From Micrococcales bacterium 72-143 (GTDB taxonomy: Bacteria; Actinomycetota; Actinomycetes; Actinomycetales; Microbacteriaceae), in NCBI GenBank assembly GCA_001898835.1, contig MKVM01000001.1, positions 625,615 through 689,614 on the forward strand: a stretch of DNA of 64,000 bases, read 5' to 3'. This document shows, piece by piece, positions 1 to 64,000 of the stretch. A program made the translations under genes and the position numbers. Numbering within the stretch: the first letter of the stretch is position 1; every line of letters starts with the position of its first letter. The notes under the pieces were generated by a model. It was given only the letters and a program-made list of their open reading frames with translations. It was not told the DNA's origin and ran no database searches.

Positions 1-526
1 TTCCGCTACCCTCCAAATCAACCGCAGCTGCCCAGCGGAAAAAGGGCTCCACTTCAGGAGACCGCGTATCTTCTACCCACGACGCAACGCCTAGAGCATA
101 GATGCCAACGTTCTCGGGGTTGACGACGTCATTGACCGTGAAGTCTGCGAAATACAACCAGTAGTCGTTCCCACTAGCAGATACCTTGTAGTAGGCGAGC
201 AAGAGTTCGGATTTCTTGCCATGCGAAGCCGCATCCTTAGAATTGACGGTGTTCTCTTGCCATGTTATTTCGCCGCTCGGGAAGAACGAGAGAACGTAGT
301 CCAGGCCTTCATCGATCGCCGTTGCACGATCCAGCGCGTAGGGCGAGAACATGCCTTTCAGCGCGGCAGCATCGTGGCTCTTCAACGCGTCGGCGATCTG
401 CACCATCCGGGCCTCCGCCTTTCCATAGTCATCGTCGCGGAGACCGACCCTCCCGGGCAGAAGAGCACACGACGAAAGAAGCGCGGCAGCACCGAGCAGA
501 ACCACCACGGAAAGCAACCTCCTCAT
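1..526 (-). CDS. Lipoprotein paralogous to the rhs-linked immunity candidate; 3' end lies beyond the window edge
   Basis: Hand translation from ATG 526-524: MRRLLSVVVLLGAAALLSSC(lipobox)ALLPGRVGLRDDDYGKAEARMVQIADALKSHDAAALKGMFSPYALDRATAIDEGLDYVLSFFPSGEITW... It stays open for 175 codons to position 1. About 50% identical by eye to domain 1 of the 1463..2485 product. Absent from the ORF track because no stop lies in the window. Confidence 0.75.
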   Translation of the reverse strand, partial: MRRLLSVVVLLGAAALLSSCALLPGRVGLRDDDYGKAEARMVQIADALKSHDAAALKGMFSPYALDRATAIDEGLDYVLSFFPSGEITWQENTVNSKDAASHGKKSELLLAYYKVSASGNDYWLYFADFTVNDVVNPENVGIYALGVASWVEDTRSPEVEPFFRWAAAVDLEGSG

Positions 527-789
527 CGGGTTCCCTTCTTCGTCTTCCTTCTGAATCGCAGCGTCGCTGTCCGCGTATCGGGGTAGAACTCCCAAACGCG
601 ATCGTGACTCGCAGCACTGTTGTAAAAAGCTTCGTACATACCGTCGTTGGGAAATGTGATCGTGTACTCGACGGAGAGATCGGCCGCGGCCGGGTTCTGA
701 ACTCTTGAGGCCCAGTGTGCTTGGTGGAATCTGTGTCCGTTGCCAGGTCTCGAGGAGTTCTTCGAGGCTCGCTTCCACTCCGCATCCCC
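523..789 (-). pseudogene. Orphan rhs C-terminal fragment (core stub plus toxin tail, no start codon)
   Basis: One frame is open from the TAG at 792-790 to the TGA at 525-523: GDAEWKRASKNSSRPGNGHRFHQAHWASRVQNPAAADLSVEYTITFPNDGMYEAFYNSAASHDRVWEFYPDTRTATLRFRRKTKKGTR*. The last 59 aa align with the Rhs C-terminus (VQDPALNDIHATFTVDFSGDTGMFEAFQNEW...TATLRYRRKKKVRR*). There is no ATG/GTG/TTG ahead of the homologous part. The stop overlaps the next ATG (ATGA). Confidence 0.7.
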
Positions 790-1462
790 CTACTCGGGAA
801 GGAACACACCGGGCGGGGTCGTAGCCGCCACATCGAACGAGTCGAGCCACGCGAACAACGCCCGCTCCTGGGGCGAGTCGCCCGCCTCCGTGCGCGGCGC
901 GGCACCCACCGCGTAGATGCCTTCGATGCTGGGATCGGCCTCGTCTATCGGGAAATAGGCAAACGCCACCCAGAAATCCTTCCCGCCCGAACTGACCGGA
1001 TAGCTCGACAGCATCAGCACCGTCTGAACGCTATCGTCGCCCTCCGTCTTGCGAATGGTCGGGTCGTTCTGCAACTTGTCCCAGGCGACCTCCCCATCCG
1101 GGATATAGGCGAGGAGCGCAGCTACCCGGTCTCTGAGCCCCGCCCCAAGGGTGTCGAGCACGTAAGCGGAGAACCTCTCCTGTAACCCGAGGTTATCCCC
1201 GGAGTCCAGTTCCTCAACAATCCCGGTCATCAGGAAAGTCCAAGCAGGGTCGACACCAGCCGGGCTTTGATAGAACGCTGCATACATCCGATCGTTCGGG
1301 AACCTGATCGAATCTTCGGCTGAGAGGGTGTCGGCGGATGGGTTCTGCGCTCTGGAAGACCATGCTCCCACCCATGCTTGCCGCGCCTTTGGGCGGGATG
1401 AAGCGCCTCGGGTATTGGGCCGCTTCTTGAAGCGCCCCGACAACCTTCCCCTCGGCATCCCA
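790..1462 (-). pseudogene. Chimeric orphan cassette: rhs core stub, toxin-tail remnant, and an immunity domain-2 paralog fused in frame
   Basis: 1445..1462 (WDAEGK) is identical to rhs 3760..3777 but lies in a different frame from the rest. AQNPSADTLSAEDSIRFPNDRMYAAFYQS (1264..1350, frame of track ORF 790..1578) matches the toxin tail. From PAGVDPAWTFLMTGIVEELD to TTPPGVFLPE* it parallels domain 2 of the 1463..2485 protein. There is no signal peptide. The N-terminal 70 aa of the track ORF are Arg/Ser/Pro junk overlapping the upstream gene. Confidence 0.65.
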
Positions 1463-1897
1463 CTACTCGGGAAGGAAGATACCCGGCGGGGTCGTGCCCG
1501 CGACGTCGAACGAGTCGAGCCAGGCGAACAACGCCTGTTCCTGGGGCGAGCCACCCGCCGCGGTACGCGGCGCGGCACCGACCGCGTAGATGCCCTCCAG
1601 GCTCGGATCGGCCTCGTTCACCGGGAAGTAGGCAAACGACACCCAGAAATCCTTCCCGCCCGAACTCACGGGGTACGTCGACAGCATCAACACCGCTTGA
1701 CCGCCACCCTCGCTCGTCGCCTGGCGAATCACCGGGCCGTCCGACAACGCTTCCCAGGCGACCTCACCGTCGGGGAACATCCCCAGGAGCGCATCGATCC
1801 CGCCCTTCAGCCCCGCCGCGGCTCTCGCCCGATCACCGAACCTCGCCTCGAACCCGACATCATCCCCGGAGTCCAGCTCCTCTACGATGCCTTCCAT
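790..1897 (-). repeat. Direct repeat: immunity domain-2 coding segment present twice (790..1230 and 1463..1897)
   Basis: Both copies begin ctactcgggaaggaa... on the plus strand. 53/60 nt are identical in the first 60 nt by my count. Similarity stays high for about 200-250 nt and then decays. Protein C-terminal halves are ~85-90% identical and N-terminal parts ~45%, judged by eye. Confidence 0.8.
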
Positions 1898-2485
1898 CAC
1901 CCAGGTCGATATCCGCGGATCGACGTAGTCGGGAACGTAGACGCCTGGGTAGGCCATCTCGAATTTCTCATCCACGCTCATCGCGCCCGCCCATGAGAAG
2001 AACAACTGCGCGGGGCCAACATCGAGGGTGTCCGTATACGGCGACACCCCCATCGCGTAGATTCCCGCGCGGTCGGCACTACCACCTTCATTCACCGTGA
2101 CGTCGGCGAAGAACATCGTGAACTGTCTCCCGCCTGCTTTCACAATGTAGTACGCCTGCAGCATGTCGGTCCTCGTCCCAAACGAGCGCTGCCCCTCAGA
2201 CCCGATGGTACGCAGTTTCCAGGTGACGCCGCCATCAGGGAAGAACGACAGAAGATATTCCAGGCCAGCATCGATATCGGCTGCTTTCCCCAACGCATAG
2301 GGCGAGAACATCCCCTTCAACGCGGCGACGTCCCGATCGTTCAGGGCCGCCCCGATCTGCTCCATTCGGGCGTTTGCCTTCTGATGGTCGTTATCGAAGA
2401 TAAGTCCCCTTCCCGGGATGAGCCCGCACGATGAAAGGAGCATGGCGCAGGCTAGTGCTAGTACCCCGAATCGCAGTCGTCTCAT
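1463..2485 (-). CDS. Two-domain lipoprotein, candidate Rhs immunity protein
   Basis: In track ORF 1463..2569, the internal ATG at 2485 overlaps the rhs stop (ATGA). MRRLRFGVLALACAMLLSSC gives a signal peptide plus lipobox. Two tandem homologous ~145-aa domains follow. The immunity role is inferred from position only. Confidence 0.85.
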   Translation of the reverse strand: MRRLRFGVLALACAMLLSSCGLIPGRGLIFDNDHQKANARMEQIGAALNDRDVAALKGMFSPYALGKAADIDAGLEYLLSFFPDGGVTWKLRTIGSEGQRSFGTRTDMLQAYYIVKAGGRQFTMFFADVTVNEGGSADRAGIYAMGVSPYTDTLDVGPAQLFFSWAGAMSVDEKFEMAYPGVYVPDYVDPRISTWVMEGIVEELDSGDDVGFEARFGDRARAAAGLKGGIDALLGMFPDGEVAWEALSDGPVIRQATSEGGGQAVLMLSTYPVSSGGKDFWVSFAYFPVNEADPSLEGIYAVGAAPRTAAGGSPQEQALFAWLDSFDVAGTTPPGIFLPE

Positions 2486-5400
2486 CGTCGGACCTTCTTC
2501 TTTCGCCTGTAGCGCAGAGTCGCGGTGTGGTTCTTCGTGTCGAAATTCCAATAACTGCTGTCGTGCCATTCATTCTGGAACGCTTCGAACATTCCGGTGT
2601 CTCCGGAGAAGTCGACGGTGAATGTGGCGTGGATGTCGTTCAAGGCCGGGTCTTGGACGGCAGGGACAAATGTCGTGCACCACCATTGTTTCTCGGCGGG
2701 GGAATAGGACCCGATCGTGGCCCCGCGATAGTCGAGGGTCATCGACATCGGCAGAGCGACATCCGGATCCGCTTGCCAGAAGAACCCCTTCTCGGACAAC
2801 GGATTGTCTTGCGAGTAGAGCCCCAGCTCAGCTCCCGTGCCCAGGTTCAGGTAGTCGCCCTTCCAAGCCCACAAGACGTAGCTCTTGTCGTTGTACTCGA
2901 ATTCGAACTTGTGGGGCTCCATCGAGGTCCCGAGGTCGAAGGCAACGTCGTATGTGTCGTTGTAGCCGACGTACTGCTGCCACCCGTACTTGTTCGAGTG
3001 GTAGGCGCCATCTGCGGCGCGATCGAACCCCCAGAAGTTGAACCATCCCACTCCGTCACCCGGGTGCTGAGTGAATTGGACGTATGGCGGATTTTGGACG
3101 ACCAGTTGCACAATGCCCCGGATCAGGGTCTTGAACGGGTCGAATTGCGCCTTGGGCGGTGGCTGCGGTCCGCTCTTGCCCTTGCCGAGCCCCTTGCTGC
3201 TGCCGTCATACCCGTCCAGTGGCTTCTGCCCTGAGGGATCGGAGCAGGTCACCGGGTTGTTCCACCCGTACTGGTATGCGTTCAGCTGCGCCGGAATGGC
3301 GGGATCCAGCACAGGATCAACACTCAGGAACACCCCGCTCGCGGGCTCGTAGTAGCGGGCCCCCAGCAACGACAGCGACGTGCTCTCATCACGGGTGAGA
3401 CCGAGGAAGCCCTTGTCACCCGGAACACCCGCATCCGACCCGTCACGCGCCCCGCCGAACGGGTCCGTGCGCACCACCCGGGCACTCCCGACACCCCAGT
3501 CCGTGTTCGGCACCGCCGCGACCACCGAACCCTGATGATCCACGACCAGAGAAGCAACCCCGCCCAAGCCGCGCGAGGTCCGCACCGCCACCAACTGCCC
3601 GCTGAACGTGTAGTACCGGGTCGCCGACACCACCCCCGCAGACGAGATCACCAACTCCTGCCCACCCGGGAGATACACCGTCGTGCCCGAAGCATCCGCC
3701 CGCACCGTCCGCCCACCCGACACGTCATACACGTACTCCGCACCATCGACGCCGACAAGCTTCCCCTCGGCATCCCACTGGTAGTCGGTAGTCGCCCCGC
3801 CCGTCGTCGACGAGGCGCGGTTGCCGGCGTCGTCGTAGGCGAAGCTCGTCGCCGTCGAAGATCCGCCCGTCGTCTTCACCGAGGACGCGAGCTGGTGCGG
3901 CCCGAAGCCGCTGCCGCCGTGCGTATAGGAAGTGGTGGTGTCGGATCCGCCGCCGACGGCGTGCTCGAGCATCTGGGTGCGGTTGCCGAGCGCGTCGTAC
4001 GCGTACTCAGTCCAGTACGGACTCGTCCCGCCGACATCGGCGGTCGTGAGCGCGGACTGCGCGACCCCGCAGTTCCCCACCGTCGACGACCACGCCACCG
4101 TCAGCCGGCTCAGGCCGTCATACCCGAAGCACTGGTTGTCCTGACCTGTGGCGAGCGGACTCGCCTGGTCGAAGATGCTCGTGACGTTGCCGGCCTGGTC
4201 GTACCCGTAGTTCAGAGACAATCCCAGACCGTGGTTCTGACGGGTGAGCGAGATGTTCGCCAACCGTTCAGTGCCGGTCTCGTACTGGAAGGTCACGTAG
4301 GCGCCGTAGGTGTTGCCCAGGTCGAGGCCGCTGACACGCCCGTCGGCACCCACCCGGCTCTCGGCGACGTAGGTTCCCCAGCCGAAACCGCCGCCCATCC
4401 ACGAAGGAACCGACGCCGCGTCGAATCGGGTCGTGACGGCCTCCGCGCCGAGCGCCTTCGTGCCCGAGTGCGAAACGATCGCGGGCAGCATGACGGAAGC
4501 GAGCTGGCCGTCAGCGGTGTAGCTGTACTTCGTCGTGAACGACAAAGCGGCGAGGGCGTCGGCGTACTCGGGGAGGTTCGGCAGGGTGAGGGTTGTCGCC
4601 AGTGTCCGGTAGGCCGCGTCGTAGCGATCGACCGAGGTCGTATACGCCGCGCCATCGACGAAGCGAGTGGTGGACGACAGCTGGCCCAGCACCGGGTCGT
4701 CGTTCTCATCCAGCGACTGGTCATACTGCCACTGCGCCCGGATGGTGCCATTCACGGTGTCATCACGCAGCGTGGTGGTGCGACCGAGGACGTCGTAGGT
4801 GTAGGCGAGCGTGTCGCCGTTGCCGTTGGTGCGGGTGACCACCCGGTCTGCTTCGTCGTAGCTGGTGGTGGTCGTGCCGCCGTCCGGGTCGTCGGATGCG
4901 ACGAGGCGCCCGCCCCAGTCGTAGTCGTAGGTCCAGATGTGGTTGGCCGAGTCCCGCATCTTGACCAGGCGACCGGCGACGTCGTACTCGTAGTTCGTGG
5001 CCTGGTGGGGAAGCGCGAGCACCTCGACCGGGGTGTCGGCTGCGGCGTCGAGGTCGGGATCGCGAAGGTACTCGGTCCGCGCCACAACCCGGCCGAGCGC
5101 GTCGACCGTCGAGCCCTGCGGAGCCTTCCCGAGCGGCGGGATGACGAGCGTGGTGTCGCCGTCGTAGGCGGTGACCGTGCGCCACCGCTCGTTCGCGGGG
5201 TTGGAGTCCGTGCCCACCCAGAAGATCTCGGCGACGACCCTGCCCGCGGCGTCATAGTCATAGGTGGTCAGCGACGGCGGCACCGGGATCGGAACGATCG
5301 GGGTTGCGGTCGGCGCACCCTCTGCCCACCAGCGGCCGGCCTGACGCGCGACGCGGCCCGCCGAATCGTAGTAGGTGTGCGTCACCATGCGCCCACGGTC

Positions 5401-8400
5401 CGCGGCCGATGCATCGTGGCCGGCGCCGGCGTCACGGCCCGACGTTTGGGTCTGGAACACTCGCAACAGCCCGTCGTAGAGCGTGACGCTCACCAGTTGG
5501 CTGGACCCGTTCGCGGCGAGTGTCCTGGTGACCACCGAGTTGAGACCGTTCGGGTCGACGCGGTATTCGTACGCGACCGATGGCAGCGGAGTGCTCTGGT
5601 GCTGCGGGCGCCGCACGGTCAGCAGGCGGCCCAGCGCGTCGTAGCTTCCGGAGGTGACCAGACCGTTCGTATCGACGGTGGAGGTCACGAGACCTGTGAG
5701 CGGGTTCAGGTGGGTCACGGTCTGGAACCCCGACAGCGGACCCCACCCGTCCGGGTCGGGGCCGGTCGTGGTCACGGTCTGCGTGAGTCCGCCGGCGGCT
5801 TCCTGGTAGGCAGTCGTCGTGACGTTGCCGAACGGGTCCGATACCTCCAGCGGCCGACCACGGTCGTCGTAGGACAGCACACGGCTGACCAGGATGCTCC
5901 CCACCCCGTCCGCCGGGTCGAGGCGGTCGGTGCGCTCTACCCTGCCGAAGTCGTCATAGCTGGAGGTCGTGTCCGAGATCAGGTCTCCGGGGAGCGCGGG
6001 GCTGGTCCCGCATGCCACCGAGATCACCTGGGTCTCGGAGACCAGCGCGACCAGGTGCTTGGCGGCCAGCGTGCCATTGCTCGCCGCCGCGTAGGTCATC
6101 GTTGTGCAGGTATTGTCCGCGGAGGTCGTCAGGTCGCCGCGATCATCGACCGAGGAGACCTGGGAGTTCGCGTCGAAGCTGCGGGTCTGCCTGGTGTGGT
6201 GGGTCAGGGCTCCGGCCGCGTCGTAGCCGAACCCGTCGGTGGTCTGCGAGGGCAGGCGGGTCGATTTCACCCCCGCCGCGCTCGTGCCCGTCACGACGGG
6301 CACGCCGAAGGTGGTGACCGTGTCGGACACGGGGGTCACGCCGTTCAGCGTCGTGCTGACGAATACCTGGCCTTGGTACTCCTCCCGGTCGAGGGCCGAC
6401 ACGGTGGACCCGCTCGGGCCCGCGGTCAACGTGCCGCCAGTACCGCGGTAGTAGGTGGACCGCATGCTCGTGGCGTCGGCGCCGATGCCGATCGTGGTCG
6501 TGACCGTCTTCACGCCCCGGAAGTCCGAGTAGGTCACCTCGTCGGGCTTCACCATCGCGCCCGTGGGCTTGGCCCATGCCGCCCCGTCGCCGTAGCCGAA
6601 GGCGGTCACCTTCGCGACGGAACCCGTGATGAGCTCCTCCGACTCCTCCGCGACGGGCGCGGCACCGGATTCCACGATCGACTGGACGACCCACTTGTGG
6701 AAGTACTCGGTCAACGCGCTGCTCGTGCCGCCCGGGTACCACTTCACGGGGAAGCAGAGACGGGCGTTGGCGGCCTGGGCGGGTTCGGAGATGCCGGGGA
6801 CGTCACCGGGACCGCAGTCGGTCGCGTAGTTGACCGACACCTGGGCACCGGAGTCGGTGCGGATGCCGATCATCCTCGGTCGGAGGAGCGGCAGCACGAG
6901 CGCGTCGGTGGCGATCCGGTTCTCGAGGAAGTCGTACGTGAACAAGAACGGCGACCCCGTGATGTCGTCGCTCGTGGAGGCGGTTCCGCCCTTGCCGGTG
7001 TGCGTGACGGAGCGCAGCACGAGTGTCACGTTGCTCGCGTATGCGAGATCGACACCGGCTCCTTCGCCCTCGAACGTCTGGCCGAACACCCAGGCGTCGA
7101 CCGGAGCATAGGCGGCGCCGTCGTACGCGAACGTCGAGACCGCGCGGAGACGGGTGAGATCGAAGAACACCGGCGTGTAGCTTCCGCACTCGCCGGGGAC
7201 GCTCGAGGTGCACACCAGATCGGTCGGCGTGTCCAGCCAGTGGTTCTCGGACGTGGAGCTCTGCCCGTTCGAGCAGAAGGAGTTCGGCGCGGTGAGGTTC
7301 GTGATGCAGCGGGGGCCGTAGTCGAACACGACCTTCGCGGGCGCGTTGGCCACGTTCTCGGAGCCGACCCGGGTCCCGTACTCGATGCGGTCGACATGCC
7401 CACCGGAGACGTATGCGACGCTCGCCCCCGCGGTATTGCCGGTGACGTCGTAGATGTAGCGGTTGGTCTCGGCGTCGTAGAAGTAGCTCATAGAGTTGCC
7501 GGACACGTCCACGACGTAGTCGAGGTTCCACCGCCACACCTGCGTGCACGCCGAGTCGCTGAACGTCGCGTGGTAGCACGGCTCCCCGGGGTGGTTGCCG
7601 TAGACCGGCACCGTCCAGGCCGAGTTCAGAGCCGGGCCGTTGGCCGAGGTCTTCCCGCGGCCGAAGTAGTACCGGGTGCCGTCGGAGGTCGTCAGCTTCC
7701 AGTATTCATCGGCCTGCCCGGCGTTCCACGACGAGCCGGTGACCCGTTCGATGACGGAGCCGTCCTCGTTCTTGGGATGCCATTGCCCGGTGGGGGCATC
7801 GCGCACGAGTTCCACGGCGGTGCCGTTGAGCATCAACGTGGCGTTCTCGGCGCCCCAGCACAGGTCCCCGGTCACCCGGCCGATGTTGTTCGCCGCGCCC
7901 TCCTCGTCGCGAGAGCAGGGGGTGTAGCTTCGCTCCACATAGCCTTCGGTGAGGGCGAACCCCTCCCCGATCGTCCCGGACTGGTTGTTCGTGGAGGGCG
8001 TGCGACCGTCGATGCTTCCGGACGAGTAGGAGATCGTCAGTTCCGGCGCAGGACCCGCGGGCGCTGTCGGGACGCCGATCGGCAGCGACCAGGTGAAGGC
8101 GCCCGTAGAGCCCGCCGAGCCCCAGGTCGAGGATTGGGACAGGCTCGTGGCACCCCAATCGCCCTCCGAACCCGACGAATCCGCGGTGACGGCCAGCGAC
8201 CCTCCGCCGCCGGAACCCGAAGCCAGACGGCCCGGCGCCTGGCTCGTGCGCAGGGACGCGGGCCGCGCCCCGTCCGCGCTCGGCGCCACCGGCACGACCG
8301 CCGTCACCGTCTGCGTGGCGGGATCGTTCACGGTGTCCAGCGGCAGCGGGGTGCACGGCCCGCCGCCCGCGCACTCGGGAATCCAGACGAACCGGAGCCT

Positions 8401-8988
8401 CGACGCCCAATCGCCCGACACCAGACCCGCGAACGTGGCGTACGAGAGAGTCAGCTCGACCCCGGAGTCCGGCACCGGATCCGCGGAGGCATCGGTGACG
8501 TCCAGCAGAACCCCGGTGATGCCCGCGGCGTCGGTCTCCTCGTCGCCGGCGACCCGGAGCAACACAGCCGCCGGCGTGGCGGCCGCCCCGTCCGGGGCGA
8601 CCGTGACCTCCATCCCGCCCAGGTCGACCGTAACCGGATCGGGGGTCGGGGTCCCGGTGCTCGACTGCCCGGCACCGAGTGAGGCAGGGCGCGCCCCCTC
8701 CTCGGTCAGAACGACCAGCTGCTCATCCTCGTCGGGAAGCGAGGCCCCGATTTCCGGGATCGCACCGGCCGCGCCCGGCGCCGCCCAGGAGCCCGTGAGC
8801 GGAACCGCGGCCGCCGCCTCTGTCGAGCCGAGCGCCGCAATCGCGTCGCTGAATCCCTCGGCCCGCGTCTGAAGGCCGGAGGCGCTCGCCGCGACGGCGG
8901 CGGGATCGATGGTGAGGGTCAGCGTGAGCGCGGCGGCGGTGAGGGCGGCGGTGCCGGCGCGGAGTCGGATGCGGAGGTTCCGGTTCAT
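2482..8988 (-). CDS. Rhs/YD-repeat polymorphic toxin, 2168 aa, with Sec-type signal peptide and C-terminal cargo domain
   Basis: Many YD repeats are present (YEYDVAGRL, TYDYDWGGRL, YTYDVLGR, YDALGRLLTV, YAYDALGNRT, FAYDDAGNR). The core end reads GARYYEPASGVFLSVDP...NAYQYGWNNPVTCSDPSGQ. Start is set at MNRNLRIRLRAGTAALTAAALTLTLTIDPAAVAASA (aa 141 of the track ORF), where ATG 8988-8986 overlaps the upstream stop (ATGA). Confidence 0.95.
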   Translation of the reverse strand: MNRNLRIRLRAGTAALTAAALTLTLTIDPAAVAASASGLQTRAEGFSDAIAALGSTEAAAAVPLTGSWAAPGAAGAIPEIGASLPDEDEQLVVLTEEGARPASLGAGQSSTGTPTPDPVTVDLGGMEVTVAPDGAAATPAAVLLRVAGDEETDAAGITGVLLDVTDASADPVPDSGVELTLSYATFAGLVSGDWASRLRFVWIPECAGGGPCTPLPLDTVNDPATQTVTAVVPVAPSADGARPASLRTSQAPGRLASGSGGGGSLAVTADSSGSEGDWGATSLSQSSTWGSAGSTGAFTWSLPIGVPTAPAGPAPELTISYSSGSIDGRTPSTNNQSGTIGEGFALTEGYVERSYTPCSRDEEGAANNIGRVTGDLCWGAENATLMLNGTAVELVRDAPTGQWHPKNEDGSVIERVTGSSWNAGQADEYWKLTTSDGTRYYFGRGKTSANGPALNSAWTVPVYGNHPGEPCYHATFSDSACTQVWRWNLDYVVDVSGNSMSYFYDAETNRYIYDVTGNTAGASVAYVSGGHVDRIEYGTRVGSENVANAPAKVVFDYGPRCITNLTAPNSFCSNGQSSTSENHWLDTPTDLVCTSSVPGECGSYTPVFFDLTRLRAVSTFAYDGAAYAPVDAWVFGQTFEGEGAGVDLAYASNVTLVLRSVTHTGKGGTASTSDDITGSPFLFTYDFLENRIATDALVLPLLRPRMIGIRTDSGAQVSVNYATDCGPGDVPGISEPAQAANARLCFPVKWYPGGTSSALTEYFHKWVVQSIVESGAAPVAEESEELITGSVAKVTAFGYGDGAAWAKPTGAMVKPDEVTYSDFRGVKTVTTTIGIGADATSMRSTYYRGTGGTLTAGPSGSTVSALDREEYQGQVFVSTTLNGVTPVSDTVTTFGVPVVTGTSAAGVKSTRLPSQTTDGFGYDAAGALTHHTRQTRSFDANSQVSSVDDRGDLTTSADNTCTTMTYAAASNGTLAAKHLVALVSETQVISVACGTSPALPGDLISDTTSSYDDFGRVERTDRLDPADGVGSILVSRVLSYDDRGRPLEVSDPFGNVTTTAYQEAAGGLTQTVTTTGPDPDGWGPLSGFQTVTHLNPLTGLVTSTVDTNGLVTSGSYDALGRLLTVRRPQHQSTPLPSVAYEYRVDPNGLNSVVTRTLAANGSSQLVSVTLYDGLLRVFQTQTSGRDAGAGHDASAADRGRMVTHTYYDSAGRVARQAGRWWAEGAPTATPIVPIPVPPSLTTYDYDAAGRVVAEIFWVGTDSNPANERWRTVTAYDGDTTLVIPPLGKAPQGSTVDALGRVVARTEYLRDPDLDAAADTPVEVLALPHQATNYEYDVAGRLVKMRDSANHIWTYDYDWGGRLVASDDPDGGTTTTSYDEADRVVTRTNGNGDTLAYTYDVLGRTTTLRDDTVNGTIRAQWQYDQSLDENDDPVLGQLSSTTRFVDGAAYTTSVDRYDAAYRTLATTLTLPNLPEYADALAALSFTTKYSYTADGQLASVMLPAIVSHSGTKALGAEAVTTRFDAASVPSWMGGGFGWGTYVAESRVGADGRVSGLDLGNTYGAYVTFQYETGTERLANISLTRQNHGLGLSLNYGYDQAGNVTSIFDQASPLATGQDNQCFGYDGLSRLTVAWSSTVGNCGVAQSALTTADVGGTSPYWTEYAYDALGNRTQMLEHAVGGGSDTTTSYTHGGSGFGPHQLASSVKTTGGSSTATSFAYDDAGNRASSTTGGATTDYQWDAEGKLVGVDGAEYVYDVSGGRTVRADASGTTVYLPGGQELVISSAGVVSATRYYTFSGQLVAVRTSRGLGGVASLVVDHQGSVVAAVPNTDWGVGSARVVRTDPFGGARDGSDAGVPGDKGFLGLTRDESTSLSLLGARYYEPASGVFLSVDPVLDPAIPAQLNAYQYGWNNPVTCSDPSGQKPLDGYDGSSKGLGKGKSGPQPPPKAQFDPFKTLIRGIVQLVVQNPPYVQFTQHPGDGVGWFNFWGFDRAADGAYHSNKYGWQQYVGYNDTYDVAFDLGTSMEPHKFEFEYNDKSYVLWAWKGDYLNLGTGAELGLYSQDNPLSEKGFFWQADPDVALPMSMTLDYRGATIGSYSPAEKQWWCTTFVPAVQDPALNDIHATFTVDFSGDTGMFEAFQNEWHDSSYWNFDTKNHTATLRYRRKKKVRR

Positions 8989-11960
8989 TGCCCGGCTCCT
9001 GACGTCGGGTCGAGGGCGAGGTTGCCTTGTGCGAAGTCGGTGGCTTCGGCACCCTGGCACAGGCGGCGGATCTTGGACTCGGCGACGACGGAGCCGGAGA
9101 ACACGCGCACGTTGTCGATCGAGCCCGCCCAGAATCCGTTGCCGCTGCCGCCCTGCAGCGCGCGACCGACGGTGAACGCTCCGGACGCGGGCCACGGGGT
9201 GGCGGTACGTGCAGCTTGGGTGCGCACCGGCTCCCCGACAGCGGGATCCTCCGGTGTGCCGATCTCGCACACCCAGAGCCGCATCGTGTGGGCGGTCGCG
9301 TCGTGTTCGCCGACCAGGTGCACCCATTCGCCTGTGGTCACGGGGAGTGCCGAGGTGACCATGGTGTTCGGGCCGGACGGCGCGTCGGGCATCGCGAAGC
9401 TCCAGCATCCGCCGGTCATTGCGGGGCAGCTGGCCGTGTAGCCGAGGCGGAAGCCGGACTGCGTCACACCATCTTGGGCGAGGGCCGTCGCATCCGCGCC
9501 GAGGGCTGCCGGGTCCAGCAGCACGTGGGCGGAGATCGTGAACGACTTCGTGGTGTCCACGACGGGGCCGGAGGTCTGAGCCCAGTCGTTCACGCCGTCC
9601 AATACGAGCGCGTGGTCACCGCCGCGGGAGTCGAACAGGCTGTGCGGGCCCTCCCCCCAGGAGGCGCCGTTGACCGTCAGCGGTCTCGCCGGGTTGCCGG
9701 CGCCATCGGCTGCCGTCGTACCGGTGCCCTCGTCGAACATCCAGATGCCGTCCTCGGTCGCCGTCGCGACCGTGAACAGGTAGCTGGTGGGGGACGACAC
9801 GTTGCCTGCGGCGTCCTTGGTGGTGACGGTGAGGGTGACCGGGCCCGACACGGACGGCGTGTAGGAGATCGTCGCCGTCCCTGCGGTCGCGCTGACCGTG
9901 GTCGGGTTCGCGCTGTTGTTGAAGCCATAGGCGAAGGAGACGGCGTCGCTCGCGGTGCCGGCGGAGAGCACGAAACCTCCCTGCTGCCCGACGCCACCGC
10001 GTTCCTTGCCCTGCTCGTAGCGCGCGGCGCCGACGTCGCTTGCGGCCACGGTCGGGGGTGGCGGTGCCGTGACGTCGACCACGAACTCGCACCATCCCGA
10101 CCATGCCCCGTACAGCGACCCGTCCCAGCTGCGGGCGCGCCACGCGTACGCGGTCCCATCGCTCAGCGTGGCTCCGACCAATGCTGTCGCGGTCGCGCCG
10201 CTCGCGACCGCGGGAAGGCCGGTGCCGCTGCTCCACACCGGTGCGGTGAGGCTGGACACCGGCGCCACCTCGAACGAAGGCGTGACGTTCGTGCCGTCCG
10301 GGTCGGACACCACCGCCTGAAGGGTCGGCTTCGCGGATGCGATCGCGGGCCGGGATGCGCCGGTCACGCAGCCCGCGATGCTCGGCACCGCGAGCCGCAG
10401 GCTCGTCGGAGCGGCGGGAGGCCGGTTGTAGGTGGCCTGCACGGTCGCGTCGTGACGGAATCGCTTCCATCCGTTCATGTTCGACTCGTCGACGAGGAGC
10501 GCCACATACAGGTTGGATTGGTCGGCATCCGCCATCCACTTGAAGCCCGCGGTCGCATCGAACGACTTCCATCCGTCGGTGCCGCAGCTCGCCTTGCTCG
10601 ACTCGGTGCGCGACCCCAGCGCCTGCTGTGCCGAAATACCCGACCACGTCGTCCCGCTCGAGAACGCCGCCACCCGATACAAGGTCGTCGTCTGCGCGGT
10701 GCAGTTGTAGGAATGCACCCCGTTGACCACGAACTGGGCGCTCACGATGTCCGCGCCCGCCATCGCGGCGATCTGCGTCAACCCGCTGAACTGCCACGCC
10801 AGCCGTTGCTTGAACGAGGTGTTGCACGACGCCACCTGGTTGCAGTTGCCCGTGCCCTGCCCCGGCATCGACGCGGAGATGTCTCCCCAGTTCACCAGAG
10901 TGTTCGAATACCCGCCCGTGCGGACCGCTATCCGCAGCGCCGGACCCCACCCGCTGAAACTCGGGTCCAGATACACCGGCCACACCGTCCCCGGATCCTC
11001 CAGCATCCCTGCATCCGGCGAAACGATGAGCGCATCCCCGTCGACACGCAGGCCCATCTGCGCCACCCGGTCCCCATCGACCGGCGCGCGGGTGCGGTCA
11101 CCCGCGCCCACCTCCGTGACCGTCTGCGGCAACGACACCGACGCCCCGGCCGAGTCCCACATCATCGGCAGCGCCACCGCGAACTGCGGCTCCCCCTGCG
11201 CATCCACGACACGCACCGCACCGTCGGCATCCGCCTCGAGACGCAAACCGGTCGACAGACGCGTCGCGAACTCCAGATCGAGCCCGGACTCGCCGCTCGC
11301 CGCGCCCACCGCAGCCAATCGTTCCGCAAGGCGCTCCGCTGCGCCCGCATCGGCGAGCTCGACCACCGGGAGAAACCCCGTGCCGTCCGCATCCACCGAC
11401 ACCAGCAAACGGATGCCGTCGCCCAGGTCGTAGCTCAGCTGCGAACCGGCCACGGCGGGCTCGGGCAACTCCAGCGGGAAGCCGACGCCCAGGCTGTGGC
11501 CGTCCTTCTCGATGGTGCCCAGCGGCTGCTCCCGCCCGGCCGCACCGCCCGCATTCAACGTCATCGGGAACGCCGACGCCGCGACCCGCAGCACGCCCGA
11601 CGAGCGATCGGCGACCAGAGAGGTGTCAGGCGCCACCCACGCTCCTCCGACCTCGACTCGCGCCGGCACGGCCGACAGCTGCAACCGCGCCGTCCCATCC
11701 GCCGCCGCCCACGACGTACGCCACGGCGTGCGCTCCGACAGCACCTCCACGTCCACGCCACAGGCTCGGGCGATCGGTGACGCGGCCTCGAACGACGCCG
11801 CCTCCGCCACCGAGCAATCCACCCCGCCACGGCCCACGCCCGTGAGCTGCACCACGGCGACCGCTCCCCCGGACACCACCAGGGCCAGCGCGACGAACAC
11901 CGCGACCATTCGGCGCAAACGTGACGCGAGCAATCCTCGCATCCGCGCGCTCACAGGCAT
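8985..11960 (-). CDS. Membrane-anchored large beta-rich protein with C-terminal LamG/concanavalin-like domain
   Basis: N-terminal RLRRMVAVFVALALVVSGGAVAVVQL is a TM anchor. The C-terminus FTISAHVLLDP...GEWVHLVGEHDATAHTMRLWV...GSIDNVRVFSG is typical of the LamG jelly roll. The start is uncertain (ATG 11960 or 11942; the track ORF starts at 12077). The stop overlaps the rhs ATG. Confidence 0.85.
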   Translation of the reverse strand: MPVSARMRGLLASRLRRMVAVFVALALVVSGGAVAVVQLTGVGRGGVDCSVAEAASFEAASPIARACGVDVEVLSERTPWRTSWAAADGTARLQLSAVPARVEVGGAWVAPDTSLVADRSSGVLRVAASAFPMTLNAGGAAGREQPLGTIEKDGHSLGVGFPLELPEPAVAGSQLSYDLGDGIRLLVSVDADGTGFLPVVELADAGAAERLAERLAAVGAASGESGLDLEFATRLSTGLRLEADADGAVRVVDAQGEPQFAVALPMMWDSAGASVSLPQTVTEVGAGDRTRAPVDGDRVAQMGLRVDGDALIVSPDAGMLEDPGTVWPVYLDPSFSGWGPALRIAVRTGGYSNTLVNWGDISASMPGQGTGNCNQVASCNTSFKQRLAWQFSGLTQIAAMAGADIVSAQFVVNGVHSYNCTAQTTTLYRVAAFSSGTTWSGISAQQALGSRTESSKASCGTDGWKSFDATAGFKWMADADQSNLYVALLVDESNMNGWKRFRHDATVQATYNRPPAAPTSLRLAVPSIAGCVTGASRPAIASAKPTLQAVVSDPDGTNVTPSFEVAPVSSLTAPVWSSGTGLPAVASGATATALVGATLSDGTAYAWRARSWDGSLYGAWSGWCEFVVDVTAPPPPTVAASDVGAARYEQGKERGGVGQQGGFVLSAGTASDAVSFAYGFNNSANPTTVSATAGTATISYTPSVSGPVTLTVTTKDAAGNVSSPTSYLFTVATATEDGIWMFDEGTGTTAADGAGNPARPLTVNGASWGEGPHSLFDSRGGDHALVLDGVNDWAQTSGPVVDTTKSFTISAHVLLDPAALGADATALAQDGVTQSGFRLGYTASCPAMTGGCWSFAMPDAPSGPNTMVTSALPVTTGEWVHLVGEHDATAHTMRLWVCEIGTPEDPAVGEPVRTQAARTATPWPASGAFTVGRALQGGSGNGFWAGSIDNVRVFSGSVVAESKIRRLCQGAEATDFAQGNLALDPTSGAGQ

Positions 11961-12146
11961 CCCCACACGGGCTCCCCCCACCAGCGACACCAAGCTGAGT
12001 ATGAATCCGCGCCGCACGCTACACGCCCGCGAGGCGCCAGCACAAGACATTGGTGAACCTTTCTCGCGCGCCCGCAAAAGACCGCCCCGCGGCTCGCTCC
12101 GCGATCACCTCGCCCCACCCGAAGGCCGGAGGCTAGCGTTGACCCG

Positions 12147-12695
12147 ATGACGAGCGACACCACCCTCCCCGCACCCTCCGCCCACGCGCGGCGGGAGACG
12201 CATCCGGCGGTCTCGATCCTCGTGCTGCTCGGCTCCGTGCTGCTCGCGACCGGGATCGGGGTGGTCGGCTCGTTCGCGACCGTGGCGCACGTCGACGGCT
12301 GGTACGCGGATGCCGAGAAGGCCGCCTGGACGCCGCCCGACATCGTCTTCGGTCCGGTCTGGACCGCGCTCTACCTCATGATGGCGGTCGCCGCGTGGCT
12401 CGTCTGGCGCCGCCGCCACGAGACGCCCGTCACCTCGGCGCTCGTCGCCTACCTCGTTCAGCTGCTGCTCAACGCCGCGTGGACACCCGTGTTCTTCGCC
12501 CTCTACCCCAGCTGGGGCGTCGCCGCGCTGTGGGCGGCTTTCGGCATCATCGTGGCGCTCATCGCGGCCGTCATCTTCACCATCCTGAGGTTCTGGCCGA
12601 TCCACCGCGGCGCGGCGATCCTGCTCATGCCCTACCTCGCGTGGATCGTCTTCGCCTCGAGCCTCAACGTCACGATCGCGGCCTACGCGAGCTGA
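12147..12695 (+). CDS. tspO: TspO/MBR family tryptophan-rich sensory protein
   Basis: Five TM helices, with WYADAEKAAWTPPDIVFGPVWTALY and LNAAWTPVFFAL signatures. Confidence 0.9.
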   Translation: MTSDTTLPAPSAHARRETHPAVSILVLLGSVLLATGIGVVGSFATVAHVDGWYADAEKAAWTPPDIVFGPVWTALYLMMAVAAWLVWRRRHETPVTSALVAYLVQLLLNAAWTPVFFALYPSWGVAALWAAFGIIVALIAAVIFTILRFWPIHRGAAILLMPYLAWIVFASSLNVTIAAYAS

Positions 12696-12784
12696 GCCGC
12701 GTCGAGGGCGATGTACGTCGTCTCGAGGTACTCCTCGAAGCGCACCGACCTATCGAGGGAAATCGACGGAAGATAGCTCGTCAT
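12683..12784 (-). pseudogene. Short ORF (33 aa), probably the 3' remnant of a truncated gene
   Basis: MTSYLPSISLDRSVRFEEYLETTYIALDAAQLA*. The last 21 codons have 20/21 G/C at the third position, which matches the native coding signature. The first 12 codons lie in low-GC sequence. It overlaps the tspO 3' end by 13 nt and is below the ORF-track size cut-off. Confidence 0.35.
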
Positions 12785-12878
12785 CGCGACAACCGTGTCG
12801 GTATCCGGATCGTGACCCGTGTCGGACTGCGGCCGTAGCGTGTCTCACGACGCACCGACGCACGGAGAGAGGCCAGAG

Positions 12879-13781
12879 ATGTCAGAGCAGAGCGCGCCGC
12901 AAGCGAAGACGATCCGAGAAGAGGTCAACGCGTTGTTCGGGGTCCGCTGGGACACGCTCATGGAGTGGGTCGTCATCTCGTGGCTGAGCCTGTGGTTCTG
13001 GTCGTCATTTCGGATCGAGCGAAACCTCCTCGTCTGGGACGGCGATGGTCCGCTAACCGGCACCGAAAGCTTCCTGCGTTCCGTCGACATCGCACCCCCC
13101 ACATGGGTGAGCCAGGCTGTCGACTGGATCCTCGACCCCTCGCGCGGTTGGTTGTCGGCAGCTCTCGTCGTGCTCGCGGTCGTATCGTGCGTAACCGCGG
13201 TGCGCAGCTACCGCCTTTCGGGTCTGCGCACGCTGGCCCTGCTGTCCGTCGCGGTCGTATGCGAGATCGCCGGCAGCCTGTGGCCCGTGGTATGGGTACT
13301 CAGCCTGGCGGCGATCCCCGCCGCGATCGCATGGGGTATCTCGTTCGTCAACGATGTTCGCAAGAAGAGCGGGTACGACGAGTACACCTACTACTACGGC
13401 AACGCGATCCTGAGCAACTATTTCGCTCGGATCGTGCTTCTGTTCTTCGCCCCCGTGCTCGCACCGGCGCTCCTCGCGGGTCAGTTGGTGGTCAGCTTCC
13501 GAACTGAGCTGCCGCGCGATGCGGCAGCGGAAATCAGCAGGGAGGTGAGGCACACGCTCGAGGCCCGGGGATTCCAGCGGATCGACGAACTGGATGCGCT
13601 CACCGTGATGGCCGCGTCCGCCGCAATTCAGCTCGCGGGGAACGACTCTCGGGAGGCTCGCGAGATCCTGGGCGGGTACCAATTCGAGTTGGTGCAGCGG
13701 CGCGAAGCAGAAGCGCTTCACGCCAGATCGCGGAAACAGTGGGATACGTTGATGGGACTCGAACCCCGCCCCGGAGCGTGA
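12879..13781 (+). CDS. Hypothetical multi-pass membrane protein (orphan, low GC)
   Basis: In track ORF 12819..13781, ATG 12879 is preceded by ggagagagg. Several hydrophobic helices are present (WVVISWLSLWFW, ALVVLAVVSCV, LALLSVAVVCEIAGSLWPVVWVLSLAAIPAAIAWGI, IVLLFFAPVLAPALLAG). Hand-counted lines give 52-62% GC. Confidence 0.6.
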   Translation: MSEQSAPQAKTIREEVNALFGVRWDTLMEWVVISWLSLWFWSSFRIERNLLVWDGDGPLTGTESFLRSVDIAPPTWVSQAVDWILDPSRGWLSAALVVLAVVSCVTAVRSYRLSGLRTLALLSVAVVCEIAGSLWPVVWVLSLAAIPAAIAWGISFVNDVRKKSGYDEYTYYYGNAILSNYFARIVLLFFAPVLAPALLAGQLVVSFRTELPRDAAAEISREVRHTLEARGFQRIDELDALTVMAASAAIQLAGNDSREAREILGGYQFELVQRREAEALHARSRKQWDTLMGLEPRPGA

Positions 13782-13834
13782 CGGCAGCCGGTGAGGACGC
13801 AGGCAACCCCGGACCTCCCCCCGGGGAAAACCGC

Positions 13835-14794
13835 TTAGTCGACCGGGAACAGCGCGTCGATCACCGCGACCTCCTCGGGGGTCGGGCGCCAGCCGGAGCC
13901 CGCGCGCGCGTTCTCCGCGACCTGCTCCGGGCGGGTCGCGCCCGCGATGACGCTGGACAGCTCGGGGCGCGACAGCAGCCAGCCGAGGGTGGCCTCGAGG
14001 ATGCCGATCCCCCGCTCCGCGGCGAACGCCTCGTAGGCCTCGATCGCATCCCACGGCGCGTTCTCCGCGATGTGCGGGCGCTGACGGGCGATCCGGCTGT
14101 CGGCGGGCCGGTCGGTGCGGCTGAACTTGCCGGTGAAGAGCCCGTTCGCGAGCGGGAAGAAGGGCAGGAAGCCGAGGCCGCGCTCGCGGACGGCGGGCAG
14201 GACGTCCGCCTCGGCCCCGCGGGCCAGCAGGCTGTACTCGTTCTGCGCCGACACGAAGCGCGCGACGCCGAGCGCGGTCGCGGCGTCGTCGACCGCCCGG
14301 ATGGCGGCGCCGTCCAGGTTGGAGTGCCCGATCGCGCGAACCTTGCCCTCGCGGACGAGCTCGTCGAGCGCGCCGAGGGTCTCCTCGATCGGGGTCGCCG
14401 GGTCGGGGGTGTGCAGCTGGTAGAGGTCGATGCGGTCGGTCTGCAGCCGTTGCAGCGAGCCCTCCACCGCGGCGCGGATGTAGTCGCGCCCGCCGCGCGG
14501 ACCCACGTCGGCGAGCGGCGAGGGGTAGTCCTGGTGCCCGAACTTGCTCGCGACCACGGCCTCGTCCCGGCGGCCGCGGAGGGCCTCGCCGAGCAGGGTC
14601 TCGCTCAGGCCATAGCTCGCGCCGTAGATGTCGGCGGTGTCGAAGAACGTCACCCCGGCGTCGAGGGCGGCATGCACGACCGCCGTCGCACCGTCCTGCG
14701 TCTGGGTGCGCGTGCCGGGCCTGCCGAGGTTGTTGCAGCCGAGGCCGACGACGGACACGAGGAGCTCGGAGGGGCCGAGCGCGCGGGTCTGCAT
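13835..14794 (-). CDS. Aldo/keto reductase
   Basis: LGCNNLG...GVTFFDTADIYG...RAIGHSN are typical AKR motifs. 319 aa. Confidence 0.9.
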   Translation of the reverse strand: MQTRALGPSELLVSVVGLGCNNLGRPGTRTQTQDGATAVVHAALDAGVTFFDTADIYGASYGLSETLLGEALRGRRDEAVVASKFGHQDYPSPLADVGPRGGRDYIRAAVEGSLQRLQTDRIDLYQLHTPDPATPIEETLGALDELVREGKVRAIGHSNLDGAAIRAVDDAATALGVARFVSAQNEYSLLARGAEADVLPAVRERGLGFLPFFPLANGLFTGKFSRTDRPADSRIARQRPHIAENAPWDAIEAYEAFAAERGIGILEATLGWLLSRPELSSVIAGATRPEQVAENARAGSGWRPTPEEVAVIDALFPVD

Positions 14795-14902
14795 GCCCCG
14801 AGACTACGCGTCCGCTCCTTCACAACCCGGACTGTGACGACCCGTCCACGCGATGTCCGATTCCCGCCGGTGGACGTCGGACGCCGGGGTTACGCTCGTG
14901 CC

Positions 14903-15499
14903 ATGACCAGCCCCGACGTCTCATCCGTCTCCCCCTCCGGGCACAGCGAGCCCGTCGCGCTCCGCCGACTCGACAGCCCGATCGGGCGCATCGAGGTCGT
15001 CGGCGACGGCACCGCCGTCATCTCCCTCTCCATCGAGCGCGACGGCCTCCTCCCCCACGACGGGCTCGACGAGCGTCCGGATGCGGTGACCGGGCTCGCG
15101 GTCGCCCAGCTGGTGGAGTACTTCGCCGGCCATCGTCACGACTTCGACGTGCCCGTCGCCCTCGCGGGCACCGCCTTCCAGCTCGCCGTCTGGGAGCGGC
15201 TCGTCGAGCTGCAGTGGGGCGAGGTCATCTCCTACGGCGAGCTGGGCCAGACCACCGGACGCCCGACCGCGGGGCGTGCCGTCGGAGGGGCCGTCGGCGC
15301 CAACCCCGTGCCGATCATCGTGCCGTGCCACCGCGTGCTCGGCGCGAGCGGGGTCATCACCGGCTACTCGGGCGGCGAGGGCATCCCCACGAAGTCCTGG
15401 CTGCTCGAGCACGAGGGCATCCCGTACAAGCTGCCCGCCGGGCATCGGCCCGAGACATCGCCGACCCTCGACATCCCGGATGAGGAGTCGGCCGCGTGA
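14903..15499 (+). CDS. ogt: Methylated-DNA--protein-cysteine methyltransferase
   Basis: Internal ATG in track ORF 13739..15499. PCHRV active site (IIVPCHRVLGASG). 198 aa. Confidence 0.9.
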   Translation: MTSPDVSSVSPSGHSEPVALRRLDSPIGRIEVVGDGTAVISLSIERDGLLPHDGLDERPDAVTGLAVAQLVEYFAGHRHDFDVPVALAGTAFQLAVWERLVELQWGEVISYGELGQTTGRPTAGRAVGGAVGANPVPIIVPCHRVLGASGVITGYSGGEGIPTKSWLLEHEGIPYKLPAGHRPETSPTLDIPDEESAA

Positions 15500-16077
15500 G
15501 GCTCGACCTCGTCGTCGCCGACGACAGACGTGCGCGATGCGGCTGGGTCGGCGATGACGCGGAATACCGGCGCTACCACGACGAGGAGTGGGGACATCCG
15601 CTCCACGGCGACCGCGCGCTGTTCGAGAAGCTCTCGCTCGAGGGCTTCCAGGCGGGGCTCTCCTGGATCACGATCCTGCGCAGACGACCCACCTTCCGGG
15701 TCGCCTTCCGCGATTTCGACATCGACACCGTCGCCGGATTCGACGACGACGACATCGAGCGGCTCATGGCGGATCCGGGCATCATCCGCAACCGCGCCAA
15801 GGTCGAGGCGACGATCTCGAACGCGCGCATCACCCGCGAGCTCGTCGCGCACGACCCCGGGGCGCTCGACCGGCTCGTCTGGTCGTTCGCCCCGCAGCCC
15901 CGGCCACGTCCGTCGGCGCTCGCCGACGTTCCCGCGGTGACGCCCGAGGCGACCGCGCTCAGCGCGGCGCTCAAGAAGCACGGCTACCGCTTCGTCGGCC
16001 CCACCACGATGTACGCCCTCATGCAGTCCGCGGGCCTCGTCGACGACCACGTCGAGGGGTGCTGGCGGACCCTGTGA
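15496..16077 (+). CDS. tag: DNA-3-methyladenine glycosylase I
   Basis: YHDEEWGHP...LEGFQAGLSWITIL. The GTG start overlaps the ogt stop (GTGA). Confidence 0.9.
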   Translation: MRLDLVVADDRRARCGWVGDDAEYRRYHDEEWGHPLHGDRALFEKLSLEGFQAGLSWITILRRRPTFRVAFRDFDIDTVAGFDDDDIERLMADPGIIRNRAKVEATISNARITRELVAHDPGALDRLVWSFAPQPRPRPSALADVPAVTPEATALSAALKKHGYRFVGPTTMYALMQSAGLVDDHVEGCWRTL

Positions 16078-16128
16078 CCGCGGTGGTCCCGAGACGCGCG
16101 GCCCACGGGCGGCGCGCCTCGAGCTCGC

Positions 16129-16872
16129 CTACACGACGAGGTCGAGCTCGCCCGGGGCACCCGGCTCGAGGCGCACGCCGGCGGCAGCGGCCCAGCCGAG
16201 CAGCGAGTCGACATCCGGGTGGTCGATCCCTGCGAGCAGCAGCGCGCGCGTGAGGCGGCCCTTGCCCGCCTTGTTGAAGTGGTTGAGCGCACGACGACGC
16301 CCGCCCTCCTCGGTCACGACGCGCAGGAACACCGAGTTCGCGCGCGCCGGTGCGGGCCCGAGCGCCGCATAGGCCTCCGACCGCAGGTCGAGCACGAGTC
16401 CGGGGGCGGCGTCGACGACGGCCGAGATCGCCGCCGCCCACTGCCTCCTGAGCTGAAGTCCGGGCAGCCGGGAATCCGCGGACAGACGATAGGCGGGGAT
16501 CGGGTCCAGGGCGCGCGTCAGCCCGAACAGGGCGGACGCGATGGCGAGATGCTCCTGGGCGAACCGGCGGGCGGCCTCCGGGAGGGTCTCCGCGTCGAGG
16601 GCGTCGTAGAGCACGCCGTCGTAGCGGTCGAGCGACGGGAGCACGGGCGAGCGACGGATGCGGCGGTTGCGTTCCGCCTCATGCGCCTGCGTCGGACCCA
16701 GCTTGAGCGCCACCGCGGACGCCGCGGGGTCGCGCGCGAGCTCCTCCAGGGCGGCGAGCACCCTCCGGCGGGGAGCGGCGAGGGTCGGGAACCCGAGCTC
16801 GCCCACGGCGAGACGCGTCCCCTCGGCACCCCCCTCGCGCTTGGTCTCAGAGGGCGGAAGGAGGATCAGCAC
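16129..16872 (-). CDS. yaaA: Peroxide stress protein YaaA (DUF328)
   Basis: MLILLPPSETK N-terminus and overall YaaA-like sequence. 247 aa. Confidence 0.85.
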   Translation of the reverse strand: MLILLPPSETKREGGAEGTRLAVGELGFPTLAAPRRRVLAALEELARDPAASAVALKLGPTQAHEAERNRRIRRSPVLPSLDRYDGVLYDALDAETLPEAARRFAQEHLAIASALFGLTRALDPIPAYRLSADSRLPGLQLRRQWAAAISAVVDAAPGLVLDLRSEAYAALGPAPARANSVFLRVVTEEGGRRRALNHFNKAGKGRLTRALLLAGIDHPDVDSLLGWAAAAGVRLEPGAPGELDLVV

Positions 16873-16873
16873 C

Positions 16874-17395
16874 TCAGCGCTGCAGGAACGCGAGCGCGCG
16901 TTCCACGTTGACGCCGAGCGGCTCGACGGAGTCCAGCGTGATACGGGCGATCGCGCCGCTCGCGCCCGACCACTCCTCCCACTCGTCGAGGCTCTGCTCC
17001 ACCGCGAAGGCGCCCGGAAGCGCGGTCTCGGCGAGACGCGCGGCGCGCGCGGTGAGACGTTCCCCGTGCAGCTCCCGGTCGGAGCACACCACCTCGATGA
17101 AGCGGATGTCCGACTTCTGCCGGTCCGCGAGCTTCACCCACTGCTCGCGCGCGGGGCTCACCGCGTTCACGGCGTCGACGATGATGCTGCCGTCGCCGGC
17201 CAGCACGGCATCCGCGAACGCCTCGGCGACGAGGTAGGCCGCCAGCCCGGTGGGCTGGTCGGCGTCGATGCCCGCGGAGAGGATCGCGGCCTCGATCGGG
17301 TCCACCGACACGACGGGCACGCCCATCCGATTGCCGACGACCTCCGCGATCGTCGACTTGCCGGCCGCCGGGAGTCCCGCCATCACAATGAGCAC
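16874..17395 (-). CDS. P-loop ATPase/kinase (AAA_33-like)
   Basis: Walker A motif MAGLPAAGKST at the N-terminus. 173 aa. Confidence 0.75.
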   Translation of the reverse strand: MLIVMAGLPAAGKSTIAEVVGNRMGVPVVSVDPIEAAILSAGIDADQPTGLAAYLVAEAFADAVLAGDGSIIVDAVNAVSPAREQWVKLADRQKSDIRFIEVVCSDRELHGERLTARAARLAETALPGAFAVEQSLDEWEEWSGASGAIARITLDSVEPLGVNVERALAFLQR

Positions 17396-17448
17396 GGCTC
17401 TACTCTACGTATCCCACGCGCCCACGCATCCCCCGCACGGGGGAAAGC

Positions 17449-17706
17449 TCAGACGAGTTCCGCGGTGCCCGCGACGATCGTGACGGTGTCGCCCTGCACC
17501 GAGAGGAATCCGTCCTCGACGCGAGCGGTCACCACCGTGCCGTCGGCCACGGTCACCCGCGACTCCCCCGGCGCGAGGATCGCGAGCACCGGCTCGTGAC
17601 CGGACAGGATGCCGATCTCACCCTCGGTGGTGCGGGCGATGACCTGCGTGGCCTCGCCCGACCACAGCTCGCGCTCCGCCGAGACGACGGCGACGTTGAG
17701 CGCCAT
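17449..17706 (-). CDS. atpC: F0F1 ATP synthase subunit epsilon
   Basis: MALNVAVVSAERELWSGEA... Last gene of the atp operon. Start taken at the internal ATG just after the atpD stop. Confidence 0.9.
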   Translation of the reverse strand: MALNVAVVSAERELWSGEATQVIARTTEGEIGILSGHEPVLAILAPGESRVTVADGTVVTARVEDGFLSVQGDTVTIVAGTAELV

Positions 17707-17708
17707 GA

Positions 17709-20094
<2,386 letters not shown>

Positions 20095-20147
20095 GTCCTA
20101 TCTCTTCCTGTCGTGAGTCTCGTCGAGGACGCTGCCGCCTGGGCGGA

Positions 20148-21785
<1,638 letters not shown>

Positions 21786-21820
21786 GTCTCTTCCTTGGAG
21801 TGGTGCGTCGGGGCGCCGGG

Positions 21821-22612
21821 TCAGCCGGCGAGTCGAATGCGGAGGTCGGCGAGGCGGGCGGCGACGGTCCCGTCGATGACGTCGTCGCCGATCTGCACGC
21901 GCAGGCCGCCCACGATGGTGGGGTCGGTGATGAGGTTGATGCGGAGCGCCTGGCCGTAGCGCGCCCCGAGCGTCTTCTCGAGCGTCGCGAGCTGGGCGGC
22001 ATCGAGCGGCACGGCGGAGGTGACGGTCGCGATGCGCGCGCCCGCGGCGTCCGCCACGATGTCCGCGGCGGTCGAGAGCAGCTCACCGATGCGACGCCCG
22101 CGCGGGCTCTGAACGAGGTGGCGCACGATCACGACGGTCGAGGGCTGGGCCGTGCCGGCGAGCAGCGCATCGACGAGCGCCGCCTTCGCGGGCGCCTCGC
22201 CGAGCTTGCTGCCGACCGCGAGCTCGAGCTCGTGGTCGCTCGCGACCGCGCGGCCGAAGGCGAAGAGCTCGCCCTCGAGTCCGGCACCGGGGCCGGCGGC
22301 CAGCGCGATCGCACGGATGCCGAGCTCCTCGACACCGTCGACGAGCTCCTCCGGCGTCGACCAGCGCGACGAGACCGCACCGGTCAGCGCCCGGGCGGCC
22401 GCGCCGTCGAGCGTGCCGAAGATCGCGGTGAGCAGTTCGCTCTTGCGCGCGCCCTCGACCGCGGGGTCGGCGAGCACCGAGCGCAGCTGCGTCGAGGACT
22501 CGATCGCCCGGCTCGCGGCGAGCAGCTGCTCACCGGTGGCGAGGCTCACGCCCGACGCCGCCGCGAGCTGCTGCGTCGCGGCCTGGAGCGCGACGCGTGA
22601 CGCCGATCCCAT
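21821..22612 (-). CDS. atpH: F0F1 ATP synthase subunit delta
   Basis: Lies between atpF and atpA, with a delta/OSCP-like C-terminus ([17 protein letters not shown]). Confidence 0.9.
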
Positions 22613-23167
22613 CTACTTGCCCGCCTTCGCCTTCTCGTCCGCCTCGAGGTCCGCGAGGAAGCGGTCCACGACTGCGGCGGCCTTCTTGTCGTCCGAGAGG
22701 GTCTCGCCGATCACGCCGGAGGCGAGATCGAGCGCGAGGCTGCCGACCTCGGCGCGCAGCGACACCATCGCGGCCGAGCGCTCGGCCTCGATCTGCGTCT
22801 GGGCGTTCGCCACGATGCGAGCCGCCTCGGCCTGGGCCTGCTCCTTGAGTTCGGCGAGGATCGCCTGGCCGTCGGTGCGGGCCTGCTCGCGGATGCGCGA
22901 CGCCTCGGCGCGTGCCTCCGCCAGCTGGGCGGTGTACTCGTCGCGGGCGGCGGCCGCTGCGGCCTGCGCCTCCTCGGCCTTCTTCAGGCCGCCCTCGATC
23001 GCCTCGGCGCGCGCGTCGAGCGCCTTGTTGAGACGAGGCAGCACCCAGATCGCGACGACGATGAGCAGCGCGACGAAGATGACCGACGACCACAGCAGGT
23101 CGTAGTCCTCCGGAAGCAGAGGGTTGACGTCCTTGGTGGGGGCGCCGGCGAGGAATGCGGTCAGCAT
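22613..23167 (-). CDS. atpF: F0F1 ATP synthase subunit b
   Basis: A single N-terminal TM helix followed by a long Ala/Glu-rich helix. Operon position supports the call. Confidence 0.9.
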   Translation of the reverse strand: MLTAFLAGAPTKDVNPLLPEDYDLLWSSVIFVALLIVVAIWVLPRLNKALDARAEAIEGGLKKAEEAQAAAAAARDEYTAQLAEARAEASRIREQARTDGQAILAELKEQAQAEAARIVANAQTQIEAERSAAMVSLRAEVGSLALDLASGVIGETLSDDKKAAAVVDRFLADLEADEKAKAGK

Positions 23168-23198
23168 CCCGACCTCCTTCGGTGGATGGGGATGCGGA

Positions 23199-24288
<1,090 letters not shown>

Positions 24289-24393
24289 GGCGGAAGCTAG
24301 CAGCGCTCACTCCAGACTCGGGGCGTGCGCACACGCGGCGATCGAATGGGGTTGTCTCAGCCTATCAGGGCGGAGGGCGTGGTCAGGACGGCC

Positions 24394-24843
24394 TTACCTG
24401 CCCTTTTCCTCGTCGCCCGGGAGTTCGACGTCGACGTACGGCGCGCGCGAGCGCACGAAGGAGAGCACGTCGACGACGAGCGAGCCCACGACGGCCGCGA
24501 TCACGGTGAGGAAGAACACCCACGGGTCGAGCCAGCTCTGGCCGCGGAGCCAGAACATGAACACGAAGAACACGATGAGCTTCACGAGCCACGCGCCCAG
24601 CACGACCCCGTAGAACAGCGGGCTGCCCGGATCGTCGACGGTGAGACGCTGCCCCAGCAGGATGCTGCCCGCGGTCAGCGCGAGGAAGGCGAAGGCGAGC
24701 AGGGCGCCCAGCAGTCCGCCCCACAGGCCCGGGAGCCCCGCGACGAGCACTCCGACGCCGCCCGCGATCACCGCGAGGGCGGTCGCGAAGAGCGCGCCCC
24801 AGCGCAGGGCGGTCGTCAGGATGGGGTTCGGGGTCGCGCTCAC
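24394..24843 (-). CDS. Small membrane protein in the AtpI position upstream of atpB
   Basis: C-terminal part of track ORF 24394..25779. GTG 24843 overlaps the wecA stop (GTGA). VSATPNPILTTALRWGALFATALAVIAGG..., four hydrophobic helices, 149 aa. Confidence 0.7.
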   Translation of the reverse strand: MSATPNPILTTALRWGALFATALAVIAGGVGVLVAGLPGLWGGLLGALLAFAFLALTAGSILLGQRLTVDDPGSPLFYGVVLGAWLVKLIVFFVFMFWLRGQSWLDPWVFFLTVIAAVVGSLVVDVLSFVRSRAPYVDVELPGDEEKGR

Positions 24844-26141
24844 GCGGTGCCCTCCTTCTCGTGCTCGTGCAGCCTCTCCAGCGCCTCGCGGGCGTTGCTG
24901 TCGCTCGGCTCGCCGACCTCGTCCGCGGCCGCGTCGAGCGGATCGAATCGGGCCAGCTCGCTGCCCGGTAGGACGCCCGCCGTGCTCTGCACCGCGGCCT
25001 CCACGGCCTTGCGCCTGCTGAACGGGGCGAGGGTGATGATCGTGCAGGCGACGAGACCCAGCAGGGTCGCGAGCGCAGCCCACCACGTGTCGATGAAGAG
25101 GAACAGCAGCATCCCGATCGAGGCGGCAGCCGTCCAGCCGTACAGGATGAGCACGGCGTGCAGGTGCGAGTGACCCATGTCGAGCAAGCGATGGTGCAGG
25201 TGCTTGCGGTCGGCAGAGAAGGGCGACTTGCCGGCGCGGAGCCGCCGGATGACGGCGAGGCCGAAGTCGAGCAACGGGATGACCAGGATCGCGAACGGCA
25301 GCAGCAAGGGGATGAGCGCCGGCAGGTACTGCCGGGCGCTGCCGACGCTGTCCTCGAGGGCGACCGGGTTGATCTGGCTGGTCACCGAGATCGTCGAGGC
25401 GGCCATCATGAGGCCGACAAGCAGCGCGCCCGCATCCCCCATGAAGAGGCGCGCGGGGTGCCAGTTGAGCGGTAGGAAGCCGACGCACACGCCGATCAGC
25501 ACCGCGGAGATGAGTTGGGCGAGGTTGAAGTAGTCGCTCTGGCCGGTCGGTCCCGAGGAGATGAAGAAAACGTACACCGAGAACACGCCGTTGGCGATGA
25601 TCGCGACGCCCGCGACCAGACCGTCGAGACCGTCGATGAAGTTGATGGCGTTCATCACGAGCACGATCAGGAGCACGGTGATGATGAGCGACTGCCACGA
25701 CGCAGGGGTCACGAGGGTTCCGTTGCCGGGATTGCCGAGCTGCGGGATCGGGAACGACAGGAACTGGATGCCCGACCACGCCAGGAGAGCGGCCGCGAGC
25801 AGCTGACCCGCGAGCTTGGTGAGCCAGTCGAGATCCCAGATGTCGTCCGCGACGCCGATGAGGACGATCATGAGCGCCGACCCCAGCAGGCCCCAGATGT
25901 GCACGGGTTGCGAGTAGACGAGCGCCAGCTGCGGGATGAACGCTCCGACGGCGAACGCCGCCACGATGCCGAGGAACATCGCGATGCCGCCGAGGCGCGG
26001 CGTCGGTCGCGTGTGCACGTCGCGCTCACGGATCTTCGGGTAGAGCCGGAAGCGATGCGAGAGCTTCCAGATCACCATCGAGAGGGCGAACGACACGATC
26101 GCAGCGACGCCCGCGGTCGCGAGATAGGCGATCACGCGCAT
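24840..26141 (-). CDS. wecA: MraY-like glycosyltransferase family 4 (undecaprenyl-phosphate GlcNAc-1-phosphate transferase)
   Basis: Polytopic membrane protein with NAINFIDGLDGL and FMGDAGALL motifs. Sits at the conserved actinobacterial position upstream of the atp operon. Confidence 0.88.
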   Translation of the reverse strand: MRVIAYLATAGVAAIVSFALSMVIWKLSHRFRLYPKIRERDVHTRPTPRLGGIAMFLGIVAAFAVGAFIPQLALVYSQPVHIWGLLGSALMIVLIGVADDIWDLDWLTKLAGQLLAAALLAWSGIQFLSFPIPQLGNPGNGTLVTPASWQSLIITVLLIVLVMNAINFIDGLDGLVAGVAIIANGVFSVYVFFISSGPTGQSDYFNLAQLISAVLIGVCVGFLPLNWHPARLFMGDAGALLVGLMMAASTISVTSQINPVALEDSVGSARQYLPALIPLLLPFAILVIPLLDFGLAVIRRLRAGKSPFSADRKHLHHRLLDMGHSHLHAVLILYGWTAAASIGMLLFLFIDTWWAALATLLGLVACTIITLAPFSRRKAVEAAVQSTAGVLPGSELARFDPLDAAADEVGEPSDSNAREALERLHEHEKEGTA

Positions 26142-26809
26142 CGGTCCTCCCCGACGACGCGGACGATCTCCGCGTCGGGGATCACGCCGTGCCGGACGAT
26201 GCGGAGTCGCCCGTCCGGATGCTCGAGGTTGGTCGCGTCGACGATCGTGGACCCCGCATGCGCCTCAGCGCCGGGGTAGCGCTCCCCCGCGCGTCCGGCC
26301 TCGAGGTAGACGGAGACGCCGTCGCCCAGCATGGCCTCCGCGTCGGCGGCGGTGAGCGCCGCGGGCTGCCCCGTGAGGTTCGCGCTCGAGACGGCGAGCG
26401 GGCCCGTCTCGGCGAGCAGCTCGAGGGCGACCGGATCGGACGGCATCCGCAGCGCGACCGTTCCCCGCGTCTCCCCCAGGTCCCAGTCGAGCATCGCGCG
26501 CGCACGGAGGATGACGGTGAGCCCGCCGGGCCAGAACTCGGCGACGAGGGCGCGCACCTCATCCGGGATGGGGTCGGCGAGCGCGTCGAGCGTCGTGGCG
26601 CTCGGGACGAGCACGGGGGGCGGGGCGGTGCGGTCGCGGCCCTTCGCGTCGAGCAGCCGTTGCACGGCGGCGGGCGAGAACGCGTCGGCGGCGACGCCGT
26701 AGACCGTGTCGGTGGGGATGACGACGAGCTCGCCCCGCGCGATCGCGGCGCGGGCGAGGCGCATCCCCGTCATCAGCTGCTCGGGGACGCCCGTGTCGTA
26801 GATCGCCAT
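26132..26809 (-). CDS. tsaC: L-threonylcarbamoyladenylate synthase (Sua5/YciO/YrdC family)
   Basis: IPTDTVYGVAADAF motif. 225 aa. Conserved position next to prmC. Confidence 0.88.
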   Translation of the reverse strand: MAIYDTGVPEQLMTGMRLARAAIARGELVVIPTDTVYGVAADAFSPAAVQRLLDAKGRDRTAPPPVLVPSATTLDALADPIPDEVRALVAEFWPGGLTVILRARAMLDWDLGETRGTVALRMPSDPVALELLAETGPLAVSSANLTGQPAALTAADAEAMLGDGVSVYLEAGRAGERYPGAEAHAGSTIVDATNLEHPDGRLRIVRHGVIPDAEIVRVVGEDRCA

Positions 26810-26896
26810 GGCCCCTCCATCCTAGGAGCGCACGGCCGGGAGCCCGCTCCACGCGCCGCCCAGCGCCCGTCCCCGCCCGTCGGCCAGGATGAGGGG

Positions 26897-27514
26897 ATGG
26901 CCCTGCTCTTCCTCTTCGACATGGACGACGTCCTCTACGACTACGACTGGCGCGCCCGGCAGGCGGAGCTCTCCGCCTTGACGGGGATCGCCTTCGAGGA
27001 GCTCGAGCGCCGCTGGTGGCACGACGGCGGCGAGTGGGCCGCGGAGGCGGGCGTCTTCCCCGACTCGGAGGCCTACCGCTCGGCCGTGAGCGTGGCGCTC
27101 GACTTCGAGGTGACCGTCGAGACGTGGGTGGCCACGCGGCGCGCGGCGATGAGGGCGCGACCGGATGCGATCGCGGCGGTCGCACGGGCCGCCGAGCTCG
27201 GCCGGGTGAGCCTGCTCACCAACAACGGCCCCCTCGTCGAGGAGCACCTCCCCGTCATCGCGTCCGAGATCGCCCCGCTGTTCGGGGAGCACCTGCGCAC
27301 CACGAGCCGCTACGGCGCACGGAAGCCCGATCCCGCGGTGTTCGAGCGGGTGCTCGCCCACTACGAGACGGATGCCGCCGACGCGTTCTTCGTCGACGAC
27401 CTGCCCGAGAACGTGGCCGGCGCGGCCTCGCTCGGCATCACGACGTATCGCTACGGCACGGCCGAGGGCCTGCTCGCCGCGATCGAGGCCTTCGCTGAGG
27501 GACGCGTCGCCTGA
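26897..27514 (+). CDS. HAD-family hydrolase
   Basis: Internal ATG of track ORF 26189..27514. DxD motif FLFDMDDVLYD, and the late motif FVDDLPENV. Confidence 0.8.
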   Translation: MALLFLFDMDDVLYDYDWRARQAELSALTGIAFEELERRWWHDGGEWAAEAGVFPDSEAYRSAVSVALDFEVTVETWVATRRAAMRARPDAIAAVARAAELGRVSLLTNNGPLVEEHLPVIASEIAPLFGEHLRTTSRYGARKPDPAVFERVLAHYETDAADAFFVDDLPENVAGAASLGITTYRYGTAEGLLAAIEAFAEGRVA

Positions 27515-27601
27515 CGACGCGAGGGTGCACGCACGCGGATGCGGGCGCGACCGCGCTCGTGCTGCGCCCGGTGCCGCACCGCGGATCACCGCGGCGCGAG
27601 A

Positions 27602-28480
27602 TCAACGCAGGGCGGTGGTCGCCCGGTCGCGGCCGAGCAGGTCGCGGTGAGTCGCGGTCGCCCGCCAGCCGTCGGCGACCAGCAGCGCGCGCAGCTCCGC
27701 GCCCTGCAGCTCCCCGTGCTCGATGACGAGCGCTCCCCCGGGCCGCAGCAGTGCGAGGGCGCGACGCGAGAGGGCACGGACGACGTCGAGGCCGTCGGGA
27801 CCGCCGTAGAGCGCGGCAGCGGGGTCGTGCAGTCGCACCTCCGGATCGCGCGGGATGGCGTCGTCGGGGATGTAGGGCGGGTTCGACACGACGACGTCGA
27901 CGGTGCCGTCGAGCTCGGGCACGGCATCCCCGAGGTCGGCGAACACGAGGCGCAGGTTGTCGGCGCCGACCCGGCGCGCGTTCTCCTTGGCCCAGATGAA
28001 GGCACGCGGCGAGTTCTCGACGGCCGTGACCCGGGCGTGCGGGACCTCGGTCGCGAGGGCGAGGGCGATGGCGCCCGAGCCGGTGCCGAGGTCGATCGCG
28101 AGCGGCTGGGGCGAGGCGACGGCCTGCAGCGCGTCGATGGCGAGCTGGGCGACGAACTCCGTCTCGGGGCGGGGCACGAACACGCCGGGTCCGACGGAGA
28201 GCTCGAGGGAGCGGAACGCGGCGACGCCGGTGATGTGCTGCAGGGGCTCACGCGCGGCGCGTCTCTCGATCGCCTCGAGGTAGGCGAGGCGCTCGTCGGA
28301 TCCCGCGCCCGCGCCCGTCACGGCCTTCGCCTGCACCTGCCCGCGGCTGAGACCGAGCACGTGGGCGAGCAGCAGCTCGGCGTCGGCCTCGGGCGTCGGC
28401 ACGTGCGCGAGCTCGAGCACGCCGATGCCGTGGGCGCGCAGTTCGGCGACCGTCTTGGGCATGCTCGGCTGTCGGGTCAT
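27602..28480 (-). CDS. prmC: Peptide chain release factor N5-glutamine methyltransferase
   Basis: NPPY motif (VVSNPPYIP), SAM-binding DLGTGSGAI, and adjacency to prfA. Confidence 0.93.
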   Translation of the reverse strand: MTRQPSMPKTVAELRAHGIGVLELAHVPTPEADAELLLAHVLGLSRGQVQAKAVTGAGAGSDERLAYLEAIERRAAREPLQHITGVAAFRSLELSVGPGVFVPRPETEFVAQLAIDALQAVASPQPLAIDLGTGSGAIALALATEVPHARVTAVENSPRAFIWAKENARRVGADNLRLVFADLGDAVPELDGTVDVVVSNPPYIPDDAIPRDPEVRLHDPAAALYGGPDGLDVVRALSRRALALLRPGGALVIEHGELQGAELRALLVADGWRATATHRDLLGRDRATTALR

Positions 28481-28514
28481 CTGTCGGGGTTTCGATACGT
28501 CGCTTCGCGGCTGC

Positions 28515-29606
28515 TCAGCCGGCTGCGCGCTCGTCGCCGCCGAGGGCGGCGAGCCGCGCCTCCTCGTCCAGCTGGATGCAGGAGTCGATGACCGGCTGCA
28601 GCGCGCCGTTCATCACCTGGTCGAGGTTGTAGGCCTTGTAGCCGGTGCGGTGGTCGGCGATGCGGTTCTCGGGGAAGTTGTAGGTGCGGATGCGCTCCGA
28701 GCGGTCCATGGAGCGGATCTGGCTGCGCCGCGCATCCGATGCCGCCGCATCCAGCTCCTCCTGCTGCCGCGCGAGGAGACGCGCACGCAGCACGCGCATG
28801 CCGGCCTCGCGGTTCTGCAGCTGCGACTTCTCGTTCTGCATCGACACGACGATCCCGGTCGGGAGGTGGGTGATCCGCACGGCCGAGTCGGTCGTGTTGA
28901 CCGACTGGCCGCCCGGGCCCGAGGAGCGGAAGACGTCGATCTTCAGCTCGTTCGGGTCGATGTGGATCTCCTCCGGCTCGTCCACCTCGGGGAAGACCAG
29001 CACGCCCGTCGTGGAGGTGTGGATGCGCCCCTGCGACTCGGTCGCCGGCACGCGCTGCACGCGGTGCACGCCGCCCTCGTACTTGAGGCTCGCCCACACG
29101 CCGTCGGCCGGGTCGGTCGAGGTCGACTTGATCGCGACCTGGACGTCCTTGTAGCCGCCGAGGTCGGACTCGGTGCGCTCGAGCAGCTCCGTCTTCCAGC
29201 CCCGGGACTCCGCGTAGTGGAGGTACATCCGCAGGAGGTCGGCCGCGAAGAGCGCCGACTCCTCGCCGCCCTCGCCGCCCTTGATCTCCATGATGACGTC
29301 GCGTCCGTCGTCGGGGTCGCGCGGGATGAGCAGGCGCCGCAGCTTCTCCTGGGCGAGCTGGAGGCCCTCCTCGAGCGCGGGCACCTCCTCCGCGAACGCC
29401 TCGTCCTCGCGGGCGAGCTCGCGCGCCGCCTCGAGGTCGGACTGCGCCTGCTGCCACGCCTCGTGAGCGTGGGCGATCTGGCTCAGCTCGGCGTAGCGCC
29501 GGTTGACCTTCTTGGCGCGCGCCGCATCCGCGTGGATCGCCGGATCGGCGAGCTGCTGCTGGAGCTGCTCGTGCTCGGCCAGCAGCGACTGGACCGACTC
29601 GAACAC
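28515..29606 (-). CDS. prfA: Peptide chain release factor 1
   Basis: GGQ motif ([23 protein letters not shown]) and the PAT-class RF1 sequence. Confidence 0.97.
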
Positions 29607-29609
29607 GGC

Positions 29610-31625
29610 TCAGGCCTTGTGCGCGTTGCCGTTGCCGTTGCCCGCGCCGTTGCCGTTCGGCAGCGACTGCTGGATCTGCACGAGGAACTCGACGTTGGAG
29701 CCGGTCTCCTTGAGCTTCGACAGCACGACCTCGAGCTGCTGCTGCAGCTCGAGCCCCGCGAGCGCCCGGCGCAGGCGCCAGGTGATCTTGACCTCGTCGG
29801 CCGAGAGCAGCTCCTCCTCGCGGCGGGTGCTCGAGGCGTAGATGTCGACGGCCGGGAAGATGCGCTTGTCAGCGAGGGCGCGAGAGAGCCGGAGCTCCAT
29901 GTTGCCGGTGCCCTTGAACTCCTCGAAGATGACCTCGTCCATCTTGGAGCCGGTCTCGACGAGCGCCGTGGCCAGGATGGTCAGCGAGCCGCCGCCCTCG
30001 ATGTTGCGCGCCGCGCCGAAGAAGCGCTTCGGCGGGTAGAGGGCGGATGCGTCGACGCCGCCCGAGAGGATGCGCCCGGACGCCGGCGAGGCCAGGTTGT
30101 AGGCGCGGCCGAGGCGGGTGATCGAGTCGAGCAGCACGACGACGTCGTTGCCGAGCTCGACGAGGCGCTTGGCGCGCTCGATGGCGAGCTCTGCGACCGT
30201 CGTGTGGTCCTCGGCGGGACGGTCGAAGGTCGAGGCGATGACCTCGCCCTTGACCGAGCGCTGCATGTCGGTGACCTCTTCGGGGCGCTCGTCCACGAGC
30301 ACCACCATGATGTGCACCTCGGGGTTGTTGACCGCGATGGCCTTGGCGATGGCCTGCAGGATGAGCGTCTTGCCGGCCTTGGGCGGCGCGACGATGAGGC
30401 CGCGCTGGCCCTTGCCGATGGGCGCGATGAGGTCGATGATGCGCGTCGAGAGCTTCTCGGGCGTGGTCTCGAGGCGCAGCCGCTCGTTGGGGTAGATCGG
30501 CGTCAGCTTGCCGAAGTCGACGCGGTCCGCCGCCTCGTCGACGGTCTGGCCGTTGACGGAGTCGACCTTGACGATCGCGTTGTACTTCTGGCGACCGCTC
30601 TGCGCGTCGCCGTCGCGCGGCTGGCGGATGGCGCCGACGACCGCGTCGCCCTTGCGCAGGTTGTACTTCTTCACCTGACCGAGCGAGACGTAGACGTCGC
30701 TCGGTCCCGGAAGGTAGCCGGTCGTGCGCACGAATGCGTAGTTGTCGAGCACGTCGAGGATGCCCGCGATGGGGATGAGGACGTCGTCGTCCGAGATCTC
30801 GGGCTCGAGCTCGTCGACGCTGCCGCCTCCGCGACGGTTGCGGTTGCGGTCGCGTCCGCGACCCCGGCGGCCCTCGCCGTCCTGCGCGGCGGGTCCGTTC
30901 TGGCCGTTCTGGCCGCTCTGCTGCTGGCCGTTCTGGCCGTTCTGGCCGCTCTGCTGCTGGCCGTTCTGGCCGCCCTCGGACTCCGCGGCCTCCTGGCCGT
31001 TCTGTCCGTTCTGCTGCTGGCCGCCCTGGCCTCCGCGCCCGCCACGACGGTTGCGGCTGCGACGACCGGCGGGCTGACCGTCGCCGTCGCCCTCGGTCTC
31101 GGCCTGCTCGGCGGCGGGCACGAGCTTGTCGAGCTCGAGGCCCAGCTCGGCCTGCGCCGCGTGCTGGGCGGCGCTGCGGCGCTGCTGCTGGGGCGGCTCG
31201 GGCGCCTCGATCGCCGGAAGCGCGGCGGCGATCGCCGCCGCGTCGGCGGCCGGCACGCTCGCCCGGCGCGAGCCGCGGCGGGGCGTGCTCGCGACGGCGG
31301 GCTGCGGGGCGTCCTCGGAGGCCGGAGCGGCCTCCTCGACGGCGGGCTCCGCGGCGGCGGGCTCATCGACGGGCGCTGCCTCCTCGGCGGGAGCCTCGAC
31401 GGCCTCCTCGCCCGGTGCCTCGGCCTGCTCGGCGGGCTGCTCCGTCACGGGCTCGCCGGCGTCGCCGGGAAGTTCGGAGAGAGTGTCCACGAGGTCTCCT
31501 TTTCGCATCTGGGACACGCCGCTGATGCCGCGGGCGGCGGCCAGAGCCTGGAGCTCGGGCAGACGCAGACGGCTGAGGGCGGCGCGATCCCCCGCGGCGT
31601 CCGCGGGGATGGTGGTGTCGGTCAC
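29610..31625 (-). CDS. rho: Transcription termination factor Rho with a long low-complexity N-terminal insertion
   Basis: C-terminal ATPase core ([17 protein letters not shown]) and CSD-like [16 protein letters not shown]. Start taken at GTG 31625 ([12 protein letters not shown]..., aaagga 7-12 nt upstream). An in-frame ATG at 31700 is an alternative. The track ORF 29610..32999 reads on into thrB. Confidence 0.93.
30897..30971 (-). repeat. Perfect 33-nt tandem repeat (2.3 copies) inside the rho insertion domain
   Basis: gttctggccgttctggccgctctgctgctggcc occurs at 30897..30929 and 30930..30962, plus gttctggcc at 30963..30971. It encodes [11 protein letters not shown] twice. Confidence 0.95.
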
Positions 31626-31756
31626 GACTGGTTCGTCCTTTCGACCCGGGCACAGAACTTCCCGGGATGGCGGCACCGCCCGCTGCGGTTCGGGTTGCAT
31701 GAGGATGCGGGAAACCGCGATCGGCGAGTGCCGGTGAGATGCACCCTCGCGCCGGT

Positions 31757-32695
31757 CTATGCCGCGGCGTCGTCCGAGTGCAGCACCACTGTAGCACCCC
31801 GGAAGTCGACGGCGAGCATCAGGCACTCCCAGTGCGACTCGGCATGCGAGGCGATGAGCTCGGCGGCGCGCAGGCGCTGCGCGGGGTCGGATCCGAGCAC
31901 CAGGATCGAGGGGCCGGCGCCCGAGACGACCGCCGCGAGCCCATCCGCGCGCAGCACCTGGATGAGCGCATCCGTCTCGGGCATCGCGCTCGCACGATAG
32001 CTCTGGTGGAGCTTGTCCTCGGTGGCGGCGAGCAGCAGCTCGGGGCTCTGCACGAGGGCGGCGATGAGGAGCGCCGACCGCGAGACGTTGAAGATGGCGT
32101 CCTCGTGCGGCACCGAGTCGGGCTGGAGGCTGCGGGCGAGGGCGGTCGACATGGTGCGCTCCTGGGGCACCGCGACGAGCGGGCTCACGCCCCGGTGCAC
32201 GATGAGCTTCTTGTAGCGCGGCCCGTCGGGGGTGACCCAGGTGATGGTGAGGCCGCCGAACAGGGCGGGCGCGACGTTGTCGGGGTGCCCCTCGAGCTCG
32301 GTCGCGAGCGCGAGCAGCTGCTCGGCGGTGAAGTCCACGACGCCCTCGAGCAGCCCCTTGGCGGCCATGATCCCGGAGACGATCGCGGCCCCCGAGGAGC
32401 CCATGCCACGACCGTGCGGGATGGCGTTGTGCGCCACGAGGTCGAGCCCGGGCAGCTCCTGCCCGACCGCGGCGAAGGTGTGGGCGATCGCACGCACGAC
32501 GAGGTTCGTCTCGTCGGTGGGCACCTCCCCCTCGCCGACGCCGACGACGCGGACGGTCGCCCCGGGCTCCGTCCGCGCGGTCACCGTGAGCTCGTCGTAG
32601 ACGGCGAGCGCCATGCCGAGGGTGTCGAAGCCGGGACCGAGGTTGGCGGTCGTCGCGGGGACCCGGACCGTGACGGAACGGCCGAGGAGGCTCAT
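31757..32695 (-). CDS. thrB: Homoserine kinase
   Basis: [24 protein letters not shown] and the GHMP motif [12 protein letters not shown]. The ATG overlaps the thrC stop (ATGA). Confidence 0.95.
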
Positions 32696-33792
32696 GCAGA
32701 CGCCGTCGCGTCGGCGGGACGCTGCGCGAGGCCCAGCACCTCGGCGATCTCCGCGGTGTCGACGGCCACGCTCGTGGGCTGCACCTCGGAGCCGTCCGCG
32801 GCCTTGAGGGCCCACTGCGGGTCCTTGAGGCCGTGGCCGGTGACCGTGAGCACGACGGTCGCGCCCGCAGGCACCGCGCCGGCCTCGGCGCGGTCGAGGA
32901 GGCCCGCGACGCTCGCCGCCGACGCCGGCTCGACGAAGACGCCGACCTCGCTCGAGAGGATGCGGTGCGCCTCGAGGATCTTCGCGTCGCTGATCGCACC
33001 GAAGTATCCGTCGGTCTCCTCCCGCGCCGCGAGCGCGAGCTCCCACGACGCCGGGTTGCCGATGCGGATGGCGCTCGCGATCGTCTCGGGGTCGCGCACG
33101 ATCTCGCCCCGCACGAGCGGCGCGGAGCCTGCGGCCTGGAAGCCGAACATCCGGGGGCGCTTCGTCGTGACGCCGCGCTCAGCCTCCTCGCGGTAGCCGC
33201 GCGAGTAGGCCGTGTAGTTGCCCGCGTTGCCGACGGGGATGAAGTGGAAGTCGGGCGCGTCGCCGAGCACCTCGACGACCTCGAAGGCCGCCGTCTTCTG
33301 CCCCTCGATGCGGTCGTTGTTGACCGAGTTCACGAGGTGCACGGGGTAGTTCGCGGCGAGGTCGCGCGCGATGTCGAGGCAGTCGTCGAAGTTGCCGCGC
33401 ACCTGCAGGAGCTCGGCCCCGTGCGCGATCGCCTGGGCGAGCTTGCCCATGGCGATCTTGCCCTCCGGCACGAGCACGGCCGCGGTGATGCCCGCGTGCG
33501 TGGCGTAGGCGGCGGCAGACGCCGAGGTGTTGCCGGTCGAGGCGCAGATGATGGCCTTCGCTCCGTGCTCGACGGCCTTCGAGACGGCCATCGTCATGCC
33601 CCGGTCCTTGAAGGATCCCGTGGGGTTCATGCCCTCGAACTTCACCCAGACCGTCGCGCCCGTGCGCGCCGACAGCGCGGGGGCCGGGATGAGCGGCGTG
33701 CCGCCCTCGCCGAGGGTGATGATGGGCGTCGCGTCCGTCACGTCGAGCCGGTCGGCGTATTCGCGCAGCACGCCGCGCCACTGGTGAGCCAT
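32692..33792 (-). CDS. thrC: Threonine synthase
   Basis: PLP lysine motif [10 protein letters not shown]. 366 aa. Confidence 0.96.
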
Positions 33793-33800
33793 TGTCTTCC

Positions 33801-35126
33801 TTACAGTCCCTCGACCCGGAGCACGCTCTCGACCCGTGCGACCACGGCGCTTCCCGCCAGGTCGGCGACCGTCGCGGCGAGCGCGGCCTCGGTCGCCCGG
33901 TGCGTGCCGATCACCAGCGTAGCGCCGGGCGCATTCCCGTCCGGACCGGGCTCCCCCGCCACCGACTGCTGCACGGCCTCCACCGACACCCCGTGCTCGG
34001 CGAACACGGTCGCGATCTGCGCGAGCACACCCGGCAGGTCGAGCACGCTGAGCGTGATCTGGTAGCGCGTCGAGACGCGGCTGATCGGCAGGATGGGCAG
34101 GTCGGCGTGGGTCGACTCCGCGACACCGGGGCCGCCGACGACGTGACGCCGCGCGGCCGACACGAGGTCGCCGAGCACCGCGGAGGCGGTCTGCACCCCG
34201 CCCGCACCGGCGCCGTAGAACATCAGGCTGCCCGCGGCCTCCGCCTCAACGAACACGGCGTTGTTGGCACCGTGCACCGCGGCGAGCGGATGGGTCGACG
34301 GGATGAGCGCGGGGTGCACGCGGGCGCTCACGCCGTCCTCCCCCGTCTCCGGGTCGACGAGGCGCTCGCACACGGCGAGCAGCTTGACGACGAAACCGTT
34401 CCGCTGCGCCGCGAGCACCTGCTCGCGGGTGACGCCCGTGATGCCCTCGCGGTGCACGGCCTCGACGGGGACCGTGGTGTGGAACGCCAAGCTCGACAGG
34501 ATGGCGGCCTTCTGCGCCGCGTCGTAGCCCTCGATGTCGGCGGTGGGGTCGGCCTCCGCGTAGCCGAGCTCGGTCGCCACCGCGAGCGCCTGTTCGAGCG
34601 AGTCGCCGTCGCGGTCCATGCGGTCGAGGATGTAGTTGGTCGTGCCGTTCACGATGCCGAGGATGCGGTTGACGCGGTCGCCCGCGAGGCTGTCGCGCAG
34701 CGGACGGATGATCGGGATCGCACCGCCGACCGCCGCCTCGTAGTACAGCTGGGCGCCCACCTGCTCGGCGATCGCGAAGAGCTCGGGACCGTGGGTGGCG
34801 AGCAGGGCCTTGTTCGCCGTGATGACGTCGGCCCCCGAGGTGAGCGCGAGCTCGAGGTACTCGCGAGCGGGGTCGATGCCGCCCATCACCTCGATCACGA
34901 TGTCGGCGCCGAGGATGAGCGATCGGGCATCTGTCGTCAGCAGCTCGCGCGGCAGCTCGGCGGTGCGCGGCGCGTCGAGGTCGCGCACGGCGATCCCGAC
35001 GAGCTCGAGCCCGGCGCCGACGCGCCCGGCGAGCTCCTCGCCATGCTGCAGCAGCAGCGACGCCACCTGGGCGCCCACGGAGCCGGCGCCGAGGACGGCG
35101 ATTCTGAGGTTGCGGTATTCGATCAT
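33801..35126 (-). CDS. hom: Homoserine dehydrogenase
   Basis: N-terminal NAD-binding [10 protein letters not shown] and a C-terminal ACT-like domain. Operon context supports the call. Confidence 0.95.
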
Positions 35127-35135
35127 GCGCGTGGT

Positions 35136-36569
35136 TCAGCGTTCCCGGTCGAGGATGGTGTCGATGTCGATCTCCTCGGCGCCCGAGGAGTAGCCGGAGT
35201 CCCGCCGCAGCAGGTCGTGCGCGTTCTCGCGGCGGACGAGCACGCGGCTCGTCCCCTCGCGGACCGCGACGACGGCGGGACGTCCGAGGTAGTTGTAGTT
35301 GCTGGAGAGCGACCAGCAGTAGGCGCCCGTCGCGGCCACCGCGAGCAGGTCGCCCGGCCGCACGTCGCCCGGCAGGTACTCGTCGCGCACGACGATGTCG
35401 CCCGACTCGCAGTGCTTGCCGGCGACGCGCACGAGGGCGGGGTCGGCATCCGTCGCGCGGTTCGCGATGCGCGCCGTGTATTCCGCGTGGTAGAGCGCGG
35501 TGCGCAGGTTGTCGCTCATGCCGCCGTCGACGCTCACGTAGCGACGCACCGCGGTGCCGTCGACGAGCACGTCCTTGACGGTGCCGACCTCGTAGAGCGT
35601 GATGCCGGCGGGGCCGATGATGGCGCGGCCGGGCTCGATCGCGATCGCGGGCACCGGGATGCCGAGGCGCGCGCACTCCGCGCCCACGGCCTCCGCGAAG
35701 TCGGCGGCGATCGACTCGATCGGCGCGACCTCGTCGGCACTCGTGTAGGCGATGCCGAAGCCGCCGCCGAGGTTGAGCTCCGGCAGCTCGCCGCCGGCGC
35801 TCAGCTCGGCGTGCAGGGCGAGGAGGCGACGCGCGGCCTCGAGGAAGCCGGCCGACTCGAAGATCTGCGAGCCGATGTGCGAGTGCAGACCGAGGAGGCG
35901 CAGGCTCGCGTGCGAGCGGATCGCGGCGACCGCCGCGGGCGCCTCGGCGATCGGGATGCCGAACTTCTGGTCCTCGCGGGCGGTCGCCAGGTACTCGTGG
36001 GTGGAGGCGTGGACGCCGCTGTTGATGCGCAGCCGCACGTTCTGCACCCGGCCGTGCCGGGAGGCCGCCTGCGCGACACGGTCGATCTCGACGACGCTGT
36101 CGAGAACGATCGCGCCCACACCGAGCCCGACCGCCTGGTCGATCTCGGTGAGGCTCTTGTTGTTGCCGTGGAAGCCGAGGCGGCGCGGGTCGAGACCGGC
36201 GGCCTCGACGACGGCGAGCTCGCCTCCGCTGCACACGTCGAGGTTGAGGCCCTCGTCGGCCATCCAGCGCGCCACCTCGATCGTGAGGAAGGCCTTGCCC
36301 GCGTAGTACACGGTCGTCGGCACGCCGAGCGGCTCGAAGGCGCGCGCGAACGCGTCGCGGATGCGGCGGGCGCGCGCCCGGGCGCCATCCTCGTCGACGA
36401 CATAGAGGGGCGTGCCGTACGCGGCGTGCAGAGCGGGAGCGCTCACGCCCCCCACGCGGAGGGCGCCGGAGTCGGTGCGGGCGGCGGACGACGGCCACAC
36501 GCGCGGGTCGAGCGCGTTCGCATCGTCGGGATGCGCGAGCCGCTCGGGGGCGAGGGGGCTGGCGGTCAT
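35136..36569 (-). CDS. lysA: Diaminopimelate decarboxylase
   Basis: YAGKAF (PLP Lys), LNLGGGFGIAY and CESGD motifs. Confidence 0.95.
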   Translation of the reverse strand: MTASPLAPERLAHPDDANALDPRVWPSSAARTDSGALRVGGVSAPALHAAYGTPLYVVDEDGARARARRIRDAFARAFEPLGVPTTVYYAGKAFLTIEVARWMADEGLNLDVCSGGELAVVEAAGLDPRRLGFHGNNKSLTEIDQAVGLGVGAIVLDSVVEIDRVAQAASRHGRVQNVRLRINSGVHASTHEYLATAREDQKFGIPIAEAPAAVAAIRSHASLRLLGLHSHIGSQIFESAGFLEAARRLLALHAELSAGGELPELNLGGGFGIAYTSADEVAPIESIAADFAEAVGAECARLGIPVPAIAIEPGRAIIGPAGITLYEVGTVKDVLVDGTAVRRYVSVDGGMSDNLRTALYHAEYTARIANRATDADPALVRVAGKHCESGDIVVRDEYLPGDVRPGDLLAVAATGAYCWSLSSNYNYLGRPAVVAVREGTSRVLVRRENAHDLLRRDSGYSSGAEEIDIDTILDRER

Positions 36570-36665
36570 GCGAACCTCACGGGGACGTCGGAACGAAGAG
36601 TGAGGCGAGCGAACCCGGCTTGGTCCCTGAAGCCGTGACGAGTCTAGCCGAGGCGCATGCGGCCC

Positions 36666-37097
36666 TCAGGACGCGGTGGCACGGCGCCAGAGGCCCCGCA
36701 CGAGAAGCGGGTAGCCGACGCCCGCGGCGACCGCGATCACGAGGGCGACGACGAGCCCGAGGAGGGCGGAGGCCGGATAGAACACGATGGGCGAGACGAA
36801 GGCGCCGACGATCGCGCCGACCGCGGCCGCGATCGCCTCCGGGCGCGGCGCGCGCCGGCCCGCGACGACCGCGACACCGGCGACGGCGAACAGGAACGGG
36901 GGCACCGCCATCCCCAGTCCGATGCCGACGACGGCGGGCAGCAGTGAGAGGAGCAGCTCTCCCCCTCCCGCGGCGGCACCGACGCCGAGCACCGCGAGCA
37001 GGAGCCCGAGCACGACCCCGCCCACGGCGGACACCCAGGCGAGCCGCCCCGCGATGCGCCGCAACGGCGGCGCGGGGATCGCGTCGGCCTCGCTCAC
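36666..37097 (-). CDS. Small hypothetical membrane protein
   Basis: C-terminal 143 aa of track ORF 36666..37832. GTG 37097 overlaps the upstream stop (GTGA). Very hydrophobic Gly/Ala/Val-rich helices. Confidence 0.55.
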   Translation of the reverse strand: MSEADAIPAPPLRRIAGRLAWVSAVGGVVLGLLLAVLGVGAAAGGGELLLSLLPAVVGIGLGMAVPPFLFAVAGVAVVAGRRAPRPEAIAAAVGAIVGAFVSPIVFYPASALLGLVVALVIAVAAGVGYPLLVRGLWRRATAS

Positions 37098-37894
37098 GCG
37101 GCGCAGACGCCCTTCTGCTGGAAGGACTCGCCACCGAGCGCGACGCCGGAGCCGTCGAACGTCGCCACGAGATGGGTTCCCTCGACGCTCAGCTCCGTCA
37201 GCGTCAGGGCGGCGGGCAACGCGTCGGCGATGCACACACGGCGCTGCTGCAGGAGCGCGTCGACGAGACCCCGGAACAGCGAGGGCTGCCGCGCCTCGTC
37301 GGCGGTGAAGGTCTGATCGCCGATGCGGATGCTCGTGGGATCCAGCGCGAGATCGCCGTCGACGGCCGACGGCGTCAGCCCGACGCCGAGGGCGAGAGGG
37401 GTTCCGAGCACCGAGATGCTGCCGGTCACGACGACCTCGGGACCGTCGATCCCCACATCGTCGATCGCCACACCCGGGATCTCGGGGACGAGCGCGGCGA
37501 GCGCGTCCTCGGGGGCGGAGTAGCGGACCTTCAGCTCGCGGGTGGGGCCGTTCATGTCGAGGGGCACGCCCTCCGCGACGATGTCGAGCCTCCCCGTGAG
37601 CGGACCGAGCACGAGCCGCGGCACCTCCACATCGACCCGGTCGAGACGTCCGGTGAGCGCCTGGACGAGAACCGGGCCGCCCCCGATCGACGCCTGCACC
37701 TCGGTGCCGCGCGGCACGTCGAGAGCCGACGCCACCTGCTCGGCGATGGCGCGCTCGGCGAGGCCGCGCGCCAGGGCGTCCGCGGCGAAGCCCGCGCCGA
37801 CGAGCAGCACCCCGACCCCGGCGAGCACCCACGGCCAGACACGCCGGCGGCGCGGAGCGAGCTCGGACGGCGTGGGAGGCGGCGCGTCGGTCAT
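37094..37894 (-). CDS. DUF2993 (LmeA-like) family membrane-anchored protein
   Basis: Internal ATG (aa 203 of track ORF 37094..38500). MTDAPPPTPSELAPRRRRVWPWVLAGVGVLLVGAGF anchor, then a repeated beta-rich region. The family call is from memory. Confidence 0.7.
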   Translation of the reverse strand: MTDAPPPTPSELAPRRRRVWPWVLAGVGVLLVGAGFAADALARGLAERAIAEQVASALDVPRGTEVQASIGGGPVLVQALTGRLDRVDVEVPRLVLGPLTGRLDIVAEGVPLDMNGPTRELKVRYSAPEDALAALVPEIPGVAIDDVGIDGPEVVVTGSISVLGTPLALGVGLTPSAVDGDLALDPTSIRIGDQTFTADEARQPSLFRGLVDALLQQRRVCIADALPAALTLTELSVEGTHLVATFDGSGVALGGESFQQKGVCAA

Positions 37895-37895
37895 C

Positions 37896-39557
37896 TCACA
37901 TCCGTTCGGGGGCGCTGACGCCGAGCAGCCCGAGACCGTTGCGCAGCACCTGCCCGGTCGCGTCGTTGAGGGTGAGGCGTGCCCGGTGCACGGCCTCGAC
38001 GGGGTCGTCGCCGAGCGGGATGACGCGGCAGGCGCCGTACCAGCGGTGGTACGAGCCGGCGAGCTCCTCGAGGTAGCGCGCGACCCGGTGCGGCTCGCGC
38101 AGCTCGACGGCCTGCAACGTGATGCGGGGGAACTCGGCGAGCGCGCCGAGCAGTTCGCTCTCCGTCTCGTGCGAGAGCAGCGACGGGTCGAAATCGTCGC
38201 GTGTGATGCCGGCCGCCGCCGCGTTGCGGGCCACCGCCCGCGTACGCGACTGCGCGTACTGCACGTAGAAGACCGGGTTGTCGTTCGTCTTCTTCGCGAG
38301 CAGGTCGAGGTCGATGTCGATGTTCGAGTCGATCGAGCTGCGCACGAGGGCGTAGCGGGCGGCGTCGACGCCGACCGCGTCGACGAGGTCCTCCATCGTG
38401 ACGACCGTGCCGGCGCGCTTCGACATCCGCATCGGCTCGCCGTCCCGGAGGAGGTTGACCAGCTGCCCGATGAGGATCTCGTGGTTGACGTAGGGGACAT
38501 CGCCGAACGCCGCCGTCATCGCCATGAGGCGCTTGACGTAGCCGTGGTGGTCGGCACCGAGCATGATGAGGCAGCGCTCGAAGCCGCGCTCGCGCTTGTC
38601 GAGGTAGTAGGCGAGGTCGCCCGAGATGTACGCGGGCTCGCCGTCGGACTTGATGACGACGCGGTCCTTGTCGTCGCCGAACTCGGTCGTGCGCAGCCAG
38701 GTGGCACCGTCGGCCTCGTAGATGTGGCCCAGCTCCCGCAGCCGTGCGACGGCGCGCTCGACCGCACCCGACTCGTGCAGCGAGTTCTCGTGGAAGTACA
38801 CGTCGAAGTCGACCCCGAAGTCGTGCAGGCTCGCCTTGATCTCGCCGAACATCTGCGCGACGCCGAGCTCGCGGAACACCTCCTGCTGCTCCTCGCGCGG
38901 CAGGGCGTCGAGGTCGCCCGGGTAGTCCTGCTCGACGCGCGCGGCGATGTCGAGGATGTAGCTGCCGCCGTAGCCGTCCTCCGGCGCCGGCTCGCCGCGG
39001 TGGGCCGCGACGAGGCTGCGCGCGAAGCGGTCGATCTGGGCACCGTGGTCGTTGAAGTAGTACTCGCGCGTGACGAGACCGCCCTGCGCCTCCATGAGCC
39101 TCGCAAGGCTGTCGCCGACGGCGGCCCAGCGCGTGCCGCCGATGTGGATCGGCCCGGTCGGGTTGGCGGAGACGAACTCGAGGTCGATGCGCACGCCGTC
39201 GTACAACGTGCCGCGCCCGTAGGCCTCCCCCTCCGCGAGGATGCGCTCCGCGAGGGCCCCCGCCGCCGCCGCGTCGAGGGTGATGTTGAGGAAGCCGGGA
39301 CCGGCGACCTCGGCGCCGGCGACGCCGTCGGCGCCCGCCAGAGATGCGGCGAGCGCCTCCGCGAGCTCGCGCGGCGCGACCCCGAGGCGCTTGCCGAGCT
39401 TGAGGGCGACGTTCGAGGCCCAGTCGCCGTGCTCGCGGTTGCGGGGGCGCTCGAGGGTGACGTCGTCGGGCGTGACCTGGTCGGGATCCGTGCCGCGCTC
39501 CGCGGCCGCCCGGCGCACGTGGTCGAGCAGGACGGCGGCGAGTTCGGCGGGATTCAC
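37896..39557 (-). CDS. argS: Arginine--tRNA ligase
   Basis: HIGH-type motif PTGPIHIGG and KMSK-type motif MRMSKR. Start at GTG 39557 ([13 protein letters not shown]), with aggatcgga upstream. Confidence 0.95.
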
Positions 39558-39625
39558 GAGGTCCGATCCTAGCCGTCCCGCCCGTCGCTGCAGCCCGGAC
39601 GACAGGGGCGGGCGACAATGGGGCA

Positions 39626-40195
39626 ATGCGTCGTCCCCTGCTGCTCGTGTCGTCCGCATCCGCCCTCCTCGTCACGGGCGCGCTGCTCGCGGGGTGCACG
39701 ACGCCCATGCCGCAGCCGACCCCGAGCGGCAGCACGCCGAGCGGCGACGCCTCGCCGTCGACGAGCGCCACGCCGTCGGAATCGCCCTCCGCGCCGGGCT
39801 CGACGCCCGTGGACATCGCGTGCGACGTGCTCATCACGCCGCAGGCCATGTACGACTTCAACCCCAACTTCAGCCTGCTGTCCTCATGGAAGCCGGATGC
39901 CGGAACCCCCGCGGCCTCCGCGCTCGACGCGCAGGGGGTCGCCTGCCGCTGGCAGAACGACACGAGCGGCGAGACGATCGAAGTCTCGGTGGCGTCCCTC
40001 GATCAGGCCGCCCTCGAGGCGAAGGCCGCCGACGCGGGGAGCTCGGCGTCGTATGGCTTCTTCCGTGTGACTGCCGGCGCGGGCGAGGCGACCGCGATCG
40101 ACGGCCCCTACTGGCTCGTGGTGCGCTCCTCGTACTTCGCCGCCGCCGCCGATGCGCAGCAGCTCGTCGCTGCGGCGGTCTCCGCGCTGCCCTGA
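39626..40195 (+). CDS. Hypothetical lipoprotein
   Basis: [24 protein letters not shown] lipobox, followed by a Pro/Ser/Thr linker. Confidence 0.75.
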
Positions 40196-40208
40196 CGCCG
40201 CCGGAGGC

Positions 40209-41009
40209 TCAGCCGAGCTCGACGGGCTCCGCGTGGTCGTCGGCGAGCGCGACGTCGGCGCGCGCGTCGACCGACATCGCGAGCAGCTCCACGTCGGCGA
40301 GCGTGTTCGTCTCGAAGGCGGTGTCGGCGGCGTCGCGTCCGGTCGCGATCCGGACGAGGCCCGTGCGCGGCGCGAGACGTGTCGCGTCGACGACGACCCA
40401 CCTCCCCTCCACGAGCACCTCGACGACGGCGTGCAGGTCCATCGGCTCGAGCTGCGGCGCGTAGACGGACACCACGCGGGCCGGGTGGTCGAGCGCGCGC
40501 AGCAGGGCGGCGGTCACGTGCGCGAAGTCGCGGCAGACACCCGCACCCGTGCCGAGCGTCTCGACCGCACCGCCCGTCGGCGAGGTCGCCGTGCCGTCGT
40601 AGCGCAACCGCTCGTGCACCCAGTCGCCGACGGCGCGGGCCAGGGGCCAGCCCTCCACCCCGCCGAAGGTGTCGCGGGCGAAGGGCGTGAGCGCATCCGA
40701 CTGCACGTACCGGCTCGGACGCAGGTAGACCACGGCGTCGAGCGGGTCGACGGCCGCGGGCTCGGCACGCCCGACGACCGTCGCCGTGTAGTCGACCCGC
40801 AGGATGCCGGGCGTGGTCTCGAAGAGGTCGAGGCGTGTGCCCTGGGACTCGGCGAGCGGCCGCGTCTCGACGGGGTCGCCGCCGATGCTCACGCGCAGCG
40901 TCTCGACGGCGGTCGGCACGCCGTCCGCCACGGCGAGCGCGACCGCGAAGGCCGTGGGATCCGAGACCTCGAAGACGAGGCTCGACCTCACCTCGCGCCG
41001 CACGGTCAC
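40209..41009 (-). CDS. Transglutaminase-like family protein
   Basis: Cys-His-Asp core: GAGVCRDFAH...DLHAVVEV...VVVDAT. Confidence 0.85.
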   Translation of the reverse strand: MTVRREVRSSLVFEVSDPTAFAVALAVADGVPTAVETLRVSIGGDPVETRPLAESQGTRLDLFETTPGILRVDYTATVVGRAEPAAVDPLDAVVYLRPSRYVQSDALTPFARDTFGGVEGWPLARAVGDWVHERLRYDGTATSPTGGAVETLGTGAGVCRDFAHVTAALLRALDHPARVVSVYAPQLEPMDLHAVVEVLVEGRWVVVDATRLAPRTGLVRIATGRDAADTAFETNTLADVELLAMSVDARADVALADDHAEPVELG

Positions 41010-41061
41010 GCCCGTCGCGTCGCGGGGGCGGGGGTCGGCATGCTGATAGCCTAGGTGCCGC

Positions 41062-41137
41062 GCCCTCGTAGCTCAGTGGATAGAGCGCTTCCCTCCGGAG
41101 GAAGAAGTCGCACGTTCGAATCGTGTCGAGGGCACCA
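41062..41137 (+). tRNA. tRNA-Arg (anticodon CCG)
   Basis: Hand-folded cloverleaf: acceptor GCCCTCG/CGAGGGC, D arm GCTC-AGTGGATA-GAGC, anticodon arm CTTCC-CTCCGGA-GGAAG, T arm GCACG-TTCGAAT-CGTGT, discriminator A. CCA is encoded. Confidence 0.93.
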
Positions 41138-41172
41138 TCGTTTTCCGGGCGCCGCCCGTCACACTGGATGCC

Positions 41173-42288
41173 ATGCGCGTCGTCGTGGCCCCCGACTCCT
41201 TCACGGGGTCGATCTCGGCGCGCGGGGCCGCCGCCGCGATCGCGGCTGGCTGGCGCGCCGTGCGCCCGGGCGACGAGGTCGCCCTGCTGCCGCAGGCGGA
41301 CGGCGGCGTCGGCACGCTCGACGTCGTCGCGCGTGCGGTGCCGGATGCCCAGGTGCGCGACGCGGGAACGGTCGCGGGCGCCGGCGGCCGCCCGGTGCGC
41401 GCCCGCTGGCTCGAGCTGCCCGACGGCCGTGCCCTCGTCGAGCTCGCCGACTGCGTCGGGCTGCAGCTCATGGACCGACCCGATCCGCTCCGGGCGTCCA
41501 CACGCGGGCTCGGCGAGCTGCTGGCCCGCGTGCTCGACGCGGGCACCACCCGCATCGTGGTCGGACTCGGGGGCTCGGGGTCGACCGACGGCGGTGCGGG
41601 CGCGCTCGCCGCGCTCGGGATGCGGCTGCTCGACGTGCGCGGGCGCGAGCTGCCCGAGGGCGGTGCGGCCCTCGCGGGGCTCGCGCATGTCGACACCGCG
41701 GGGCTGCGGACTCCCCCGGCCGAGCTCGTGCTGTGGTGCGACGTCGAGGCGCCGCTCACCGGGCCGCGCGGCGCGGCATCCGTGTTCGGCCCGCAGAAAG
41801 GCGCGACGCCGGACGAGGTACGCGTGCTGGAGGCCGCCCTCGCGCGTCTCGCAGCCGTGCTCGGCGGCGACCCGGATGCGGCCGGCTCGGGTGCGGCCGG
41901 GGGCACCGCGTACGGACTGCGCACGGCGTGGGGCGCGACCCTCGCCTCCGGTGCCGCGGCGGTCGCGGAGCTCACCGGGCTCGACGCCGCGATCGCCTCG
42001 GCCGACCTCGTGATCACGGGCGAGGGCCGCATCGACGCGAGCACCGCCACGGGCAAGGTCGTCGGCTCCGTACTCGGGCGCGCGGACGCCGCGGGCGTCC
42101 CCGTCGCCCTCGTCGCCGGAGCGATCGACGCATCCGCCGCCTCGGGACGCGAGGCCCTCGCCCTCGTCGATCTCGCCCCGAGCGACGCCGCCGCCATCTC
42201 CGATGCACCCACCTGGCTCGCTCGCGCGGGTGAGGCGCTCGCGCGAGACCGGAGAGTCGTGCGAAATGGTCGCGATGGGTCCCGATGA
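41173..42288 (+). CDS. glxK: Glycerate kinase
   Basis: MRVVVAPDSFTGSISA N-terminus and a C-terminal ITGEGRIDASTATGKV motif. Confidence 0.9.
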   Translation: MRVVVAPDSFTGSISARGAAAAIAAGWRAVRPGDEVALLPQADGGVGTLDVVARAVPDAQVRDAGTVAGAGGRPVRARWLELPDGRALVELADCVGLQLMDRPDPLRASTRGLGELLARVLDAGTTRIVVGLGGSGSTDGGAGALAALGMRLLDVRGRELPEGGAALAGLAHVDTAGLRTPPAELVLWCDVEAPLTGPRGAASVFGPQKGATPDEVRVLEAALARLAAVLGGDPDAAGSGAAGGTAYGLRTAWGATLASGAAAVAELTGLDAAIASADLVITGEGRIDASTATGKVVGSVLGRADAAGVPVALVAGAIDASAASGREALALVDLAPSDAAAISDAPTWLARAGEALARDRRVVRNGRDGSR

Positions 42289-42304
42289 CGACCATTTCGC
42301 ACGA
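42257..42304 (+). terminator. 16-bp perfect hairpin spanning the glxK stop codon
   Basis: TCGTGCGAAATGGTCG (42257..42272), then a 16-nt loop, then CGACCATTTCGCACGA (42289..42304). The glxK TGA (42286..42288) sits in the loop. No U-tract follows. Confidence 0.5.
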
Positions 42305-42369
42305 TTCTCGAGACCACCCCAACGTTGCGGCGCGAGTTCGACGTCTGAAGAAGTAGAGGGGAGGATGCC

Positions 42370-42999
42370 GTGGCCGAGTCCGGATGGGAACGCGTCGTGA
42401 CCGAGCTGGTCGCCGAACGCGGCGACGCGCTGCTGCGCTACGCGACGCTGCTCACCGGCAACCCCGACGATGCCGCCGACCTCGTGCAGGACTCGCTCGT
42501 GCGCACCTTCGGTCGCCTGCGGAACGGGTTCACCGTCGCGAGCGCGGAGTCGTACGTGCGCCGCGCGATCCTCAACGCATCCGTCGACCGCGGGCGGCGC
42601 GTCACCCGCTGGCGCCGCGTCGCGCCCACCCAGTACGAGCCCGACGAGCTGCCCGCCGCCGACGAGGCGACGGCCCTCCGGCTCGACGTGCACGACGAGC
42701 TGCGGAAGCTCACCCCGCGCGAGCGCGCCTGCCTCGTGCTGCGCTACTACGACGACCTCAAGGTCGACGACATCGCGACCGCCCTCGGCATCAGCTCGGG
42801 CGCGGTGAAGCGCTACCTGAGCGACGGGCTCGCCAAGATGGCGATCGCGCTCGCCGACGACGGCACCGCCGCCGACCGACTCGGCCCCGGCGGGGCGCGC
42901 CCCGGCACGGGCACGACGCCACTGCGGCGACCGTCGCTCCCCCGGCCGAATGCGGCCCGCCCCGAGGAGAAGGAGGGCGACCGTGCCCACCGAAGCTGA
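42370..42999 (+). CDS. ECF-type (SigE-family) RNA polymerase sigma-70 factor
   Basis: Region 2 DAADLVQDSLVRTF. Region 4 RERACLVLRYYDDLKVDDIATALGISSGAVKRYLSDG. GTG start. Confidence 0.88.
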   Translation: MAESGWERVVTELVAERGDALLRYATLLTGNPDDAADLVQDSLVRTFGRLRNGFTVASAESYVRRAILNASVDRGRRVTRWRRVAPTQYEPDELPAADEATALRLDVHDELRKLTPRERACLVLRYYDDLKVDDIATALGISSGAVKRYLSDGLAKMAIALADDGTAADRLGPGGARPGTGTTPLRRPSLPRPNAARPEEKEGDRAHRS

Positions 43000-43687
43000 G
43001 CTCCGCGCCCTACTGCGCGGCGAGGACGACGACAGCCCGCGCCTCGACGCCGACCGCATCATCCGCCGCGCCCGCGCGAGGCGCCGGCCCAAGCAGCTGG
43101 CCGTCGGCGCGCTGAGCGGGCTCGCCGCCGTCGCCGTGGTGGTACCGGTGACGCTCGGTCTCGGCGCGATGCGTCCCATGAGCGCGAGCGACGGGGCGGC
43201 CGCCCCGCTCTCGAACTCGGAGAGCGCCGCCGGACAGAGCGCGTTCGAGGACGGTGCGCGGGGCGGGTCGCTCGCGACCGACCCGGCGCCCGAGTGCTCA
43301 CGTGGTGCGACCCAGCCTGAGACGACGGCGGTGCCCTCGGGCGTCGAGCTGACGCTCACCCAGGCGACCGCGGGCGGGGCGATCACCTTCACGCTCGTCA
43401 ACGGAAGCGACGTCGCGCTGCACGGCGACGTCGCCGGGGTGCCCGACATCGCGCTCAGCACGGGCGACCTCCCGGTCGGATGGTCCACCGCCGCCGTCGG
43501 GGCGGTGCGCGTCGACCTGGCCGCGGGCGAATCCATGCGCCTCGACGTGCCCCTCGCCGCGGTGTCCTGCACGGGCGGCCCTCTTCCCGCCGGCGGCTAC
43601 GGAGCGGAGGCGCTCCTCGCGATCCGGCTCGACACGGGCGAGGTCGTCGGGGCGACCAACCTCCGCACCCGGATCGAGGTCGGCTGA
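42983..43687 (+). CDS. Putative anti-sigma factor / single-pass membrane protein
   Basis: GTG 42983 is preceded by aggaggg and overlaps the sigma gene by 17 nt. A TM helix LAVGALSGLAAVAVVVPV is followed by an extracytoplasmic domain. Function is inferred from position only. Confidence 0.6.
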   Translation: MPTEAELRALLRGEDDDSPRLDADRIIRRARARRRPKQLAVGALSGLAAVAVVVPVTLGLGAMRPMSASDGAAAPLSNSESAAGQSAFEDGARGGSLATDPAPECSRGATQPETTAVPSGVELTLTQATAGGAITFTLVNGSDVALHGDVAGVPDIALSTGDLPVGWSTAAVGAVRVDLAAGESMRLDVPLAAVSCTGGPLPAGGYGAEALLAIRLDTGEVVGATNLRTRIEVG

Positions 43688-43742
43688 GCGGAATAGGATC
43701 CGATACGAGCGCACTCGCTCGCCGTCCGATCCGGGAGGCCCC

Positions 43743-44531
43743 ATGACCTTCGTCGTCGTCCCGCAATGGCAGGGGTCGCCCTCGAGCCGCGCGATGCGCC
43801 TCGCGGAGGGCGCAGCGGCCATCCGCGCCGACCTGCCCACGAGCTCCACGCGCGAGGTCGAGGTGCCGCTCGAGGCGGGCGACGAGCAGGGCACGGGCGT
43901 CGCACGCTTCGGCTCCCTGCAGCTCGTGCGGGAGCGGCTCGCGGAGGTGCTCGGCGGGCTGGGCGACGCGGCCGTCGTCATCGGCGGCGACTGCGGGGTC
44001 TCGGCCGCGGCCGTCGCGCACGTCGCGGGGCCGGACCTCGCACTCGTCTGGTTCGACGCGCACCCGGACCTCAACACGCCCGCGACCTCGCCCTCGGGCG
44101 CGTTCGGCGGCATGGTGCTCGCCTCACTCGTCGAGGAGGGGGTCGTCGACGCATCCCGGGTGCTCGTCGCGGGCGCCCGCGAGTGGGATCCGGGCGAGGA
44201 GGAGTTCGCGTCCGTGAAGGGCGTGGCGTCCGTCGGCGTCGACGGGGTCGCGGATGCCGAGGCCCTCGCCGCTGCGGTCGCCGCGACCGGCGCGCAGCGG
44301 GTCTACGTGCACATCGACCTCGACGTGCTCGACCCCGCCGAGTTCGAGGGACTGCTCGAGCCGATCCCCTTCGGGGTGAGCACCCCGCAGCTCGTCGCGG
44401 CCGTCAAGGCGCTCGTCACCCGGCTGCCGCTCGCGGGTGCGACGATCGCGTCGTTCGCGCCCGAGTCGCCCGAGAAGGCCGTCGACGACGCCCCCACCAT
44501 CCTGAGGCTCATCGCGGCGCTGCGCGGCTAG
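43743..44531 (+). CDS. Arginase/agmatinase/formiminoglutamase family protein
   Basis: Metal-binding motifs VVIGGDCGVS, WFDAHPDLNTP and HIDLDVLDP. Confidence 0.85.
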   Translation: MTFVVVPQWQGSPSSRAMRLAEGAAAIRADLPTSSTREVEVPLEAGDEQGTGVARFGSLQLVRERLAEVLGGLGDAAVVIGGDCGVSAAAVAHVAGPDLALVWFDAHPDLNTPATSPSGAFGGMVLASLVEEGVVDASRVLVAGAREWDPGEEEFASVKGVASVGVDGVADAEALAAAVAATGAQRVYVHIDLDVLDPAEFEGLLEPIPFGVSTPQLVAAVKALVTRLPLAGATIASFAPESPEKAVDDAPTILRLIAALRG

Positions 44532-44574
44532 CCTCGCGGGCGGCACCGGATCGGTCGCACGGCTCACCACCTGT

Positions 44575-44865
44575 CGGCGGGAGCAACCGCACCAGCGGCG
44601 GGAGCAACCGCATGTCCGGGCGGAGAACCGTGCGTGCGGCGGGAGCAACTACTCTCGCCGCGCACACGGTTCTCCGCCCGCGCGTCCTTCGCGCTGTCGA
44701 GCCGGGTTGCGGGAGTGCGGGTTCGGGTACGCGGGTGCGTACGGGAGGTTGTCGCCCCGCGGGCGGAGATGCGTGCAGGCGGCGGGAGCAACTTCCCCCG
44801 CCGCCTCACACCTGCACCGCCCGAGCTTGCAGCTGCCCCCGCCGCTGATGCGGTTGCTCCCGCCG
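44575..44865. repeat. Cluster of five copies of GGCGGGAGCAAC (four direct, one inverted) in a 396-nt intergenic region
   Basis: Copies lie at 44576..44587, 44597..44608, 44638..44649, 44781..44792 and, inverted, 44853..44864. Copies 1 and 2 extend to the 17-nt word CGGCGGGAGCAACCGCA. Copies 3 and 4 extend to ~32 nt (GGGCGGAGA...GGCGGGAGCAAC). Confidence 0.9.
44618..44679. other. 23-bp imperfect hairpin presenting GGGAGCAAC in its loop
   Basis: GGGCGGAGAACCGTGCGTGCGGC (44618..44640) pairs with GCCGCGCACACGGTTCTCCGCCC (44657..44679), with one mismatch and one G-U. The 16-nt loop is gggagcaactactctc. Confidence 0.8.
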
Positions 44866-44927
44866 AGCAGCAAGCGCAGGGTTCAGCAGGCACCCTGCGA
44901 CCCGCGCGACGCGAATACGCTCGCCTC

Positions 44928-46358
44928 ATGAACGCACGCGAGGTCGACGTCGTGGTGATCGGGGCCGGCGCGGTGGGCGAGAACGTCGCCGACCGCGCGG
45001 TGCAGGGCGGCCTGGAGACGGTGATCGTCGAGGAGGAGCTCGTCGGTGGGGAGTGCTCCTACTGGGCGTGCATGCCCTCGAAGGCGCTGCTGCGCGCGGG
45101 CGCCGCCCTGCGCGCGGCGCGGGCGGTCGGCGGTGCGGCGGAGGCCGTGACCGGCGAGGTCGACGCCCGCGCGGTGTTCCGCCGCCGCGACCGCATCACG
45201 CACGACCGCGACGATGCCTCGCAGGTGGAGTGGCTCGACGGCGCCGGCATCGGGCTGCTGCGGGGGCACGCACGGCTCGTGGGGCCGCGCCGGGTGGTGG
45301 TGACGGCGTCGGACGGCACCGTGACGGAGCTCGAGGCACGTCACGCCGTGGCCGTGTGCACGGGGTCGGTGCCGGTGCTGCCCGACATCCCGGGCCTCGC
45401 CGAGCTCGAGCCGTGGACCTCGCGCGACGCGACCTCGGCATCCGAGGTGCCGGAGACGCTCGTGGTGCTCGGCGGCGGGGTGGTCGGATGCGAGCTCGCC
45501 GCCGCCTACGCGAGCCTCGGCAGCCGGGTGGCGATCGTCGCGCGGCGCGGGCTGCTCGGCGGTCAGGAGCCGTTCGCCGGCGAGCTCGTGAGGGAGGGTC
45601 TCGAGGCCGCCGGCGTGCGCGTGCTCGCCGAGACCGAGGTCGTGAGCGCCCACCGGGCCGAGAAGAACGCCGTGCTCACCCTCGGCGACGGCTCGCGCAT
45701 CCTCGCCGAGCGGGTGCTCGTGGCGACCGGTCGCGTCGGACGCACGCGCGACCTCGGCCTCGAGGAGCTCGGGCTCGCGGCGGGCGACGCGATCGAGGTC
45801 GACGACACGATGCGCGTGCCCGGCTTCGACTGGCTCTACGCGGTGGGCGACGTCAACGGGCGCGCGAAGCTCACGCACCAGGGCAAGTACCAGGCGCGGG
45901 CCGCGGGCGACGCGATCGCCGCACGCGCCGCGGGCCGCCCCGTCGACGACGCGCCCTGGGGGGCGCACGTCGCGACGGCCGACCACCGCGCCGTGCCGCA
46001 GGTGACCTTCACCGAGCCGGAGGTCGCATCCGTCGGACTCACCGCGGCGGCCGCCGAGAAGGCGGGCCTGCGCACGCGCGTGCTCGACTACGACCTCTCC
46101 TGGGTCGCCGGGGCGACCGTGTACGCCGACGACTACCGCGGGCAGGCGCGCGCGATCGTGGACCTCGACAGGAACGTGCTCGTCGGCGCAACCTTCGTCG
46201 GTCCGGATGTCGGCGAGCTGCTGCAGGCGGCGACGATCGCGGTCGTCGGCGAGGTCCCGATCGACCGCCTCTGGCACGCGGTGCCCGCCTACCCGACCGT
46301 GAGCGAGGTGTGGCTGCGCTGGCTGGAGGCCTTCGGCCGGCCGGGAGCCGAGGCGTGA
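44928..46358 (+). CDS. Pyridine nucleotide-disulfide oxidoreductase (dihydrolipoyl dehydrogenase / mycothione reductase family)
   Basis: Internal ATG of track ORF 44634..46358. FAD motif VVVIGAGAVGE, redox-active GGECSYWACMPSK, and a second Rossmann motif LVVLGGGVVGCE. Confidence 0.9.
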   Translation: MNAREVDVVVIGAGAVGENVADRAVQGGLETVIVEEELVGGECSYWACMPSKALLRAGAALRAARAVGGAAEAVTGEVDARAVFRRRDRITHDRDDASQVEWLDGAGIGLLRGHARLVGPRRVVVTASDGTVTELEARHAVAVCTGSVPVLPDIPGLAELEPWTSRDATSASEVPETLVVLGGGVVGCELAAAYASLGSRVAIVARRGLLGGQEPFAGELVREGLEAAGVRVLAETEVVSAHRAEKNAVLTLGDGSRILAERVLVATGRVGRTRDLGLEELGLAAGDAIEVDDTMRVPGFDWLYAVGDVNGRAKLTHQGKYQARAAGDAIAARAAGRPVDDAPWGAHVATADHRAVPQVTFTEPEVASVGLTAAAAEKAGLRTRVLDYDLSWVAGATVYADDYRGQARAIVDLDRNVLVGATFVGPDVGELLQAATIAVVGEVPIDRLWHAVPAYPTVSEVWLRWLEAFGRPGAEA

Positions 46359-46795
46359 TCGCACCGGTGCGGCCCGAGCATCCGAGGCGGGTGGAGCGTG
46401 CCGCCGCCTCGCTCGTGCGCGGGGTCGTCGCCGTTCCGGGTCTGCGACGTGTGCTGCTCTGGGCGCCGGTCGCCCGCCCGGGATACTGGCTCGCGACGGG
46501 CTGCGCCTTCGTGTGGGGCACCCTGCTGCTCGGCCGCCACCGCACGAGTCACGGCCTGCACGTCATCACGCGTCTGCCGCGGTGGGCCTTCGGGCGCGGT
46601 GGCACCACGATCGGCGCGGTCTACCTCACGCGCGACAACGCGTCCGACCGCGTGCTCGAGCACGAGGCCGTGCACAAGCAGCAGTGGCGCAGCTATGGGC
46701 TCTCGCTGCCTGTGCTCTACCTCGCGGCCGGCTCGGTCGCGCGCACCAACCGCTTCGAGGTGGAGGCGGGCCTCGAGAAGGGCGGCTACGCCTGA
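46355..46795 (+). CDS. Small hypothetical protein with HExxH motif
   Basis: C-terminal 146 aa of track ORF 45053..46795. GTG 46355 overlaps the upstream stop (GTGA). GGTTIGAVYLTRDNASDRVLEHEAVHKQQW. Confidence 0.6.
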   Translation: MIAPVRPEHPRRVERAAASLVRGVVAVPGLRRVLLWAPVARPGYWLATGCAFVWGTLLLGRHRTSHGLHVITRLPRWAFGRGGTTIGAVYLTRDNASDRVLEHEAVHKQQWRSYGLSLPVLYLAAGSVARTNRFEVEAGLEKGGYA

Positions 46796-46822
46796 CGCCC
46801 CGCCTCTCCTCGGCGCGCCCGG

Positions 46823-49111
46823 TCAGCGCACGGTGAAGCGGGCGGCGAGCAGCGCCTCGTCACGCGAGGAGGACCCGACGAGCACATCGAAGTCGCCGGC
46901 CTCGACGACCCGCTCGCCCCGCGCGTCGACGATCGTGCAGTCGGAGACCGGCAGCTCGATCCTCACCCGCTCCGACGCGCCCGGCTCGAGCGCCACCTGA
47001 CCGTAGCCCTTGAGCTCCTTGTCGGCCCAGCTCGCGCTCGTGACGTCGTCGCGCAGGTAGAGCTGCACCGTCTCGCGCACCGGGCGCGCGCCCGTGTTGG
47101 CGACGGTCACCTCGGCCACGACCGTGTCGTCGACGCCGAACTCGGTGCCCGAGAGCGTGAGGTCGGAGTACTCGACGCGCGTGTAGGAGCGTCCCTCGCC
47201 GAACGCCCACGCGGGCGACTGAGTGAGGTCGGCGTAGCGGTCGCCGTGCTGGCCCCGGATCTGGTTGTAGTACGTCGGCTGCTGACCCACGTGCCGGGCG
47301 AAGGAGATCGGCAGCCGCCCCGAGGGCTCGACCCGGCCCAGTACGATCTCGGCGACCGCACGTCCGCCCTGCATGCCCGGGTTCGCCGCCCAGATGACCG
47401 CCGCCGCACGCTCGACGGATGCGGGCAGCACGAGCGGCTTGGACGCGAGCAGCACCACGATCACGGGGATGCCGGTCTCGATGAGTGCATCCAGCAGCGC
47501 GATCTGGCCGCCGATCAGCTCGAGGGTTGCGGTGGACCGCCCCTCGCCCACGAGCTCGATGTGGTCGCCGACGACCGCCACCACGGCATCCGCGTCGCGC
47601 GCGTCGGCGACGGCCGCCGCGATGAGCGTCTCGTCGGGCGGGCACGCCCGCACGACGGGCGGCCGGGGCTGGCCGTCCGGAAAGAACGCCCCCTGCGGAT
47701 GCGGTTCGAGGGTCAGGATGTCGGCACCGCGGGCGTAGCTCACCCGCGAGCCGGCGGGGGCGAGCTCGCGTAGCCCGTCGAGCACCGTCGTGATGAGCTC
47801 CCGCGGCTGGCCGTCGAGCCAGCCCGCCTGGCCGGACCCGCCGGCCCAGTCGCCGAGCTGGTACTGCGCGTCGTCGGCGAGCGGACCCGCGACGGCGATC
47901 CGGAGCGGCCGATCCGCGGCGCCCGGGGCCCCCGCGTCCACGCCGAGCGGGAGCGTGCCGTCGTTCTCGAGCAGCACGATCGACCGGCGGGCCGTCTCCA
48001 GGTTGAGCTCCGCGTGCGCCGCCTGGCCGACGATAGCCTCGTGGCCCTCCTGCGGCATCCGGGGGTCCTCGAAGAGACCGAGGTCGAACTTGAGGGCGAG
48101 GATGCGGGAGACCGCCGCGTCGAAGGCGTCCTCCGGCAGCATCCCGCGCTCCACCGCCTCGAGTGCGCCCTCGAAGAACAGTGGTGTCGTCATGATCATG
48201 TCGTTGCCGGCGCGCGTCGCGGCCGCCGCGGCGTGCGCGTAGTCGGGCTGCACGCGCTGCTCCCACACCATCCGTCCGACGTTGTCCCAGTCGGTGATGA
48301 GGACGCCCGGGTAGCCCCACTCCTCCTTGAGCACCTCGGTGAGGAGCCAGTCGTTGACGACGATCGGCACCCCGTCGGTGGTCTGGTAGCCGAGCATGAA
48401 GGTGCGGCACCCCTCGCGGGCGACGCGCTCGAACGGGGGCAGGAACCAGGAGCGCAGCTTGCGCCGCGAGATGTCGGCCTCGGATGCGTCGCGGCCGCCC
48501 TGCGTCTCGCTGTAGCCCGCGAAGTGCTTCGCGGTCGCGAGGATCGCGGTGCGGTCGGCGAGGCCGTCGCCCTGGTAGCCGCGCACCATCGCGGAGGCGT
48601 ACTCGCCGATGAGGTACGGGTCCTCGCCGAAGGTCTCGTCGACACGGCCCCAGCGCAGCTCGCGCGCGATGCAGAGCACGGGCGAGAAGGTCCAGTGGAT
48701 GCCGGTCGCGGCGACCTCGATCGCCGTCGCGCGGGCAACGCGTTCGAGCAGCTCGGGATCCCACGAGGCGGCCATGCCGAGCTGGGTCGGGAAGATCGTC
48801 GCTCCCGGCCAGAAGGAGTGGCCGTGGATGCAGTCCTCGCCGACGATGAGCGGGATCTGCAGGCGCGTCTCGAGCGTCAGCCGCCGCGCCTCCAGGAGGC
48901 GCTCGGGCGAGGTGTGCAGGATCGACCCCGCGTGGCGACGCTGCACCGAGTCGGCGAGGTCCCCGCGCGCGTCGAGCTGCAGCATCTGACCGACCTTCTC
49001 CTCGAGCGTCATCCGCCCGAGAAGGTCGGCGACGCGCTCGGGCGTGCTGAGCGTCGGATCGCGGTACGGCTCGGCCGTGGTGAGGGTCAGATCGCGGAGC
49101 GGCTCGGTCAT
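46823..49111 (-). CDS. Glycoside hydrolase family 3 beta-glucosidase
   Basis: Internal ATG of track ORF 46823..49759 overlaps the permease stop (ATGA). MTLEEKVGQMLQ, KHFAGYSETQGGRD and VLITDWDN motifs. Confidence 0.9.
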   Translation of the reverse strand: MTEPLRDLTLTTAEPYRDPTLSTPERVADLLGRMTLEEKVGQMLQLDARGDLADSVQRRHAGSILHTSPERLLEARRLTLETRLQIPLIVGEDCIHGHSFWPGATIFPTQLGMAASWDPELLERVARATAIEVAATGIHWTFSPVLCIARELRWGRVDETFGEDPYLIGEYASAMVRGYQGDGLADRTAILATAKHFAGYSETQGGRDASEADISRRKLRSWFLPPFERVAREGCRTFMLGYQTTDGVPIVVNDWLLTEVLKEEWGYPGVLITDWDNVGRMVWEQRVQPDYAHAAAAATRAGNDMIMTTPLFFEGALEAVERGMLPEDAFDAAVSRILALKFDLGLFEDPRMPQEGHEAIVGQAAHAELNLETARRSIVLLENDGTLPLGVDAGAPGAADRPLRIAVAGPLADDAQYQLGDWAGGSGQAGWLDGQPRELITTVLDGLRELAPAGSRVSYARGADILTLEPHPQGAFFPDGQPRPPVVRACPPDETLIAAAVADARDADAVVAVVGDHIELVGEGRSTATLELIGGQIALLDALIETGIPVIVVLLASKPLVLPASVERAAAVIWAANPGMQGGRAVAEIVLGRVEPSGRLPISFARHVGQQPTYYNQIRGQHGDRYADLTQSPAWAFGEGRSYTRVEYSDLTLSGTEFGVDDTVVAEVTVANTGARPVRETVQLYLRDDVTSASWADKELKGYGQVALEPGASERVRIELPVSDCTIVDARGERVVEAGDFDVLVGSSSRDEALLAARFTVR

Positions 49112-50178
49112 GCGGTGGCCTTCTCGCCGGTCGCGGCGCTGTCGGTGGGGGTGGCGATGTCGGTGCGGACGGCGGTCACGGCGTCGTTGATGTCGAGGCC
49201 CTTCTTGCGCATCGCGCGCGCCCGCTCCCCCGCCGAGCGCAGCCGCGGGTTGACGTACTCGTCGATGCCGAAGTTGACGAGCGAGAGGGCGACGCCGATG
49301 AGCGCGATGCAGAGTCCCGGTGGCAGGTACCACCACCACTGGTTCTGCTGGAACGCGCCCTGCGCCGACGCCCAGTTGAGGATCGTGCCCCAGTTGTAGG
49401 CGGTCACCGGGATGACGCCGATGTAGGCGAGCGTCGTGAGGCCGAGGATGGCCGCTGTCACGGTGCCGACGAAGCTCGCGGCGATGAGCGCGAGCAGGTT
49501 CGGCAGCATCTCGACGAGGATGATGCGCCGCAGGGGCTCGCCGTTCGCACGCGCCGCGAGGACGAAGTCGCGGTTGCGCAACGACATCGTCTGGGCGCGC
49601 AGCACCCGGGCGCCCCACGCCCATCCGATGAGCCCGAGCACCGCGGCGATCGCCCACAGCGGCGGGTCCTCGAAGATGGAGGCGACCACGATGATGAGCG
49701 GGATGCCGGGGATGACGAGGAACACGTTGGTGAGCGCCGAGAGCGCCTCGCTCTTCCATCCGGTGAGGTAGCCCGCGATGACGCCGACCGTGATCGCGAT
49801 GACGGTCGCGATGGCCGCCGCGAGGAAGCCGACCACGATGACGCCGCGCGTGCCGTGAATCACCTGGCTCAGCACGTCCTCGCCGATGTGGGTCGTGCCG
49901 AGCCAGTGCTCCGGCGACGGCGGCTTGAGACGCTCGGTCGGGTTGATCTTGGTCGGCGAGTAGGGCGAGATCACGTCGGCGAAGATCGCGACGAGCACGA
50001 AGAACGCGAGGATCACGAGCCCCGTGATCGACTTCCCGTTGCGGAACATGGCGAACGCCGCGCCGAGGCGCGCCCAGAAGCCCGCCGCGCGCTCACCCTT
50101 GGAGGTTGTCGCGGTGCGGAGGAGGAAGGTCTCCGGCGCGTTCGCCGCGCGCCGGCCGTCGGGTGTCTTGTCGGTCAT
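49108..50178 (-). CDS. ABC transporter permease (DppC/OppC type)
   Basis: Six TM helices and the EAA-type loop region ARANGEPLRRIILVEMLPN. Confidence 0.88.
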   Translation of the reverse strand: MTDKTPDGRRAANAPETFLLRTATTSKGERAAGFWARLGAAFAMFRNGKSITGLVILAFFVLVAIFADVISPYSPTKINPTERLKPPSPEHWLGTTHIGEDVLSQVIHGTRGVIVVGFLAAAIATVIAITVGVIAGYLTGWKSEALSALTNVFLVIPGIPLIIVVASIFEDPPLWAIAAVLGLIGWAWGARVLRAQTMSLRNRDFVLAARANGEPLRRIILVEMLPNLLALIAASFVGTVTAAILGLTTLAYIGVIPVTAYNWGTILNWASAQGAFQQNQWWWYLPPGLCIALIGVALSLVNFGIDEYVNPRLRSAGERARAMRKKGLDINDAVTAVRTDIATPTDSAATGEKATA

Positions 50179-50181
50179 GGT

Positions 50182-51261
50182 TCAGGCCTCGGTCTGACGG
50201 GTGCGCGGGTCGAGGAACGCGTAGGCGATGTCGGCCAGCACGTTGGCGATGAGCACGGAGATCGTGATGACGAGGAACACGCCCTGCATGAGCGCGTAGT
50301 CCTTCGCGTTGGTGGCGTCGAGCAGCAGCTTCCCGATGCCGGGGTAGCTGAACACCATCTCCATCACGATGGTCCCGCCGACCACGAAGCCGAGCGAGAG
50401 CGCGAAGCTCTGGATCTGCGGCAGCACGGCGTTGCGGGCCGCGTATCCCCACAGCACGCGCCGGTTCGGCATCCCCTTCGCCTGCGCGACCGTGATGTAG
50501 TCCTCGTCGAGCACGGTGAGCATCATGTTGCGCATCCCGAGCATCCAGCCGCCGAGCGACGCGACGACGATCGTCAGCACGGGGAGCGTGCCGTGGTGGA
50601 TCACCTGCCCGATGAACTCGAACGACCACTCGGGCTTCACGCCCACGCCGTAGGCCTTGCCGATCGGGAACCACCGCAGGTTGACCGCGAACGCGGCGAT
50701 CGCGAGCATCCCGAGCCAGAAGTACGGGATCGTGTTGAGGAAGGTCGTGATCGGGATGAAGACGTCGAGCTTGCTGCCGCGGCGCCAGCCGATGATCGCG
50801 CCGCCGACCGTGCCGATCGTGAACGCGACGATCGTCGCGAAGCCGACGAGGCCGATCGTCCAGGGCAGCGCCTGGCCGACCACCTCGGTCACGGGGCGGA
50901 GGCCGTGCAGCAGCGAGACGCCGAGGTCGCCGCGCAGCAGGTGCGACCAGTAGTCGATGTACTGCTGGAGGAGCGACTTGTCGGTGTCGAGCCCGAGGAG
51001 GGCGCGCAGCGACTCCGCCGCCTCCGGGGTCACGTTGCGGTTGCGGGCGAGGTACGCGGACACCGCGTCGCCCTTCATCAGGCGCGGCAGGAAGAAGTTG
51101 ATGGTGATGGCCGCCCACAGCGTGAAGAGGTAGAACGCGGCGCGGCCGCCGAGGAAGCGCCACGGGATGCGGCTGCGCCCCTTCGACGCCTTCGTCGCGG
51201 TGGTGCCGACCTCGAGCGCGTCGACCTCGGGCTCGGTGAGCGGGGGCTGGATCGCGGTCAT
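50182..51261 (-). CDS. ABC transporter permease (DppB/OppB type)
   Basis: Polytopic membrane protein with VAQAKGMPNRRVLWGYAARNA (EAA loop). Confidence 0.88.
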   Translation of the reverse strand: MTAIQPPLTEPEVDALEVGTTATKASKGRSRIPWRFLGGRAAFYLFTLWAAITINFFLPRLMKGDAVSAYLARNRNVTPEAAESLRALLGLDTDKSLLQQYIDYWSHLLRGDLGVSLLHGLRPVTEVVGQALPWTIGLVGFATIVAFTIGTVGGAIIGWRRGSKLDVFIPITTFLNTIPYFWLGMLAIAAFAVNLRWFPIGKAYGVGVKPEWSFEFIGQVIHHGTLPVLTIVVASLGGWMLGMRNMMLTVLDEDYITVAQAKGMPNRRVLWGYAARNAVLPQIQSFALSLGFVVGGTIVMEMVFSYPGIGKLLLDATNAKDYALMQGVFLVITISVLIANVLADIAYAFLDPRTRQTEA

Positions 51262-52063
51262 CGGGCGCCTCCCTGGTCGCGGGCCGCCGTGGCGAAGTGC
51301 TTCTCGGGGTCGGGGGATGCGGCGCGGAGCTCGCGCGTGTACGGGTCCTGCGGGTTGAGGATCACCTCGTCGGCGGGGCCGCGCTCGACGACGCGACCCT
51401 GGTTGAGCACCATGATCTCGTCGCTGAAGTGGCGCGCCGTGGCGAGGTCGTGGGTGATGTAGAGCACGCCCAGCCCCTCCTCGCGCTGCAGGTCCGCGAG
51501 CAGGTTGAGCACGCCGAGCCGGATCGACACGTCGAGCATCGACACGGGCTCGTCCGCCACGAGGAGCTTGGGCCGCGAGGCGAGGGCGCGCGCGATCGCG
51601 ACGCGCTGCCGCTGCCCTCCCGACAGCTCGTGGGGGCGGCGGTCGATCACGGAGTCCGCGTCGAGGCGCACGCGCTCGAGCAGGCGTCGCACCTCGGCGT
51701 CGACCTGGTCGGCCGGCACGACACGGTCGAGCTGCAGCGGGCGCTCGATGTGGTAGCGGATGGAGTGGTACGGGTTGAGGGAGGCGAACGGGTCCTGGAA
51801 CACCATGCGCAGCTGCTGCCGGTAGCTGCGCAGCGCCTTCCCGTGGCGCGGGATCGGCTCGCCGTCGAGCAGCACGCGGCCCGTCGTCGGCGTCTCCAGC
51901 TGGGTGAGGATCTTCGCGATCGTCGACTTGCCGCTTCCGGACTGGCCGACGAGGCCGAGCGTGCGGCCCGACTCGAGCGTGAAGCTCACCTCGTCGAGGG
52001 CCTTCATCTGGCCCGCGCCGCGCACGTTGTAGATCTTGGTGATGCGGTCGAACTCGAGAACGG

Positions 52064-52067
<4 letters not shown>
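51258..52067 (-). CDS. ABC transporter ATP-binding protein (OppF type)
   Basis: Internal ATG 52067 (ATGA overlap). Walker A GQSGSGKST, signature LSGGQRQR, Walker B LLVADEP. Confidence 0.92.
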
Positions 52068-52888
<821 letters not shown>

Positions 52889-52921
52889 CGCTGGTGTTGC
52901 TTTCGTTCGTCGTCACGCACC

Positions 52922-52954
52922 GGGGGTGGCTGCACGCACGGTGCAGCCACCCCC
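52922..52954 (-). terminator. 14-bp perfect intercistronic hairpin between the SBP gene and the ATPase genes
   Basis: GGGGGTGGCTGCAC (52922..52935), loop gcacg, then GTGCAGCCACCCCC (52941..52954). It sits 12 nt downstream of the SBP stop codon. Confidence 0.6.
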
Positions 52955-52965
52955 TCGCGTCTTGC

Positions 52966-54624
52966 TCAGTTGGCGGGCTTCAGCTTCGTGAGAATCTGAA
53001 CGATACCCGGCTGCGTCGGGTCGGCCGAGGCGTAGAGGTCACCCTCCGACGGCCATCCGACGTAGTTGCGGGTGTTGTACTCGCCGAGCAGCGGGTGCGA
53101 CCCGAGCGGGATGGCGGGCACGTTGTCGACGAACGCCTTCTGGATCACGGCGAGCGCGGCCTGGCGGCTCGCGTCGTCCGAGGCGTTGGCGTACTCGTTG
53201 AGAGCAGCGGTCACCGCCGGGTCGTCGAAGCGGCCGAAGTCGAACTGTGCCTTGTTGTCCACGATCCACTTCGGGTCCATGGTCGAGGTGTAGAGACCGT
53301 ACGCGTTGCCGGTGTCCTCGAGCCAGTGGATGATCGCCTGGAAGGTGCCCTCCTGGCGGGCGGCGTCCCAGCCACCCCAGTCCGGCTGGTCGATCTTGAC
53401 CTCGATGCCGAGGCCCTCCTTCAGCTCCTCGGCGATGAGGGCCTGCTCGGTGTTCCAGTCGCTCCAGCCCGCGGGGACGGAGATCGAGAAGCTGACGGCC
53501 TCGCCATCGGGGTCGATGAGCTTGTCGTCCTTCCAGGTGTAGCCCGCGTCGGTCAGGATCTGCTTCGCCTTGTCGACGTCGACCGAGTAGTTGGCGTCCT
53601 TGTACTCGGGCAGGATCTCGTCGTCGAGCAGCTCGCTGAGGCCGGTCACGCTCCAGATGGGCGTGCTGGCGCCCTCACGGGCGATGTCGACGTAGGCCGT
53701 GCGGTCGATCGTCCACGCGAGCGCCTGACGGAGGGCGACGTTGTTGAACGGCTTGGTCTGCAGGTTGAGGAAGACCGTTCCGGAGCCGAGCGTGGGCGCG
53801 GCGAGGAAGTGGTTGTCCTTGTCGGCGGCCAGGTAGCTGTCCTTGATCTGCGGGATGAACGCCTGGGCCCAGTCGGCCTCCCCCGAGGAGAGGGCGGTCG
53901 TGAGCGCCGCGTTGTCGCCGTAGGAGACGTAGTGCAACTCGGGCACGGCGAGCTCGCCGCCCCAGTAGTCCGGGTTGGCCTTCAGCGTGACCGACTCGGT
54001 CGTCCAGCTGTCGAGCACGTAGGGTCCGGTGCCGACGGCCTGGCCCTCACCCGTGAGCGGGTCGGTGTTCGGGTCGTCGATCTTCTCCCAGATGTGCTTG
54101 GGCACGATCGCGGTGTGGAGCACGCGCGACTGGGCGGTGTACTTCGAGCCGTCGAAGCTGATGACGACCGTGTCGCCGTCCGCCGTCACGTCGGTGACCT
54201 TGAGCGCAGCGCCGTCGGTGAGCTTGCCCGTCTTCAGCATGTCGAAGGTGAAGACGATGTCGTCGGCGGTGAAGTCCTCGCCGTCGCTCCACTTGACGCC
54301 GGAGCGGGGAACGACCGTGAGCTGCGTGTAGTCGTCGTTCCACTCGACCGACTCGGCCAGCCACGGCGTCGTGCCGAGGTCGCCGGTCGGGTTGACGAGC
54401 GCGAGCGGCTCGAAGATGACCTTCGCGTAGCCGTACTTCGAGGCGGACGAGTCGCCGAGGAAGGGGTTGTGGGACTCGGTGGTGATCGCCCCGTCGGGCT
54501 TGGCGATCGTGAGGGCGGCGCCCCCGGACGTTCCCGGATCGGTGCTCGTCGAGCACCCGGCGAGCGTCGCCGCGCCGAGGGTGAGGATCGCGCCGACGGC
54601 GATCAAGGACTTTCTGAGCTTCAT
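52966..54624 (-). CDS. ABC transporter substrate-binding lipoprotein (family 5, peptide/oligosaccharide)
   Basis: MKLRKSLIAVGAILTLGAATLAGC lipobox. 552 aa, family-5 SBP-like. Confidence 0.9.
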   Translation of the reverse strand: MKLRKSLIAVGAILTLGAATLAGCSTSTDPGTSGGAALTIAKPDGAITTESHNPFLGDSSASKYGYAKVIFEPLALVNPTGDLGTTPWLAESVEWNDDYTQLTVVPRSGVKWSDGEDFTADDIVFTFDMLKTGKLTDGAALKVTDVTADGDTVVISFDGSKYTAQSRVLHTAIVPKHIWEKIDDPNTDPLTGEGQAVGTGPYVLDSWTTESVTLKANPDYWGGELAVPELHYVSYGDNAALTTALSSGEADWAQAFIPQIKDSYLAADKDNHFLAAPTLGSGTVFLNLQTKPFNNVALRQALAWTIDRTAYVDIAREGASTPIWSVTGLSELLDDEILPEYKDANYSVDVDKAKQILTDAGYTWKDDKLIDPDGEAVSFSISVPAGWSDWNTEQALIAEELKEGLGIEVKIDQPDWGGWDAARQEGTFQAIIHWLEDTGNAYGLYTSTMDPKWIVDNKAQFDFGRFDDPAVTAALNEYANASDDASRQAALAVIQKAFVDNVPAIPLGSHPLLGEYNTRNYVGWPSEGDLYASADPTQPGIVQILTKLKPAN

Positions 54625-54695
54625 TGCTTCTCCTTGGGCAGGGTTGCTGCGTGTCCGACGGTGGTCCGGCGGAGCGACTGATTGCCTACTTTGCC

Positions 54696-54740
54696 ACTTA
54701 CTTACCCCTTAGTAAGTCAGCGGACACGGTAAGGTTACCG
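54696..54740. promoter_or_regulatory. Two palindromes in the SBP/TetR divergent intergenic region (operator candidates)
   Basis: ACTTACTTACCCCTTAGTAAGT (54696..54717; arms ACTTAC/GTAAGT) and CGGTAAGGTTACCG (54727..54740; perfect 6-bp arms). Confidence 0.45.
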
Positions 54741-54783
54741 ACGGGAAAGCCGGATCGCAACATCGCCAGCAGAGGGGGTCACC

Positions 54784-55437
54784 GTGGCGCAGACACACAC
54801 CGGTGCGACGCGCAGCCGCCCGGAGACGGCGCGCAAACGCACCGAGATCCTGCAGGCGGCCATCGAGACCTTCGGGGCCAAGGGATCCGCGAACGGCACG
54901 CTCGCCGACATCGCCGAACAGGTCGGGATGACCCACGCCGGCGTGCTCCACCACTTCGGCTCGAAGCAGAAGCTGCTGCTCGAGGTGCTCACCTACCGGG
55001 ACGAGTCCGACGTCCAGGAACTCGTCGACAAGCACATCCCCGGCGGACCCGAGCTGTTCCGTCACCTCGTCCGCACCGCGTACGCCAACGCCCTGCGTCC
55101 CGGAATCGTGCAGGTGTACGCCGTGCTGTCGTCCGAGTCGGTGACGGACGACCATCCGGCGCGCGAGTTCTTCCAGGAGCGCTTCCGCGTGCTCCGCGGC
55201 GACGTGCGCGACGCCTTCCTCGAGCTCTGCGCCCAGGAGGGCGTGACCGACCACGCCACGGTCGACATGGCGTGCGCCTCGATCCTCGGGGTCATGGACG
55301 GCCTCCAGCTGCAGTGGCTGCTCGACCCCACCGCGATCGACCTCGGCGAGGCGAGCGAGTTCGCGATCACGTCGATCGTCAACGGCGTGCTGCACCCGGG
55401 GCCGTCGCTCGAGAGCCGCGTCGAGGGGCGCGACTGA
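54784..55437 (+). CDS. TetR/AcrR family transcriptional regulator
   Basis: N-terminal HTH RKRTEILQAAIETFGAKGSANGTLADIAEQVGMTHAGVLHHFGSKQKLL. Confidence 0.9.
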   Translation: MAQTHTGATRSRPETARKRTEILQAAIETFGAKGSANGTLADIAEQVGMTHAGVLHHFGSKQKLLLEVLTYRDESDVQELVDKHIPGGPELFRHLVRTAYANALRPGIVQVYAVLSSESVTDDHPAREFFQERFRVLRGDVRDAFLELCAQEGVTDHATVDMACASILGVMDGLQLQWLLDPTAIDLGEASEFAITSIVNGVLHPGPSLESRVEGRD

Positions 55438-55451
55438 GCCCCTCCCGGCGA

Positions 55452-55808
55452 TCAGTCGGAGGTGAGCGCGTGGGCGGCGCGATCGCCGGAGACCCACGCG
55501 TAGACCTGGTGCTCCCGCTCCGCCTCGACGGGCAGCATCTCGGCGAGCCAGGCGTCGACGGCGGCGCGCATCGACTGGCCGACGTCGCGACGCAGCCACG
55601 TGACGCAGACTCGACCGGGTGCCGAGAACTCCCGGATGCCGGACGCGTCGGCCACCTCCAGGAAGATGCGGCCGCGGGCCTTGGCGGGCAGGGTCGCGGC
55701 GACCGTCTCCGCGATGGCGATGTCGGCATCCACGGCGCCGAGCAGCACCGAGTCACCCTCGCGGGGATTCCAGGCGATGGTGGCGGGGAGGACGTCGGAG
55801 AGAAGCAT
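55452..55808 (-). CDS. SIP (siderophore-interacting protein C-terminal) domain-only protein
   Basis: 118 aa. IFLEVADASGIREFSAPGRVCVTWLRRD...YAWVSGD resembles the NAD(P)-binding half of SIP/ViuB proteins. No FAD-binding half is present. The call is from memory. Confidence 0.5.
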   Translation of the reverse strand: MLLSDVLPATIAWNPREGDSVLLGAVDADIAIAETVAATLPAKARGRIFLEVADASGIREFSAPGRVCVTWLRRDVGQSMRAAVDAWLAEMLPVEAEREHQVYAWVSGDRAAHALTSD

Positions 55809-55858
55809 CGCTCTCAGTATAGGTCAGCCTTACCTAACGCGATGCTGCGAATCCGCCG

Positions 55859-57319
55859 TCAGGCGGCCCAGGCCGGCGGATGCCGCCGCTGCCACCCGAG
55901 CCGCCGCTCCAGCTGCGCGCCGAGCGCGAGCAGCGTGCGCTCCCCGCCCGGACGCCCGACGAGCTGCACGCCCATCGGGAGGCCGTCGTCCGTCATCGAC
56001 ACGGGGAGCGTGATCGCCGGCAGACCCGCGACGTTCGCGAAGCTCGTGAAGGGCGTGTAGCGCACCTGCTGCGCGAAGTTCTCCTCGCCGTCCTCCGGCT
56101 CGTACCACCCGACGGGGCGCGGAGTGAGCGCCAGCGCGGGCGTCACGACGGCGTCGAACGGCGCGAAGCGCGCGATCGTGCGGCGCTCGAAGCCCGCGAG
56201 CCACGCGAGCGCCTCCCCCAGGGTGCGCGCGTCGAGCGCGCGGCCGCGCTCCACGAGCCAGCGCGTGAGCGGCTCGACGAGGGCGAGCTGCTCCTCGCCG
56301 AGCGGGAGCGTCGCGGCGCCCCCCTGCCACACCGCGCGGAAGGCGGGCGCGTAGCCGGGCTCCTCCGGCATCCGCAGCTCCTCGAGGCCGTGACCGAGCG
56401 CGTCGAGCTCGGCGAGGGCGAGGTCGACCGCGGCACGCGCGGCGGGGTCGATCGAGAGCTCGTAGGCGGCGGACCATGGCGAGTCGTAGCTCACCGCGAG
56501 CTGGAAGCGCCCCTCGCCGCGGGTCGCCGCCGCGAGGAACGGACCGTCCCCGCCCTCGTCCGGCGGCAGCGTCGCCCAGGACGGCCGCGCCCCGGCGGGC
56601 GCCGCGAGCGCGTCGAGCAGCAGGCCCGCATCCGCGACGGTTCGTGCGAGCGGTCCTGCCTGGACGAGCCCGGCGAGACCCCCGAACCCCGAGGAGGCGG
56701 GCACCCGGCCGCGCGAGGGCTTGAGGCCGACGAGCCCGGTGGCCGCCGCGGGGATCCGGATCGACCCGCCGCCATCCGAGCCCGGGGCCACGGGAAGCAG
56801 TCCCGCCGCGACCGCCACGGCGGCGCCGCCGCTCGACCCGCCCGCGCCGAGCCGCGGGTCGTAGGGGTTGCGCGCCGGACGACCCGCGAGCGGCTCCGTA
56901 TAGCTCGGGAAGCCGAACTCGGGAGCCGCCGTCGACCCGAGACTCACCGAGCCCGCATCATCGACCACGGCGACCAGCTCGTCGCTCTCCTCCGGAACGT
57001 ATCCGGCGAAGGCCCGCGAGCCGAAGCCGCTCACGCGCCCGGCACGCGCGACGAGCGCCTTGTCGGCGAGCGGGAGGCCCCACAGCGCGAGCGCCCGCGG
57101 CAGCGCCGCGACGGCGTCGGCGCGGCCGAGGGCGGCATCCGCGTCCACCACGGCGAACGCGCCGAGCTCCGGGTCCAGCCGCTCGATCCGGGCGAGGTAG
57201 TGCGTCGCGAGCTCCCGCGGCGACACCTCCCCCCTGCGGAGCCAGTCCAGCTGCTCGACGGCGGTCAGATGGTGGAGTTCGAACACCCCTCGAGCGTAGG
57301 CGGCGGGCAGGGTTGACAT
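55859..57319 (-). CDS. Amidase (amidase-signature family)
   Basis: GGSSGGAAVAVAAG signature and catalytic-Lys context LADKALV. 486 aa. Confidence 0.9.
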   Translation of the reverse strand: MSTLPAAYARGVFELHHLTAVEQLDWLRRGEVSPRELATHYLARIERLDPELGAFAVVDADAALGRADAVAALPRALALWGLPLADKALVARAGRVSGFGSRAFAGYVPEESDELVAVVDDAGSVSLGSTAAPEFGFPSYTEPLAGRPARNPYDPRLGAGGSSGGAAVAVAAGLLPVAPGSDGGGSIRIPAAATGLVGLKPSRGRVPASSGFGGLAGLVQAGPLARTVADAGLLLDALAAPAGARPSWATLPPDEGGDGPFLAAATRGEGRFQLAVSYDSPWSAAYELSIDPAARAAVDLALAELDALGHGLEELRMPEEPGYAPAFRAVWQGGAATLPLGEEQLALVEPLTRWLVERGRALDARTLGEALAWLAGFERRTIARFAPFDAVVTPALALTPRPVGWYEPEDGEENFAQQVRYTPFTSFANVAGLPAITLPVSMTDDGLPMGVQLVGRPGGERTLLALGAQLERRLGWQRRHPPAWAA

Positions 57320-57354
57320 CCGGGTCGCAAGATGGTTGGTTAGTTACTCAAGTA

Positions 57355-57735
57355 ATGAACCCACTACCCCGGGAGCCCACCGTGGACGACAGCCGCCCGA
57401 TCTTCCTCCAGATCGCCGAGCAGCTCGAGGACGACATCGTCGCGGGTCGCCTCCCGGAGGAGACCCAGGTCCCCTCCACCAACGAGCTGGCCGCATACCT
57501 GCGCATCAACCCGGCGACAGCCGGCAAGGGCGTCAACCTGCTCGTCGACCAGGGGATCCTCTACAAGAAGAGAGGCATCGGCATGTTCGTCGCCGACGGC
57601 GCCCGCGCGCGCCTCGTGGCCCAGCGCCGCGACCGATTCCGGGAGCAGTACCTCGCTCCCCTGCTGACCGAGGCGGAACGGCTCGGGATCACCCCCGCCC
57701 AGCTCGCCGCGATGATCGAGGAGGCGGGACGATGA
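57355..57735 (+). CDS. GntR-family (YtrA-like) transcriptional regulator
   Basis: Internal ATG (the track ORF starts at TTG 57313). PIFLQIAEQLEDDIVAGRLPEETQVPSTNELAAYLRINPATAGKGV is a winged HTH. A short effector part is followed by ABC genes. Confidence 0.85.
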   Translation: MNPLPREPTVDDSRPIFLQIAEQLEDDIVAGRLPEETQVPSTNELAAYLRINPATAGKGVNLLVDQGILYKKRGIGMFVADGARARLVAQRRDRFREQYLAPLLTEAERLGITPAQLAAMIEEAGR

Positions 57736-58640
57736 GCACCGTCATCCGCGTCGACGGGCTGAGCAAGACCTACGGCGCCGGGTCGGGTGCCGTGCACGCC
57801 GTCTCCGAGGCCACATTCGAGCTCGCGGAGAACCGCATCTACGGCCTCCTCGGCCGCAACGGCGCCGGCAAGACGACGCTCATGCAGCTGCTCACCGGCC
57901 AGGAGTTCGCCACCCGCGGCACGATCTCCGTCTTCGGCGAGCAGCCGGTCGAGAACGCGCGCGTCCTCGAGCGCGTGTGCTTCATCAAGGAGAGCCAGCG
58001 CTACCCCGACGACTTCCGCGTGAAGCACGTGCTGAAGAGCGCCCCGTGGTTCTTCGCGAACTGGGACGCCGCGTTCGCGGACGAGCTCGTGGAGCGCTTC
58101 CGAGTGCCGGCGAACCGCCGGATGAAGAAGCTGTCCCGCGGGCAGCTCTCCGCGGTCGGCGTCATCGTGGGGCTCGCGAGCCGGGCGCCCCTGACCTTCT
58201 TCGACGAGCCCTACCTGGGCCTCGACGCCGTCGCCCGCCAGCTCTTCTACGACGTTCTCCTCGCCGACTACGCGGAGCACCCGCGCACCGTCGTGCTCTC
58301 GACGCACCTCATCGACGAGGTGTCGAACCTCCTCGAGCACGTTCTCGTGATCGACGACGGGCGCATCATCATCGACGCGGATGCCGACGAGCTCCGCGGC
58401 TCTGCGGTCGACGTCGTGGGCGCCCGCTCCGCGGTCGAGGCGTTCACCGCCGGACGCGAGGTGCTGCACCGCGCGAGCCTCGGCGGCCTCGCCACCGCGA
58501 CCGTCGCCGGCCTCGACGACGCAGGCCGCGCCGCCGCGCGCGAGGCGGGCCTCGAGCTGGCGCCGGTCTCGCTGCAGCAGCTCGTCATCCGCACCACGAC
58601 CCTCGGCGACGCCGAGCCCGAGAACGGAGAACCCGCATGA
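57732..58640 (+). CDS. ABC transporter ATP-binding protein
   Basis: ATG overlaps the GntR stop (ATGA). Walker A GRNGAGKTT, signature LSRGQLS, Walker B LTFFDEP. Confidence 0.9.
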   Translation: MSTVIRVDGLSKTYGAGSGAVHAVSEATFELAENRIYGLLGRNGAGKTTLMQLLTGQEFATRGTISVFGEQPVENARVLERVCFIKESQRYPDDFRVKHVLKSAPWFFANWDAAFADELVERFRVPANRRMKKLSRGQLSAVGVIVGLASRAPLTFFDEPYLGLDAVARQLFYDVLLADYAEHPRTVVLSTHLIDEVSNLLEHVLVIDDGRIIIDADADELRGSAVDVVGARSAVEAFTAGREVLHRASLGGLATATVAGLDDAGRAAAREAGLELAPVSLQQLVIRTTTLGDAEPENGEPA

Positions 58641-59401
58641 CCGCCGTCACCGCATCCACCCCGAGCTCGCCGTTCGGGCGGGCCTGGCGCACCGTCCGGC
58701 TGCTGACGACCAACCCGTGGACGGTCATCGGCTGGCCGCTCGTGATCCTCGGCGCCATCTTCGTGATGACGTGGACCATCTGGTGGCTCATCTTCGCCTC
58801 CGTCGACCCGGCCGACCTGACCGAGACGGCGGACGGCATCCGCTTCAACGGCGCGGTGAGCTACATCTTCGTGTACATGCTCGTGATCTCGGTGCAGGCG
58901 GTGAACCTCGCGTTCCCGCTCGCGCTCGGCTTCGGCTCGACGCGACGGGCCTTCTCACTCGGCTCCGGTCTCGCCTTCGTGCTGCTCTCCGCCGCCTACG
59001 CGGTCGTGCTCACGATCGGCGCCTGGCTCGAGGAGCTCACCGACGGCTGGGGGCTGCACGGCGCGTTCTTCCGCACCTTCTACCTCGCGACCGACGCGGG
59101 CTGGCTCGCGCAGTGGTGGATCTACTTCTGCTGGTTCGTGTTCTTCTTCTTCACCGGCACGATCTTCGCCGCGATGTACGTGCGGTGGAAGGCGCTCGGC
59201 CTGACGGCGGCGTTCGTCGCGCTCGGCGTGCTCGTCGTCGCGACGATCGCGGTTCTCACGCTGACCGCGACCTGGCACCTGTTCTGGGAGGCGCTGGCCG
59301 AGCTGGGCACGATCGGCATCGCGAGTGCCGCCCTCGTGCCCGCCGTGCTCGCTGCGGTGGTCGGCTACCTCGTGCTGCGGCGCGCCACCCCCCGCGGCTG
59401 A
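58637..59401 (+). CDS. Hypothetical membrane protein (permease partner of the GntR-ABC module)
   Basis: ATG overlaps the upstream stop (ATGA). Six predicted hydrophobic helices. 254 aa. Confidence 0.7.
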   Translation: MTAVTASTPSSPFGRAWRTVRLLTTNPWTVIGWPLVILGAIFVMTWTIWWLIFASVDPADLTETADGIRFNGAVSYIFVYMLVISVQAVNLAFPLALGFGSTRRAFSLGSGLAFVLLSAAYAVVLTIGAWLEELTDGWGLHGAFFRTFYLATDAGWLAQWWIYFCWFVFFFFTGTIFAAMYVRWKALGLTAAFVALGVLVVATIAVLTLTATWHLFWEALAELGTIGIASAALVPAVLAAVVGYLVLRRATPRG

Positions 59402-59411
59402 GCCCGGATGC

Positions 59412-59442
59412 CGCCGGCCGTCCCGAGGAGGGGCGGCCGGCG
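59412..59442. terminator. GC-rich hairpin between convergent genes
   Basis: CGCCGGCCG (59412..59420), a 13-nt loop, then CGGCCGGCG (59434..59442). Followed by tccgtcattt on the plus strand. Confidence 0.5.
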
Positions 59443-59446
59443 TCCG

Positions 59447-60025
59447 TCATTTCAGGCTCTTCTGCATGAGCACGGTGCCGAGCCAGCGGCCGAACTTGAA
59501 GCCCACCTTGCCCATGCGACCGACCTCCTTGAAGCCGAAGGCCTGGTGCATCGCGATCGAGGCATCCGCACCCCTGTCGGCGATGACCGCGATGACCTCC
59601 TTGATGCCCGCGGCCTTCGCCCGGGTCAGGAACTCGGCCATGAGGGCCGTGCCGAGCCCCTTGCCGGTGGATGCGGCGCGCAGGTAGATCGAGTTCTCGA
59701 CGGTGTAGCGGTAGGCCGCCTTCTGCTTCCACGGGGAGGCGTTGGCGTAGCCGAGCACCTGCCCGCTCGGCGAGACCGCGACGAGCCACGGGTAGCCCAG
59801 CTTCTCGTTGTGGCGGAACTTCGCCCGCAGCTCCCTGAGGGTCTGCGGCTCCTCGTCGAAGGTCACCGTCGAGTTCGCGACGTAGTGGTTGTAGATCTCG
59901 CGGATGTCGGGCAGATCGCCCTCCTCGGCGTCGCGGATGCTGAACGCGAACTCCGGCTCGGGCGCGGGCTTCTTCTGGAGGTGCGGCGGGAGCACACGGC
60001 GCGGGTTGTATTCCTCTTCGAGCAT
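59447..60025 (-). CDS. GNAT family N-acetyltransferase (phosphinothricin acetyltransferase-like)
   Basis: C-terminal 192 aa of track ORF 59447..60946. IREIYNHYVANSTVTFDEEP, RAASTGKGLGTALM (acetyl-CoA site) and HQAFGFKEVG. Confidence 0.88.
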   Translation of the reverse strand: MLEEEYNPRRVLPPHLQKKPAPEPEFAFSIRDAEEGDLPDIREIYNHYVANSTVTFDEEPQTLRELRAKFRHNEKLGYPWLVAVSPSGQVLGYANASPWKQKAAYRYTVENSIYLRAASTGKGLGTALMAEFLTRAKAAGIKEVIAVIADRGADASIAMHQAFGFKEVGRMGKVGFKFGRWLGTVLMQKSLK

Positions 60026-60042
60026 CCCGCCCCCTCCGAGCG

Positions 60043-60846
60043 TCAGGTCACGTCGCGGCGCCAGGTGGTGAGCCCGCCGATCACGAGGAACAGCGCGGCG
60101 TACCCGCCGAGCACGAGTCCACCTTGCCACCATTCGAGGGAGTCGGCGGTCGCGGCGCCGCTGAACGCCGTGAAGATGCTCGATCCGACGAGGGCGTCGC
60201 TCGCGGCGCCGGGAAGGTAGCCGCCGATGCGCGCCGACCACTCCCAGAACGATGAGGCGAGTCGCAGGAGCGGCTCCACGAACTGGGTGAAGGCGAGCAC
60301 GATGACGATCACCGCCACCTGGTTGGACACGAGCACGCCGAAGGCGACGCCGATCATCGCCCAGAGCATCATCGCGAGCACGATGCGCCCGAGCAGCGCC
60401 CAGACGTCGGAGTCGCCGAGCAGCGTCTCCTGCCCGGTCGCGGCGAGCACCAGGGCGCCCAGACCCACCGCGGCGAGCAGGCCGACCACGGCGTAGACCA
60501 CACCCCACACCGCGCCCGCGATGACCTTGCCGCCGAGCACGGCCGAGCGTCTCGGGGTGGCGAGGAAGGTCGGGGTGAGTGTCTGGTGGCGGAACTCGGT
60601 CGTGGTCGCGAGCGCGCCGAACAGGAGCGGGAACACGTAGCCGACGGCCGTCGCGACGCTGTAGACCAGCGGCGGCACCATCTCGGCGGTGATGAGCTGC
60701 CCCTCGGGCTGCTGGCGGATCGTCGTGAAGAGGGCGGCCATCCCCGCCGCCGTCAGCCCCACGTAGCCGAACAGGATCGCCGCCAGGATCCACCAGATGC
60801 GGGTGGTCGAGATCTTGAGCAGCTCGGAGCGCAGTGAACGCAACAT
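60043..60846 (-). CDS. ABC-2 type transporter permease
   Basis: Internal ATG 60846. MLRSLRSELLKISTTRIWWILAAILFGYVG..., six TM helices. Confidence 0.8.
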   Translation of the reverse strand: MLRSLRSELLKISTTRIWWILAAILFGYVGLTAAGMAALFTTIRQQPEGQLITAEMVPPLVYSVATAVGYVFPLLFGALATTTEFRHQTLTPTFLATPRRSAVLGGKVIAGAVWGVVYAVVGLLAAVGLGALVLAATGQETLLGDSDVWALLGRIVLAMMLWAMIGVAFGVLVSNQVAVIVIVLAFTQFVEPLLRLASSFWEWSARIGGYLPGAASDALVGSSIFTAFSGAATADSLEWWQGGLVLGGYAALFLVIGGLTTWRRDVT

Positions 60847-61745
60847 CAGCGGATCTCCCCCTCGCCCACGATCCCGAGGAAGACATCCTCGAGGCCCTCC
60901 CGTTCCGGAACGAGCAGCCGCAACGGGACCCCCGCCGCGAGCGCATGCCGTCCGATCGCGTCGGCGTCGAGCCCGCTCACCCGGAGGCCGTCGCCCGCCA
61001 CCTCGACCTGGCCGCCCGCGGCCGTAAGGGAGCGACCGAGCGCCTCCCGGTCGGCCGCGTCGACGTGGACGCGGGCGATCGCCCCACCCTCGAGCCCGTC
61101 GAGCGTGCCCTCGTAGGCGAGCCGTCCGCGGGAGATGATGACCACCCTGTCGACCGTCTGCTGCACCTCGCTCAGCAGGTGGGACGAGACGAGCACCGTG
61201 CGCCCCTCGGCGGCGAGATCGCGCAGGAAGCCGCGGATCCAACGGATGCCCTCGGGGTCGAGGCCGTTGATGGGCTCGTCGAGCACGAGCGCGCCGGGAT
61301 CGCCGAGCAGCGCGAACGCGAGGCCGAGGCGCTGACGCATGCCGAGCGAGTACCCGCCCACACGGCGGCCGCCCGCATCCGCGAGCCCCACCCACGCGAG
61401 CACCTCGTCCACGCGGGCGGTGGGTATGCCGGCCGCGGCGCCGACCACGCGGAGGTGGTCGCGGCCGCTGCGGCCGGGGTGGAAGCTCGCCGCCTCGAGG
61501 GCGGTGCCGACCGTGCGCAGCGGATTCGGAAGCTCGGCATAGCTCGTGCCGTCGAAGGTCGCCCGGCCGCTCGTGGGCCGCACGAGGCCGACGAGCGAGC
61601 GCAGCGTCGTGGTCTTGCCCGCGCCGTTGGGGCCGAGGAAGCCCGTCACGACGCCGGGCTCGACCCGGAAGCTCAGGTCGTCGACGGCCGTCGTGCCGCC
61701 GAAGCGCTTGGTCAGGGATTGGATCTCGATGACGGCTCCGGTCAT
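60846..61745 (-). CDS. ABC transporter ATP-binding protein (ABC-2 exporter)
   Basis: Internal ATG 61745. Walker A GPNGAGKTT, signature YSLGMRQR, Walker B LVLDEP. Confidence 0.9.
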   Translation of the reverse strand: MTGAVIEIQSLTKRFGGTTAVDDLSFRVEPGVVTGFLGPNGAGKTTTLRSLVGLVRPTSGRATFDGTSYAELPNPLRTVGTALEAASFHPGRSGRDHLRVVGAAAGIPTARVDEVLAWVGLADAGGRRVGGYSLGMRQRLGLAFALLGDPGALVLDEPINGLDPEGIRWIRGFLRDLAAEGRTVLVSSHLLSEVQQTVDRVVIISRGRLAYEGTLDGLEGGAIARVHVDAADREALGRSLTAAGGQVEVAGDGLRVSGLDADAIGRHALAAGVPLRLLVPEREGLEDVFLGIVGEGEIR

Positions 61746-61817
61746 GTCTCCACGGTATGCGCGGCTCGCCGCCGTCCGCCTCCCCCATTCGGCGGAACTC
61801 GTCCCCGCACCACCCCG

Positions 61818-61895
61818 GAAATGCAGGAGATCCGCCCGGCCGACCCCCGGGCGGCGCGCTGAGTGGGCTCCGTCAGGAGTTTTCTCCTGCATTTC
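61818..61895 (-). promoter_or_regulatory. Nested inverted repeats with mutually exclusive pairing in the ung/ABC intergenic region
   Basis: GAAATGCAGGAGA (61818..61830) pairs with TCTCCTGCATTTC (61883..61895). An inner hairpin CCGCCCGG/CCGGGCGG lies at 61832..61854. A local hairpin CAGGAG-tttt-CTCCTG (61874..61889) competes for the right arm. Confidence 0.45.
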
Positions 61896-61912
61896 TCGGA
61901 GTGAGTGAGGTG

Positions 61913-62617
61913 TCAGACGGGTGCGGCGTCGTCGAGGGCGCGCAGGTCCCAGTTCACCGGCTGCGCGCCCGTCTGCTCCAGCAGGGCGTTGGCGCGGCTG
62001 AACGGCTTCGAGCCGAAGAAGCCGTTGTGCGCGGAGAGCGGGCTCGGATGCGCCGACGCGACGATGGGCGTAGCGCCGAGCAGGGGCCGCAGCGTGCCCG
62101 CATCCCTCCCCCACAGGATCGCGACGAGCGGGGCGTCGCGCGCGACGAGGGCGCGGATGGCGTGCTCGGTCACGGCCTCCCACCCCATCCCGCGGTGCGA
62201 GCCGGATGCGCCCGAGCGCACCGTGAGCACCCTGTTGAGCAGCATGACGCCCTGCCCGCTCCACCCGGAGAGGTCACCATGCTCGGGCGGGGTCACCCCG
62301 AGGTCGGCGTGGAGCTCCTTGTAGATGTTCTGCAGGCTCTTCGGCAGCGGCCGCACGTGGCGCTCGACCGCGAAGGACAGGCCGATCGGATGCCCGGGGG
62401 TCGGATACGGGTCCTGCCCGACGATGAGCACGCGCACCTCATCGAAGGGCTGGGTGAAGGCGCGCAGCACGTTCGGACCGGCCGGCAGGTAGGGGCGACC
62501 CGCCGCCACATCCGCGCGGAGCAGCTCGCCCATCCGCGCCACCTGCGGCGCGACGGGCTCGAGCGCCGCGGCCCAGCCGGGGTCGACGAGCTCGGAGAGC
62601 GGCCGCGGCGCGCTCAT
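61913..62617 (-). CDS. ung: Uracil-DNA glycosylase (family 1)
   Basis: Internal ATG 62617 (ATGA overlap). [17 protein letters not shown] and HPSPLSA motifs. Confidence 0.93.
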
Positions 62618-63339
62618 GCGCCGAGCGTCCCGACGATGACGCCCGCGGGCTCGTCGAGCACCTGCCAGACGCTTCCGGCGCCGAACACCGCGAACCCCTC
62701 GTCGCCCACCACGAGCACCGTCCCCTCGTCGATCGCGACACCCCCGTCGACGAGCCCCGCCTCGGTGGCCGCGACGAGGCGGCTGAGCGTGCCCCACTGG
62801 GCGGCGTGCACGTCGACGGCGAGGTCGACGAGACCGAGCCCCTCGACGACGGTGACCTCGTCGAGGTCCTCCGCCGTCTCCTCCGGGCACACGGCGATGC
62901 CGTTGATGCGCCAGCCGCCCACGATCGCGCGGTCGGCGGCGATCATCGCGCCCGCGGAGAACCCCAGGTACGGAAGGCCGTCGGCGACGAGCAGCCGGAT
63001 CTCCTCCACGATCGGGTCGACCGCGGCGTGGTAGGCGGGCGTGAGCCCACCGCCCACGAGGAGCCCGTCGATGTCGGTCAGTGCGGTCGGGGGGAAGGTC
63101 TCGCCCGCCGCGATCGTCGTCACGACGGGATCGCACGCCGCGACGCGGCGCAGCGATTCGGGGTAGCCGGATCGGTACTCCTCCGACGGAACGCCCTCGT
63201 CGACCACGATGAGCACGCCGATGCGCGGCACCATGCGCCCGCCGCCCGCGGCCCGGGCCGCGGCCTCCGCGAGGAACGCCGAGGTGACGTCGGGGTCGCC
63301 GGCCGGCGACCAGCCGCCGCCCGCGAGGTGCACGCTCAT
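62614..63339 (-). CDS. Peptidase S51 / type 1 glutamine amidotransferase-like protein
   Basis: Internal ATG 63339 (ATGA overlap). [11 protein letters not shown] and [10 protein letters not shown] (GxSAG nucleophile elbow). Confidence 0.65.
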
Positions 63340-63839
63340 GCGGCGCCCTCCGTCGTGTCGGACGGGTACGCGACGGGACCCTCCGAGCTCCACGGGAACA
63401 TGATCCAGCGGTCGGTGCGCCGCCACGTGTAGTGCGGCTCGTGCACCGTGCCCGGCTTCGCGTAGAGGCACACCGTGCGCACCTCGCCGCCGCCCGCCTG
63501 CAGCAGCTGCAGCACGAGGGCGAGGGTGCGCCCCGAGTCGGCGACGTCGTCCGCCAGCAGGATGCGCTTGCCCGAGAGGGACTCGCGGTCGAGCGTGGGG
63601 GGCAGCACGACCGGCTCGTCGAGGCGCGACTCGACGCCCGTGTAGAACTCGACGTTGAGGCTGCCGAGCATCTTGACGTCGAGCGCGTAGCCGAGGGCAC
63701 CCGCGAGCGGCAGACCGCCGCGCGCGATCGCCACGATGGCGTCCGGCCGGAAGCGGTCGGCCGCGATCGTCTCGGCGAGCTCGCGCGACGCCCGCCCGAA
63801 CAGCTCCCAGTCGAGGATCTCGCGCTCCGTATCCGCCAT
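63336..63839 (-). CDS. Phosphoribosyltransferase (purine PRT family)
   Basis: PRPP-binding motif [14 protein letters not shown]. 167 aa. Confidence 0.88.
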
Positions 63840-63880
63840 GCCTCAACGCTACCGAGCCCCGACTGCCCTAGCATCCGTTC

Positions 63881-64000
63881 ATGGCGACCCGAGCCCGCAG
63901 CACGTCCGCGATCACCTTCTCCCTCGTCGGCTTCCTGTTCCTCGTGGAGCTGACGAGCGGCATCCTGCAGGGGTTCTACGTGCCCCTCATCCCCGACCTC
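63881..64000 (+). CDS. Membrane protein N-terminus (possibly an MFS transporter), truncated by the window edge
   Basis: [40 protein letters not shown]. Only 40 codons are visible. Confidence 0.4.

Follow-up and report, generated by a model that had tools for sequence, protein, structure and literature searches.

Remnants of toxin tails and immunity genes stacked behind a DUF4474 rhs gene in a Micrococcales bacterium

The window, a stretch of 64,000 nucleotides from contig MKVM01000001.1 of Micrococcales bacterium 72-143, an uncultured actinobacterium that probably belongs to the Microbacteriaceae, contains at its left end the last part of a polymorphic-toxin locus of actinobacterial type. The genes are arranged in the order LamG-domain protein, Rhs protein with a DUF4474 C-terminus, two-domain DUF5104 lipoprotein and two orphan cassettes, and every feature of the rhs, immunity and cassette region is located on the minus strand. 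Our results support the interpretation that the cassettes are non-functional remnants of earlier modules consisting of a DUF4474 toxin and a DUF5104 immunity protein. They are probably what is left of older toxin/immunity alleles that were displaced downstream by recombination of C-terminal modules into rhs. This reading is supported by homologies that are real, a mosaic boundary at the recombination stub, the age of the alleles, the dead toxin tails, the recurrence of similar arrangements at other loci and a known precedent; the order of the events and the mechanism of recombination are inferred.

The full-length rhs gene (8988..2482, minus strand; Pfam and the gene call on the source contig) encodes 2168 amino acids followed by a stop codon. 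The protein starts with an N-terminal signal-like sequence, followed by an SpvB-like region (SpvB, 3.4e-7), YD/RHS repeats (RHS_repeat, PF05593, 8.3e-25 in 5 stretches) and a C-terminal DUF4474 toxin domain (7.7e-15), and the annotation of this gene on the source contig includes TEN_YD-shell. The translation of 3255..3226 on the minus strand, PVTCSDPSGQ, corresponds to PxxxxDPxG(L), the motif at which the Rhs core classically gives way to the C-terminal toxin. Both the YD/RHS-repeat shell and the PxxxxDPxGL-type border of Rhs proteins are present. Identity to the Rhs protein of a related locus, L013, is about 75% before PVTCSDPSGQ and 20-50% in windows after it. The toxin domain itself (2485..3234, minus strand) is 250 amino acids long (Pfam 6.9e-16) and scores 58.8 bits against a Pfam gathering cut-off of 23. 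A search with this domain retrieved 48 homologues and its AlphaFold model has a pLDDT of 83 and a pTM of 0.79. Sequence and fold searches of the PDB with the toxin gave no significant match.

The rhs gene is coupled through an ATGA overlap to the active immunity gene (2485..1463, minus strand), which encodes a 340-aa lipoprotein with the lipobox LLSSC. It consists of two tandem DUF5104-like domains, here called immN (~2485..1960) and immC (~1930..1466), which align to each other with z = 18.7, and homologues with both domains are present elsewhere. The Pfam match to DUF5104 (7.1e-14) covers residues 43-147; DUF5104 scores in the region were 52.6 and 56.3 bits (gathering cut-off 27), with the immC copy of the first cassette below the threshold at 16.4 bits. 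The lipoprotein is the putative cognate immunity protein of the Rhs DUF4474 toxin, and the adjacency of DUF4474 and DUF5104 was seen again in loci L008, L009, L013, L018 and L024. Given the RHS_repeat, SpvB, DUF4474 and DUF5104 matches and the ATGA coupling, the two genes are predicted to form a genuine Rhs toxin/immunity operon. A full-text literature search for DUF4474 and DUF5104 yielded zero papers, and the pair is a candidate envelope-acting toxin/immunity system.

Directly after the TAG codon of the active immunity gene (1465-1463) follows stub A (1462..1437, minus strand), the first base of which is also the first base after the stop. As originally predicted, its first 18 nt are identical to a WDAEGK-coding segment of the rhs core: TGGGATGCCGAGGGGAAG is found as an exact match on the minus strand at 1462..1445 and at 3777..3760. 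Of the 8 nucleotides that follow, 7 match as well, and with the flanks on both sides the repeat grows to 27 of 28 nt (1437-1464 versus 3752-3779, the core copy lying within the 28-nt repeat 3752..3779). The core copy had been placed about 330 codons before the rhs stop; the real distance is 431 codons, and the PxxxxDPxG border comes 181 codons after the core copy. The second stub that had been predicted, stub B with the translation GDAEWK (GGGGATGCGGAGTGGAAG, 789..772, minus strand), starts directly after TAG 792-790 and is identical to the rhs copy at 15 of 18 positions, with 3 mismatches. In the window as a whole, 4 matches to the stub with at most 3 mismatches were observed, as compared to about 0.09 expected by chance. 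Stub A matches the core at 27 of 28 positions and stub B at only 15 of 18, as would be expected if the junction of cassette A were the more recent of the two. The two junction blocks, each comprising the 3' end of immC, the TAG and the stub, are mutually homologous at a uniform 83%, and for this reason the flush junction between stop and stub may have been formed one time and then copied; a single origin of this kind sits less easily with repeated displacement. A general role for the stub as a ribosome-binding site or start was rejected, its ATG being in frame with the fusion gene of cassette A and out of frame in cassette B.

Cassette A continues after stub A with a non-homologous linker of about 50 nt and a toxin-tail fragment (RGASSRPKARQAWVGAW...FPNDRMYAAFYQS...WTF; 1410..1234, minus strand) whose reading frame is shifted by +1 from that of stub A. 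The fragment keeps about 55 toxin codons and lacks the last 20 or so. Its reading frame runs on into a copy of immC (1251..790, minus strand, ending with TAG 792..790), and the fusion point is a short D-P-x-W motif common to both. The original prediction had described the cassette as a stub plus a toxin tail; both are there, and so is this C-terminal immunity half reaching to 790. The immC copy is 67% identical to the active immC in amino acids and 78% in nucleotides (z = 80, dN/dS 0.45), and the repeat D1 recorded here is 83% identical over 300 nt. The first half of the immC copy is only 46-63% identical to the active copy in nucleotides. With neither a signal peptide nor an immN domain, cassette A is probably an inert, signal-less fusion fragment.

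In cassette B a single open frame starts in stub B, runs on without interruption and comprises 88 codons in total, of which the part at 771..523 (minus strand) contains a non-homologous linker of about 30 nt and a DUF4474 tail. The homology to the toxin covers the last 65-75 codons or so, including the stop codon TGA 525..523, and tail B aligns to the rhs tail with z = 17 over shuffles (47% amino acid identity, dS about 1.4). The prediction of about 90 nt of degenerate sequence after each stub was thus too high for both linkers. The expected remainder of 30-60 toxin codons per cassette agrees with cassette A in number, although the tail there stops short of the toxin end, and is exceeded in cassette B, where the end is retained. 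Both truncations end similarly on each side, a coincidence that two independent deletions would not readily explain and that in this respect counts against displacement.

Coupled to tail B by an ATGA overlap is a gene for a 188-aa DUF5104 lipoprotein (526..1, minus strand; Pfam 5.1e-15) that extends 41 nt past the window edge and corresponds to immN. It shares 47-48% of its residues with the active immN, in good agreement with the roughly 50% first noted for this gene and the active immunity gene. The lipoprotein is intact, at the usual length of single-domain DUF5104 lipoproteins. Read-through transcription, if it occurs, could allow it to confer residual immunity to the old toxin that neighbouring cells carry. 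An exact database look-up of the lipoprotein gave no record, because gene callers had chosen an internal start. Beyond the window, a 1-nt frameshift follows the immN gene and a copy of immC comes after it (L001 12529..12983). The frameshift falls between the two immunity domains, and the linker codons DPRISTW are kept in the shifted frame. Further cassettes had been anticipated beyond the left edge; on the extended contig the array ends about 500 nt past the window, where the rest of cassette B is followed by a convergent housekeeping gene of the DAO family. After the last immC TAG, a stub-like CGGGAGGC matches TGGGATGC at 6 of 8 positions, which is too short to count.

Both orphan tails match the C-termini of unrelated DUF4474 proteins, with 30-42% identity to other DUF4474 C-termini, and they align to each other with z = 21 over shuffles. 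They keep toxin residues from about position 172 onward only. The invariant DUF4474 positions G90...Y140 are located upstream of this point and are missing from both orphans, the sole invariant position downstream being W185. Since all invariant positions except W185 lie outside the retained part, the orphans are predicted to be dead as toxins. About 70% of each toxin domain and the DPxG motif are missing.

The sequence divergence differs strongly between the parts of the modules. Synonymous sites are saturated in the comparison of immN from the active gene and cassette B (dS about 1.5) and of the rhs tail and tail B, and the two orphan tails differ at a pS of 0.80, whereas dS for immC is only 0.35-0.47 (dN/dS 0.15 in cassette B, 0.45 in cassette A). 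The saturation between the tails and between the immN copies indicates that the cassettes are old, distinct alleles rather than recent copies, and together with the truncated tails that lack most invariant residues it bears out the initial view of the cassettes as fossils of past toxin alleles. Within a module, the toxin and immN are hypervariable, and the Rhs core with the stub, as well as immC, is conserved. These conserved segments are likely to serve as homology arms for module exchange, and the immunity protein presumably consists of a hypervariable half that determines specificity and a conserved half.

The base composition at third codon positions changes within rhs at the stub. The best G3/C3 change-point of the whole rhs core was obtained here (chi2 = 16.9 at 3744, range 3720-3780), and the shift is significant both for the 180 codons on either side (Fisher p = 5e-4) and in comparison with all upstream codons (p = 3e-6). 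No such shift is present in the rhs of L013, which is 78% identical. The position of the maximum and the absence of the shift in L013 support the conclusion that the WDAEGK site behaves as a mosaic boundary. Scans for promoters and terminators gave nothing above shuffled controls.

According to the displacement model, a new C-terminal module would recombine into rhs and the old toxin/immunity allele would be pushed downstream. The left join would fall in or close to the WDAEGK codons of the rhs core and the right join directly after the stop codon of the incoming immunity gene. Each orphan would be left with a core-site stub, the last ~55-75 toxin codons and a whole or partial immunity gene. 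The route proposed originally, serial displacement at QWDAEGK followed by deletion, is only one of several that could produce such an array. The linkers after the stubs showed no significant homology to the end of the rhs core, to the toxin or to each other, so that we only infer the deletion step.

A different origin of the array would be tandem duplication in situ, in which an unequal crossover between the base after the stop codon and the WDAEGK site copied the segment from stub to immunity gene once or twice and the copies then decayed, with no foreign DNA involved. Duplication of 3777..1463 would by itself set the stub flush against the TAG, and the uniform 83% of the blocks of immC, TAG and stub, which is also the identity of the stub alone (15/18), fits with this, as does the regular period of 673 nt for unit A. 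However, a single date cannot yield dS values of 1.4-1.5 or a pS of 0.80 for the tails and immN together with 0.35-0.47 for immC in the same units. The dN/dS ratios of 0.15-0.5 further suggest that most of the divergence arose under purifying selection while the genes were functional, and the break in codon composition within rhs at the stub is also at odds with duplication. We consider this origin unlikely.

It is less probable that the downstream reading frames are working stand-alone genes in a selected island of immunity genes, with the toxin tails serving only as translational lead-ins. Gene callers do predict immC-only reading frames of 146 and 144 aa as well as the lipoprotein gene, both immC frames start with an ATG at the same aligned position (MTGIVEELDSG), and the dN/dS ratios of immC are below 1 in both cassettes. 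The length of 188 aa is also normal for lipoproteins with one DUF5104 domain, and arrays of multiple DUF5104 genes are known from other loci. Yet the immC-only frames have no signal peptide, lipobox or evident ribosome-binding site, the active protein has the same methionine within its chain, and a fused form of the domain is present in the homologues P0005-P0007 and in L008, L009 and L013. The split in cassette B is a recent 1-nt frameshift and not a designed boundary, as seen from the linker codons that survive in the shifted frame, and the poor conservation of the first half of immC in cassette A also argues against a selected gene.

Two readings treat the exact stop-stub junctions as the product of a precise process. 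The first proposes that they are non-accidental and reflect integrase-free capture and stacking of cassettes in actinobacterial polymorphic-toxin loci, guided by short homology, where the YD-repeat stub would provide the upstream arm and the conserved immC the downstream one. It draws on the two flush junctions in this array and on the unrelated locus L009, in which a truncated DUF4474 fragment begins at the first base after the TGA of the preceding gene, and we regard it as very doubtful. The second, which we hold to be more doubtful still, is an integron-like capture in which the stub, and possibly immC, is a recombination site through which cassettes move in and out precisely at the stop codon, for example via circular stub-to-stub intermediates. 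The two exact junctions, the fragment in L009 and a hypervariable middle between conserved arms (stub and immC) could be read in this way. No recombinase or integrase gene was called within 10 kb, however, and no inverted repeats or attC-like structures were found in 1-2600. The stub is a plain YD-repeat coding motif that is also present in the rhs of L013 (as WDAEGE), neither L013 nor L024 has a stub after the immunity stops, and both junctions in the window may go back to one copied event. Finally, a chance resemblance of the stubs and tails to rhs, for which only the short length of the stubs speaks, is refuted by the formal alignments asked for at the outset, as the excess of stub matches over expectation, the repeat of 27/28 nt, the tail alignments (z = 17-21) and the matches to DUF4474 C-termini are all above chance.

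Displacement of C-terminal modules is a known source of orphan toxin/immunity arrays, and the locus fits this process. Poole et al. (2011, PMC3150448) described orphan rhs-CT/rhsI modules that lie behind full-length rhs genes. Like these, the cassettes share the strand of the rhs and immunity pair and follow it directly, have no translation start of their own, carry a fragment of the rhs core at the 5' end followed by a toxin remnant and an immunity gene, and are stacked serially as different alleles. An immunity gene of its own follows in cassette B (lipoprotein, frameshift, immC), whereas cassette A has only the immC half. In contrast to the rhs-CT/rhsI modules, the core fragment spans no more than 18-27 nt and stems from a place 181 codons ahead of the PxxxxDPxG border rather than from the border itself, and there is neither a DPxG motif nor a complete toxin domain, so that re-arming by recombination is impossible. 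The host is moreover a high-GC Gram-positive bacterium, there is no T6SS context and DUF4474 and DUF5104 are uncharacterised. Classical orphan Rhs modules retain both PxxxxDPxGL and the whole CT, unlike cassettes A and B, and this difference weighs against displacement.

Displacement of C-termini was reportedly also described for rhs by Jackson and colleagues in 2009.

In the T6SS clusters of Vibrio cholerae, serial displacement leaves arrays of old immunity genes, sometimes with effector 3' ends, and the mechanism proposed is homology-facilitated illegitimate recombination, with one end anchored by homology and the other joined illegitimately (Kirchberger et al. 2017, PMC5361080). Immunity genes are likewise stacked 3' of the active pair together with effector 3' fragments in our locus. 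The orphans in Vibrio are highly similar to active pairs of other strains, whereas no close active counterpart was found here, and the locus differs also by the second copy of the core stub that abuts the stop codon at the junctions and by one orphan immunity gene being truncated and another frameshifted. Orphan cdiA-CT/cdiI pairs (Poole et al. 2011) resemble the cassettes in being tandem toxin-tip/immunity pairs that keep a short conserved sequence of the upstream gene (VENN-coding in CDI), but belong to another delivery family and usually have complete, active toxin domains. Unlike integron gene cassettes, the array has no adjacent integrase (10 kb) and no structured attC-type sites (1-2600).

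The original prediction had called for full-length versions of the orphan toxins to be sought in related strains. None was found for either toxin in any collection searched, and a protein search with tail B gave no candidates. Searches with immN of cassette B and with the toxin domain retrieved members of the families, none of them near the orphans, the best immN match being 60% identical in databases that may lack relatives. With no full-length relative of the orphan toxins or of the cassette B immunity gene found in these searches, a horizontal origin is only putative. Scans of a genome collection with the immunity protein or with an alignment of immC yielded only one locus, from a Pseudolysinimonas MAG, at 31% identity. 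The locus itself was present on 13 contigs, with the contigs of the active immunity gene 99.9-100% identical; as all of them represent one strain, there is no ancestral or alternative arrangement for comparison. The rhs gene of L013, the closest relative, diverges from the DPSG codons onward and not from WDAEG, an observation that is not in favour of displacement at the stub. Truncated DUF4474 tails next to DUF5104 genes recur in L008, L009 and a Galbitalea MAG locus, L024.

With these results the picture of orphan toxin/immunity fossils includes a high-GC Gram-positive bacterium with an Rhs locus that is Sec-type and non-T6SS, as well as an uncharacterised pair, a DUF4474 toxin and a DUF5104 lipoprotein; the understanding of such loci is left unchanged. 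The recombination scar can be narrowed down to about 30 nt both within rhs and within the orphans, which makes the locus a clean example. For annotation purposes, the gene calls of 146, 148 and 144 aa in this region are fragments.

The rhs gene (8988..2482, minus strand) encodes a 2168-aa protein with matches to Pfam RHS_repeat (8.3e-25), SpvB (3.4e-7) and DUF4474 (7.7e-15). The classical Rhs core/tip border motif, PVTCSDPSGQ, lies at 3255..3226 (minus), and the last 250 residues of the protein constitute the DUF4474 toxin domain (2485-3234, minus; Pfam 6.9e-16). The start of the active immunity gene (2485..1463, minus; 340 aa) overlaps the rhs stop as ATGA. Its product carries a lipoprotein signal (…LLSSCG) and consists of two tandem DUF5104-like domains, immN followed by immC, of which immN matches Pfam DUF5104 at 7.1e-14 and resembles immC with z = 18.7 over shuffles. 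Upstream of rhs, the stop of a gene (8985-12077, minus) whose 1030-aa product contains Laminin_G_3 and Ig-like domains overlaps the rhs start, again as ATGA; this product may act as an accessory or partner protein for this Gram-positive Rhs. All parts of the array share the minus strand.

The 18-mer TGGGATGCCGAGGGGAAG, which encodes WDAEGK of the rhs core, occurs exactly at rhs 3777..3760 and at 1462..1445, where it begins at the base directly 3' of the immunity TAG; this exact pair lengthens to a repeat of 27/28 nt. A 15/18 copy at 789..772 begins directly after the next TAG (792..790), and the number of stub-like matches expected by chance in the window is about 0.09. Both stubs were found where the original prediction had placed them, while the core copy proved to lie 431 codons before the rhs stop rather than ~330, with the DPSG border 181 codons further downstream. 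Since the junction blocks (immC end, TAG and stub) of cassettes A and B are uniformly 83% homologous, the flush junction of stop and stub may have formed once and then been propagated. The resemblance to the core fits stub A (27/28) being the newer junction and stub B (15/18) the older. Each of the two downstream stubs includes an ATG (GGGATGC; 1457-1459 and 784-786, minus); the one in stub A shares the frame of a 222-codon ORF fusing tail and immC, and the one in stub B does not share that of the tail. A fourth match with three mismatches, GGGGGTGCCGAGGGGACG, is located at 16816-16833 (minus), distant from the rhs locus, and is probably due to chance.

The sequences following the two stubs hold genuine DUF4474 C-terminal remnants. 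Tail similarity was above chance, as had been proposed, both for B against rhs (z = 17) and for A against B (z = 21); each tail by itself also matches unrelated DUF4474 proteins at their extreme C-termini, and both align with the toxins of three metagenome/MAG loci (L008, L009 and L013). The fragment in cassette A (1410..1234, minus) is frameshifted relative to stub A and is a real toxin tail, but it does not end in the last codons of the toxin as predicted: the final ~20 codons are missing, and the tail is fused in frame to an immC copy that reaches the TAG at 792..790, with 67% amino acid and 78% nucleotide identity to the active immC. The fusion falls on a short D-P/R-x-W motif present in both toxin tail and inter-domain linker. 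Cassette B contains an ATGA-coupled lipoprotein gene (526..1, minus; DUF5104 5.1e-15) whose identity to the active immN, 47-48%, bears out the estimate of ~50% to the active immunity gene. The stretches without detectable homology after the stubs are ~50 nt in A and ~30 nt in B, shorter than the ~90 nt suggested for each. Only toxin residues from ~172 onward are kept in the orphan tails, and the invariant DUF4474 positions G90, Y91, D96, F99, W122-Y128 and G132-Y140 lie upstream of the retained part, with W185 as the sole exception. As toxins the orphans are dead, and recombination with the core stub cannot re-arm them.

The gene for the active immunity protein is present on 13 public metagenome contigs, in a region that is 99.9-100% identical. 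An exact match to 2485..1 on a 117-kb contig, L001, extends past the window edge, and the cassette B lipoprotein ORF stops 41 nt beyond it. The resulting 188 aa is the usual size of single-domain DUF5104 lipoproteins, which end in ...GYPG[IV]YVP[ER]; two-domain proteins resembling the product of the active gene exist as well. A 1-nt insertion after this ORF shifts the frame, and is followed by a third immC copy with 88% amino acid identity to the active immC and a TAG at L001 12983. Because a convergent DAO-family oxidoreductase gene ends 17 bases past this TAG, the array consists of exactly three units, with none of the additional cassettes that had been thought possible leftwards. Public gene calls in the array on L001, at 11256-11696 (146 aa), 12080-12526 (148 aa) and 12549-12983 (144 aa), cover only fragments or use internal starts; the one of 148 aa omits the first 40 lipoprotein codons, the signal peptide among them.

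Synonymous divergence was sharply unequal within the cassettes (immunity gene 1463-2485, minus; L001 10001-12983), with dS values of about 1.5 for immN (active versus B) and 1.4 for the tail (rhs versus B; pS 0.80 for A versus B), as compared with 0.35-0.47 for all pairs of immC. Because of this, the modules are mosaics, in which a hypervariable toxin and immN are flanked by conserved arms, namely the Rhs core and stub at one end and immC at the other. The conserved immC may represent the downstream homology arm for module exchange. The dN/dS ratio of immC was 0.15 for active versus B and 0.45 for pairs including A, and the bulk of the divergence arose under purifying selection, while the genes still worked. 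In rhs, third-position G3/C3 frequencies were ~0.38/0.52 upstream of the stub and ~0.6/0.25 just downstream (Fisher p 5e-4 for 180 codons on each side, 3e-6 against all upstream codons), and a change-point scan covering the entire core peaked at 3720-3780 (chi2 16.9). This shift was absent from the 78% identical rhs of L013, which departs from the window rhs only after DPSG.

Displacement of the C-terminal region, as originally predicted, remains the best reading of how the orphan cassettes were produced. It is a known source of orphan rhs-CT/rhsI modules (PMC3150448), and in Vibrio cholerae the same process yields immunity arrays with effector 3' remnants; the mechanism proposed there was homology-facilitated illegitimate recombination, with an explicit link to Rhs loci (PMC5361080). 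The internal deletion thought to have followed is something we only infer, since the post-stub linkers matched nothing in similarity comparisons; two independent deletions would require similar end points on both sides. Pure in-situ duplication of units A and B is made less likely by the dS contrast within cassettes, and a site-specific cassette mechanism for the flush junctions is very improbable, with neither a recombinase nearby nor a structured site. Classical orphan Rhs modules keep the DPxGL region together with an entire toxin domain, whereas the displaced cassettes here keep neither and fit the looser pattern of a displaced effector remnant with orphan immunity. No close active counterparts of the orphans were found in the databases searched. 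The locus belongs to an uncultured high-GC actinobacterium, probably of the Microbacteriaceae, to judge only from Galbitalea and Pseudolysinimonas as the nearest named relatives. The finding would not surprise a specialist; its modest interest lies only in a scar that can be mapped sharply, an immunity protein with two domains, and the pairing of DUF4474 with DUF5104, which is unstudied.

Truncated DUF4474 tails with at least one DUF5104 gene after them recur in other metagenome/MAG loci. L008 combines a 102-aa tail with four immunity ORFs. In L009, an unrelated locus headed by a PT-HINT polymorphic toxin, the tail is 129 aa long, and a 5'-truncated DUF4474 fragment (VFWVWKGDY...; L009 4240-4270) starts directly after the TGA of the preceding 193-aa gene, giving a further flush stop-codon junction. 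In a Galbitalea sp. MAG (GCA_037203625.1; L024 2535-10316), an Rhs-DUF4474 gene precedes four or five DUF5104 genes, with transposase genes beyond them and a ~60-aa orphan tail in the same locus. Ahead of this tail lies a second copy of the toxin gene's extreme 3' end (…RAILQLNN*), which points to a more complex rearrangement. Stubs after immunity stops were absent from L013 and L024.

The AlphaFold model of the DUF4474 domain was confident (pLDDT 83, pTM 0.79); searches of the PDB gave nothing significant by fold (best E 0.099, TM < 0.2) or by sequence, and the searchable literature contained no mention of DUF4474 or DUF5104. Because the immunity proteins are lipoproteins, we infer that the toxin's site of action is probably outside the cytoplasmic membrane, with a target in the cell envelope. 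Most other DUF4474 homologues are from Ruminiclostridium and metagenomes, and one (P0092) is assigned by its annotation to the anaerobic fungus Piromyces sp. E2, which may reflect inter-kingdom transfer or contamination.

Follow-up and report, generated by a model that had tools for sequence, protein, structure and literature searches.

What does it mean for a toxin's site of action when the gene directly downstream of an Rhs toxin gene encodes a lipoprotein rather than a small cytoplasmic immunity protein? The question is raised by a 64,000-nucleotide stretch of the genome of Micrococcales bacterium 72-143 (hereafter, the window), in which a minus-strand gene at 1463..2485 follows an Rhs gene whose C-terminal cargo is a domain termed DUF4474. 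We consider it likely, at a probability of roughly 0.78, that the product of this gene is the cognate immunity protein of the upstream DUF4474 domain, that it is held at the cell surface and that the toxin acts outside the membrane.

The Rhs gene (2482..8988, minus strand) encodes a YD-repeat protein of 2168 aa, starting MNRNLRIRL. It comprises a signal-like N-terminus, an SpvB domain (Pfam, E 3e-7), RHS repeats (RHS_repeat, E 8e-25), an Rhs-associated core (TIGR03696 Rhs_assc_core, E 2e-13, ending ...SDPSGQ) and the DUF4474 cargo (E 8e-15). RHS repeats, a core with a DPxG-type end and a variable C-terminal domain together identify it as an Rhs/YD polymorphic toxin. An NCBIfam scan returned nothing beyond the Rhs core, and no cytoplasmic-delivery module was detected in the protein. 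Upstream on the same strand, the ORF list contains a 1030-aa frame (8988..12077) with Big_13 and Laminin_G_3 domains (Pfam Laminin_G_3, E 1.8e-12), and the junction sequence CAATGA reveals that its stop codon (8985-8987) overlaps the Rhs ATG. A 995-aa gene occupies the same place at another actinobacterial locus (L002); the 1030-aa product probably serves the operon as an accessory protein for the cell surface or for adhesion.

The cargo itself (2485..3225, minus strand) begins after the core motif ...NPVTCSDPSGQ. It matched DUF4474 (PF14751) with 60 bits against a gathering cut-off of 23 (E 3e-16), the match spanning about 2539-3006, so that the family assignment made at the outset is correct. 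Searches of Pfam, NCBIfam and the PDB gave no sequence match to the cargo beyond DUF4474. Profile searching of 1.84 billion representatives retrieved 476 DUF4474 clusters (50% identity) at E<1e-30; the best 150 profile matches listed were all clearly DUF4474, with no bridge to a known family among them. The AlphaFold2 (AF2) model of the cargo (pLDDT 85.7, pTM 0.82) likewise had no Foldseek neighbour in the PDB (best E 0.06, TM<0.2) or BFVD. Hence, no function could be transferred to DUF4474, and its activity may be new.

Two of its motifs, WAWKGDY and NLGxGAELG, are conserved. Invariant residues of the cargo include D81, K110, D112 and E121, in the motif WAWKGDYLNLGxGAELG, and a His is near-invariant. 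This set of Asp, Lys, Asp, Glu and His suggests that DUF4474 is an enzyme rather than a pore-former. A glycine-zipper pore-former, conceivable from LGxGAELG, was rejected: the motif contains an invariant Glu, a globular model of high confidence places it within a beta-strand, and it has no hydrophobic helix.

We then turn to the downstream gene, for which the original prediction had proposed a start codon overlapping the rhs stop codon, a signal peptide with a lipobox, two tandem copies of one module and a resemblance to DUF5104. Direct reading of the sequence bears out the overlap (ATGA, 2482..2485): the rhs gene ends in ...GTC CGA CGA TGA (minus strand), and the ATG of the next ORF (2485..2483) runs into the stop codon (2484..2482). 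A purine-rich GAAGAAGG precedes this ATG by 7-14 nt and falls in the codons for RRKKK, the basic end of the toxin. The ORF (340 aa plus stop codon) begins with MRRLRFGVLALACAMLLSSCGL, in which a basic n-region precedes 12 hydrophobic core residues and an L-S-S-C lipobox (LLSSC) with Cys20. Signal peptide and lipobox occupy 2426..2485, with MRRLRFGVLALACAMLLSS directly preceding the cysteine (codon 2426-2428). The arrangement MRRLR-FGVLALACAMLL-SS-C20 is that of a bacterial lipoprotein, a predicted signal peptidase II substrate, as defined by a basic n-region, a hydrophobic h-region and a lipobox [LVI][ASTVI][GAS]C some 15-35 residues from the start. An N-terminal lipobox is visible by eye in 36 of 40 actinobacterial homologues (32 are flagged by a strict pattern), making it a conserved feature.

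The proposed family resemblance proved correct as well: a Pfam scan placed the lipoprotein in DUF5104 (PF17117; 52.6 bits against a gathering cut-off of 27, E 7e-14, in two stretches), and PF17117 is present in all 40 homologues. The two modules, of ~150 aa each, are indeed tandem copies; residues ~37-186 and ~193-340 share 31% identity over 153 columns (BLASTP, E 5e-17), and both match a single module HMM (E 1e-55 and 3e-52). HMM envelopes and module clustering define module 1 (1928..2377, minus strand) as type A, the type closest to the single-module proteins of Bacillota. Module 2 (1466..1909, minus strand), delimited by BLASTP and HMM envelopes, is of type C, which in actinobacterial two-module proteins is always the C-terminal module. 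A and C are different subtypes that are shuffled among relatives, and the A-C fusion most likely makes a poly-immunity protein with two specificities.

In the AF2 model of the lipoprotein (pLDDT 90.1), each module consists of helices followed by four long strands. NTF2-like proteins are characterised by an alpha+beta cone, in which three N-terminal helices pack on a curved antiparallel sheet, and Foldseek matched each module to the NTF2-like 4r1k (prob 1.0, TMt 0.65). Further matches were ketosteroid isomerases, epoxide hydrolases and designed NTF2 proteins. When the lipoprotein, the cargo and one Bacillota DUF5104 protein were compared by sequence with the PDB, the only matches were at chance level: uteroglobin fusions, a decarboxylase segment and Cry35 (E 0.44).

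If the lipoprotein is the antidote to DUF4474, the two should travel together, and a survey of their adjacency across genomes had been suggested along with the original prediction. We collected 80 DUF4474 loci from other species, 78 of them assessable, representing about 70 species that are mostly Bacillota. A DUF5104 ORF lies directly downstream on the same strand at 72 of the 78 (73 if the truncated copy at L051 is counted), with gaps of -136 to +339 nt, and on this count chance adjacency was rejected. The strict pattern finds a lipobox in 65 of 88 downstream DUF5104 ORFs, and most of the others visibly have one behind a non-ATG start. No DUF5104 gene was detected at six of the 78 loci, four of which are diderm (Cystobacterineae, Fibrobacter with two loci, and Endomicrobium). 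Independent actinobacterial loci (L002-L004) repeat the order seen here, an Rhs(SpvB)-DUF4474 gene followed by a two-module DUF5104 protein. The candidate gene thus sits immediately downstream of the toxin gene, on the same strand, in a linkage kept across lineages.

Occurrence of the lipoprotein family independently of the cargo had been named beforehand as a finding that would speak against the pairing. Stand-alone DUF5104 homologues do exist, at L001 and L005, but their independence is superficial: each retains, just upstream, a DUF4474 3′ end of ~15-20 codons. The motif A[TA]L.[FY]RR[KR][KR] occurs once per locus, only at that vestige, in ~290,000 six-frame residues, and the ATGA overlap recurs at L001. 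With the 3′ end of a toxin gene kept upstream, we regard both as orphaned immunity genes. This reverse survey, looking upstream of DUF5104, covered only a handful of actinobacterial loci, five of them from a metagenome scan.

The window itself contains two such orphans downstream of the lipoprotein gene, all on the minus strand. Orphan 1 begins with a degenerate DUF4474 tail (1273..1401; RQAWVGAWSSRAQNPSADTLSAEDSIRFPNDRMYAAF; toxin-HMM domain E 3.6e-8), 30% identical to the cargo (BLASTP, E 0.009) and fused in frame with the following lone type-C DUF5104 module (790..1263; BLASTP, HMM and module clustering). The latter shares 65% identity with module 2. Having neither a signal peptide nor a module 1, orphan 1 looks like a deletion chimera, and without the signal peptide it cannot work as an exported protein. 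Orphan 2 retains the 3′ end of a DUF4474 gene (523..714; toxin-HMM E 1.7e-11), including VQNPAAADLSVEYTITFPNDGMYEAFYNS and ending with TATLRFRRKTKKGTR at the stop codon, with 47% identity to cargo residues 178-232 (BLASTP, E 3e-10). Its stop codon overlaps, as ATGA just as at 2482..2485, the ATG of a single-module type-A DUF5104 lipoprotein (1..526; HMM, BLASTP and sequence) that begins with MRRLLSVVVLLGAAALLSSC. This ORF runs off the start of the window, and its in-window part reads as P0035 (188 aa, Micrococcales bacterium 72-143). The orphan cassettes probably arose when recombination displaced earlier toxin tips together with their immunity genes. Elsewhere, there are tandem arrays of diverged DUF5104 genes as well as orphan toxin fragments that are each followed by DUF5104 (L006/L007, L096, L023, L028, L035 and R. 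josui L008). Orphan toxin-tip/immunity cassettes and tandem paralogue arrays, as expected of immunity genes, are found in the window and at L023, L028, L035 and L008, and vestigial toxin tails at L001 and L005. Together, the 72 of 78 adjacencies, the lipoboxes and the orphan array of the window support the original prediction that the lipoprotein is an exported immunity candidate for the DUF4474 cargo.

Where the toxin acts is a separate matter. The monoderm Rhs cargos characterised so far, among them the WapA tRNases, are active inside the cell, in the cytoplasm, and DUF4474 could be so too, its lipoprotein partner capturing the toxin at the surface before translocation (surface exclusion). 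DUF4474 has no recognisable fold or activity, and the one pointer to its site of action is the location of the immunity protein, which leaves room for this reading. Still, we deem it unlikely. DUF4474 carriers vary and include full-length Rhs proteins and some proteins of ~400 aa, in which only a Sec-type signal and a short N-domain accompany DUF4474; a homologue from the fungus Piromyces has a hydrophobic, signal-like N-terminus. Neither the ~400-aa proteins nor the fungal one show a recognisable translocation module, and such varied carriers with Sec-type or signal-like N-termini fit a toxin working from outside. Moreover, the producer's own toxin and the lipoprotein would share a compartment, since the toxin would fold outside the membrane, and characterised exported immunity (TelC/TipC, TslA/TilA) goes with extracytoplasmic toxin action.

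Strict adjacency and translational coupling would be equally expected of an obligate helper, and the DUF5104 lipoprotein might accordingly be no antidote but an accessory that serves the toxin as a tether at the surface, as a chaperone for folding or release, or as a docking site. We rate this as improbable, given that tandem diverged paralogues and orphan toxin-tail/lipoprotein cassettes are hallmarks of immunity. Furthermore, lipoprotein genes outlast toxins that have been reduced to a vestige of 15-20 codons, and a helper would be useless without its toxin. A conventional cytoplasmic immunity protein starting at Met41, with the apparent signal peptide untranslated, is how the identical public entry P0001 (300 aa, from a Micrococcales MAG, beginning MEQIGAALN and lacking the signal peptide) is annotated and how three other homologues are called from an internal Met, but it is very improbable and was rejected, as the signal peptide and lipobox are conserved in the homologues counted above and in most Bacillota partners, P0007, one of the four short-called proteins, has a GTG-start signal peptide directly upstream, and both orphan 2 and L001 show the ATGA overlap again. 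The homologues' lipoboxes and the P0007 signal thus support the ATG at 2485; the public annotation starts the gene 40 codons late and thereby hides the lipoprotein signal, a point of relevance to genome annotation practice.

We therefore return to a surface-held immunity protein and an externally acting toxin as the favoured reading, which suggests the following course of events. The Laminin_G/Ig protein, the Rhs protein and the lipoprotein would be expressed from three genes chained by overlapping stop and start codons, such that the immunity protein is made whenever the toxin is made. The Rhs protein, with its signal-like N-terminus, would be exported and fold outside the membrane. The lipoprotein would likewise be exported and, once lipidated at Cys20, stay anchored on the outside of the cytoplasmic membrane, where its NTF2-like modules may bind and block DUF4474 released by the own cell or by kin. 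Both neutralisation and an envelope target are suggested by location and gene context. A surface placement of the immunity protein implies a DUF4474 target accessible from outside a monoderm cell; with DUF4474 lacking sequence matches beyond the DUF and fold neighbours, it is the location of its partner that points to the envelope, with the membrane surface, lipid-linked wall precursors and the wall as candidate targets.

The linkage assigns a role to two domains of unknown function at once, DUF4474 and DUF5104, as a toxin/immunity pair. Immunity tethered outside the membrane would place DUF4474 among the few protein toxins that probably attack Gram-positive envelopes externally, and toxins of this kind point to accessible, essential targets. 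Multi-module lipoproteins and orphan cassettes, in turn, illustrate clearly how fusion and recombination build immunity repertoires in nature. A wider picture can be sketched tentatively, as a possibility that we hold with less than even confidence: DUF4474 might be a widespread antibacterial toxin with a new fold (absent from the PDB and BFVD) and an undescribed activity, killing monoderms from outside via a conserved envelope component, with DUF5104 NTF2-like lipoproteins as its dedicated surface antidotes. It might have spread from Bacillota to Actinobacteria and to an anaerobic fungus apparently secreting DUF4474, and A-C and three-module lipoproteins might constitute single-chain poly-immunity.

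Among the papers covered, a full-text search found no mention of DUF4474, DUF5104, PF14751, PF17117 or EUBSIR_01394, and returned 4R1K only in unrelated or structure-prediction benchmark papers. We read DUF4474/DUF5104 as a new family within a known kind of toxin/immunity system, namely a polymorphic toxin with exported immunity like TslA-TilA and TelC-TipC. Gram-positive exported immunity thus has precedent, TilA being a lipoprotein (PMC10730906) and TipC membrane-anchored (PMC6193138, PMC5555719). TslA-TilA of Staphylococcus aureus pairs a T7SS phospholipase toxin with a DUF576 immunity lipoprotein (PMC10730906). It resembles the present pair, whose roles we deduce from the genes, in combining an antibacterial toxin of a monoderm with an extracellular immunity lipoprotein and in having immunity genes in variable tandem paralogue arrays adjoining the toxin. 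Yet TilA belongs to DUF576 and not DUF5104; the carrier is a T7SS reverse-LXG rather than a Sec/Rhs protein; TslA is a known lipase, whereas no activity is assignable to DUF4474 from sequence or fold; and tilA lies upstream of its toxin gene, while the immunity gene here is downstream and ATGA-coupled.

TelC-TipC of Streptococcus intermedius consists of an LXG lipid II phosphatase, acting in the inner wall zone, and a membrane-anchored immunity protein whose domain sits at the external side of the membrane (PMC6193138, PMC5555719). TipC is an alpha+beta protein in which three helices accompany a curved sheet, and the concave face binds the toxin (PMC6193138, PMC5555719). Toxin action outside the membrane, an immunity domain placed there, an alpha+beta immunity fold (all three predicted here) and paralogous immunity genes in the operon are common to both systems. 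They differ in the anchor (a transmembrane helix in TipC, a predicted lipid here), in toxin family and in secretion route. Neither DUF576 (TilA) nor TipC gave a Pfam match to the lipoprotein or appeared among its best 50 Foldseek matches, so that the parallel to both lies in function only.

NTF2-fold immunity proteins of polymorphic toxin systems have also been described: Imm-NTF2 and Imm-NTF2-2 have Tox-NucA or Tox-JAB-2 as their partners (Zhang et al. 2012, PMC3482391). The same source describes Imm65 of Bacteroidetes, a lipobox-anchored immunity protein with an RHS-borne toxin partner, as the only lipoprotein immunity protein of the 2012 collection; neither DUF4474 nor DUF5104 was found in its searched passages (PMC3482391). 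As far as those passages go, these proteins have other partner toxins, and the lipoprotein gave no sequence match to their Pfam families at E<=1, a scan that returned only DUF5104. In the absence of a sequence match, the likeness to Imm-NTF2 is one of fold and role only.

Immunity in the toxin's own compartment is likewise seen with envelope-targeting T6SS effectors, whose periplasmic immunity proteins (Tsi1/Tsi3, Tli families) are often lipoproteins encoded next to the effector, albeit in diderms, with contractile injection and unrelated protein families. In monoderms, the surface lipoproteins NisI and SpaI confer immunity to lantibiotics that act at the membrane or on lipid II. They neutralise small peptides as opposed to a ~230-aa protein domain, and the folds are unrelated; NisI is, however, an internal duplication of a SpaI-like domain, just as the two-module lipoprotein duplicates a single-module ancestor. 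Lastly, in Rhs/WapA systems of E. coli, Salmonella and Bacillus subtilis, displaced C-terminal tips, each accompanied by its own immunity gene, lie downstream of the main rhs gene. Their immunity proteins are small and cytoplasmic and their cargos mostly nucleases, but the genetic layout is that of the window, where the orphans are probably displaced toxin tips with DUF5104 genes.

Comparative evidence strongly supports the 340-aa lipoprotein encoded at 1463-2485 (-) as a putative exported immunity partner of the DUF4474 cargo borne by the Rhs protein of the adjoining gene (2482-8988 (-)), in line with the original prediction. The rhs gene ends ...AAG GTC CGA CGA TGA, with its stop codon at 2484-2482 (-), and the ATG of the lipoprotein gene at 2485-2483 (-) shares the ATGA with this stop, just as predicted. 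The product begins MRRLRFGVLALACAMLLSSCGL, and the anticipated signal peptide is likewise evident: three arginines lead into a hydrophobic core of 12 residues, which is followed by an L-S-S-C lipobox. An identical protein in a public entry from a Micrococcales MAG (P0001) is annotated from Met41 as 300 aa, omitting the codons at 2366-2485 (-), and therefore lacks both signal peptide and lipobox. Reading by eye revealed an N-terminal signal peptide and lipobox (LLSSC, LLASC, LVSSC or similar) in 36 of 40 homologues, 32 of the 40 being flagged by a strict lipobox pattern. Among the four homologues called short, P0007 is preceded directly and in frame by a GTG-start signal peptide, …LLAVVALATTAVLASC. 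Given this prevalence of the lipobox and the upstream signal peptide of P0007, we take the ATG at 2485 as the likely true start and the product as a predicted lipoprotein. P0007, P0010 and P0014 are, like P0001, also called from an internal Met.

The Rhs protein comprises 2168 aa from the likely start MNRNLRIRL at 8988 (-), with a signal-like N-terminus, an SpvB domain, RHS repeats, the core motif ...SDPSGQ and a DUF4474 tip; within its last 305 residues, DUF4474 comes after the Rhs-associated core. Both families named in the original prediction were confirmed, the tip scoring 60 bits against a Pfam cut-off of 23 and the lipoprotein matching DUF5104 in two stretches at 52.6 bits against a cut-off of 27. 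The rhs ATG is itself overlapped by the stop codon of the gene upstream, which encodes a 1030-aa Big_13/Laminin_G_3 protein (8985-12077 (-)), so that the three genes are chained by ATGA overlaps at both junctions. A 995-aa counterpart of that upstream gene precedes the homologous Rhs in the actinobacterial locus L002; the encoded protein could be an adhesin, serve as a wall anchor or take part in delivery. In Actinobacteria, the DUF4474 tips terminate with a basic tail, RR[KR][KR][KR].. (window 2497-2523 and 526-560 (-), and loci L001, L002, L005, L006 and L096), which was not found in the Bacillota sequences of the DUF4474 alignment A2. The codons of this tail (AAGAAGAAGG) form a purine-rich stretch preceding the overlapping immunity start codon.

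To survey the linkage of the two families, as the original prediction had proposed, one genome per species (GTDB representatives) was scanned with a DUF4474 alignment, and six-frame ORFs of the best 80 loci (L014-L093) were searched with an HMM built from actinobacterial DUF5104 modules. Of the 78 loci whose downstream sequence was long enough to judge, 72 have a DUF5104 ORF on the same strand that begins between -136 and +339 nt relative to where the toxin match ends; a 73rd locus (L051) carries a truncated copy, and four of the five remaining exceptions come from diderm lineages. A strict pattern detected a lipoprotein signal in 65 of the 88 downstream DUF5104 ORFs, most commonly with the box LSSC, and most of the others visibly carry one behind a non-ATG start. 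Many loci hold two to four tandem DUF5104 genes, each with a toxin fragment in front of it (L023, L028, L035), and in Ruminiclostridium josui an orphan DUF4474 plus DUF5104 gene lies past an IS110 element, on the downstream side of an Rhs with a different tip. DUF4474 is carried by full-length Rhs proteins of 1600-2250 aa, by proteins of ~400 aa that have a Sec-type signal, and by proteins with other N-terminal modules, a diversity of carriers typical of polymorphic toxin domains. When 1.84 billion representative proteins were searched with a profile, 476 clusters scored E<1e-30.

The best 80 loci are almost all from Bacillota, with a few from Fibrobacter, Treponema, other Spirochaetales and Endomicrobium and one from a myxobacterium; no Actinobacteria are among them, the window's own genome also being absent from that set. 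The actinobacterial Rhs-borne DUF4474 domains (window, L002-L004) look like a small branch, possibly transferred. An Oscillospiraceae DUF4474 protein (L066:615-1391) has a lipoprotein-type signal of its own (…LLVGSIFLTSC) and no downstream DUF5104 gene. Outside the adjacency survey, in L009 and L010, a 1564-aa Rhs gene is followed by a gene for a 334-aa DUF4474 protein and then by a 565-aa 'Phospholipase-like' gene, not called DUF5104. A 258-aa DUF4474 protein of the anaerobic gut fungus Piromyces sp. E2 (P0058) has a hydrophobic, signal-like N-terminus, which suggests transfer of a bacterial toxin domain to a eukaryote that may secrete the protein.

Among actinobacterial relatives of the window locus, L002-L004 show the same architecture, an SpvB-Rhs tipped with DUF4474 (E 7e-39) being followed by a two-module lipoprotein and then a second one. 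In L006/L007 and L096 the C-terminal half of a DUF4474 gene precedes two or three DUF5104 genes. The lipoprotein genes of L001 and L005 at first sight stand alone. Their upstream DNA, read in the toxin frame, retains the 3'-terminal 15-20 codons of a DUF4474 gene (…WTFNTNNTATLSFRRKRRGRR in L005; …GFDDRSGTAALSYRRRRRERAQ and stop in L001; …WNFDTKNHTATLRYRRKKKVRR and stop in the window), and the motif A[TA]L.[FY]RR[KR][KR] occurs once per locus, each time at that spot, among ~290,000 six-frame residues. A similar, weaker scar was seen by eye in L095. Because of these remnants, we regard the L001 and L005 genes as probable orphaned immunity genes; occurrence of the lipoprotein family independently of the cargo, which the original prediction had named as evidence against immunity, was thus not really observed.

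Two further orphan toxin-tail/immunity cassettes, absent from the original prediction, lie within the window downstream of the lipoprotein gene. In the first (790-1401 (-)), a degenerate DUF4474 tail (about 1401-1273 (-)) is joined in frame to the inter-module linker and lone module (1263-793 (-); 65% identical to module 2) of a former two-module gene. With neither signal peptide nor module 1 it looks like a deletion chimera, and for want of the signal peptide the product is probably non-functional. The second has a better-kept toxin 3' end (714-526 (-)), which matches cargo residues 178-232 at 47% identity and whose stop forms another ATGA overlap with the start of a gene for a single-module lipoprotein, MRRLLSVVVLLGAAALLSSC…; this gene extends past the window start, its in-window part being identical to P0035 from Micrococcales bacterium 72-143. 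Such an arrangement, displaced tips together with their immunity genes, is classic for an rhs locus.

The predicted duplication within the lipoprotein was borne out: residues ~37-186 and ~193-340 share 31% identity over 153 columns (BLASTP E 5e-17), and a single-module HMM matches them at E about 1e-55 and 3e-52, respectively. Actinobacterial homologues contain one, two or three modules (about 190, 340 and 490 aa), and clustering of all modules gave three actinobacterial types. Type A comprises single-module proteins and most N-terminal modules (about 30% identical to Bacillota modules); type B occupies positions one and two of three-module proteins and occurs in some two-module proteins; type C is without exception C-terminal in two-module proteins (about 19% identical to Bacillota modules). 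The architectures seen are A, A-A, A-C, B-B, B-C and B-B-A, the window protein being A-C and the two orphans C and A. We read this shuffling as a probable fusion of immunity specificities; fused multi-immunity proteins have been described by Zhang et al. (PMC3482391). Alternatively, one module may bind the toxin and the other merely act as spacer or stabiliser.

An AlphaFold2 model of the lipoprotein from a 26-sequence alignment (pLDDT 90.1, pTM 0.82) shows a disordered tether (residues 19-29) and two similar alpha+beta modules. Foldseek placed each in the NTF2-like/cystatin-like group, with 4r1k (prob 1.0, TMt 0.65) and 4qan as best matches, followed by ketosteroid isomerases, epoxide hydrolases and designed NTF2 proteins; a PDB sequence search found no relative among solved structures. 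The cargo, modelled from 39 sequences as a globular alpha+beta domain (pLDDT 85.7, pTM 0.82), had no significant Foldseek neighbour in PDB (best E 0.06, TM<0.2) or BFVD. Among its positions conserved without exception are D81, K110, D112, E121 and several Trp, Tyr and Gly residues, and His64 is nearly invariant; conservation of these charged residues and His64 suggests a catalytic site.

Coupling of the genes would ensure that toxin and antidote are made together. Both would be exported, and the lipoprotein, held on the outer face of the membrane by Cys20 with a flexible linker of ~10 residues, would capture DUF4474 that its own cell or kin release. Most of the antidotes examined, which come from two phyla, are extracytoplasmic; some carriers are plain secreted proteins of Sec type, and the fungal protein has a signal-like N-terminus. 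The most likely site of toxin action is accordingly the membrane surface, lipid-linked precursors or the wall. The main rival retains a surface immunity protein and has it intercept a cytoplasm-bound toxin, which we consider unlikely. That the DUF5104 lipoprotein is instead a helper protein is more doubtful still, and that it is a cytoplasmic protein with Met41 as its start, as annotated in P0001, is hardly credible; the arrays, orphans and conservation fit neither reading well. An immunity role for the exported lipoprotein provides a testable, well-supported assignment for two DUFs, one of them a toxin lacking a fold neighbour in PDB/BFVD and with a likely envelope target.

By function, the closest systems include TslA-TilA, with an immunity lipoprotein encoded in tandem arrays (PMC10730906), and TelC-TipC, whose alpha+beta immunity domain is membrane-anchored in the inner wall zone (PMC6193138). 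Polymorphic toxin systems also feature the NTF2-fold immunity proteins Imm-NTF2 and the lipoprotein Imm65, in 2012 called the sole lipoprotein of that collection (PMC3482391). A Pfam scan placed the window lipoprotein in none of the TilA, TipC, Imm-NTF2 or Imm65 families, and a full-text literature search found no mention of DUF4474, DUF5104 or their Pfam accessions. On these grounds we classify the pair as a new toxin/immunity family of an already known kind, rather than a conceptual surprise.
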